A stretch of DNA of 64,000 nucleotides. It comes from Laetmonice hystrix (Eukaryota). The notes beneath the pieces are model-generated. The model worked only from the letters and a program-made list of their open reading frames with translations. It ran no database searches and had not been told where the DNA came from. The position numbers and the translations under genes were made by a program. How positions within the stretch are numbered: the stretch's first letter is position 1; each line of letters begins with the position of its first letter. Shown here piece by piece: positions 1 through 64,000 of the stretch. The stretch is taken from the NCBI GenBank assembly GCA_965235115.1, contig OZ249436.1, positions 34,970,001-35,034,000 of the forward strand, given 5' to 3'.

Positions 1-1
1 G

Positions 2-3000
2 TCTTCAATTGCATTAAAACATACTCAAAGGGAGACAGGGGGAGTCATTATTCCAAGTAACATCAATCCACATGTTTTCACAAGCTTCTGTTGGGACAAT
101 ATTGATCTCAACGAACAGACCTTAAGTGGAAGTAACACCACTCACTGCACGAACGGGATCCTTGTTCAACGCCGTGTTCACACATGCGAGCCCGCAACAG
201 GTCAACAAGAAGGAAGTCAGCTGCAGATGGAGACAACTGCTGAGGTCCCTGGTTTCATGCCATATATTCACAGAGCTAGAAAGGGCCCAGGAATACTGAA
301 TGTTGACTTCCAAATATGCTCAAGTCTGAAGGAAGCTTTCAGTAAACCAAAAGAGATAGATTTTGCCTGGTTCCTGCTAAGACTACCCGTGAAATCTGGC
401 AACCTCTTCACTGTCTCTTCGCCTCTTGATGATCAGCAGCAAATGATTCCAGGTGTGTTCTCTTCCTTCTAGTTCCTTGGAGGGCCCCCTACAGTTATTT
501 TCTCGTGAATATACTGTGCATTGTTACTCTCACCTATGGATGAAGGTTGCTTAATTATCAGTCTATCCAGTAACCCAGCATATTACTGATGGTTTCCTTA
601 ATTCCAATCCTACAATAAGAAATAATGGAATTATTAAGTACAACTGTAGATAATTGCCATGAATACACACATTATGCTTGTCCAATGGAGGGGCAGCTAT
701 GTAGAACAAAGAATAAGTTTCATGTCCCACGAATATCTTCGAACAGAACAGACTTTTAACTAAGGGGCTGGTTCCTCAGTCGTGAAAGGCCTAAGTACTA
801 CTATTACTTAGGCAAGAAATCATCCAAAAACGTTACTTAAGTTAACCGTTCCTCATTCGCGCTAAGATGTGCTGAGCCTATCTTAACCATTACTTGCCTA
901 AGTCAGGTGCGGAGGTTACCAAACAGTCACCGGGTGCAGAGCTGACCGGCACCATGAGCAAAGCGGCCCGCGTGACTCTTTCGACGACTGAGGAACCTAT
1001 TTTGGGGAATGAGCACTGCCCAGCTTACTTGTTACTCAGCCAAGTCGTACTTAGGCGCACGACTGAGGAACCGGCCCCTGGTCTATAATCGGATGTTAAT
1101 AAAATCTCTTATTTCAGGCTGGAGTCCATTTAATGCTCGGGTACAGCATAACCAAAGTGTGCCAACATCCAATGTGGGATACTGCCAGACTATTGATTCA
1201 AGTCCAACAGAACTAAGCACAGTACATACAATCTTGCAACGGTCACTGGTCATGGGCAATCAGCTCGGACAGGAAGACGTCGTGGTGGTCATGGATCAGG
1301 CCATTTATTGCAAAGCCAAGCAAATCATTTGGTCAGCGCCTGGTGATTACAGAAGGGTTGTTCTCCGTATGGGAGCTTTCCACATTGCATGCAACTTTCT
1401 TGGAATTCTAGGGCAGCGTTTTGGTGAAGCAGGCTTGCGGGATCTGCTAATCGAAAATGGCGTTGTGGCAGCTGGATCCATTGGATGCGTACTGAATGGA
1501 CACCAATACAATAGAGCAGTTAGGGCCAACAAGGCAGTCTATGAAGCACTGCTGAGGATCAAGTGGTCAGACTTCGGATCCTGGTTGGCTGCGAATCCTG
1601 ACATTCCATTTGACCAAGAAGCACTTTGTACCCTTCTGGGGACATTTCAAGATGGCTTCTCATCTGAGGAGATTAAAGATCTGCTTGATTCCCCAAATTT
1701 CAAGCATGCGCTAGCAGCTTACAAGAGGTACACAGCTACTGATCGCGGACCAATGGCTGCCTTCTGGGAATCCTACCTCACTATGTTTCAGCTCTTCCTT
1801 AACTTCATCAGATCTACAAGAGAAGGAAACTGGGCCCTCCACAAAGCATGCCTCCGGAACATGCTTCCTTGGATGTTTGCATATGACCACACTAACTATG
1901 CGAGGTACCTGACTGTCTACCTCTGGGATATGTTGCAACTTCGGGAAGCTCATCCCATAGCTGATGAATATATGAATCAGGGCGAATTTGCTGTGCAGCG
2001 TTGTGAAGCTCATGCTTTTAGTCAAGTTCCTGTCGACCAAACCATTGAACAAACAGTGAACAGGGACAGTAAGACACCTGGTGGCATCATAGGCTTCAGC
2101 CTGAATAAATCAGCTATGCATAGGTGGATTCTGACAGCACATGACAGAGCTGCCATCACACAGAGTTGTAGACGTATGGCAGGCTTGAACACTGAAGAAT
2201 ATGGCCGACACAAAGAAGACACGAAGCCTAGAATAAAACAGGACGAAGAATGTGTTGCACGTCTCGTTAAGTATCTGATAGATCAGACCAATCCATTCCA
2301 GCCTTCCACAGATCTCATCAGTGTCACCTCTGGCATCGTAGCACCAGAAGACATCACTCGTGACCTACTCCAAGCTGAGGCAAAAGGGGAAGAAGCACTG
2401 GATAAATTCGTGAAGTCACGTCTCAATAAAAATGACGTTGATTTCTTTGATCCCCTCAAGAAGCTAAATCTGAAAAGATTCAGTAAAACAGCCAACTCTA
2501 AGTCGAAAAAACCAAAAGAGTCCATGCAGGCCGACCTTGACTTCTTTGCAAGATCCTTAGTCATAGCACAGAACAGACGGCTTGATCTCCGTGAGGTTTT
2601 CACGTATGAACTGAGACAGTTTCCACCTTCTTTGGCATCACCAGATGGGGGACTGTGCAAAACAGCCAAATCGAAGTTGGCCCAGCTTCTGGAGATGAAA
2701 ACAGTTTCTTCTCTCCAGACACCCAAAGGATCCGTCTTCATTATGGATGGAATGGCCTTCCTACACACTCTGAAACAAATGCCTGACACCTTCAGAGAAC
2801 TTGCAGACAGAATCTTGACGTTACTCTTCAGACAGGCGAACAACTTTGGTCAAGTTTCTCGAGTGGACTTCGTTTGTGACAGGTATGAGGATGTTTCAAT
2901 CAAAAACATGGAAAGGAGTCAGCGCTCAGCCTCTCTCAGTGGCGTCTTCCAAGTGAAGATATCAAATCCATCTCAGAAGTGTCCACAGCAATGGCAGAAA

Positions 3001-4035
3001 TTCCTTGCAGACGAACTAAACAAAAAGGAACTCATTAGGTTTCTTTACAAGGAATGGCAGACAAGTAAATATGTCAGTGTTCTGGAAGACAAGGAACTTT
3101 TCCTCACTGTTGATAAAACCTGTCACAGGCTAACATCCCTTGGTGACAACATTCAGGACGAAATTATGTCTACCTTGCATACTGACCAAGAAGAAGCTGA
3201 TGGGCGATTGTTTCTTCATGCCCAAAATGCAGCACAAAATGGACATCAAACAATTATCATCAGAAGCCCTGACACCGATGTTGTAGTCTTAGCTCTCCAT
3301 CACCAACAGCAAATTAAGTCAAACTTGTTTCTTGTCACTGGAGCACAACAGAAACAACGTGTTGTTGATATCAAGAGTCTTGCTGATGCATGGGGTCAGG
3401 GCGTGTGCAAGGCCCTGATAGGACTCCATGCATTCACTGGGACGGACGCCACAAGTGCCTTTTGTGGTAAAGGTAAAAAAGTTGCCTTTGATTTGCTCCA
3501 ACGGGATGAGGTGGCAGTGAGGGCATTTCAACAACTGGGAGAGTCACTTCAAGTTAGCACTGAACTCCTGAACTTGTGTGAGGAGTTCACTGCTCATCTG
3601 TACGGAATTGACCACCTTGACAGTATCAGTGAGGCCCGGTTTCTTCTATTCTGCACAAAAGGTCATCACCAATCACAGCAGCTTCCCCCAACACAAGACG
3701 CACTCGTACAACACACGAAGCGGGCTAACTATCAAGCAGCTATCTGGAAGCGTGCAATGCAATCTAGGGCCCATATACCAAGTCCAGATGGCCATGGATG
3801 GACTGTCCGAGATCATGCTCTGTCCATTTATTGGACACAGAAAGTCACTGCACCAAAGGAACTCATGGAGTACATCTCATGTAAATGCAAAACTCCCTGC
3901 ACTTCCAGGCACTGCTCTTGTAAAAGATCCAACCTGACATGTACGTATGCATGCCACTGCCCAAGAGACTGCACGAACAAAACTATGAATCCAACTCTGA
4001 AAAATCTCGAGGATGACAGTGAGAGCGAGGAATAA
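2..4035 (+). CDS. Academ transposase-XPG nuclease fusion, 5'-partial; exons <2..452 and 1118..4035
   Basis: The frame from position 2 reads ...FCWDNIDLNEQTLSGSNTTHCTNGILVQ...QQMIP. Donor CCAG|GT at 452/453 and acceptor TTTCAG| at 1117/1118 join in phase to give IPGWSPFN. Transposase motifs: WDNID, MDQAIY, MGAFH, HTNYARY, DQTIEQ. XPG/FEN PIN-like motifs: DGMA, VCDRY, QEEADGR, SPDTDV, TGTD. C-terminal CKCKTPCTSRHCSCKRSNLTCTYACHC. No stops or frameshifts. Confidence 0.88.
763..1079. mobile_element. MITE (Harbinger-like ends) in the transposase intron
   Basis: 22-bp TIRs AGGGGCTGGTTCCTCAGTCGTG (763-784) and CACGACTGAGGAACCGGCCCCT (1058-1079), 1 mismatch. No clear TSD. Confidence 0.75.
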
Positions 4036-4264
4036 AATAATCAAGTCTAGTCAACGACTCATCTGCTGCCAGGCTTCCCAGTTTTCCTGCTGTCAGTTGC
4101 CATTGCAGTGGCCTGGTCGGTAGCAGCTGGTGATGCTGATCTGGCATGCCATAGCTACTTCTAGTTGCCCACTGTTCCTGAAACCGATTCTGGCCCCTGC
4201 CTCATTGAAAGACACGGCCACGTGGTCTGCCTCTAATTAATGAAGTGCCGGATGAGCCCTGATG

Positions 4265-5704
4265 ATTACCATGGCAACGAGATAAAGTAACATTTTGTAG
4301 GGTGTGGGTGGGTGTTTGGAAAGACTATTGCTAGGCAACGGGATGGAATTGTCAAATATCAATATACTGTAATTCTTTGCACCTACTATTTTTATAGGTT
4401 TGATATAGATTAGTTATCATTATAATACCGGTCACTAAGAACGTATTCAAAAATAATTGGTTGCTAGGCAACAGAATCCAAACATGATACATCCTGACAA
4501 ATGAAGCATTCGACATTTCCTCAAAATGTCTTATCCTCAAAGTACCCTAACTTAAGAAGCTGTATGTTCTTAGAAACTGTGCTAGTAGACCAGGCTAGAA
4601 TGTTGCATATAGCATGATCTGCCAAAAAGGAGTGGTTCTAACAAGGTTGTTCTATTGTTACCATGGAAACCATACAGACTAATTTTCAGATACTTTACGA
4701 AAGAGACGTGTACATATATACACTTACAATGCTTTAAAAATGGAAGAAATAGCTAATACCTAATGCTAGGAAAATCGATGGCCCAATAGTCACCAATTTT
4801 GGAGTTTATTGGTTACCATGGCAACAATATAATGTTAAATTTTGTGTATGTGTGTGTTTTTGTAATGTACCCTCTGAGCTTTTCCATACAAGCTATCATT
4901 ATGTCCTGATCCCCCTTAACTGTCTTCACTATGTTGAAATAACTTGACACCCCAAAGTATGGTGTAAAATATAATATTAAGATTGTTTCATTGTTACCAT
5001 GGAAACCAAGCAGAATAATTTTTACCTCCTATGTGATTCAGGTTAAAGACAAGGGTACATATCAGAATAACCATAGAAGTTAAACAAATATATGATACTG
5101 TGGTTACTGGGGAGACTGAAGAAACTATTTTCCCCATGTTCTCCAGATTTATACAGTTTATTAGTTACCATGGCAACGAGATAAAGGAAAAATCCTGTTT
5201 TGTTAATTTTGTAAAAAACATTCTCTGAGCTCTTTCATATGAGATATCTCGTGCACAGATACCTAAATAAATGACTCTGGTGTGTTGAAATATCTTAAAT
5301 CTTCGGCCTCCCTACAATATCGAGTGGAACTGGAGTTTGGCACTGTTACTATGGAAACGATCGACCTCAATTTCCATTTCATATGTTATTCAAATTCCAG
5401 ACATATGCATCTGTCAAACTGCATGTGTAGACATGAAGCATTTATAACACTCCGGTTCCTGTGGCAACTTACAAAGTAACAATTCATCAAAAATCACCAA
5501 ATTGAGAGAGTTTACTCGTTACCATGGAAACCGGATAACCATGACAACAAAAAAATTGTATTTTCTGGAATGTACTCTGTAAGCTCTTTCATATGAGCTA
5601 TCACGCAATCTATTCTGTGGATTATTCGCTTCTAGGCAATACAAAATATCAGTTTTCCCTAAACTACCTAAAATACAGAGGTTGGTTTTTGTTACCATGG
5701 AAAC
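4265..5704. repeat. Subterminal degenerate ~350-bp repeat carrying GTTACCATGG(C/A)AAC palindromes
   Basis: Motif or close variants at 4265, 4327, 4460, 4657, 4812, 4993, 5164, 5345, 5518 and 5691. Surrounding blocks recur at ~4790, ~5140 and ~5495. Confidence 0.85.
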
Positions 5705-6994
5705 AGTGCAGTTGTGGGTAATTGCCGACCAGATAACTGTCGGAAATAAAAAATTGAGGATTTTTCCTGCAGTTTTGTACCAAGAAAGTGAGCTAACAAG
5801 GGGGGGTCCACGAAATTGAAAAACTAGGGCCTTTTTCAGCCCTCATGTGATAGACTATATGATCCGTGCGATAAGAGTGATCGAATCAAGGTAGCCTGTC
5901 AAACCGTTACACGCCCCCATTGAATCGTCACACCCGGTTTTGTGTGACGGTTTGAACTTTGACTTCTTTCATTTTACGGAATTGTGATGGTTCATTTTGA
6001 CGACTTGACTCTCATGTTAAGCGTTATGTTGAACACCCTTGTGTTGAATCGAGTCAAACAAGGCAAATAATACGGCAAATCCATACTCAAAGTGGTTCAA
6101 TATTATGAGCCAGGGCGACTCCCAGCCCGCGGATCGCCGGGCCGCCCTAGCTGTCCCCACCGGGAGCAACCGTGCGGCCCTGCAGAGCTGTCGCAAAGTG
6201 GCCGGGTCATTTTATTCGATTCATCTATGTTTGGTCAAAGTTGTTAACATAACAACAACTTTATAATGATATCTGGTCTATATGAGTTTACTAACACCAT
6301 TATTAGAGGCTCTAACCACTATATATATAAGGGACTCAATTTCGGCCGGCATCTCACTACCTGTGCCAGTCATGTGTCATTGCGCACTGGGGCGATACAT
6401 GGAATCCATGTATATCAATGCGTCGAGGGGTGTCCGAGCACAACTACAGCGAAGCGACCGGAAGTTGGGCCGAGGTTTTCCGAATGGTCCTAGGCCATGT
6501 AAGGCGTCACATGAGGTCCCATATAGAATCTGTCCCCGACTTCACAGTAACGTAATGGAGCTCACTAGGAACCTTGACGTTTGATAGCAAACTGTAAAGC
6601 TAGCTCCTGGCGAAAAAAATAATCAAAATAAAGAACACTTTTTGGACTGATGAATGGGTGATCCTGTAAGGTTTTCTTACTCTGAACCTTTTCTTGGTAT
6701 TTAAAAACGCCATGAAATTATGCAACTAAGCAAAGAATTCGTCAATACTGTAAAACAACCCGGTACTATGCTGCTATGCCCTTATTGCTAATAGTGAATA
6801 CTGATATGCGTCCTTATGTAAATACATTGGGAAGTAGGACGATAAACTCAACATAAACAAACAACAAAACCGAGCGCAGAAAAAATAAAACACTCAAAAA
6901 CATCTTTCCCTTGGTCTTTTTTTCAAGGGGGGGGGGGGTTCTTTTAACTCGTATAAAGTAGGTGGGTTGCGCCCCAGATGCCGAGCAGGGGCAG

Positions 6995-7076
6995 GTGTGT
7001 CAGGCTGAAGGGTTCTGCAGCGAGGCGTTCCCCGCAGGGCTGGGACCAAGCTGCTTCATGAGGCCTACCCACACAC
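6995..7076 (-). promoter_or_regulatory. Candidate SECIS element (type 2, apical CC in place of AA) in the MsrB1 3'UTR
   Basis: Minus strand: helix I GTGTGTGGGTAGGC/GCCTGACACAC; core ATGAA (7059-7055) opposite AGAA (7016-7013); helix II GCAGCTTGGT/GCCTCGCTGC; apical CCC, then a CCCTGCGGGG mini-hairpin. It lies downstream of an in-frame TGA gene on the same strand. Confidence 0.65.
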
Positions 7077-8466
7077 TGCACCCACCCACAGGCGAGGGGC
7101 GCCCACCTACTGTACTGCTGTGGGCCTGTTAACACAACCATCTCATCAACGTCTAACATTTTCATGCATAAAACCTTTACAAAATTCAGTTTGCAATGCC
7201 TGAGAAAAAATCAACTGTACTTGGAAAAAAACAACTCTGAAAACCATTTCTTGTCTGACTGGGCAACATATAGAATGTATATACTAATCTACTTGCAATA
7301 CTTATTATTTTTGAAGGGAAGCGCTTACCGTTATGTCAGTTGTTTTTTTTTTTTTTTTTTTTTTTTGGGGGGGGGGGGGGAGTTATTTTCTGGAAGGGCT
7401 GGATGCTATACTTACATAACACACAAGTAACCAGGCATTTTTTGATGACATTATAATGGCCCATGACCAGAACTGTGTTATTATGTTCTGGCTATCCTGA
7501 TTCTCCCAAACAAAAAGAATGTAGTACATTCGTTAATGTTCCTTGAGTGATTGTGAACTTGTTTCCAAGGTTCACGTTAGGCCTTTGATCCAGTTGCTAA
7601 GATTCTTCAACAATTTATCAAGTTATGAGGACAAGTTATTATATTAAGGCACGCCTTGAGATATACCTCGGTAGATGTAATGATCATGGTATATAGAATT
7701 TCAAACATTACATATGACAAAGTACTTGTCGACAACATGCAATATTCGACTTCAGAAAACGTGGTTATTGTGTAAATCATTGAATCAGGACTGCTATAGT
7801 TACCTATATCAATCTAATAGTAATACTGTAATGGCGTGGATTTAACAAAATGAATGTCTTCAACCTCCATCAGTCACTGAACAGGTGCCATTACTTGCCT
7901 TGAGGGCTCCTTTTCCCTAGGACCTCTCTAACAGCCTGCATTTTGCAAGACACAATGACTCAGCTGCATTATTTTTGAGGCTGACCAAACTATTGGACTA
8001 TACTCCTAATAGTAGTCAGAAACTACCATTCATATATTACCCGATTCCCTGACAAGCTGGCCTTCACAAAGAAAATAATATTGTTGGCACTGGTGCACAA
8101 TAAACCAACACACTTCAGGCTGAGAACTTTCTACTGTAGGCTAAGTATAACCAGGGATGTTGAAACAATATGGATGAAACCAAAGTACTGCATGTGAGCA
8201 CGAGTTCTCATATATCATGGTAGGTGTTATCTGAGTATTACATGTACATATAGTATGTATTCATGCCTCCGAGTGATGCAGTAGTATTGTCATTGTATCT
8301 ATACTGTTGTCTAAGTCACCAAGGAAAGCCAAAGTCTCATGCATGACGACAGACTGAACCTATGCTTGCCAGGTTCTGGATGAAATGGCTCTGTACAGGC
8401 GACACTGCACTCATACAGTCTTCAATCACAGCAGGATGAAAGAGCTGATATAATACACAACTCCCT

Positions 8467-11400
8467 CTATTGTTCAATCTTGCGATCTGAAAATAACAGA
8501 GAATTCTCTTAATGTGTGTTGGAAAAATTCCAATTAACATTCTCAAGAATGTATCGGATTTATTCGGGTTTTACAATTTAAGCATCCATTTATTTGGAGT
8601 ATGACATTACAACTTATTACCTTTGTGAGGCGGTCAGCTGCTGCTATATAGAATTAAAGCGACAACCATTTGAAGCACACTCTGAGAATCTACTTGGCCA
8701 TTGTTTATTGCATAGTATAAGAATTGTAAATATGGTGTGCATACGTGTACATACCTTTAGTCGAGACAAACTTGAGGGAGTCACTGAATATTCAGAATCG
8801 TGACTGGCCTTCGCGAGGACCATCCCCCAGAAATTCATGTCCTAACCCGTTGTCACACTTCCCACAGCGCACCTGAAAGAGAACCCTGAAATCACTGTGT
8901 GTCTCGTTGGGATCATACACGGATGTATGGATGATTTGGTATTCTTGTGTTGAACATACAATTACAATATATATATATATATATGTATGCTAGTTTACGA
9001 TCTTGCAAACTAGCTGTGCCTGTAACACAAGTGTTGACTCATGCACTTATTCCTCCTGCATGGGGATCTCCCCAGGATATGGCAAAGTACTCATGACCAA
9101 ATCAGTTGATTTTCAATGAAAATGAACAGAATGCTACATCTATTTTTCCTTTCTTTATTTAAATGTGAACTCTAAGAGTAGGATGACACACACAGAGTAA
9201 AAGAAATCCTACCCATAGTGTACTTTAAGTGTTGTAATTAAGTGAACAACTTGAACAAGAATTGCAATGGGTATAGCCGTGCGAAGTGTATATTGTGTAA
9301 CAAATCATTTCTAATTTAATTTGTCCAATAAAAATTTCGGTTATTAAGAATACATAAGGCATTAATTTGATATTCTGGGCCTGTTGTACAACTTGTCCTT
9401 CACTTGTTCCATTAGATGGACAAGGAAGATCTTCTTCTGGAACTAGTCAAATAATGCTAAGGTTCTAAGCATCAAGGTCCTACATCTGAAAGTTATACTA
9501 GAGATTTCAGGAATTCATTTACCTTGTATACGTTTGCACCCTCTTGGTATTTGGCCAAGCTGTCTTCATGAAGTGGCTCAGTAAAGGCTGGCCATGGTGA
9601 TGAATGCTCATATTTTCCTCGACTTGAAAACAACTCATGCCCACAGTTTGAGCATAAGTATACACCTTTCAACCCAAAAAAAGAAGACAATAAGTATTTT
9701 TCTGTGTATAAGCCACACTTTCTTCCTTCTCAAACTAATCATAAATCGGAGGTGTAACTTACGGTATACATGGCCATGTGTCTGAAGACGGCCTATAAAA
9801 AAGTTAGTTTGACAGGATATTATGACTAGGTCCCTATAGGTTCCAATGGGAACTGGCCTGCTATATACCAATTTGAAAAGCTGTTGTTTTCCCTGAACAC
9901 AAATTATATATAATACAATGTATATGATGGATTCCAAAAATAAAGGTGTCATATTGTTTTCAATGCCCAGGGAAAGCAACAGCCAAATAACACTTATACT
10001 TTTTTTGATGGTTTTTAAATGGTTGTACAAAAAAGAATACAGTACTTAGCAACCTGCTTAGGCGACCACCTTTGGGACTGAGCTTTTTTTGGTCGCATAG
10101 CGAGGTGCTCGCCTCCACGAGCGACACCTTATATGGGGTAAAATCGTTTGTTCATTGAGAGCTAGGGCTGGGACGATTCATCGATACAATTGTGAATCGC
10201 GATATTTTCACGGAATGATACGATTTACGGTTCAAAAGCTGTGAATATGTATCGATATGTTAATATTCTTTATATGTTATCAAAAAGGCATTAAAACATG
10301 ATAAAAAGTGATAGAAATCTAACGAAAGCTGTGGCCCGTGGTGTCATACTGACATTCGGCTCAGTCACAATCAGGGTACCCAGTGGTTTGCAAATTGGTC
10401 CAATTTTTTTTTTCCTCAAATAGGAGTAAGTCATACAATGATTTTTGCAGAAATGTGTCAGGATTCAAATATAACAAACCCTGTGAAGCATTCGCACTCT
10501 GTTTTCGAGATACCAGGTTTCGAATAACATGTGTCCCATGGGGGTACGGACAGGACAGGGCTGCCGACAAACCAAATTCAGATCGTCAAATGACCAAGAG
10601 GGCTCTTGAACCAGATGTCAAACCGTGTTCAATCTGATCTCAGACCTACCAATACCATCGGGGCTTATGTTAAGAACAAATGGCAAGCCGAATTGGATGA
10701 ACAACCAAACAATAAATTGTATCAGATCAGTCCCGTCGTGAACCAAAGGTATCATCACGGCCTGACCCAATGTAGACATGAAATTGTTTTTACTCGATGC
10801 AGGATTGGTCATTCTAGATTAATCCACGTGTTTTTATTGAAGGGGAGCCACCTCCAGAATGTTATGGCTGTCAGTGTCCTTTGACACTGAAGCATCTTTG
10901 ACTTGAGTGTGGTGATTTTACTCTGATCAGACAACGGTTTTATAATGAGACAAGTCTTAAGGACCTTTTTAGCAATGTCAGACCAGTATGTGATTTTAGA
11001 GTTTTTGCCAGAGGCTGGACTTCTCACTCTTTTATAGTTCAGGCTCGTCGATAGCCCTGTTGGGCTGACAGGATTGAGTTTGTTTCAATTCCCGTTGGGG
11101 CCCGGGATAAAATGGGTTCTTTTCACTTTATGGTCTTTTAACCCTGTTTTCGCCATGAAGATGACCCCGGGTGCCGACACGGCGGAAAACCACCACTACT
11201 CACTCACTCACTCACTCACTGCAATATATATGCAAACAGAAACTGATTATGTTCACACATCCTTCACTTTAAATAATGTCCTGTCCGTCCCCCCTTCATT
11301 ATTTTCGGGTTACAGTGCTGCCTATTAAATTAAAGCAGAAATCAGATAGCTTTTAAATTTCTGATTGTTATACATATAATGTAGCAAGTATTGCAAATTA

Positions 11401-12827
11401 ATGCAGTAATCACAATATTAGCACCAGATTTACTGAACTAAAATACATTTTTGAAGCATATAAGTTTAGGTGGTGCATAACCCGTCAGTAAATTTCCCTT
11501 GTATTAAAACTTTGAGCGAAATATTGCATGAACTAAATGTATTATTGCCTTTACAGTTTATCCAGTAGTAAATAATCAACATATTGTCATATTCACTTGA
11601 TAAAACGTCATCAAATTAAAGCCTATAGCAAGGGGGTACGGACAGGACGACGGGGACGGACAGGACAAAATGCGAGTTGTGTCTTGTTTTTCAGGACGCA
11701 ACAGTGTGAAACCTCTTATAAATATTGTATTTAAGGACGTTCAAAGAAGGGCTACACATGCACAATATGGCACAAGTAGCTGCTTTTAGAGTAGCGAGAT
11801 GCCCCATGGGGTACGGACAGGACACAAATTTCTGGAAATAACAGCATGCAAAAGGATTCATACCTATTTTCATATATGATAACACCCAAACTTTTTTCTC
11901 CATCCCAGTTCCAAATAAACATTATTAAGTTTAAACCAGTGGCATTAGTATGCATTTATGTTGGAAATTACAGATATCTGGTAAGGTTTTGGTCATTGTA
12001 ATAAAAATATCGCTATTTTGTAACGAACAACACATTATTGAAAACATTCTGGTACTTTCCTCACAGAGGTCAGATTTCAACCAGAATACCTGCATGTAAA
12101 GAAAAAATGTTAACAAATTTATTATGCATATCTACATTAGTGTAATTGTAACATTAAACTGACATTTACGTTATGCAAAACTACGTAATTCATAGGTGCA
12201 AACCCGTAACAACTAAAACCTGCCATTCTTCCACATGTAAAACCACTTTTAGAAACATGAACTTCAACATCGACCCAAAGAAGGTGCATGGATGTATGTG
12301 TGTTAACAAGACACTTCGCATAATAAACATAAACTGTGGCTATTTATTGGTATAGGTGTGCAAAGGTTGCTGTAACATTACATAGTCCTAAAATGACACC
12401 TGATTGTGACTGAGCCGATTGATATGGCATAGGCCTACATGTGCATTACTGATCAGTATTACAGTAATCAGTTTGATTTGAATCAGTTTGAATCGTAAAC
12501 AGCGTGTATCGTCCCAGTCCGAGAACAAAGATAACATGGAGCTAACAAGGCTAAAGCTGGCCACACAGATGAGTGTGTAAAGAAAGCTGTTTCAATGATC
12601 GTGCTACCGTGCGACACCATTTCGTACAAGTTTGCGTAGTGAGTGTTGATGATGAAACCACGGATCACAGTTTTCGAGACATGACATGACACCGAGTGCC
12701 AAGGTGGCTTGAGCGATAATACCCACATTGGTGACTAAACCTACAAGCACACGATACGCAGTTTATACATACCATTTTTGAAATGTTCTTTGTACTTTTC
12801 TCCACCAAACCAGCTGCAGAACGACAT
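8467..12827 (-). CDS. MSRB1: Methionine-R-sulfoxide reductase B1 (selenoprotein R/X), 111 aa; exons 12827-12773, 9665-9523, 8872-8755, 8486-8467
   Basis: Spliced protein [46 protein letters not shown]...[35 protein letters not shown]...DRKIEQ. Two CxxC zinc pairs and Cys4 are present. The in-frame TGA at 8794-8792 falls in the SRFUIFS catalytic motif. Confidence 0.96.
10357..12417. mobile_element. Non-autonomous DNA transposon, superfamily unassigned
   Basis: Perfect 19-bp TIRs CGGCTCAGTCACAATCAGG / CCTGATTGTGACTGAGCCG, flanked by ATT on both sides. The internal motif GGGGTACGGACAGGAC recurs near 10541, 11634 and 11808, with an inverted copy near 11278. Confidence 0.8.
10578..11220 (+). mobile_element. 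5'-truncated, decayed I-clade (Nimb/Ingi-like) LINE
   Basis: Frameshifted ORF2 C-terminus: [17 protein letters not shown]...[13 protein letters not shown]...[13 protein letters not shown]...EC (CCHC knuckle). Ends in a (CACT)n tail at ~11201-11220. The 5' boundary is approximate. Confidence 0.8.
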
Positions 12828-13158
12828 CTTTCTCCCGTCTTGTCCCACACGACACTGAACAGACCGACCGACACACCCACCCGCACCCGGTCCTGTTTCG
12901 TAATTTTGTTTACCTTCCCATGGCATAGTCTAACCACAATGACGGTGCACTATCCACCAACCTATCTACAGCGCAGGCACATGGCATGGACCGTAATACC
13001 TTGAACACAATTTGTCATAATTTCAGCACGGCTATCATAAAGCCTGTCGAGACCTCGTAATATTATCTACGATGAAAATTTACAATCTGTCACAAGAGAG
13101 AGTTACTGCACCTTCTGTAGACAATCACCATAAGGCAAATTTTCGTTTCTGGAAAGGT

Positions 13159-13173
13159 CCGATAGATGTCGCT
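13159..13173 (+). promoter_or_regulatory. CTCF-like motif in the MsrB1/APN1 divergent promoter region
   Basis: CCGATAGATGTCGCT; close matches occur at the other two promoters in the window. Confidence 0.45.
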
Positions 13174-13926
13174 GGGTGTCATAGTGGCCAGACTGGCGCC
13201 CCTTTCAAGAAGACAAGATTCTAGGTCCTTACTTTATGGGTAGTATTCATTGGATCAGTTCAGTATCTATTGCTCATTTTGATTAACGACCAAAGGTAGT
13301 CATTTAGAACTTAAGTAGAAATTTATAGTCAGTACTAGGCCTACTGACTGGCACACGCAGTACAGCACGTCACTCGTCAGTACTGGCAGTGTTCACTGTT
13401 TGTTAAATAACTGTACTGTAGACAGTGTAGTGTTGAGTGACGATGTTCTTTTTATTATCTAACTAACTTCTGATCATATTTATATATTTTAGGCCTAACG
13501 TCAGGCCTAATAATATGTTATATATATATATATATAATAATAATATGATAGAAATTGTGATGTTTCTCAAAGCATAATTTAGGCCTAGCCTGCCAATAAT
13601 TTTTTGTCGCTTCAAAAAAGGGGGGCTTGTACCACCCCCCCGCCAATAATGCCATTTATTATTGCTTTCTGCCACATTCATAACCAAATTGGACATTCTT
13701 CCTTTTGTTTTGTTTACCCTGGGGTTCCATTTAATTTAAGCCCATTGGCTTCATTTGTTTGGCTGTACATGGGACGATGCTGTGTCTACCTTTTGTTTGG
13801 ACCCGCCCCTGATTCCTATCAAGTGTAAACTGTAAAGCATTTACCAGCATGGCTTGGATTTAGAAGATAACCAGTAACTAGGGATGTTTTTTGCATTTTG
13901 CAGGGTAACTACTGGAAGGGACAGTG

Positions 13927-16504
13927 ATGGGTAAAACAAAAATGTCTGAGCAGAAAGATGCAGGAGTAGAGCCTCTTCCAGTTTCAAAGAGGAAAGCATC
14001 TGATTCTGACACACATGTTGTTGGAAATAAACCTAAGCGACAAAAGAAAGCAGTACCAACAGATTATGAAGTAGAGAGTAGGCCAAAAGGCCGCACCCAT
14101 ACTTTGAGAAGCAAAAGGAAACCAATTAATAGTCGAGCCGGAAAAGCTTCAGGAAGGAAACAGAAGGTTGTCAAAAAAGAGGAGATCGAAGTGGCGTCTA
14201 CTAGGGAAAAGAAGGAACAAGTTGGTTTATCAGTAAAGAAGGAGATTTTAGTAGAGGAGCAAACAGTGGAAAGTACTCCTGCTTCCTCCAGGGGGTACTC
14301 GGCCAGACGGAGGAAGTTAGTGGGATGCCATACATCTATTGCAGGTACCTGCTAAATGGTTTATGATCTCAGATTCGGTTGGGCTATTGGGCCCAGCAGA
14401 TGGTGTTAGCATAACCCTGAAAAAACAAACTCTGTAACCAATAGCCCTAGTTAGTAACAATTTTCAGTTGAAAATTTGCAAGCATCCTGAACAGAAACAA
14501 GCAGTCGAGTCTGTCAGTTGATAAATGTCCGTTTTCCAAAGTAAGCTGTAAATAAATGTGAGTAAAGTACAGCTTGAAATTATGTCTTTGTGCTTCTGTA
14601 TTGTAGGAGGCCTACAGAATGCTGTGTATGAGGCAGTTGACCTTGGGGCACGGGCGTTTGGTATGTTTCTTAAATCCCAGCGCCAGTGGAAGAGTAAACC
14701 ACTTGCAGATGACGTTGCAGAGAAATTCAAAATAGCTTGCAAGGTTGGCACACTTCCTTTAATCTTCACGTGTACTAGTGAAATTCAGAAAACGAGGGAA
14801 AAAGAAAATCAAATTTGGTGTGAATAAGATAATTTACAGAAATCCTGATTTTGGACAGTGATGTGGTAGTACAGAGCGTCCTATTAGAATTTTCTGTTGA
14901 TTGGAAACAAAGCAGTGTTCTAAGTTCATCAGAATTACACCCATTTTGTACCCAACACATCTAAAAAGATGAAAGCTATACAAGGTATATCATATGTTAA
15001 CATTGCCATGTCTGTTTTAACCAAATTGTACAGATCTATCAAGGCCTAACCTATTCAGCACAATTAAATTTATATTGTTTATTCTATCTGGGAATGGCTA
15101 TACAGGAGCATGGATTTGCGCCCCACCACGTGGTCCCTCATGGGTCCTATCTCATGAATTGTGGCTCGCCAAAAGCTGAGTCATTGGAAAAGAGTCGTGC
15201 AATGTTAGTTGATGAGCTGCAACGTTGTGAAAAGCTTGGCTTGGCACTCTTCAATTTTCATCCTGGTAGGTGTCATCCAACCAATGTGTGGTTTGACCCG
15301 TTCTTTATGTGTTCTCAATTTATAACAGATCAAGAATGGCTTTTATCAATCGTGATGATCAGACTATTGTTAGATGCAATGTAAGAAGATTAAGTTTGCC
15401 AAATAGTAAAATCGAATTACAAATGTCTAATCATTCTTTCAACAAGGTCAGACTCTTTTTGTAAATAAAGGAATGTAACTTTGTTTGCAGGTTCAACGTG
15501 TGGTGAAATCACAGTAGATGAGTGTGTCAATAGGATAGCTGAGAGCATTAACCAGGCACTTCAACAATCTAAATATGTGACTGCAGGTAACTAATATAAC
15601 TTAGAATAAACCCCAGAATTGACTTAAGTGACCTTCATGTAAGTTAATAGAGGCCAATCTTACGGTGAGCGACATGTAAATGTTATATAATATAGATCGG
15701 TCATGTCCATCAACAGTAAAATGTAAATAATGCATACAGACTTATCGCCACTTTTCTTTGATTTATGTTTTGAATTACATTATTTCCTTTTTCTCTATGA
15801 ACTTCTTGCAGTTGTTGAGAACATGAGTTGTCAGGGAAACACTATAGGAGGCAAATTTGAAGAACTGGGGCAGATCATTAAAAAGGTGAAGAACAAATCA
15901 CGTATCGGAGTTTGCCTTGACACTTGTCATGCATTTGCTGCCGGGTATGACCTCAAGTCCGAGGCTGGCTACCATAAAATGATGGACAGCTTTGAGAGAG
16001 AAATTGGACTGAAGTATCTGAAGGCTATCCATGTCAACGACTCAAAAGGTAACAATAGAAGCCAGACTACTCCTGACTCTGCTGTTGACTATAATGTCGA
16101 TGTTTCTAAAGTATTAGCCTAGATAAGCCAAGTAAAAGTGCCAAAAAGATTTAAGGGGGACTGACATTTTCACACTGTATAGTACATGTAATTAGATGAA
16201 CGGATATTTTACACACTATCCTAAAGTATATCTGTTCGAGAAATGAGACATTGCCCATTAGAAAAAGGATGCTTTATGGAATCTTGGATCATCTGATATT
16301 CGAATACCGGTATTCTTAATTTCAGGTGAGGCAGGGTGCCACCTTGATCGTCATGAGAACATTGGACGTGGAAAGATTGGAACTGAAGCTTTCAGCCGAT
16401 TTATGAATGATCCCCGTTTTGACGACATTCCCTTTGTCCTAGAAACACCTGGAGGGGACTATTCACGGGAGATCAAGAAGTTATACTCGCTGTGCAAGAC
16501 GTAG
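13927..16504 (+). CDS. apn1: Endonuclease IV-family AP endonuclease (APN1/Nfo-like), ~408 aa; exons 13927-14344, 14607-14743, 15106-15265, 15491-15586, 15812-16048, 16326-16504
   Basis: Motifs VGCHTSIAGG, PHGSYLMN, FNFHPG, VENM, CLDTCHAFAAGYD, IHVNDSK, DRHENIG and LETP supply all nine trinuclear-metal ligands. There is a basic N-terminal extension of ~125 aa. An acceptor at 13903 implies an upstream exon, so the start codon is tentative. Confidence 0.93.
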
Positions 16505-17832
16505 GACAGTGTAGTCCTGAAATGGATGTCATTTATACTGACAGTTACCATGGAGTACCCATTCATCATTGATACTGTCTGAGTGTCAAAAATATTGTGT
16601 GAATGGAGAAACAAAATAAGAGTGAGTTTCACCTTCTTTCGCGTTTCATGACAGGTGCATGAGAAAACACTCATTTTTTCTGATCAGTACAAAGGTTAAC
16701 TCAAAATGTGTTTCTTACAAGAATCAAGTGATGAAAAATCAAGATACATGTAAATGGTTTAGTCCTGAATTACATTAGTTTAAAATGTCATTGGGGGCCA
16801 ACTATGTATAATCGAACACACCTCTGTATTGTAATGTTAAAATATTGTTTTCATTGGACATGTAAGCTACAAGATTTTGGGAGCAAACAAAAGCAGAAAA
16901 AAAAGCTCATTGGATTTTTCACTTTGATGTAATAAAGAGACATGTATGTTATCACTACACATTTGTACATAAAACCGACTACCCTCACATCTGCCTTTGA
17001 AATACACATGTACACTACCCATGCAGCAGATTGCTGCCATTTCTACCAATAGGTTAGCATCATTTTCCAATCTATGGCTTTTAACTTTACTTGCATAAAA
17101 AATAACTTGACAAGAGCTCGAATGATTTGGAATGATATTTATTTGAATACTTCAATTTTTTTTTCTTTTACAAGAAGTAATAATCACGAAGACAATGCAT
17201 AGGCCTACAGATCTTTTTTCTTATGAATGGATGGTAACATACGTATATATGTGGCCCCCCTGCTGGAGTTGACGGAAAGCTTGCGTAAGTGATTGGTTCC
17301 TTTGGTATTCATATTCCAATGCATCCCCCCCATAGATGTAGATGTAGAAATCTCGGTTCGACTTAAATATCCCTCCAATTTCCAGCACAACGACTGGTAA
17401 TTTTGTTCAACTGCACAAAGACGTTTAAGTCATTATCCAGTATAATACTGAATATAAAAGCCATGCATCACAGCTGTCCAATTATTATTATCACCGTGAC
17501 CTCCGTGATCGTTCGCCACCGTGGCTAACTAACCTCTGACTGACAGGTAGAGTTGATACCCCTATACCATTATGTAACATGAAATCCATTTCATTATACT
17601 GGAGACATCCTTTTAGAAGTTCATTTAGATTTGCTGATGCAATACTGCAACAAAATCCTTTAGCCCTCTCCCCCCTCTATACCTAATTATGGCATAATAT
17701 TCATAACATTGTTGAATGTGTTCCACCATATTAAAAAAAGATGATTAGTTCCTCAAGCACCATGTAGATCAACAGAACCATCATAGCATAATGTGAGTAA
17801 TATGAAGTGTTGAGTAGTGCGTAGATGTGACA

Positions 17833-20018
17833 TCAGGAGGCGGCCACTTTTGTTAACGGTGGCTCGAGGTATTCTGCCAAAGCCATAGCCTGCAACATAA
17901 AGTCACATCAGAGATCTTACACGGGATCCTTGTGGACTGGGCACAGTTCAAGGTTTATTGGTTACGAAATGGCTTTAAGGTTATCCCAGCAGTGTTGCAA
18001 GGTTACCACGAAATCTTCTGTGTAATGTTTTTTCATTTCATTGAAACTGAAGATATCCATTACTCAAAACCAAACCATCTTTCAATGTAATTTCTAAAGA
18101 CTCTTCCATAATTAAAGTTTTGTATCTAAGAGACTTTGGAATGGTATAATCTAAATAGTACAGCAAACTCACCTTTGCCTTTAGCATCCCAAAACCTACA
18201 TAGGCTTTAGCATACATACAGAGCAGAAGGTTTGCCACCCGAGTGATTGCTACTACTCCTTCCTGAAAAATCAAATTAACAAATTAACAAATAGGCAAAG
18301 AAAAATAATGCAATCACTTTTTACTAAATGGTTGCCCACTCAAAGCCTTAACTTTACTGGTAGCTTAGATCCTTTAAATTGATAATGGAAAGGAAGAAGG
18401 AGTACTAAAGTAAAGGCAATAAATTTTTATGTGCATGTTTTTTACATTCAGCTAAAAACTACTAAATGTGAGCCACAACCCACAAAACTGTTTAATCTTT
18501 CAACCACTTTTCTCCAAAGCACTGCATGGAAAATCAAAAAGTTCTAGATCTGAGATCTTTTGTCCCTGTGAATCCTATAGTCAGACCTCATTTTATTAAA
18601 TATGAACAGCTTGGTGCCCATTAAAATGTGTTCAGATTGTGAAACATATTACGGATTACTGAATTATTTTAAAAATAGAAGATGGTAGAAGAGGTTACTC
18701 AAAAGTGTGTTCAGATTGTGAGGTATATGTTTTAAAGAAGCACAGATTAACGAGGTCTGACTGTACATTGAAAGCTTACTTATTAGTTACCAGTGTACTG
18801 CTCATGAATATATATTCATACCTCGCACTCCATCAGAACAAAATGTAGATTATCTTCATTGAAGGCAGTTTTTCCGTTTTTTTCATAGGCTGACCATATA
18901 TTACTTGTAATTGCAGCGGTGACACGTGCATCCTTGTCACCATAGCCTGAAAACGCCAGCAAGGCACCTTCACTGTTCAATAACCTGCAACAACATGGGT
19001 GACAACTAGGTAAAACTTTTGTTGAAATATAAGGGTTGGGGGGTGGGGGGGGGGGAGGACTGGGCAATACAGTGCTTCTAATGGATAATCAGCCATAAAA
19101 TTACAGTAGATTGGAGTAAACACAATTTTTTCCTTATAAATATTTTTTTTAAAGATAAAGAGGGACAGCTTCCCGTCCTCTTGGCCTGATTTACCCTGTA
19201 GACGAGGCCATGCTTGGATCCTCCTTCCCAAGTTCCGGATGACCCGTGAGGACCTGAGAGGACCGGCGAACAGGTCATCTCTGGTCCTCAGTATTAAGAA
19301 AGGCAAACCCTTAATACCGATGACCCAAGAGGACCAGAGATGACCCAAGACCGGAGATGACCAGAGATGACCCACAAAAAATATCACCGACGGTTTATTA
19401 GTGCTTCCAGTTGATATTTTTTGCGGGTCATCCTCTGGTCATCTCTGGTCCTTTCGGATCATCGGTATAAGGGTGACCGCAAAAAAATGTAACCTCGTCC
19501 TTGGTCTTGGACAGTGTCAAAATGTAGATTATGATAATGAAGCGTTCACAATTATTCAATATCACTTTGAAAACACATCACCAACATTAGTATGTTTAGA
19601 GTGTATCAAGTATAGAAGACAAAGGCTCTTGCATTTTGCCTAGTTTAGGTTTAAAAAAAAAGGGGGCAGGGGCCTTCGCTTTAAATTTAGTGTTTTTCTG
19701 CAGGTTAGAACTTAGGTTCATTGCCCTGCCTGCTCAGAGTTGTTTTGCCTAATGTCTCGATCGTGACAGTGTACTGTAAGTGTTGTCTGTTGAGTTCAAC
19801 CAGGTCCAGGGCAGGCAGTCACTGGCACTGTGAGTGAGGGTGGGGTGTGAGTGTGGTGAGTGTGCCTGTGCAGGCTGTGGCACTGGCAGTGCAGTAGTGC
19901 AGTGCAGTAGCACTAACTCAGTGCTGAAGAATTTCAGTAAATTCACTCACAATGTGCTTTGTACACCTCCTGTGTTTGCTTGGCTCAACGCCTGTGTCAG
20001 TGCTTTCGGCTTTAACAT
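17833..20018 (-). CDS. LAMTOR2: Ragulator complex protein LAMTOR2 (roadblock domain), 125 aa; exons 20018-19951, 18984-18822, 18262-18173, 17889-17833
   Basis: [53 protein letters not shown]...[26 protein letters not shown]; phases consistent across GT-AG introns. Confidence 0.97.
18578..18763. mobile_element. Tc1/pogo-like MITE, copy 1
   Basis: TIRs (C/T)AGTCAGACCTC ... GAGGTCTGACTG with TA flanks. The internal sequence matches 26237-26408 in opposite orientation. Confidence 0.75.
19307..19474. mobile_element. Palindromic MITE-like element in LAMTOR2 intron 1
   Basis: ACCCTTAATACCGATGA... / ...TCATCGGTATAAGGGT inverted ends, with inverted GACCAGAGATGACC subrepeats. Confidence 0.65.
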
Positions 20019-20167
20019 TGTGTTATCGCAACGTTTCTCGTATTTTAACAACTCCTCACTCAGTCGCTGTTCCACTGTCACACGCCTCGCGGCCTTGACC
20101 TTTTCAGCTCTGCAGAAAATTTTACAGTAGCGCCGTCTGTCGGCGAGTTGGTGCATCAAGAGTCAAG
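20019..20167. promoter_or_regulatory. Compact bidirectional promoter/5'UTR region between LAMTOR2 and ECD
   Basis: Only 149 bp separate the two divergent ATGs. Contains the CTCF-like CCGACAGACGGCGCT on the minus strand at 20129-20143. Confidence 0.7.
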
Positions 20168-36275
<16,108 letters not shown>

Positions 36276-39200
36276 CAGAAATCATCAGGGAGTCAGGGTG
36301 CCTGGGCAGCTGTCATCTACCAGTCAGAGGATAAACGGCAGGTATACGTCACAGGTCACAGGTCACAATGGACATGACCGAAACATTTATCATGGGGCAG
36401 ATGGCATAATGATAAATATAACTGGCACAGTATTGCAGAGGCGAATCACATTCGTTAATCTGTTAGGGCATTTTTAAAGATAAGTTAGATATAAGATAAG
36501 TTAGATTATTAGATATTATGTCAAGCCATCTGGATGGCTAACCTATTGCAGCAGAAATCTTGACCAAAAAGTGTGGCTCGGGAAAAAAGGTCTTGTTATG
36601 AACAGCGTACTACAACGTTTTAATCAACAAATCTCTAGGGTAAATGCAGGGATAGTACCTTATCGATGGAAATACTTGAACACAATTTGGGATTGAGTTA
36701 GCAGGTAATACAGACCTACCTGGCAGGGTTTGTTATGACTCAAGTATTGTACATTTTATTTTATTATCTCGTAACCGTGTCAACAAAACGATTGTCAGCT
36801 GTGTAAAATTGAGGACATGAAGATAGCAGACAGATCTCAGTGGTAAACAAACCTAGAATACCCTAAATTAAAATTATAAGTAAATCGGTAGGTCTTGCCT
36901 TCAAAAACATAAAACCAGTTAATTTTTTTGATATTTATAACTTACTGTGAGATATTTTTGTGTTGCAGAGAGAAAAATGGTAGGGAGTACCTTTATTTAC
37001 AGTAATCAATTTGAGTGTGTTTGAAGATCAGAAATATGTTCCTCGGTGTGAAATGCTATGGTAAATGTCCGAGATCAAGTCTTCCGTATTCTATGCCAGG
37101 CTAGGGACTGCTCGCGAGGAACTATCGATCTGCTTCCAGTGTAAAAATGAGCATGATTGAAGATATATTAAAACGATGAAAAACGTAACTTCTTGTCTTG
37201 GCATGTGGATGCAATGATCAGATTGCAACATTTTGACTTAGTGATTTCTGTGTCTGTATCTTGAAGCCTTTAAATTGTTGGTAATTTTTTTATCGGATAC
37301 TTATCGATAGTTGTAGGGAACCGTTACATGATGTCTCATGATTTGGCATATTTATATATCCCTGCTATGCACTGAAGACTTGTGCTGGCAGTAAATGGCC
37401 AAGTGGTACTGTCCAAATGTGCCCAAATGCTGTTCATCTGAGAAGTTGGGATGTTGAAAATAGCGTTTTAACATCTAGTTGTACGTTCTTGAGTTTTTAC
37501 CAGGTATTTGTAGTGAAATCCTGTCAAGATTGTTACACATATCGACCATAGTGAATCATCAGGTTATTTTAAATTGGCAGTCTGATTGAACAGCCGGACA
37601 GTATTTACTTCAGCTGAGTCACGTGCCTCCTACGAAGGGGACCCTAGGGTCCCCTTTTTACAGAGAACAAGGCGAATGGCAGGTAAAATTCAGCCTGCTA
37701 ATAATACCTTGCCCTTGTTTACTAAACTGTGTATACCCGCAGTACCTTATCCTACCATTTCCCCTTGTAAATACCGTAGTAGGCATTTCCCTTTCACCTG
37801 CACATCTTTAGAATGTACTTTTCTGAATAAAATATCAGGACCTTTTAGATAACAAATATATTGTGGAAATTGAAAAGCAGGAGAGAAGTGTGCTGACCAG
37901 TATAGGATCTTTTCTTTGGCGTAGTCCCGACTGATCTGAACATTTAACTTGTGAGCCAAAGATAGAGTTATTATAACCAGAGGTTTCTCCATGAGTATTT
38001 ATTTCCATTAGGCAAGTTGTAGTTTCCCAGCCAATGCATTTTCTGCAATTCGTCCATCTTTTGCCCCTTAAAAATATATTGGTCTCTGGAGGGGATGTTG
38101 AATGGAAATAAAAGTTAGTCGGTTTATGAATATAGCAGGATGAAAGACGACCAAGATACGTGCGTGACTTCTTGTTCATACTCAAACCCAACCATTCATT
38201 CATGAACTTGTATCATTGCTAATGATATGTATACTGGTGATAATTGTGGGAGTGAAAAAATAGAAAAGTTAAGTAAATGGGACGATGTCTTGTCAAATCT
38301 AGTGAAGTCTAATGGCGGTGGAACGCATGGGAGAATAATAGGAGAAGTTAGGGTCGCTCTTTGCGCTTCCGTGTCTTACCAAATAAATCATAGGTAATTT
38401 TGCATGTCGTGCAGCCATGCTTATTGTTCTAGTCGTATTGATACAGGTGAGAGGTGCTTGTCAGTGAGTCAACCAAAGTTAGAGAATCAATGTAGTCAGT
38501 TTTAATATGAGAGAAGTAATTGATATTCAGTGTGCCTGAGGCAGGTAGCCTATGATGCACATGTTTCCGTACACCAATACATTTGTATAATGGCAATATG
38601 TAAAACTGCCATCCTTTAACTAAACCATTACTGATGTGTAAATCTCATCACTTAATAATAATGTGTGGACATGGCTCTTTATGGTAGGAATGTGTTGATA
38701 ATATCGAGATGGAGTCGAACCTAGAGCAGGGCCCCTGTTTGTCTGAGAGAGATAGAAGGAAACTAACTAAAAACAGTGGGTTGTCTGGATGGACAGTGGG
38801 TGACCATTGAGTCTGTACAGCATCTGCTTGTGACGTTCAGCATGATAAAACTAATACATGTATGGAGTGATGGTCCTGCAGTCAGATGCCTGTGTCTTTT
38901 TGTAGAAATATTTCAAAGACCACTGTATATAGTTGGGATAAATTGATAGGACAAGACAACGTTTGATTGATATCGCGGAAACTTTCTGGCAAGTTTAGTT
39001 CACATAGCTGGGTCCAGGAAGTTGATAGGGTTACCTTAGTGCACATATGGCATCACATTGTTTTGCTATGCTAATATCCATTACCACGTAAACTGCCGAT
39101 ATGTAGACGACATCATAGATATTACATGTTTATATATATGAGTGATGCATTGAGTGGCCAAGCTTTGCCAGTGTCTGATTTTTGTGTGTTTTTATTGTAA

Positions 39201-41418
39201 GGGATTGTTGGTTGTCTCTCGTGCCAGAGCTGCCAGAATGCCTGCGTGCCTTGTGTCCCAGCTTCCACATCCCACCAGCACATTGTGAGATGGCAGGGTT
39301 TAGTTTAAGAAAACGGTGAGATGTATTTCACCGTCAGGATACTTGCTTGTTAGTGTCTGTCTGAGGTGAGTTGGTGGGGAAAGAATTCACTGGCTACACT
39401 TAGTGGAACCCGCTTGTATAATTCTCCTAGATGACTCCTGTTGGATTCCATTTGAACGAAACCACCGACACAGTTTGTATAGAATGTAGACCCCTGTCAC
39501 TGTTTATCGTTGGTATGTTTCTTGTATGTGGTAATCACGTATCTGTACAAGTAAAGTAAAGGTGAACTAACAAAAGAGGGACTGTTGTCGACAGGTGATA
39601 AAAAACAGTAGTGTTGTTGGAAGGTTTAAACTGGAGGGTTGCTTCCTGAAGACAGAAAGGATAAACTGTGTTCTCATGATGTTTGTACATTGTAGTTAGT
39701 GATATCCGTAAGAGACAACCACAGTCTAGTCGTTCATGTTTGCACTGGTCTAATCTCACGTGCTATTTCAGCCCGTGTTAGAAACCGCTGTATTTTACAT
39801 GTGAAGGTGTTTTATAGAAAACTACCGACCGTTAATAATGGCTTGCTAGACAGGTGTGAGGGCTGTAATTAACCCCGAAGAGACCATCGGTAACCGACCC
39901 AATGTTTGACTGACCGTAATGTACCTGTCTCTCAAAGGACCAAATGTTAAATCAGGAAATGGCTGATCTGATCATTCATAGATTCGGTCCAAGACTCCTT
40001 TGCCAAAACTTGAACCAAGACAGATGTCGAAAATTGATACCACTAGGTGTAAAATGGTCCAGCCTTATGTAACTTGTAACCATTCGAACTATAGTTGAAC
40101 AAATAACAATGTTGGTATTTCCATTTCTACAAAGTCAGTAACGTAGAATGTGAAGAATATGGTGCAGTGTTTGGTAGGCTGCCTGGTAATATATACATGT
40201 AGTCTTATTTCTATCACAGCGATAGACTTAGCGTACGTAAAGTTCACCAATGGCCGATTCGTCGACTGAGTGCCCACGTTACCACCGCTCGCTAACCATC
40301 GAATCAATTTAACTTTATACACATCTGTGTTAACTGTGGCTGTTTGTGGTTAACCCCAGCCGTATTCCTTACCATACTTCAAACTCCATCCCAGAGCTAG
40401 TCCAATATAGCGGACTAGCAGTATGGGTAACTGGTGTGCACTGTAGTATTCATGATCGAGATTTTTGTCATAATGTCTGGCATAACTTATAAATGCGTCT
40501 TTTCTTTTAATGTTTACGCAAACTGAGTACATATATTAGTGACACTTATTGACAGCAAATTAACACAAGCTTGTAAATCGCGTATTTGCAAAATACACTT
40601 CGTAGTTTTTAATGCAAATAACGCCTCCATTTCATTGACTGTATAAGATTATCATTATGTGAGATTGGAACTTCCTTTCCCTTATGTAAGTCAGAGTACT
40701 GGAAATATTGAGAGATGTTTTACAGCTAAAACTCTGAAGTAACTCTGCTATGGTCAACGGAACAGGAAAAATGTGATAATGATTTAAAATGTTGCGTCGC
40801 TGTTTCAACCGTCTCTCTTTTACTGCTGTGATTTCACCTTGTTGCAGTGTAAGATGTCTTACATAAAGTATACAGTAGTCTTTTAGTCCTCTGGCTTTTA
40901 TATGTGAAATCAAAGTATAACTTGTTTTTAAGGAATAAAATAAGTATATCATAAAACCATTCGTTCGTGTGTAGTTATAATGAAAATGGAAGTACCGGTA
41001 TACGTGTTGGTAAGGGCAGGATCGTACAGGGGTTCGAGCAACCTTTGCTGGGGGGGGGGGGGGGGGGGGGGGGGCTAATCATCGGGCAAAACCATATTAT
41101 TAGGCCAAGACCAAAAATATTATGACAACTGTGATCATAATTGGGTGATAAAAATAACATCGTCCACAATTTAGGTGGGGGCTCCAGCCCCCCCCCCCCC
41201 CGATCCCGCGGCCCCCACCCACAAGGTTATTCACTACATTGATTGATATCGGTACGGGCCATGTAGACAACTGGGTTGAAAGGGGGCACCGGCAGCACTC
41301 TCTTAACCTATTATCAGAGAACTGTGGTATTATACAACAATGTATAGATCTGCTGTGCCTGTAGTGAGCTTTTGTCGCCATCTATCGGTATCAGTTTGAA
41401 CAACACGTAGGAAGTCGG

Positions 41419-41432
41419 CCACTAGAGGGCAG
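41419..41432 (+). promoter_or_regulatory. CTCF consensus-like site upstream of ELP1
   Basis: CCACTAGAGGGCAG; a second, oppositely oriented CTCF-like site (CCGATAGATGGCGAC, minus strand) lies at 41374-41388. Confidence 0.55.
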
Positions 41433-41434
41433 TA

Positions 41435-41613
41435 CGGAGCATGTCAGGTACTTTCAGAAGACCGGTGTAGCCTGTAGGAACCACGATCAACGAGAAGTTC
41501 AAATTATGACTAGGATATAACCAGAAGATAAAAATCAACGCTCAGAGACAGTCGTATAGACAACACTTCACGGTGTTGATAAGGTCAGCCGGTGTCAGCA
41601 ATCTGGGACAAAG
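41435..41613 (+). other. Probable non-coding first exon of ELP1 (start approximate)
   Basis: Strong donor AAG|GTAAGC at 41613/41614 before a CpG-rich intron start; acceptor TTTCAG ends at 42322, 8 nt before the ATG. Confidence 0.55.
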
Positions 41614-42330
41614 GTAAGCTGTTTGAGCGAAATGTGGGCGATAATGCAGGATTAAACGTGGCCACGTGAAGACTGAGTGAAGGTGGATGGATGTTGCCTC
41701 CCGTTGTGGGTTCCGGAGGTCCGGGAGGGCGGTGATCGAGTGATCGGAGGGGACGTCCCGGTACCCGTTGTAGTCCGACAGGAGGGCCATCATCGGGGGG
41801 CGGGCGGCGTGGCGCCTGGGTTGGCCCCGCGGAGTGGGGTCAACGGGGGGGGGGGGGGAGGGGGGCGGACAGCGGTGACAGGGTCGGCGGTGGGGACGTC
41901 CTAGCGAGACTCAGACAGAGGGAAGGCTGCTACCGCTAGCACACGTTCATTTTGAACTGGCCATTTTTTATAAACATTATGCAGCCAGAAGGGTCCGAAA
42001 TGTTCGGCGTCCCTAAAAAAAAGGCGAAACATATTAAAAATTAAAATTCCTTCCTCATAACCATTCCTACCCCTGGACCTGTGTTATCTCATTCACTAAC
42101 TGTTGACAGCTGACTTGCTAGCGAATTGCTACACAAATTATAACTATTGCTATACAAAATTGGTTTTGCATCACAAAAAATTGCTACGCATTTTTTCCAC
42201 AACATTTCGGACCCTGTGCAGAAATGCAGATTAAAACTCGAAACAACAAATAATATACTAATTTGGGAAATTGTATCTTGAGATTGTATGATTATTGGAA
42301 GTTGGCATTTTTAAAATTTCAGCAATAAAG

Positions 42331-45300
42331 ATGAGGAATTTGCAGCTCCTGAGTAGTCTGCAAACACATGGAGGGAACAACCTTACTGGGGTCCAGCACA
42401 TGTCAGTGGACTATGACACTGGAATTGTTTACTGTGCTACCAGTTCCAGCATTCAAGTGTTAGATCAAGAACGCCTTGAGGTATGTCTGAATAAAATTTC
42501 CTATTACAGATTTTGATATTCAGGCACTTTTCTCACTGCGTTAGTATGTCATCAACAGTCATCTAATGATATTTATTACAGTTATTGAAAGGTCTTGATT
42601 TTATTCTTCAGTGTGTACAGCAAGTGTCACTTGTGGAAGCAGGCTACCTTCCTTCAGATGGCAGTGGAAAGTTGGTTGGTCTTCAGTATCTTCCTGATCA
42701 GATGTCTGCATGTGTTTCCACATCAACAGGGGACGTAGTCGTCTGGAATCCAGCCACATCTCAGGTCTGTTTTAGTCATAACTTGTAACTTATACTTCAC
42801 TACCTTCTTCAGAAGTAAAAGGTAGTTATTCTGCAAGGTTGTTTAAAAAAATATATTCTACAGAGAAAGATAAAGGTATTTTACAGAGTATCATATGACT
42901 TTATATTTGATTGTTAACAGGTAGAATGTGTCGGTACTGTAGACAGTGGTCTGAGAGCCATGGAATGGAGCCCTGACCATGAACTTCTTGTCTTGGCAAC
43001 AGGTGAGTGTTTTTCCATTTACAAAATTGAAGACTGGTATGTAGCACTGTATGATTCGTGTAGACTGGTATGATTTTCCTTGACATATAATTAATAGCCT
43101 ATTTGGCTATGAGTTTAACGCTGCTTTGATTTCTATGAGGAAATCTTGTTGAAATCATTCAAATCAATCTTATTTTAGGTCAGGACACACTTATCCTGAT
43201 GACTCGAGAATTTGATCCCATCACTGAAGTTAATATGCAACCAGAAGACTTTGGTGACGGTAGGTGTTGCATTGGCATTGTTTATATTTGAGCCCTCTTT
43301 CAGACACTTACAAATGGAGTTTGAAACAGTGTTTCACTTTCAGTGTGACATACTGACTCTCTGTTGTAGCAAAGTTTGTCAGTGTTGGATGGGGAAAGAA
43401 AGAGACTCAGTTCCATGGTTCTGAAGGAAAACAGGCTGCCTTGAAGAAACAAGAGGTAATTTTTCAACAACTTTCTTTGCCACTGTGGGAACTATACGTG
43501 CATATTGTGACAAATGGATACCTGATCGCAGATAGAAGAACAGTTTTTGAACCAAAGAATAGGAGAACAGGGCAAAGTGACAAGTTCATCTTTGATTTAC
43601 AGGATATCAAACCAGCCTTTGCCTGGGATGACGCCAAGGTACGGATCAGTTGGCATGGAGATGGCCAGTACTTTGTCATCAGTCACATCAATCAGGCATC
43701 AGGTGGGTGATTCCTTCTTCACCCTTCTAAAGTTCTGATCCAAATTTAAACTATCAGTCAGCTTTCACATAATGAAAGAAAAATCTTCAATGATATTTTG
43801 CGAATTTTTCTGACAGGAGCAAGACAACTACGGATTTGGAGTCGGGAAATGGTGCTTTATTCAACTAGTGAAAATGTAGATGGCTTGGAGCAGGCCCTTG
43901 CCTGGAAGTAAGTTTGTGTTGAGCTGTAGTAAAGTATCTGGAATTAATTACATGTATTTTAATAGCCTTGGTAACTACGAGAAAGATTAAAAAAAGATGT
44001 AATTAACATAGAATGCTGGGCCAGTGCTTTTGTTTTTAATGTAAGGTTTGTTGATTGCAGGCCCTCAGGTCGCCTTATAGCCTCGTCCCAAAGACGACCC
44101 AACAAACATGATATTGTCTTCTTTGAGAAGAATGGACTTAGACATGGAGAGTTTACATTACCTTTTGGAGTTAATGAGGTGAAGGTATGGAATAATTAAA
44201 TTCACCTTAAACATTTTATGGTTTCACTTTTTTTCACATTTACGGTAGGCTCTGTTTGTTGGCAAACACCATAAAAATACTACTTTAGAACTTTTTCTTA
44301 TCAGATTAGGGTCAGTCTTTGACCGCATGTGTTCTGTCTAATCGGTCCAATGTTACCTGGCCTGCAGGTACTGGAGGTGGAGTGGAATAATGATTCCAAT
44401 GTCCTGATGGTGTGGTGTGAGGAGAGACAAGCAGAAAACACTGACGAGAAGCTCTCTGCTCCCAAGTCATATGGTATGACATGATGATTCTATTAGATCT
44501 AGAAGTTATTTACCAAACAAGGCAAAGTCAGAGTTATTCACATACAATTTCTGGTATTTGTCCCATGTACCCCGGTAATCTTTTATAATACAATTTTCAA
44601 ACTGGTACATTAGCATGTTCATGTCTCAGACATTACATAATTTATGTCTTACTTTGCAGTACAATTATGGACAGTTAGCAATTACCACTGGTACCTAAAG
44701 CAGAGCCTATTGTTTGACGGTGGTCAGTCAGAGCAAGTCGCTGTTGTCCAGTGGGACCCTGACCATGCCTACAGACTACACCTGGTCTGTGCAGGTGGGC
44801 AGTACCTCCAGTACCACTTCTCCTGGACCACCCATCAAAGCCGTGGACAGTCAGCAACTGACCTGGCCCCTGTGGCTGTCATTGATGGAAGTAGGTCTCC
44901 AGATTGTTTTAAAACTAATATTGATGCAAAAAACCAGTTCATCTGACAAAATGTAATTTTTTTTTACATTTTAAGAATAATATTTTAAAATCTGATTTTC
45001 CCTGTTTACTAAGTAGTCTTTTTACTATGTTGAATTAAATAGCATTCTGTATGATAAATTGATGAATAGTACATTTTAGGTCACTTACAAGTTAGCAATG
45101 GATGAAAAATTGGTTTTGCAGTTTCCCCATTCTTGCCATACTGTTATATCATTACGTTAGACCAGAGAATCTTCCAATATTAGCTAATAAGCTGTTTGGT
45201 AAATCCAACCACAGTAAGTCAGAAAATGTCCTACCATGTATATGCCTTTGAATAAATGAATTGATACAGTTGTTGTTTTAAAATCAGACAAGGTCCTCGT

Positions 45301-48300
45301 GACACCCTTTCGATCCATGGTAGTCCCCCCTCCAATGTGTGCATACCACCTCCAGCTGTCAACGCAGGTCAACGCAGTGACCTTTGGTCCACCGAGTCAT
45401 CCCAATGATATGGCCATTCTTCTGGCTGATGGAAGTCTTGCTGTATATAAATATATTTCAGGTAAGGTTGATGATGAGTAGACTAAAACTTTCACAACAA
45501 TTTTTTTAATTACAGTACGGTCGTCGTATAAAACAACTGGTTCATATAAGAGTTTCATCAAATGTTGATATGCTATATTATTATCTAGCCTTTACTTGCA
45601 GACAGTAATGAGTGTTGTCCATCAGTGAAGGTGGGAGCATCCGGAGGTTCTAACTTTAAGGTTCAGTGCCAGCTTCCGATGCAAGTGACTGTTTTCAAGT
45701 AAGGATTTATGAATTTATTGCATTGATATTTAATGCTTTATGTGATTGCAATTTACCCATAACGAGAAATGAGGAATATTATTTTGAAAATGGCAGCAGC
45801 AAGATAATTTGAGCATTGTGTATTTTTTTACATTTTAGAATTAATTTGGAGTCGGACCTCGAGTGTTGGCCTCTACAGCTGTACCACATGACGTGGGTAG
45901 ATCCTGAGACTGTGATGGCATGTGGGCGAGATGGGCAGAGCAGGCAGAACACCCTCTACCTGCTACAGCTGGTCTACACCGAGGCATGCTGCAGACTGGT
46001 GTAAGTGTATACAGTGGACAAAGTTCTAGACCACGATTTCTGCATTGTGGCATCCCTGATAAAACCCTGCGGAATATACTGGGAAGGAAAGGAAACAGAA
46101 TTTTACAATCCACGGTAATGCAGTTTTCTGGAGTACGGTTTCTTTCATTTTTTTATTTAGGAAAACTATTCAAGTTCCGGGGACTGTGATAGGGACTGCC
46201 CCGAGTGTGGTGACAGGCCGGGTGGTGCTGCAGCTCTCTGATGGTACCTTACTCTTGTTTACCACTGACACTGGAACCCTGGAAGCTTTCACTGACCAGG
46301 ATGGCCGCCAGGTCTGCTTCCCCCAACCATGCTCACAGATGGCAGTCTGTTACCTGGGAGGACAGGTGTGGGAACTTTTCTACTTGTATCTGAAGGGTAC
46401 TTGTAAGAATACCTAGTCAAATATTTACTTTTGAGGTGGGACCACTGTCGTACATATTCTTGTGCATGTTTAGGGCAGGAAAGATTTGGTGCTGTACAAG
46501 GTAGAAACAAAACTGATAACAATTAATCATGCTTCTTTACATGGAGTTTAAAGAGGGAGTAAAGCAGCAGTAAATAGAAAAAGTAACTATAAAATAATAA
46601 TGTACTAGTCACAGAACCATACATTCTTAATGCGTGGAGGGCCAGCTTTTCTTTTAGTAGAAACATTATATGGAATATGATACGTTTTCTACATATATTG
46701 CAGACCCTCTTGTCTTCTGTTGCAGGAAGTTGTCTTGGGACTGACAGACAGATTTAGGTTTTATGTCAATGATGTTGAGGTATGCCAAATGAACAGATGC
46801 AGGAGCATGATGTATTCAGTAAAATGATAGGTTCCGACTTTCTGTAATTTTAACCTTTGATACAGGTTAAAATGGTTTGAAAAAATGTTGCATTCTATAA
46901 TGAGTGACTATGGCACAGTTCACTATGCTAGAGCGTAACATGTATTTTCACTTGTTTCCCTGCAGGTGGCCAACAACTGTACATCGTTTGCCCTCCATAA
47001 TGAATTCTTGCTCCTCTCAACTCATGCACACACCTGTCGCTACATCTGCAGGAATACTCAACTAAAAGGTATTTATTATAAACTACGAGATATGAAAACA
47101 ACGAAATACTATTCTTATAGTGGATACCTAGTTTGGTCAACTGAGACTAACAAGAGTTCCATCAAATCTTTCTTTTGTGAAGTAGGAATTATTTGAGCCT
47201 AAATTGTGACCAGTGATTTCCTGTTGTAGAATTACCAACACTGGTGGATGGGAAGGCCCATCCATTTGATGAGAGTGTTCGTCGTGTAGAACGGGGATCG
47301 AGAATCGTTCATGTTGTTTCTGACGATACCAAGCTCATTCTACAGATGCCTCGTGGTAACCTTGAAACCATCCACCCACGAGCCTTGGTCCTTGCTGCTG
47401 TCAGAAAGGGCCTTGATAGGTACATCAATCTTACTTCAGCAAATCTATGATGAAAAAATTAGCGCTATTATTAAATAATCGTGAGGCGCTCCTGAGTAGT
47501 GAATGTATTTGCCTTTTAGTCAGGTTATTGAAATGTTTATTGTTTCTCTCAGAATTTCTTATACAGTAGAGTCCCGCATAAGGACCATCCCGCTAGTAAG
47601 ACCATCTCGTCATTAAGACCACTTTGGTCCAGTCCCGATTTTCCTGCTCTATAAACATGTTTATCGGATACCCGCTCAGGAGACCACTCGCTATTAAGAC
47701 CAACTCAGATGTGACCACCTAATTCCCAGTCCCAACCGGCCTGGGTGTACTCAGCACTGAGACCACAGCAGGATTGCCCACAGCCCAAGGTGTGAACTGT
47801 CAATCACTAGGGCCGTCACTATGGTGTAATCACACTTACAACTTCAGATACCTGTTCAAACAATCACACCTCCACCTTTAAACAACTGAGTTCGAGCTGA
47901 GATTTTATCACTTTTCTATAAAGGGGCCAAATCCACGACAGTTAGCTCTTCAGAAGGTTCAGATCTAAAGGACTGCCAGGCAGTGTGTAAGATTAACGAT
48001 GCACCCTGCGACATGCTGCATTAATTTTGCGTCGGACGCATCCAAACCTTGGACTTTTGCGCCCATGTGAGCGTCACCGGTGGTGGTAATGGGGTGGGGT
48101 TGGGTGATGGTAGGGGTAATGGTGTGTGTGCTATAGGGGACCCTACCTGGGGGTCTGGCTCTCGGCGTCACCGGCAACCGGCCTGCCCTTGCCCCCCACC
48201 CCCCACCTCTCCACTCCCGGCCCATGTGGTGCTTGACCGGCCCCTCTTCCCGTCGGTCACCACAGATTTCGGCTGCTGTGCCAACCCAGGCCCCATGCCG

Positions 48301-51300
48301 CCAGCCGATAACCACCCTCCCGACGACGGTCCTCTCCCTTCCCGGCTGGTCGGTCCCACTACGCCCCCTCCCGATGACCGTCAGAATCCACAACCGGTGC
48401 AGCATACATGCGGCCGCTCGGCGCCTCCCCTATACCCGGCACAGGGAGGGGGGCGCACTGTGGGGGTGGGGTAGGGGGGTCAGAAGGGTGCCCGTGCCAA
48501 GGGAGGGGTCACAGGAGGAGTTCCCCCCCCCCCCCCGCTTCCCTCTGAGACCCCCAATTCACATTCCCGCTATTAAGACCAACCCGCACTGAGACCGCAA
48601 ACCGCCCAGTCCCAAAGGTGGTCTCCTAAGCGGGACTCTACTGTATGTTTGAAACTAGACATTTATCATTCTGTAGCTTCTATTTTCAAATAGTTTTCAG
48701 TGGAAGGCATTCCAAGTTTTGGTCCTGTTGAGAATCTCTTGTGTTCATACATGTGCAAACTGTTTTGCAGAATGGATTTCTCTGAAGCATTTAACTTGAT
48801 GCGAAAACATCGCATTAATCTGAATTTGATCTATGACCACAACCCAGACACCTTTCTCAATAATGTAGACGTACTGGTACATCAGTTGGCTTCTGTCAAC
48901 AATCTCAGCCTGTTCATCACAGATCTACAGTGAGTAAAGCATTTGTTAATGGTGAAAAGTATAGCATCTTTATAACACAAAGGCAAAGAAAATTGGCCCC
49001 CTTGGAAAAAAAACACAAATACAGACCAGGTCATTGTCTTTTAGTAGAAGTGTTTGCTGATCAAAACACACAAAAACACCTTGCTTATCCTTATTTATTT
49101 ACAATATGTTGACAACATCAAAGGTTACATAGATCATAGATATTTCAGGACGAATTCCATGTCGTCTTAGTAAGCCTATATATAAAAAGTGCTCAGAATT
49201 CTGGTATTGAACCTGGATTTATTTCAGAGAGGAGGATGTAACCATTACCATGTACATGGAAGCTTATAATAGAACAAAGAACCAGCAACTAAAGTCGTCA
49301 AAATCCTCAGTCAGTAAAGTGGATATTGTATGTGATGCCCTGCGAGAAGTACTTGTCAAAACTGATCAACATAAGTGAGTACCGGGTGTCCAGTAAAGAT
49401 TTTATAATACAGGGCTCATTTCATGTATACCTCTACCTCAGTGGCCTACTGGTAACTCGGTGCCTTCTGAGCTTATTCTTTTACTCATTTAAAAAGTTAA
49501 AGACATAGAGACAGCTCTTTGCAAATTACATTTAGAAAAGCTTAGGTCAAAGGATCTTGCTGTCTTGCATATGATACACTTGATATTTTTCTAAAAGTAC
49601 AGTCTTATTACCTCATACTTTATGTTGCCTTGAGATGTGGTTTGGGGTGCATTAACTGAACTGTGACATTCATCTTTCTTCACATTGACCCTAATATTTA
49701 TGCCTGTTTATTTCCACCTAGATACCTGCATTGTATTTTGACCACATATGTTAAGAAAACCAACCCGGACCTAGAAGTTGCCCTCTGCACCATCAAAACA
49801 TTAAAAGGTGACGGAAAATTTTATAAGCTTGTCTTTGGGCTAATGCTATGTGATTTCTTTCAGATAATAGAATCAGATTTTTTTTCAGAAAGAGAAGATG
49901 TGAAGGAGGGATTAGTGAAGGCAGAGGAGGCCCTCAAATATCTTATCTTTCTCGTGGATGTAAATGAGTTGTTTGACCATGCCCTCGGCACGTATGACTT
50001 TGACCTAGTGCTCATGGTAGCGGAAAAGTCCCAAAAGGTAAGAATGATGACGGGTTTTAATTCTCTTTGTGTATGGGGGGATACAAAAGAATAATGGCCG
50101 TATCTGTGCCATACTCTTTGCATACTCCCCTGGCAGAGACGTCTGTTCATTATTTTCGGACAAGTTTATGATAAAGTTACAAGGAAGATTTTTAGATTTC
50201 CAATAACTTTAAGATTTTACCGTAATATAGTATTATATAGTTACACAACATGGCCTTGTTGCTTTAAACCCGTGATAGAATGTGAATGTGGAGAGACAAT
50301 TGTTTCGTGGTAAATGTATGTGATATCAAATCTGTTTCAGGATCCGAAGGAGTATCTGCCATTCCTGAACAACCTGCGTAAAATGGAGACAAACTATCAA
50401 CGTTATAGCATTGATCTTTATTTGAAGCGTTACAGCAGAGCTTTAGAGCACATCACCAAGTGTGGTAAGGGTCTTTTACCAGTCACAGTTATAATATACG
50501 GTTCCCTTATTGGCAAAGGAGAGAATAGCAAATACATACGTGTATTGTACTATTCATTGTCCAGTGGAAATATTGGAACTTCCATTATTCTGTCAAAAAG
50601 ATTGAAATGAATAAGATATGGTACATCTTAACAATCTAACTGTGCTCAGTGAAATGTGCCTTGTCTGACCATAACCTTTTCGTTTTGAGGCCAGAATGTT
50701 TTAGGCTGTAATTTCATGCTTTCCCCTCACCTGCCACCATTGCCACTGCTCAGTGAGTGTTTACTGAAGTTTTCTTTGTTTGCCCTGTGCCTGTCTAGAG
50801 GACCACTTCACTGACTGCCTGGCCCTGGTCAAACAACACAACCTGTATGCTGCGGCACTTAGACTTTTTCAAGTCACCAGTCAGCAATACAAGGTAAATG
50901 GCAGCTTAGGACCTGCCAAAGTCTGCAGTCCATATTTGAGCATATTATGAAATATACTTTGCACATATTTCTTTATAGGATTACCATCCCTATTTAATGA
51001 CATGTTGTCTTTATATACAGGTACTTTGTCTGTGGGGTATATGAAGTAAGGACTTAGTTTTTACCAGGGTGAATGCATGCCTTTTTTGGTTGTGTTTGCC
51101 ACTCCATAGACATCCCGAAACCTCCTTTGGTATTGAAATGCTTTGTCGCAGAACCTGGTATGTACATCTCTTGTAAAAATGATAGAAAAAATGCTTTGCA
51201 AAATTGTAATATCTCTCTGTCTATTTGTCCCCTCCTTTGGTTGACAGGACATTGCGGTAGCATACGGCGACTTCCTGAAGGAGAAAAGTTTACCAGATGA

Positions 51301-54300
51301 GGCAGCTATCATGTTCTGTAGAGCCGAGGAGTGGGCGTCGGCTCTGAGTGCCTTCCAACAGTGCCTTAACTGGCGGCAGGCAATCGTCACGGCACATAAA
51401 CTCAACTACAGCCGGGAGGCCATCGCTCAGATGTCGGCAGACCTAGCAAGTATGTGTCTCAACTCAATGACAGCACAGGGAAAAATACAGGCACACATAC
51501 AACACACATTAAAACACACACTGGCTGCAGACCTGGGGCCCCGTCTTACTCAGGGGTGCGTTTCTCATCTATCGTTATCCTGTCGTGCGTTAAAATCCCC
51601 ATTGAAAATGCATTAGAGTTAACGATACGACAAACAAACGACATGATGAGAAACATCCCCCAGGCTGGTTAATAATGAGATCGTTAAGTTAACGTAGCAG
51701 TGAATGGTGGCTGTAACCAGCGGCCTTCCATTCACTCAACTCAATGAAGAGTTTGCAAGGTAAATAAGTACTAACAGACAATGAACAGTTACCGGCATTC
51801 TGAATCTAAAAACTGCAGATATACACAATGATTGCTACATCGCCTGTGTTTAATCTTTAGGAAGATTGTGTGATGCATGGCGCTATGCAGAGGCTGCCTG
51901 TTTATTGGAGCAATATGCTGAAGTAAGTGCTTCTCCTACAAACAATGCTACCTCGTAATGTCAGTACATCTGTCGAAAATGTATTTAATCAAATTTAGAT
52001 TTACTATGGATTTCAAACCAGTGTTTCTATTTAAAATATATTTTATTGTAGGATGTTGAACAGGCCATTGTGACCCTCATCGATGGCGAAGTTTGGGAAG
52101 AGGCCCTGAGACTGGTACGGCTGCTTAAAGGTGCTATTCGTCTCGCACAGAATGGCATTTCTCCTATCATACATTGTGCACATAGTACTAGAAAAAATTC
52201 CTACCGATACCATTGGCCTGATAAACCTTCTATTAGTTTGTGTGCAGCATTTGAAACCTATCTCGGTGCGCACCGAGATAGAGCCATTTCCTATGGTGAG
52301 GCGTGTCAGGGTCTCCACAGGCCTTCTGAGAGAGCCCCATTTGTGCCGTTATCCATGAAAAATTTTGATTTCCTTTGTTGTGAATCTATTTCCATGATGG
52401 TGGGATCACATAAACGTCAACAAAATTTAAAATAAAAAAATTGAATTTTTGTTCACGAATAGCACCTTTAAGAACACTTGTTACTACCATCAACTTATCT
52501 CATCATCAGAGATTCACCAGAACGGAACGAAAGTATTTTCCTGTAGACTTTTTCTGGGGGTGGACAGAGTGTTTGAGACCTTAGTTTATTTATGTTGCAT
52601 GGGGTAGTGATGGTTTTAGGTTTTAATGTGGTCTTATAAAGCTTCATTACACATTTTTTTGCATTCGCAGGGAGGGGGACCCCCTTTCAAAAATTAAACC
52701 TACCCCCTTTCAAAAATTAAACCTGGTACCATTTCTTCCAGATGTATAAATACAACAGAACTGACTTTATCGAGACACATTTCAAAGATGCCTTGGTGAA
52801 GAGTTTTCAAACACACGAAGATGGCATAGAAAGTATTCACAGAGACTTTGAAAGACATCGTGACCGCTTGGCTGTCGTCAGGCAGCAAAAGGAAGAAGCC
52901 AGACTGGAACTGCTCGGTTAGTACTGGTAATTTATGATTTTCTCATGGAACCAAGGCTGTCTGTAAACCTAAACGTAATTATAGTGTTATCGTAAAGAGT
53001 TTTTATTGTAATTTTTGTGCCTTTATTTTCTCCGTGTGTGGAGTAGAAGGAGGAGGAGAGTACAATACGGCTGATGCCGATCTGTTCTCCGACACAAGTA
53101 GTGCTACAGGCGAGTCTGTGGTATCGTCCCGCTACTCTGGTACACACTCAATGAGATCTTCATCCTCGAGGTAAGTCAAAAACATGACAGCTTGAACACT
53201 TACAACGTGCCTCGATCTCCCCCTCCCCCCAGTTTTTTTTGCAGGAGAGGGGCCGGGAGAAGGGTTATATGAACTTATTCCTGTCGTAAATCATTTCAAA
53301 GATCAGGAGATGCTAACATGCTATAAATAGTTGGACAAAGGAATTCCTATCAATTGTATTTTCTGTTGCCATCCTAGGCGATCAGGAAAAGCGAGAAGAA
53401 AGATGGAAAGGAAGCAGTGGAGTTTAAAAGAAGGAAGCAGACATGAAGATCTTGCACTTATTGAGGCCCTGTCCAAGTTGTGCAAACAGGCCGATAGTAA
53501 AAAAGGTTGGTTCACAACATTCACAACGTCACAAAACACAACACAGCACAACCCATGAGCAAACAGATCTCTTTGTTCAGTATCCGCTGTGGTCAAACTT
53601 TTAGTTGGTCGCTGTCTGTAGTACAGTGCTCAGTTTGTTGGTTGTGTATTTGACAGAAGAGACCCACGCCCTACTACAGATGTTGGTGTTGTTCCATGAG
53701 GAGAGCAAGGCGTCCGTCCTCCAGGCCAAGTTTGACAGACTTCTGTCAGTGATAGGTACTTCCATCGCCGAGATCTGGGACCCGCTCACTGAGGCCGTCG
53801 GTACGGCGATTACTCCGGTAGGTAGCGCTCTCACCCAGTCTCCCCAACTTTTTCTGATACAGGTGGTGCCCTCTGGTGTTATTGTCAGAAGTTCCTGACC
53901 TGCCAGTCTGTCGCCCAAGTTGGGCGCCAAGTAGGGGAAAGTTTAATACCAATTATTTTTGATTATTAACAGGCATTGGGACCTGAGGCCACAACAAACA
54001 GCATCATAGCTGCCATGCGAGCAGGTGAACCGGTCACGACAGAGGTTAAACTAGGTGAGTGGTCCTTTATGTAATATGTTTTATTCCAATTATCTGGTGT
54101 TAAATAGACAGTAGCACCATGTGTGAGCGCCTCTGTGTTTGAGGCAATTTATTTGTTGAAATTATTTAACCAAATACTAGATGGAGCATACAGCGCCAAT
54201 TTCAGTATTTTTAACAGAATGTCGATTCGTTATTTACAGATCCCTCTGTACGAGTTCCACCAGCCATGGATAAGGACCGGGCTTGGCGGCTTCACTCCCT

Positions 54301-54319
54301 CAGTGAACTTAGTCACTAA
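42331..54319 (+). CDS. ELP1: Elongator complex protein 1 (IKBKAP/IKI3), ~1341 aa, 32 coding exons
   Basis: Exons 42331-42480, 42612-42764, 42921-43002, 43179-43259, 43370-43455, 43603-43702, 43817-43907, 44061-44184, 44368-44473, 44660-44890, 45288-45461, 45602-45698, 45839-46000, 46161-46365, 46726-46779, 46966-47068, 47230-47419, 48771-48929, 49228-49374, 49722-49807, 49889-50037, 50341-50464, 50799-50893, 51248-51449, 51861-51922, 52052-52114, 52742-52916, 53047-53170, 53378-53505, 53657-53817, 53973-54054, 54240-54319. Motifs: [93 protein letters not shown]. Confidence 0.97.
47564..48643. mobile_element. Tc1/pogo-like non-autonomous element in the ELP1 intron after coding exon 17
   Basis: TIRs CAGTAGAGTCCCGC / GCGGGACTCTACTG with TA on both sides; subterminal TAAGACCA repeats; GC-rich interior. 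Confidence 0.85.
51554..51660. mobile_element. Tiny Harbinger-like MITE
   Basis: Imperfect TIRs GGGTGCGTTTCTCATC / GATGAGAAACATCCCC with a CAG duplication. Confidence 0.6.
52129..52467. mobile_element. Kolobok-like MITE
   Basis: TIRs AGGTGCTATTCGT / ACGAATAGCACCT with TTAA on both sides (52125-52128, 52468-52471). Confidence 0.8.
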
Positions 54320-56551
54320 GAGTGACTTCTCAATGCTACATCCTTTGTGAAGCTTCTTTTTAATCAAGACATGCTCTTGTACTGGACTTAAAAACGGAAT
54401 TAAACATAATTGTACATAACATCAAGACAATGAGTGATTTGGAAATTTTAGCAGAGCTGTTGAAAAGATCCTTGGGTCTGACAAACCATGATGTGTGTCA
54501 CGATCCGAAAAATAAAATAATTATAAAGTTACAGTATCCCCCTGAAGAATTTCTCTCTACCTTCTGGAGAAAATCCGGGGGCCCATGTGACGTCACCAGC
54601 TGGACGTCACGCACGCACTGGCGGCCTTATAGCGTTAATAAAATGCCCACAATTTTTTGTTATAAGTGATCACACATGCCGAACTTTTCATTTTCTATCA
54701 CTTTAAGTTCCTGGGCGGAGCGAAAGTTAAATCGTGGGAGCGAGTCTGAAACGTTCCCGTGTCGGGGAATTTAAAAAAGTTTTCAAGTTCGGGGGGGGGG
54801 GGGACTTGAAATCGTTACACCTGGCTAGGAAAAATACGGAATTTCTTAAATACTTACTGAGGTACCGGACTCGGAAAACTTGACGACAAAAGTCAGATAC
54901 AGTCCTCGGAAAAAAAATCATAATAACGGCCCAGGAAAAGACTTGTGGAAAATCCTGGGATTTAAGCCGAGAGCGTGTCCGCCGTAAACTTCCTACAATA
55001 TTCGTATGTGTGACCTGTGTAATCACGTGAACATTCTAGAAGGTTTGTAAAACAGACACAAAAAACTCGCAAGAGGTTTACAATAATAGCAAACACTTAT
55101 ATCCGTGGACGTATATGGGCACGCCCTATACCGCCGATATGCCCTACTCGCTCTTAATTGACCACAGTATGACAACTGCGATCTAATGGAGGCGAGAGTC
55201 GGCTGGGAGATAGGGCAATTGTTTCATTCTGTTCTACACAAGATAATCTATCTGTGAAGGATAATCTTTATCTACAGCCGTTCGCTGTTGATAACCAGAC
55301 GTCGCATCGGGAGTTTCTGTGGATTTATTAACGCAACCCTTGTGTTTACACGCGTAAAGAAACAGTATTGCACCATCATTTCACGTCACACATGACCAGT
55401 TTTTATAGCTTCTATACTTCCGTTTACGAAACCGGGAATTACCGCAAGAAACGTCAATATAGACTAAGAAAAGAAACAGGTTGTGTACCTGGTAGCTTAA
55501 AAAAAGAAGAAAGATTGGAAGGTAGGGACCATGCGGGGACCACCCAACCGTGGGTGGGTTTTGGTAAAAACAGAACCACGAATCTGACTCCGTCTGCACG
55601 ACGACCATTCCATTCCGAATGTTTCCATTGCTGGAACCGCCAGCTATCAGAGACGTTTGAATCGGCACAGTAAAGACATTACAAATGTGAAGAACCAAAG
55701 CCGCACAGCATTATTGTTCAGTAGGTACGTGTAAGAACGGTGTTGTGAGTATGAAGAATTTTTCTGTTCTGAACACTTCTGGCGATCTGATTTATTGGAC
55801 TTGTTGACCAACGTTAATAGACATCGAATGACTGTTCCGTGATGCGCAGCTGTTGTAAAAGCTGCTCTACATTAACTTTTCTTATCATTGCTCAAAAGTA
55901 ATCTTTGCACAGTCCCCACCTTGTGTGGTTCTGTTGAGACATTGAAGTTCAGGCAATAGGCCTATATGCTTTTCACCAACGTCATAAAACTAAGCCCTTC
56001 ACCCCAATTTACAACCTCGGATTCCTTTCTTTTGTGTGGAATTCCCGTCTTATTATGGTTGGCGCCGAAGATAAGTAGCTGGGGTGTTGGCCCAGCGGGA
56101 ACCGTTGTTTTGTTTGTTGATAACGTCATCCATTCCCAATTTTAGCACCGGGGTCCGTTCTGGCCCTCCGTACCTTAGGCCGAGTACATCGATTGGCATT
56201 GTATAAAACAATCATGAAATTTCGTTTCGAAATAATTGTAGACCTAACCTGACGTTATATCTGATAGGTTTATATATGATACGGTCACTAAAGTAACCTA
56301 CCAATTATCTGGCGTCGGTATTCGCAATATGATTGAAAGCACGCCTTATGACTGACCAAATCGTAAGTTCGATCAGAACGGAGATGGTTGGGTGGCAGTT
56401 TAAAGCCTTGGTCAGGGTAAACGAAATTTTCCATGCGTTTGTGAATATTCTAGATATTTCTCAGGGTTAGATAAGCTAGGCCTAGATGCAGTTGAGAACA
56501 GGTAGGCAGATCGGAGCAGCCTTTATTTTTAACGTGTACTATATATGCTTA

Positions 56552-56710
56552 GGGGCTGTTCAAAAATTACGTAACGCTATTTTGGGCCAAAACTGACACC
56601 CCCCACCCCCTCGTAACGCTCTGCAATGGTACTTCAACACTGTCCGTAACGTTTGGACATACACCCCCCACCCCACCCCCCGGCGCGTTACGTAATTTTT
56701 GAACGGCCCC
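56552..56710. mobile_element. Harbinger/Tourist-like MITE
   Basis: 26-bp TIRs GGGGCTGTTCAAAAATTACGTAACGC / GCGTTACGTAATTTTTGAACGGCCCC with a TTA duplication; the empty paralogous site ATATGC-TTA-TACAAAT is near 59900. Confidence 0.92.
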
Positions 56711-56867
56711 TTATACAAATATTTCCTTTTAAACCAGCGGCTTTTATATAATACATATTATGTATTCATACTCTCTGACGTATATATGTGCGTGCAGAGG
56801 TGTTTTCCAGCACGTCTCACTCGGCGGCCAAATCTAGTGTCACACACACATCGATAATGTTATATAA

Positions 56868-57304
56868 AGCTGGGTTTATACTTTTGACGCCGTTGCCCGC
56901 CGTTATACGCCAGCAAACGCACGCAGCCGGCGGCAGCCGGCGTTCGCTAGCGCATAGGTTTAGATCTATAGTTTCCACGCCGGCGAGGACACGCCGTATA
57001 ACGGCGCATGTCGGCGTAACATTTTCCAGAGTTCAACTGTGTTGAACTTTCAAGATGTGCGCTAGCATACGGCGGCAATTCAGCCAATCAAAAGTAGCCA
57101 AATTAAGTCAAATTACGATTTCACCTCGGAGCCTTGAGGATAGGTCGGCGCTTGCGAGCGTTTGCGTGCGTGAGTTTAGACTTGGGGGAGTGACGCTAGA
57201 CATACGGTTAGGTCTGCCGGCACTCGCTAGCTGACGCCGCCAACCGGCGTAGGATATGCTCGCGTATTACGGCGGCCGACGGCGTCAAAAGTATAAACCC
57301 AGCT
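56868..57304. mobile_element. Harbinger-like MITE
   Basis: TIRs AGCTGGGTTTATACTTTTGACGCCGT / ACGGCGTCAAAAGTATAAACCCAGCT with TAA on both sides. Confidence 0.9.
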
Positions 57305-57307
57305 TAA

Positions 57308-57696
57308 TGCCCCTGATCCACCGCTAGCAACTTAGCCTTGCGACTCGTTGGCAACCTATTGGCAACCTGTTCGCAACTCGGGGAAGTCCTACAGTTGACA
57401 TCCCAGTCGCGAACACGACACCAACACTATTTTGGTGGATCTCCTGTCTCTGCGACTCACTTGGCTTTGCAACCTGTTCGCAACCTCCCTTGGCGAAATC
57501 AAACATGTTTGATTTCGCCCACTGGCGACTGGAACTTGGCAACTGTATTTTCCGGTGGATCAGCTTTCGCGACTGATTCGCAACTTGTCATCAAAGTTGC
57601 GAATCAGTTGCAAAGTTTTGTTTGTGACTGATTCGCAACTTTTATTCTTTAGGCTAGTCAGTTGCGAAGCAGTCGCCACCGGTGGATCAGGGGGCA
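57308..57696. mobile_element. Harbinger-like MITE abutting the previous element
   Basis: TIRs TGCCCCTGATCCACCG / CGGTGGATCAGGGGGCA, flanked by TAA and TTA; internal GCAAC/GCGAC repeats. Confidence 0.85.
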
Positions 57697-58490
57697 TTAG
57701 TCTACGGTCGACTCCCAACACTCCGAAATTTTACGACTGCATGATGTCGGGCAAATTTACCACTTTCCGAAATGCTAACTCGGCAACCGTATAACTCCAC
57801 CTGCGGAAAGGTGAGTGCCTAAGATTGGCCGAATCGCCTTGAAAGTAACGACACATTCCAACCAAAGCCATGTAGGCTATATATTATACCTATACATGAT
57901 AGGTTTATACATGTATATGATACGGTCACTAAAGTAACCTACCAATTATCGGGGGTCGGTATTCGCAGTGTTATTGAAAGCACGCCTTATGACTGACCAA
58001 ATCGTAAGTTCGATCATAACGGAGATGGTTGGGTGGCAGTTTAAAGCCTTGGTCAGGGTAAACGAAATTTTCCATGCGTTTGTGAATATTCTAGATATTT
58101 CTCAGGGTTAGATAAGCTAGGCCTAGATGCAGTTGAGAACAGGTATGCAGATCGGAGCAGCCTTTATTTTTAAAGAAAGTGTTTGCACTGTGGACTACCG
58201 GACGAGGGTAATTTCAGAAGCCCTCGCCAAAATGGTGGAGGAGCAATCTTTCGCTTTGAGAAGTTCTACTCCCTTTTTCTCCCATTTAGAGTTCTCCGAT
58301 TGACCTCAAAAGTATAGTCAGAATGTGAAGGGAAATGTGCTAACTGTACTGAATGCGTTGCCTTTGCTTTATTCTGTATGGGATCAAAACACCCAAACTG
58401 GTCCTTTAAAGCCCACTGCTCAAAGATATATCTGATTTCGTTACCGGAGCTAATTAATTGAGCCGGGAAAATATTCTGAACCAGCACCAC

Positions 58491-58667
58491 CAGGGTTTCC
58501 TGCAGGCCCTTTTTTTTTGGGGGGGGGGGGGGACTTCCCCCCCCCCCCCCCATTATTCAGCTACCCCCCCCCAAAAAAAAATTTCCAGAGGGAAATATTT
58601 CGCATTACTCTCCCCCCCCAAACTCCCACCATTCCCACCATAAGTCGAAGATCTCCAGAAAACCCTG
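58491..58667. mobile_element. Short hAT-like MITE remnant
   Basis: Ends CAGGGTTT ... AAACCCTG around poly-G/poly-C tracts; no TSD. Confidence 0.45.
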
Positions 58668-61600
58668 CCCATAATAAAGTGTTATTTTTCTAACCGACGG
58701 TTGTGGCAGTCAGTAAGGCTCGTCTTTATATAGTATTTATCCTTATTGTGCACTTAAGATAGAAGTGTAGGCCTACATAGCGACGTGTACATTTCTTTCT
58801 ATAGAGACACCCCCCCCCCAAAAAAAAAGAAAAAAGAAAAAAAAAAGAAAATGCATCAATAATAAGCCTCATGTTGCAATCGAACAGACTGATGTAGTAG
58901 GCCAACCCGTATTATCGTTACTTCATACGAGGAACACTTGCTGCTCATCGGGCTTAAGGTGTAGGTGCAATGTACCGCATTTGTATATCCTAGCAAAGAC
59001 TATATTTGTTTGCCTTTCATGGATTTAAGGTAACGCCTGAGCGTAACCTTAAAGAAGAAGAGACCTTGTTTGTCTGGGAGAGTCATAAGGTGCACGTAGG
59101 TCCTGACCTTTGGAGGCGGACGCAAATGCGGTTGTCGACTATTATTCCACAGGAACCAACCTCATGAAAAGAGCGTCATTTTTTCATCGCACTTATTGGT
59201 TGTTTCATTCAAACCCGTCCGCTTGATTTAATTTTCGTGTTCCTTGTACGAAATGTGTACGTGATACGTGATCGAACTCCCTGCAGCAAATACCACCATG
59301 AGCGGCAGGTCATTGAGTAAGGTCATTGAGCCATAGCAGGGACGGGTCCAGCATCTTGGAAAGTCATTCTGCAGGAACAAAGGGGGCGTCCACCACTCCC
59401 CACTCTGAATCCGCCTCTGCCGAGAAGACGGATTTGTACCCCTGCTTACATGTATATTAACATATCAAATGGTCTTTCGGCAAGGATCCGTTTTTTTCGA
59501 GTTTGGCCCTTGACCTAATACAAACAGTCTGCGTGGTGATCCGCGGTAAGGGCCACCTGTGGTCCTGCAAATATAGACCTATGTTTAATTAAACAACCAA
59601 CTGTTTGGGTTAGGTAAAAAGAGTATGGCATATTTTTGGTTCAAGTAGGCGAAAGAAAAAGAAACACGTAAACAAAACTTGAATAAGTACATGAGAATAA
59701 GCAGTAAATCCACCAGGTTAGACTCGCCCTCCCCAGGGGCTCGATTTAATTCATTTGTGTTGTTTTTGTTAGAATTTAATTTAAAATGAGATGGCATTTT
59801 TACGTTCTCGGTATAATGCCGATAACTAAAATCATCGAGGATTTCAAGGACAAACCAGCAGGCATGATCTATAACTTTGAAGGTGTCACGTGTATATGCT
59901 TATACAAATATTTCCTTTTAAACCGGCGGCTTGTATATATGTATTCATACTCTCTGACGTATATATGCGTGCAGAGGTGTTTTACAGCACGCCTCACTCG
60001 GCGGCCAAATCTAGTGTCACACACACATCGATAATGTAAGTCTACGGTCGACTCCCAACACTCCGAAATTTTACGACTGCATGATGTCGGGCAAATTCAC
60101 CACTTTCCGAAATGCTAACTCGGCAACCGTATAACTCCACCTGCGGAAAGGTGAGTGCCTAAGATTGGCCGAATCGCCTTGAAAGTAACGTCACATTCCA
60201 ACCAAAGCCCAGGCTATATATTATACCTATACATGTTGTACATTTCAGAGCCGTACGCAGCCTAAAATTGCTGAGGGAGGGGGGGGCATGCAGACCTAGG
60301 TTCAGAAGGGTATACCCTGATCTCGAGTAGATTGGTTTCTCGAGTATAGACTGAATTGGTATTTGTATTCCTGAAGTGCCCCTAAAATCTCTGGGGGTTA
60401 TTTTCTTAAAAAGTATATTTCTACCAAATTGAAAGGGCACCTACTCGTGAAAAGGACATTTTTTCACCATGGTTACTGGGGTGGGGGAAATGGTATACTT
60501 TAGAATCGGACAAAGAATATCCCAGCTTCTCCATAATCCCGATGTTTGTATGCCGAGGCAAGTTATATATAGATATTTGTGTTAATCAAAAGCACGACAT
60601 GTACACTCAACAAGCAGATACTCTTCAATATTTAAAAGTAAATTTATCATACAATTTCTAAGCTTGTGATCCAGCTTGTGCATGTCATTATGAAAGACCG
60701 CGTGCACAGTCCTCTAATATTCAGCTGCAACATTCTGTTCTATGTAGGCATATATGCTGGACCGCTATTCTTTAGAGGTCTGCAAGGTCACCAGCTTCTT
60801 CTGGCACCTGTGTCGATCAGTCCTCTGCGCCAAGTCACTTGTCGAAGAATCATTTTGATAATTTACTATAATCTGTGTGATTCAGCACACTGGTTATACC
60901 CAGCCGTAGACATATATGGTTGTAGAGCGGAGCCGCGATATAGATCTACGACCGGTTCTACATTAAGTTTTGGTCTCATCCAGGAAACGTTTAAATTTCA
61001 GATTTGTCTCTTAAACCGAACCTTTATGCAAGAATTCCTTAAGCGTGTTTGTTCAAAGGTACTTGGTATCCGTCAGTTATCTCGTCATATTTACCTTAAA
61101 CACGTGGCGGGTCCATGAGAGTATATTAGCAAACTTGTCGTATTTTAGTGAACTGAAAACACCTGAGATTTGATATCAACTACGTCACCTTCCAAGCGTT
61201 GCGTGTATGGTCTGCGGAGACAATCAGAGAGCACTGTAGACCGCCTGCCCGCCCATATAGCTCGCTGAATATGTTTGTCCGATCCCCTGTTTTTGACAAA
61301 TCATTATATGAGCTTATAGCACAAATAATAAAGTGAGTAGGCGGAAAACGCATGTATTGTCGAGCAAATTCACTGTACCATACAAAGCTGGGCCTCCTAT
61401 AAGTTGGAGTTTTGCAGCAGGATACTGCGATATATTCAATCAGAAAAAAGGCGGGAAGTGGCCCAGACCATGTATTGACGTTGTCCATTGAGGACAAGGT
61501 TAATTTTACATCAACTTATTAACAGTCACCATCTTAGCGTGGCTAAATCCCATACTTCGTTAATGTGGAACAACGTAGCGGAATAATAGTGTATCTATAT

Positions 61601-62358
61601 CGATTATTTAACTCGAAGAGATCTATACCATTGTTCGTAACGGCAACATTGCGAGTAATGACGCTGTGAGACCTGAACCCGCTCCGGCCCTCCGTCACTT
61701 CCGGTTAATTCCCGCTCCTCCAGTAACTCTCTCACTTCGCCATTACTGTCCCTACCACAAACAGCATACACCCCAGAACCGGGGTGGGGCATAACCCCAC
61801 CCCCCACCCCCTTCCAAGACTCAAACTAGTGCCCCCCCCCAGCTTGGAATGGGGATAGACCTAGAGCCAAAGTGGTATACTGCAAATTATATCTGAATGT
61901 CTTTCGGCTGCCTGCCCCCTTTAGGGAGTATGGGATCTTGGTCTGCTCCCCAACTCTAAATATGTCATCCGGCACCTGTATGGGTCTCGGCTATCCGGCA
62001 ACCTCAAATATGAAATAAGATATAATACACCCGAGAACCAGCCAATAATCCACACCTGCCCACCAACGTGTCGTCTTCTCCCGCCTATTTTAATAAAAGA
62101 GATATGGATTCAGATATTACCGAATTTATGAACGTGGGGAGAGTGTCTTTAAATATAGGTTCGACGTCAAACCATGCCCCCAATTTGGTACAATTATGAA
62201 AGCACCTGAATGCAGACATTTCAATAGTTTGTGGGGTAAACTTGCCTGTTTTTGTAGAGATTAAGAGGCCATGTTCTAATATACTGACTCATTTTGGACA
62301 CGTACAAAAACCTCAGAATCTTTTCACATGCCGATCAAAGTCAGGCTTAATTTTCACT

Positions 62359-63229
62359 TGTCCATCCGTTACCGAAAACACATCATTTTTGAATTTTTTA
62401 AATATCAATCTTCTATCCAGAAAGGGGAAACTTTCTAAAAGAAAGCATTTTTGTATGTGTAGTATGATATAATCAGTTTCGAAAAAAAGTTTGCTAAATG
62501 AAGATTTTGAGAGGGGCGAAATCTGTCCCTCCGTTACCGGCAACGGAGGGACAAAAATTCAAAGTATCTGAATTCAGAATATTTAAAGCTAGAATCATCA
62601 TTCTGTTACGACTAACAAAGTTATTTACAGGCATTAGGTACTGTAGATCGGGAAAATTTTGCGGCAGTGAAATTTCGCGAATGACCTTTGTAAAACAAAT
62701 TCGCAGCATATTATTTTCGCGAGTCAGTGGGCTTTGGAAAACAATTCAGGCATACTTTCAAAGTTTAGCAGTGGAATAACACATCTTCACCGATGCCACG
62801 CTGATGTGTCAGTCTATGGGTTGAAATGTCTTCATTACTCCCCAAAAAAACCAACTAACCAAAAAAAAACAAAGATGTCATCATTACCATTGCATTTTTA
62901 CATGATCTTATTAATAAAACAATCAATTAGAATTATATAATTGACTTCTTTTTTTTGAGGAATGATATTTTGGACACTCTTTTGGTCACTTTTTCACACT
63001 ATTTTCAACTTTCACCAGTTGAAAACTTCCTTGTAATACTGGTGCAGCAGTTGCCATGGATACGCCACAGCTTTTGACAATAATGCGAAGAGGTGGTCCA
63101 CAGGTGTCAAAAATAAATTTCTGTAAAGCTATGGATAGAAACCCCTGATACATGATGTACAATGGCTGCCTAAATGGACAACTACAATCCTGTCCCTCCG
63201 TTACCGTTTGCAAATGTCCCTCCGTTACC
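62359..63229. repeat. Probable DNA-transposon remnant with a recurring TGTCCCTCCGTTACC motif
   Basis: Motif near 62359, 62525, 63191 and 63215. The copy at ~62525 forms the palindrome TGTCCCTCCGTTACCGGCAACGGAGGGACA. Ends not defined. Confidence 0.45.
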
Positions 63230-63480
63230 ATGACCACCTTCATTCAAAGCCCGCTGTAAAATGTCTGAGGGGTCCTATTGGCTTGAAAATTTCTACATTC
63301 ATAGTTGAATGATAATACCACCATATAAATCAGACACATAATCCTTATCATTCCAGGAACCGTGGATTATGTGTGTACAGAAAACATGTAAAAAATATAT
63401 GTTAATTTATAAATGTGCTGCCGCTCCGACTCAGGCGAGGTAAAACAAGGGAATTTGGCTTAAAATGTCCGAAGCATTTA

Positions 63481-63634
63481 AGATTTTCACATAGTAAAAC
63501 ATCACAAATCATCCGTATACCACGGAACTTTGTCCGAGATAAGCGAATATCCGACTTTAGAAATCCGACTTATGCATAGATTTTCACATAGTCAAACATT
63601 ACAAATCATCCGTATACCACGGAACTTTGTCCGA
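63481..63634. repeat. Two-copy direct repeat of ~58 bp
   Basis: AGATTTTCACATAGT.AAACAT.ACAAATCATCCGTATACCACGGAACTTTGTCCGAG at 63481 and 63578. Confidence 0.8.
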
Positions 63635-64000
63635 GTTGAGCGAAGACCCGACTTATGCGCGTCACTATTTCACGTTCTACTTGGAGCACAGCCCCTGAAT
63701 TGCCAACAATGTGGCAGGGAGGGTAGGCTACTGAGAAGTGCGCCCGCTTCTCGTTCATTACCCACCGATACACTTGGCCGAACACACTGACGTAGATTAT
63801 ACCTAAAGTCTCCGGGCAAGGTCAGATATTCAGTCAGCCAAACGATACCCATCCCATACTCGCTTATAGCTGCTTCAGTCTGAATATTTACCTCGTCGAT
63901 AGAAAACGACATGGCCAGAACACTTCACATGGAATAATTAAAATCGCCTTGCACCAGACCAACAAACAGGTATTTATTTAACTTTATTTATAAACTAAAC

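Follow-up and report, generated by a model that had tools for sequence, protein, structure and literature searches.

Why should one end of a DNA transposon carry ten copies of a palindrome resembling the RFX X-box? The question is raised by the 64,000-nucleotide stretch of Laetmonice hystrix DNA analysed here (the window), in which an intact transposon of Academ type carries ten X-box-like palindromes after its transposase stop codon (4035) and before its right terminus (5857). A sequence-only reading had described them as a phased array of RFX sites at about nucleosome spacing, which could recruit host RFX or, alternatively, be bound by the transposase. On the sequence comparisons presented below, we lean towards the boxes being host RFX sites kept for the benefit of the element, as the chromatin architecture of its end.

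The features of the element are collected in Table 1. Its gene start and left end precede the window, and the spliced frame, open already at the edge of the window, extends over 1122 codons to the stop at 4035 with no internal stop. Pfam and PDB searches with the window transposase gave no match, and the lack of a Pfam match is expected for Academ transposases according to the available part of one study (PMC5751038). Transposase homologues numbered 56 at E ≤ 1e-10, and across them D547, D591, E696-A-D698, D722 and D724 are invariant, G778 and D780 nearly so. We take this conserved acidic pattern to resemble XPG/FEN, and the label XPG-like for the nuclease-type region is our assumption; profile and structure searches with this region gave no match. 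The Cys-rich tail is visible directly in the transposase C-terminus, with TCR matches in 7 of 18 full-length homologues, all under the curated cutoff (best E 9e-4), and a weak profile match to the lin-54 CXC (E 0.025). For a candidate N-terminal zinc finger, the PHD-type zinc finger of ubi-d4 matched weakly (E 0.14). A small element with inverted ends of about 22 bp (GGGGCYGGTTCCTCAGTCGTG) is inserted in the intron at about 763-1079.

The right terminus could be placed to the base. The contig of another copy stops at 5857, depth jumps more than tenfold just past it, and other copies of the flank read TTTAGCATG before 5858, so that the terminus is ...GTGATAGACTA at 5857, where the right end shows the TAG..CTA form. 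Relatives end in ..[GC]ACTA, with ends set by copy divergence in L047/L050/L007, L078/L079 and L065/L064; both ends are visible as TIRs in L047, L065, L077 and L078, and L047 and L065 display TIRs, TAGT..ACTA termini and a 3-bp TSD (caa). The assignment to Academ/AcademX is presumptive and follows family features as we know them; the Academ superfamily and the AcademX lineage are said to go back to Kapitonov and Jurka in 2010 and Kojima in 2020. Shared with them are a long transposase without a Pfam match for the catalytic domain, the TAGT..ACTA termini with 3-bp TSD of L047 and L065 and, presumably, the nuclease-type region and the CXC tail, whereas neither subterminal host-factor motifs nor the predicted N-terminal winged helix were found described for Academ in the literature searched. 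TSDs of 3-4 bp and an encoded nuclease are given for AcademX in the accessible text of PMC10045372, and the nuclease-type motifs and CXC tail of the window element, with the ends and TSD of its relatives, fit this lineage.

Near-identical further copies of 4246-5857 occur in contigs (four runs, one sample); the transposase ORF is without cover in these contigs, and gaps there carry no weight. Several to a dozen or so copies are hinted at by an array depth of 360-860 (X2) against 30-85 for single variant contigs, depth not being equal to copy number. Deletions of 64 bp (4350-4415) and 245 bp (5242-5488) were seen within the array in other copies, hence box number differs between copies.

Table 1. 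Features of the transposon and of its right end in the window. Negative values are distances in bp from the terminus at 5857.
Feature	Position	Strand	Remarks
Academ transposase, upstream exon	2..452	+	Open frame, runs in frame into next exon; intronless homologues share FAW..RLP segment
GT..AG intron of transposase gene	453..1117	+	P0002/P0003 (closest homologues) begin at same junction
Transposase, last exon	1118..4035	+	Conserved core, EEAD..DTD..GxD nuclease-type region, C-terminal Cys-rich CXC-like domain
Box 1	4265..4278	+	ATTACCATGGCAAC; -1593; similar to start of A-type unit
Box 2	4327..4339	+	13-bp ATTGCTAGGCAAC; -1531
Box 3	4460..4472	+	13-bp GTTGCTAGGCAAC; -1398
Three degenerate B+A dimer copies	4648..5682	+	About 345-350 bp each, 57-66% alike
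Box 4	4657..4670	+	GTTACCATGGAAAC; -1201; B unit
Box 5	4812..4825	+	GTTACCATGGCAAC; -1046; A unit
Box 6	4993..5006	+	GTTACCATGGAAAC; -865; B unit
Box 7	5164..5177	+	GTTACCATGGCAAC; -694; A unit
Box 8	5345..5358	+	GTTACTATGGAAAC; -513; B unit; C at 5350 in other copies gives a perfect box
Box 9	5518..5531	+	GTTACCATGGAAAC; -340; A unit; counterpart of conserved -345 position in relatives
Box 10	5691..5704	+	GTTACCATGGAAAC; -167
Right terminus	5830..5857	+	Ends ...CATGTGATAGACTA (..GATAGACTA, ...GACTA)
Flank, very high-copy host repeat hosting the insertion	5858..6400		Depth 10,000-47,000 (X1-X3); outside the element

All ten sites were recovered by pattern and palindrome scans. Eight are 14-bp boxes of the GTTACCATGG(A/C)AAC type, box 1 (ATT..) and box 8 with one mismatch each to it, and boxes 2 and 3 are of the 13-bp TTGCTAGGCAAC type; weaker variants lie at 5103, 5455 and 5535. 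The array as a whole extends from -1593 to -167 bp relative to the tip. A relaxed palindrome scan of the window placed 10 of its 14 matches inside 4265-5704, and GTTNCCATGGNAAC at ≤2 mismatches gave 15 matches in the window against 3.3 expected, a number reached by 0 of 100 shuffles. The gaps between the last seven boxes (155, 181, 171, 181, 173 and 173 bp, most boxes being about 172 bp apart) reproduced exactly the spacing first described, and the first three boxes are out of phase with the rest (62, 133 and 197 bp). TRF did not detect the array, and an Rfam search of the window returned no match. The proposed agreement with the RFX consensus holds in a looser form: eight of the ten boxes fit GYTRYYN(1-3)RRHRAC, which the available text of PMC3414849 gives as a Drosophila X-box consensus, but only three (4460, 4812 and 5164) fit the strict form quoted originally. 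Spacers of 1 and 2 bp are both present, a further likeness to the RFX X-box (RFX1-DNA, PDB 1dp7), and the difference is that ten candidate sites stand in a transposon end here, against one or two in a ciliary-gene promoter. An RFX identity of the motif is supported by these matches.

The array retains traces of its history. Alternate spacers, i.e. those of the same type, are homologous (z 4.3-7.1 in five of six pairs, 1.5 in the sixth) and spacers of different type show no detectable homology (z ≤2.7 in all 15 pairs), which confirms the degenerate dimeric repeat of about 350 bp noticed in the sequence-only reading and indicates that a two-box unit of 345-350 bp was copied about three times. 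The boxes are indeed better conserved than the spacers, with identities of 86-100% against 58-66% for same-type spacers, the latter not far above the 52-55% at which shuffled dimer units align. As far as its sequence allows judgement, the array is a real, selected feature. The 10-bp periodicity of AA/TT/TA within it is borderline (1.19 vs. a 95th percentile of 1.20), and the spacing of 171-181 bp would be compatible with nucleosome phasing.

Relatives of the element were drawn from a metagenome scan, the best 80 of 438 related stretches of which represent 65 families besides the window element. A single X-box 3' of the gene was found in 7 of the 43 families whose sequence extends 300 bp or more past the gene (L008, with an incomplete 3' end, was omitted), whereas 100 shuffles averaged 0.05 and reached 1 at most; for 25 of these 43, which have no assigned end, up to 900 bp were taken and may include host DNA. 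In the 19 families with an assigned right end, six X-boxes fall within 13.8 kb of subtermini and one within 18.0 kb of flank, this lone flank X-box sitting 144 bp inside another TAGT-starting element, and none turned up in the far flank (41 kb), the coding matches (173 kb) or the remaining 58 kb of the window. Measured from the tip, the box begins at -345 in L001, -346 in L047 and L035, -347 in L058 (13-bp form) and -340 in the window element, and at -310 in L066 and -183 in L006; the element end belonging to the L019 box is not on the contig. Transposase identity among the window element, L001, L047 and L058 is 26-44% (67% between L047 and L035), and nothing around the boxes aligns by BLAST beyond the box itself. 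With uniform placement, and L047 and L035 counted once, the probability of three of five lineages falling within 2 bp is about 3e-4; counted from where the gene match stops, the box lies 230-538 bp away in L001, L047, L035 and L058, a distance that is not conserved. For L006 the assigned end (+1063) is uncertain, and the box there may be part of a host promoter; the termini of L006, L011, L012, L074 and others were set by resemblance only.

Whether other Academ families possess the same array, as had been proposed for verification, can be answered in part: the single X-box recurs, but no ten-box array occurs among the best 80 of 438 loci, many contigs of which stop within 1 kb of the gene, and the relatives never have more than one strong box per end. 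Among these loci the ten-box array is specific to the family of the window element. A quick tree with 44 rows requires 7 changes of the X-box label, against 7.5 for shuffled labels, so the X-box is scattered over the tree and not limited to one clade. In the complete L047 element the box is present at the right end only, with none at the left end. Box variants across families comprise 13- and 14-bp forms and several half-sites, and span the RFX range documented in the accessible part of PMC3414849. Viral contigs contained neither relatives nor a two-box pattern. A separate element starting TAGTCCGGCGG was noted at L047:6816-7260, in which X-box variants are spaced by about 140 and 155 bp and include GTTCCTGTGGCAAC, the variant at window position 5455.

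Other words recur in the same subtermini. In an unbiased 8-/10-mer count YY1 words headed the ranking and CCATGGCAAC, TCACGTGA and TGACGTCA also placed high, and we take the recurring words to be YY1, X-box, USF and CRE motifs. They cluster at two depths, about 140-185 and 305-350 bp from the tips: CRE/USF at -166/-154 in L047 and L035 and at -137/-124 in L066, YY1 at -337 in L023, at -305/-152/-136 in L077 and at +155/+367 of the L047 left end, USF at -321 in L053. This clustering relative to the termini is significant (P 0.0002-0.002; 0.0003 after omitting L035 and four doubtful ends). The best cross-family period, 194-208 bp, is unlike the 172 bp of the window array; the third periodicity test excludes L029, whose right end (+1445) was rejected as copies diverge at about +1164, the L029 CRE thus lying outside the element. 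The motifs are not universal, since 13 of the 19 families with an assigned right end have no X-box and 7 of the 19 have none of the four motifs. That host factors act in the service of the end is indicated by the conserved distance from the tip together with a motif apparently exchangeable for those of other host factors.

Spaced host-factor motifs were also observed in another element of the window, unrelated to the first, at 20862-22440. It is Helentron/HINE-like, with (TCCG)n, short subterminal inverted repeats and a 3' hairpin, and its 463-bp units carry seven YY1-type sites every 135-181 bp and paired TGACCTTGA/TCAAGGTCA motifs, presumably of NR5A/ERR type.

In the interpretation that we favour, the boxes would be bound by a host RFX-family factor and kept by selection on the transposon. 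Academ ends would carry host-factor motifs (RFX or, in other families, YY1, CRE or the USF E-box) arranged in rings at depths of about 140-185 and 305-350 bp, and in the window element a two-box subterminal module of about 345 bp would have been duplicated in tandem long ago, its boxes being kept while the spacers decayed. The bound factor would keep the end open and position nucleosomes between the boxes and the terminal repeat, thereby giving the transposase access to the tip, and allowing it to pair the tip, in the chromatin of the germline or early embryo; we infer, in other words, RFX binding, nucleosome phasing and an effect on transposition. This would be a eukaryotic counterpart of the host architectural site in a transposon end. 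Host architectural sites at transposon ends include those of IHF in Tn10 and Mu, of HMGB1 with Sleeping Beauty and the YY1 site of L1, which likewise place the site of a host DNA-binding protein at a fixed distance from the element end; here, in contrast, one family seems to use RFX where another uses YY1 or USF/CRE, and the spacing is of nucleosome scale. Mouse RFX1 is reported to contribute to nucleosome-depleted regions in zygotes (bioRxiv 10.1101/2022.03.03.482916). Against an architectural role, RFX5 alone is reported to bind nucleosomes (PMC12311785), and repeats of mobile elements often have monomers of 140-180 bp, as in oyster (PMC7492417, PMC8268682). Overall, the comparison suggests that Academ transposons may use host factors to arrange chromatin at their ends. 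A broader proposal, tentative and in our opinion somewhat unlikely, is that Academ and perhaps other invertebrate DNA transposons (e.g., the Helentron-like element at 20.9-22.4 kb) set their ends on a nucleosome grid, with interchangeable RFX, YY1 and USF/CRE one and two nucleosomes in, exposing the terminus to the transposase, the RFX version having been amplified here into a seven-box phased array.

The same host factors could have a different use. RFX, YY1, USF and CRE are promoter and enhancer factors and multimerised sites are typical of enhancers, so the boxes might constitute an enhancer or antisense promoter active in testis, ciliated cells or the early embryo rather than end architecture, their spacing of about 172 bp being a mere by-product of the duplication of a nucleosome-sized unit, with which the common 140-180-bp monomers of mobile-element repeats agree. 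The measure that is conserved, nonetheless, is the distance to the terminus (345-347 bp) and not that to the gene end (230-538 bp), and the sites, located 3' of the gene, are over 4 kb away from its promoter, which makes such a regulatory function quite unlikely in our view. Neither host factor nor selection would be needed if tandem duplication had multiplied a chance palindrome and palindrome correction or gene conversion had preserved the copies; the array did originate by duplication and the box is missing in most families, as this neutral course would have it. However, six of the eight 14-bp boxes have exactly one mismatched pair when read as palindromes, two have two and none is perfect, and this one-base asymmetry, constant across boxes and never perfected, argues against palindrome correction, which we infer would tend to perfect them. 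Moreover, boxes occur in A and B units with no detectable spacer kinship, and the same tip distance recurs in lineages with unalignable flanks, so that a neutral origin appears highly improbable.

A further explanation, already raised in the sequence-only reading, is that the boxes are subterminal transposase sites read by the N-terminal winged helix, their fixed distance reflecting transpososome geometry. Analogues are the TnpA sites of CACTA and the subterminal sites of hAT (Ac), where short, densely packed sites at both ends are recognised by proteins of the element itself. They share with the present array the presence of several conserved short motifs within a transposon end, but here the motifs are host-type palindromes of 13-14 bp, spaced about 172 bp apart and, in L047, confined to one end. 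The lead comes from an AlphaFold2 model (117 sequences, pLDDT 89) of the N-terminus of L047, a relative, that of the window element preceding the window: L047:727-2256, like its homologues, is predicted to hold a winged helix (model residues about 207-289) along with two zinc-finger-like modules. The best structural match among 48,161 chains was RFX5 (8zjr_M; Z 7.3-7.4, rmsd 2.7-2.9, 73-74 aa), and RFX1 on its X-box (1dp7_P) matched with Z 6.7 and rmsd 2.6-2.8 over 69 aa at 20% identity; RFX5 and RFX1 ranked 1 and 4 with the whole model, 1 and 6 with the isolated domain. A homologous winged-helix segment in L001 and L006, of the clade of the window element, a more basic wing (HPxxRxxSE) in relatives nearer to it, the CCATGG contained in some termini and Pox_D5 in 17-30% of members of Atlas neighbours also speak for a transposase that reads the boxes.

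Yet these Z values are below 8 and tied with the winged helices of Cdt1, kleisin and cullin, Foldseek gave no RFX row and no match at E ≤0.001 for either model, a profile search of the PDB gave no RFX match, and Pfam RFX matched none of 18 full-length homologues nor was among the 25 families listed for the 117 N-termini. At the sequence level the domain thus showed neither a match to RFX_DNA_binding nor a conserved basic wing, the wing being variable; an Atlas search with the P0006 winged helix gave no usable match. In RFX1, the residues R57, R58, G60, R62, K66 and Y67 lie in the wing. Helix 3 of L047 is basic and conserved, but its wing is acidic and variable and by eye does not have the basic pattern R57/R58/G60/R62/K66/Y67, residues which are included among the DNA contacts of RFX1 in the available text of PMC12311785. 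Helix 3 and wing are strongly divergent among the box-bearing L001, L006, L047, L019 and L066, L014 combines an L047-like helix with no box, the left end of L047 has no box, and the winged-helix domain occurs in 26 loci, box-bearing and box-less alike. The wing does not follow the boxes, and although the Academ winged helix gives the idea a concrete lead, this comparative pattern disfavours it and we consider recognition by the transposase unlikely.

Transposons with host-factor sites and nucleosome-sized repeats in transposons are already known. The HINE repeats of oyster Helentrons (140-180 bp) are likewise nucleosome-sized monomer arrays in mobile elements with locally conserved segments, the differences being that they belong to Helentrons, that their monomers are much more alike and that the accessible text names no transcription-factor motif (PMC7492417, PMC8268682). 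What is new is the fixed terminus distance across distant families, the apparent swap of host motifs and the winged helix. A literature search, covering papers in part, retrieved none on X-boxes or host-factor motifs in Academ ends or on an Academ winged helix; original family descriptions, Repbase Reports and the supplementary bivalve and oyster consensus libraries could hold such information. How cut-and-paste transposases get to their ends in chromatin is poorly understood, and a host-factor site at a fixed distance across very distant families makes end access directly testable. Should the boxes instead be read by the transposase, competition between Academ elements and RFX for ciliary and germline promoters would follow. 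Under either reading the elements would disperse groups of RFX motifs, a confounding factor for motif-enrichment and ATAC analyses of invertebrate genomes and a potential source of new enhancers.

The possible relevance of the array for the neighbouring MsrB1 gene, suggested by its proximity to a putative SECIS, was not supported. MsrB1 is a selenoprotein gene with an in-frame UGA and exons at about 12830, 9660-9520 and 8880-8770 on the minus strand, so that the array lies 3' of it and more than 7 kb from its start (about 12.83 kb); the putative SECIS folds no better than shuffles (z 0.86), and a SECIS acts as RNA. MsrB1 (8770-12830, minus strand) is head-to-head with a gene at about 13900-16100 that looks to us like an endonuclease IV-type AP endonuclease. 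Farther along the window, 62525-63240 contains a repeated TGTCCCTCCGTTACC with the 12-bp X-box GTTACCGGCAAC (62533) and GTTGCCATGGATAC (63050), and is probably another repeat with RFX-type sites. A G-rich minisatellite of 46-58 bp with telomere-like GGGTTAGGG words occupies 30570-31330.

What the first reader, a model, noticed from the sequence alone, without database searches (positions are those of the whole stretch)
6958..7110. Candidate non-canonical CC-type SECIS on an extended stem, far down the MsrB1 3'UTR
Seen: by eye I found no AUGA-AA-GA SECIS downstream of the MsrB1 stop. This minus-strand hairpin has SECIS geometry (AUGAA/AGAA core, 10-position helix II with two mismatches, mini helix III) but has CCC where the apical AA belongs. 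It sits on a further long stem (GTAGGTGGGCGCCCC/GGGGCGCAACCCACCTAC) spanning ~150 nt. Known: apical CC SECIS elements are rare and described for mammalian SelM and SelO, while mammalian MsrB1 uses the AA type. Inference: an independent AA-to-CC switch in an invertebrate MsrB1 that default searches could miss.
Basis: partly seen in the sequence, partly recalled or inferred. Interest (0 to 1): 0.8.

Follow-up and report, generated by a model that had tools for sequence, protein, structure and literature searches.

The report
CCA-type SECIS in invertebrate MsrB1
A hairpin 1.4 kb behind the stop codon of an invertebrate MsrB1 gene is likely the signal that lets the ribosome read its internal UGA as selenocysteine, and it has CCA where AAA is usual, a rare but known kind of signal that related animals' MsrB1 genes appear to share.

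Summary
Minus strand 7059-7013 reads AUGAA / 10-position helix II with two mismatches / CCCAG bulge / CCC-GGG helix III / AGAA, on a 39-pair basal stem (z -3.3). It lies behind a four-exon MsrB1 with UGA at the catalytic position; the splice joints are seen in a cDNA-like run. It is single-copy. No AA-type SECIS pattern hits the UTR. Only the loosest pattern finds this hairpin, which is by far the most stable hit. The AA-type SECIS of another animal's MsrB1 (L001) matches here best of 128,004 positions (31/47), with three compensated helix II pairs and CCAAG against CCCAG. So this is likely the real SECIS. It is less unique than proposed: 4 of 31 distinct predicted MsrB1 elements from metagenome loci also read CCA, others ACA, CAC or CTA, and an invertebrate CC SECIS is already published (Ciona savignyi DsbA). 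Against: covariance models score it weakly (10 bits), the CC can pair in an equally stable fold, and the 3' core AGAA is atypical. Its presence in the main mRNA and its readthrough activity are untested.

The parts
12773..12827 (-). MsrB1 coding exon 1 ([21 protein letters not shown])
   Evidence: joint 9663/12771 in run X4
9523..9665 (-). MsrB1 coding exon 2
   Evidence: Pfam SelR E 1.5e-8; MsrB1 homologs; joints in X4
8755..8872 (-). MsrB1 coding exon 3
   Evidence: Pfam SelR E 1.7e-6 with TGA read as U; joints in X4
8792..8794 (-). In-frame TGA at codon 93 ([12 protein letters not shown]), predicted selenocysteine
   Evidence: TGA at this position in all 50 related loci where it could be read, of 56
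8467..8486 (-). MsrB1 last coding exon with TAG stop (111-residue protein)
   Evidence: joint 8486/8755 in X4
6706..8466 (-). Inferred 3' UTR; its end is not established, and there is no AATAAA or ATTAAA between the stop and 6216
   Evidence: X4 contigs cover 8068-8486, 7935-8097, 7433-7964 and 6706-7217
7343..7380 (-). C14-A24 homopolymer tract upstream of the hairpin; a possible internal oligo-dT priming site or neighbour of an upstream poly(A) site
   Evidence: sequence; skipped as a repeat by the read tool
6958..7110 (-). GC-rich 153-nt hairpin: extended basal stem (helix I and below) carrying the SECIS
   Evidence: same register as the long stem of L001
7055..7059 (-). 5' SECIS core AUGAA
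7045..7054 (-). Helix II, 5' strand; heterozygous U/C at 7045 keeps the pair (U.G or C-G)
7040..7044 (-). Apical bulge CCCAG (CCA at positions 12-14 after the core, where AAA is usual)
7030..7039 (-). Helix III CCC/GGG with UGCG loop; heterozygous U/C at 7036 in the loop
7017..7026 (-). Helix II, 3' strand
7013..7016 (-). 3' SECIS core AGAA (GA kept; first base A instead of the usual G/U)
   Evidence: consensus UGAN/KGAW from PMC3753652
7006..7009 (-). UUCA that can pair with the 5' core UGAA in a competing predicted fold
   Evidence: P about 0.7, 1.2 kcal/mol better in ViennaRNA, whose model has no kink-turn term (established knowledge)

Best explanation
The hairpin is likely the working type 2 SECIS of this Sec-MsrB1 gene, with a CCA bulge in place of the usual AAA. 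Shown: the gene, its splicing, the in-frame UGA, the element's geometry, its single copy and its homology to an AA-type MsrB1 SECIS. Inferred from established eukaryotic Sec insertion: the UGAA/AGAA core would form tandem sheared G.A pairs (kink-turn) and bind SBP2 or SBP2L. These would bring eEFSec with Sec-tRNA, so that the UGA about 1,470 nt upstream in the spliced RNA is read as Sec93. Helix II would hold the A/C-rich bulge 11-12 nt above the core, and the 39-pair GC-rich stem would pre-fold the element in an AU-rich UTR. The CCA most simply arose by one A-to-C change from a CAA form like that of L001, in a gene family whose apical motif drifts in invertebrates. Recoding may be weak, as for some human CC elements; this is untested.
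For: (1) The gene needs a SECIS: spliced joints match the four exons, and TGA stands at the same codon in 50 of 50 readable relatives among 56 loci. (2) No rival element: strict, default and loose patterns give 0 hits, and no NUGA-AA-GA candidate folds below -5.6 kcal/mol, against -16.7 here. (3) Homology: the 47-nt element of L001 passes all four patterns and sits on a contig with exons 2-3 contiguous. Its best ungapped match among 128,004 positions of the window is exactly 7059, 31/47, next best 25, mean 11.4, sd 2.9. Helix II differs by three two-sided changes that keep pairing (positions 3, 5, 8), and both long stems start and end in register. (4) A gap-free alignment of the window with six relatives has 82.9% of helix II cells paired and 7 of 10 pairs with two-sided changes; 0 of 500 shuffles reach the covariation score. 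(5) CCA is tolerated elsewhere: 4 of 31 distinct elements, predicted unpaired at 0.83-1.0 in L013, L043, L045 and L047. An AA-only model finds three of these four. (6) Both heterozygous sites in the hairpin fit the fold. (7) DNA depth over the hairpin equals that over the exons, and a spliced run has a contig across the hairpin (6706-7217).
Against: The AA-only covariance model R1 does not list the hairpin among 19 hits at E <= 10 in the window; it also missed 8 of 14 held-out elements, L001 among them. Model R2 ranks it first in 5400-8500, but at 10.1 bits (E 0.24), and 11th of 21 in the whole window. Seven of the eight related elements scanned do not pick 7059 as their best match. The 3' core AGAA occurs in 0 of 31 related elements and departs from KGAW. 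Helix II has two adjacent mismatches; the published SECISearch3 grading rule applied by hand gives C, or B if Covels >= 15 (not computed). The CCC is predicted unpaired only about 35% of the time (25% in the other allele), since the two folds tie at -16.7. The 5' core can pair with a downstream UUCA. Two heterozygous sites in 153 nt against 27 in 1,824 nt show no depletion. There is no functional test.
Confidence: 0.8

Rival explanations
1. It is the real SECIS, but the working apical determinant would be the single unpaired A (7041), not CC. The C run would be incidental and often paired, so 'CC-type' would be a misnomer.
For: All 31 distinct related elements and the window keep an A at position 13 or 14. 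A7041 is unpaired at P 1.0 in both folds, the Cs only at 0.25-0.36. ACA, CAC and CTA forms exist that have neither AA nor CC at positions 12-14.
Against: In the four CCA relatives the CC is predicted unpaired at 0.85-0.98. It is kept between L013 and L043/L045 while helix II, helix III and the flanks differ. The SECISaln consensus speaks of a run of M (A or C) (PMC2647825).
Confidence: 0.3
2. The SECIS is real but would sit only on a minor long-UTR isoform. Most transcripts would end near the C14-A24 tract, lack the SECIS and stop at the UGA, making poly(A) choice a switch for active enzyme. The UGA lies 40 nt before the last junction, so such RNAs would be expected to escape junction-dependent decay.
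For: Precedent: SECIS-less 3' UTR variants of human SelS and GPx3 (PMC3316567 passage) and a SelP poly(A) variant lacking SECIS 2 (PMC5133445, abstract start in listing).
Against: There is no AATAAA or ATTAAA upstream of the tract. An A24 tract is a well-known internal priming site, and a -80 kcal/mol hairpin can hinder reverse transcription (established knowledge). A mostly inactive message is unlikely for a conserved enzyme (inference).
Confidence: 0.15
3. The hairpin is a decaying or chance SECIS-like structure. The gene would use another element outside the scanned stretch, or insert Sec poorly.
For: Weak covariance-model scores, the atypical AGAA, adjacent mismatches and the competing pairing of the core. 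7 of 300 shuffled UTRs reach this stability.
Against: The rank-1 match to the L001 element with compensated pairs, the long stem in register, no other candidate in 8500-5400 and the intact UGA reading frame.
Confidence: 0.08

Closest known systems
Mammalian CC-type SECIS of SelM and SelO (and human TrxR3)
   Same: Type 2 geometry with CC at the apical position, 11-12 nt above the GA core; fits the CC branch of SECISearch loose+. Sources: PMC3316567 and PMC2761289 passages.
   Different: A different gene family (MsrB1) and an invertebrate; one A is kept (CCA); 3' core AGAA; activity not measured.
Ciona savignyi DsbA SECIS with unpaired CC (PMC2874816, passage)
   Same: An invertebrate type 2 SECIS with CC whose relatives have AA; predicted computationally.
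   Different: A different gene. Here the CCA form recurs in five MsrB1 loci, beside ACA, CAC and CTA forms.
Human MsrB1 (SelX/SelR) SECIS
   Same: The same gene family and a type 2 element (PMC2761289 passages).
   Different: The human element has the AAA motif, a fully paired helix II and strong recoding; here CCA and two adjacent mismatches.
Predicted MsrB1 SECIS of locus L001 (unnamed animal, metagenome contig)
   Same: 31 of 47 nt identical, the same length, the same helix III and GGGAAC 3' side, and a long GC-rich basal stem in register.
   Different: CCAAG instead of CCCAG, GGAA instead of AGAA, one mismatch instead of two; passes the strict pattern.

Membership tests
Eukaryotic SECIS (type 2) | Upstream gene with an in-frame UGA at a conserved Sec position | tested here: met
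   Codon 93 is TGA; TGA in 50 of 50 readable relatives among 56 loci
Eukaryotic SECIS (type 2) | Invariant UGA/GA core with an unpaired purine before it | tested here: met
   AUGAA 7059-7055 and AGAA 7016-7013
Eukaryotic SECIS (type 2) | Full core consensus UGAN/KGAW (usual, not invariant) | tested here: not met
   The K position is A; AGAA in 0 of 31 relatives, AGAT in L047. PMC2647825 calls only UGA/GA invariable
Eukaryotic SECIS (type 2) | Helix II spacing the core from the apical motif by 10-13 nt, at most two mismatches | tested here: met
   CC after 10 or 11 nt, 8 of 10 pairs; covariation with relatives
Eukaryotic SECIS (type 2) | Helix I below an internal loop, and helix III above the bulge | tested here: met
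   39 pairs below the core; CCC/GGG helix in a fold that ties with the best one once the core is held open
Eukaryotic SECIS (type 2) | Lies in the 3' UTR of the mature mRNA | tested here: inconclusive
   A contig of the spliced run covers it, but none links it to the coding exons, and that run also has intron contigs
Eukaryotic SECIS (type 2) | Significant covariance-model score | tested here: inconclusive
   Rfam gave no SECIS hit here nor in 17 related loci; own models 10.1 bits at best; SECISearch3 itself not available
Eukaryotic SECIS (type 2) | Binds SBP2/SBP2L and directs UGA readthrough | not testable with these tools
   Needs a reporter and a binding assay
Canonical AA-type SECIS | Unpaired AA(R) at positions 11-15 | tested here: not met
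   CCCAG; strict, default and loose patterns give 0 hits
CC-type SECIS (SelM/SelO kind) | CC at the apical position | tested here: met
   Loose+ CC branch at spacing 10 and 11
CC-type SECIS (SelM/SelO kind) | The CC is unpaired | tested here: inconclusive
   Two folds tie at -16.7; P(unpaired) 0.33-0.36
Multicopy repeat | Raised DNA depth or further copies | tested here: not met
   Depth 24-58 over the core in three DNA-like runs, like the last exon, against thousands on nearby repeats; 1 match in the window at 3 mismatches

The most novel reading that the evidence does not exclude
Invertebrate MsrB1 SECIS elements have repeatedly given up the AA motif (AAA to CAA to CCA, ACA, CAC, CTA) while staying functional. 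The true apical requirement would then be one exposed A in a short A/C bulge, not an AA or CC pair. CC-like elements would be widespread outside mammals and partly invisible to pattern searches, and this orthologous series would directly test what the apical motif does.
Probability: 0.4. Interest if true: 0.6.

Novelty: new member of a known kind. Interest (0 to 1): 0.4.

Why it matters
The role of the SECIS apical nucleotides is still described as unknown (PMC3316567 passage). A natural series within one gene family, including a near-homologous pair differing by CAA against CCA (L001 and this window), gives ready reporter constructs to test it. It also matters for annotation. Of 28 related elements tested, 5 were found only by loose+ (the four CCA and one AGA) and 3 by none of the four patterns, so Sec-MsrB1 genes can look SECIS-less. 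It does not change the known mechanism of Sec insertion.

Tried and rejected
No genome is held for this window, so other selenoprotein genes, SBP2/SBP2L and tRNA-Sec of this animal were not examined. The run search listed no holder on record as RNA; X4 is read as cDNA only from its three spliced joints. In X4 the contigs upstream of the C14-A24 tract have depth 137-235, the contig over the hairpin has 22.9, intron and flank contigs have 8-10, and nothing covers 7218-7432. Contigs cannot show an RNA's end or level, the tract is skipped as a repeat, and all four runs are one sample. So this is only the lead behind the second rival, not evidence. Rfam is uninformative: no SECIS family hit the window or 17 related loci. 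An AUGAA...AGAA candidate at 8264 was rejected: 51-nt middle, no AA at the right spacing, no pattern hit. The AA candidates at 7621 and 7575 were rejected as too short or too unstable. One search used a structure string off by one column and was redone. blastn of the L001 3' region against the window found nothing. Placing the organism failed: it groups weakly with a Paralvinella-like set in one tree (SH-aLRT 81) and elsewhere in another (82), outside the vertebrate group; 'invertebrate' is likely, the phylum is open. The atlas search gave no taxonomy. The supplement of PMC3473315, which shows invertebrate SelR SECIS elements, could not be read and may already show a CC-type MsrB1 element. Three look-ups of earlier scan findings returned nothing.

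Full report
Observation. The hairpin is in the sequence as described. On the minus strand it reads AUGAA (7059-7055), a helix II of ten positions with adjacent U.C and U.U mismatches, a CCCAG bulge (7044-7040), helix III CCC/GGG closing UGCG, a 3' bulge AAC, and AGAA (7016-7013). The whole 153 nt fold at -80.4 kcal/mol (z -3.28, 0 of 200 shuffles as good). With the core held open, 39 pairs lie below it. It is a 67% GC island in a 38% GC UTR.

The gene. Four coding exons (12827-12773, 9665-9523, 8872-8755, 8486-8467) give a 111-residue MsrB1 with TGA at codon 93 (Pfam SelR). Run X4 shows the three GT-AG joints, so the gene is transcribed and spliced as modelled. Of 56 related loci from metagenome contigs, 50 could be read at this codon and all 50 have TGA. 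A SECIS is therefore expected. The core lies 1,408 nt after the stop, about 1,470 nt from the UGA in spliced RNA, within Seblastian's 3,000-nt limit (supplement S4 of PMC3753652).

Is there a canonical element instead? I re-implemented the four SECISearch1 patterns from supplement S1 of PMC3753652; this is my approximation of PatScan, not the program. On 8500-5400, strict, default and loose give no hit. Loose+ gives three, all through its CC branch, at -16.7 (7059), -3.0 and -2.7 kcal/mol. A freer scan for NUGA-N10..13-AA-N15..31-GA found nothing below -5.6. The pattern alone is weak: 272 of 300 locally shuffled UTRs have a loose+ hit, but only 7 have one as stable. In the 128 kb of both strands, two other loose+ hits are more stable.

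Is it a repeat? No. Three DNA-like runs give the same depth over the core as over the last exon, while repeats at 5600-6660 and 10500-11200 reach thousands to hundreds of thousands. A 23-base piece has one match in the window at three mismatches. The individual is heterozygous at 7045, which turns U.G into C-G, and at 7036 in the loop; both fit the fold. Two sites in 153 nt is no depletion against 27 in 1,824 nt.

Relatives. I called one element per locus by hand from a geometry and energy scan (for L004 the third-ranked hairpin, which matches L005) and added five loci from a model search. This gave 37 of 56 loci and 31 distinct elements. In 19 loci none was called; several end soon after the UGA or lack exon 3. 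Fourteen AA-type elements covary strongly in helix II (81% paired, all ten pairs with two-sided changes). The triplet at positions 12-14 is AAA 11, GAA 4, CCA 4, CAA 3, AAC 2, TAA 2, and CAC, AAT, AGA, ACA and CTA once each; 8 of 37 loci have no AA at positions 11-15. Every element keeps an A at 13 or 14. All of these are predictions. L013 carries CCA on a contig contiguous with its coding exons. L013 and L043/L045 keep CCA while helices and flanks differ.

The strongest evidence is L001. Its element passes the strict pattern. Laid without gaps on all 128,004 positions of the window, it matches best at 7059 (31/47; next 25). Three helix II pairs change on both sides, the bulge differs by one base (CCAAG against CCCAG), and the basal stems share register with little sequence identity (L001's stem alone has z -1.24). 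The other seven elements scanned did not rank 7059 first (ranks 26 to 4,245). An alignment of the window with six same-length relatives has 82.9% of helix II cells paired. Long basal stems of 25 or more pairs were predicted in 17 of 22 relatives, so the extended stem is a family trait.

Results against. The AA-only model R1 did not list the hairpin, though it also missed 8 of 14 held-out elements, including L001. R2, built without the window and L001, ranks it first in the UTR at 10.1 bits (E 0.24) and 11th of 21 in the window. AGAA as 3' core is absent from the 31 relatives and departs from UGAN/KGAW. The type 2 fold ties with one in which CCC pairs with GGG, so the Cs are open about a third of the time and only A7041 always. 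The 5' UGAA can pair with UUCA at 7009-7006, 1.2 kcal/mol better in ViennaRNA, whose model has no kink-turn term. Inclusion in the mature mRNA is open: a contig of the spliced run covers the hairpin, but none links it to the exons.

Mechanism. By established knowledge of eukaryotic Sec insertion (PMC8704476 and PMC3328465 passages), the tandem G.A core would form a kink-turn bound by SBP2 or SBP2L, which recruits eEFSec and Sec-tRNA to recode the UGA. The CCA bulge would stand in for AAA. This step is inferred, not shown. Among human elements SelO and TrxR3 (CC) were very weak recoders and SelX (AAA) a strong one (PMC2761289 passages), so lower efficiency is plausible.

Origin. The free protein tree places the window apart from L013/L043, but holding them together is not rejected (p-AU 0.32; 38 rows, L045 and L047 left out). 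L013/L043 nest with L036 (TAA) and L035 (CTA) at moderate support. More than one origin is likely but unproven. The phylum is unresolved.

Literature. PMC3316567 (passages) found CC only in mammalian SelM and SelO among vertebrates. PMC2761289 (passages) adds TrxR3. PMC2874816 (passages) reports CC in the Ciona savignyi DsbA SECIS. PMC2647825 (main text) gives a run of A or C as consensus. PMC3473315 (passages) says almost all invertebrate elements outside sponges are AUGA_AA; its supplement could not be read. PMC2375036, PMC10778597 and PMC2901347 (passages) added nothing on CC in MsrB1. Eight searches and these passages showed no CC-type MsrB1 SECIS; subscription papers are not covered.

Verdict. 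The hairpin is real and is likely the functional SECIS (0.8). It is a new member of the known CC kind, apparently not reported for MsrB1, and part of a wider drift of the apical motif in invertebrate MsrB1. Interest 0.4.

Noticed in passing
L015:4461, L031:1734, L035:3981: Best SECIS-shaped hairpins with CAC, ACA and CTA at the apical triplet; none of the four SECISearch1 patterns finds them. L031's protein is identical over the aligned part to Paralvinella palmiformis MsrB1.
   Followed up: partly
L014:735 and L014:1447: Two SECIS-like AA elements behind one MsrB1 UGA; both score with the AA-only model (42 bits for the training one, 29.8 for the other).
   Followed up: no
L026:3037 (also L027, L029, L030): Predicted MsrB1 SECIS with an unusually long apical part (47-nt middle), missed by model R1.
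   Followed up: no
window 12827 (-) and 13909-16122 (+): MsrB1 lies head to head, about 1.1 kb apart, with an endonuclease IV (AP_endonuc_2) gene; ecdysoneless/SGT1 (20099-35882) and ELP1 (49660-52435) follow.
   Followed up: partly
window 976-4035 (+): Intact 1,019-codon intronless ORF with no Pfam hit and a Cys-rich end; DNA depth at 3500-4200 is about eight times single copy. Likely a DNA transposon.
   Followed up: no
window 10520-11221 and 5600-6660: Very high-copy repeats: summed depth up to 540,000 in MsrB1 intron 1, and up to 65,000 beyond the hairpin, where the first AATAAA (6216) lies.
   Followed up: no
window 7343-7380 (-): C14-A24 tract preceded by AAAATAAC, resembling the remnant of a poly(A) insertion; it may distort oligo-dT libraries.
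   Followed up: partly
window 9604-9588 region, exon 2 (-): Exon 2 holds CATGAAGACAGCTTGG, nearly the same as the hairpin's CATGAAGCAGCTTGG (one base inserted); seen by eye, position approximate, probably chance.
   Followed up: no
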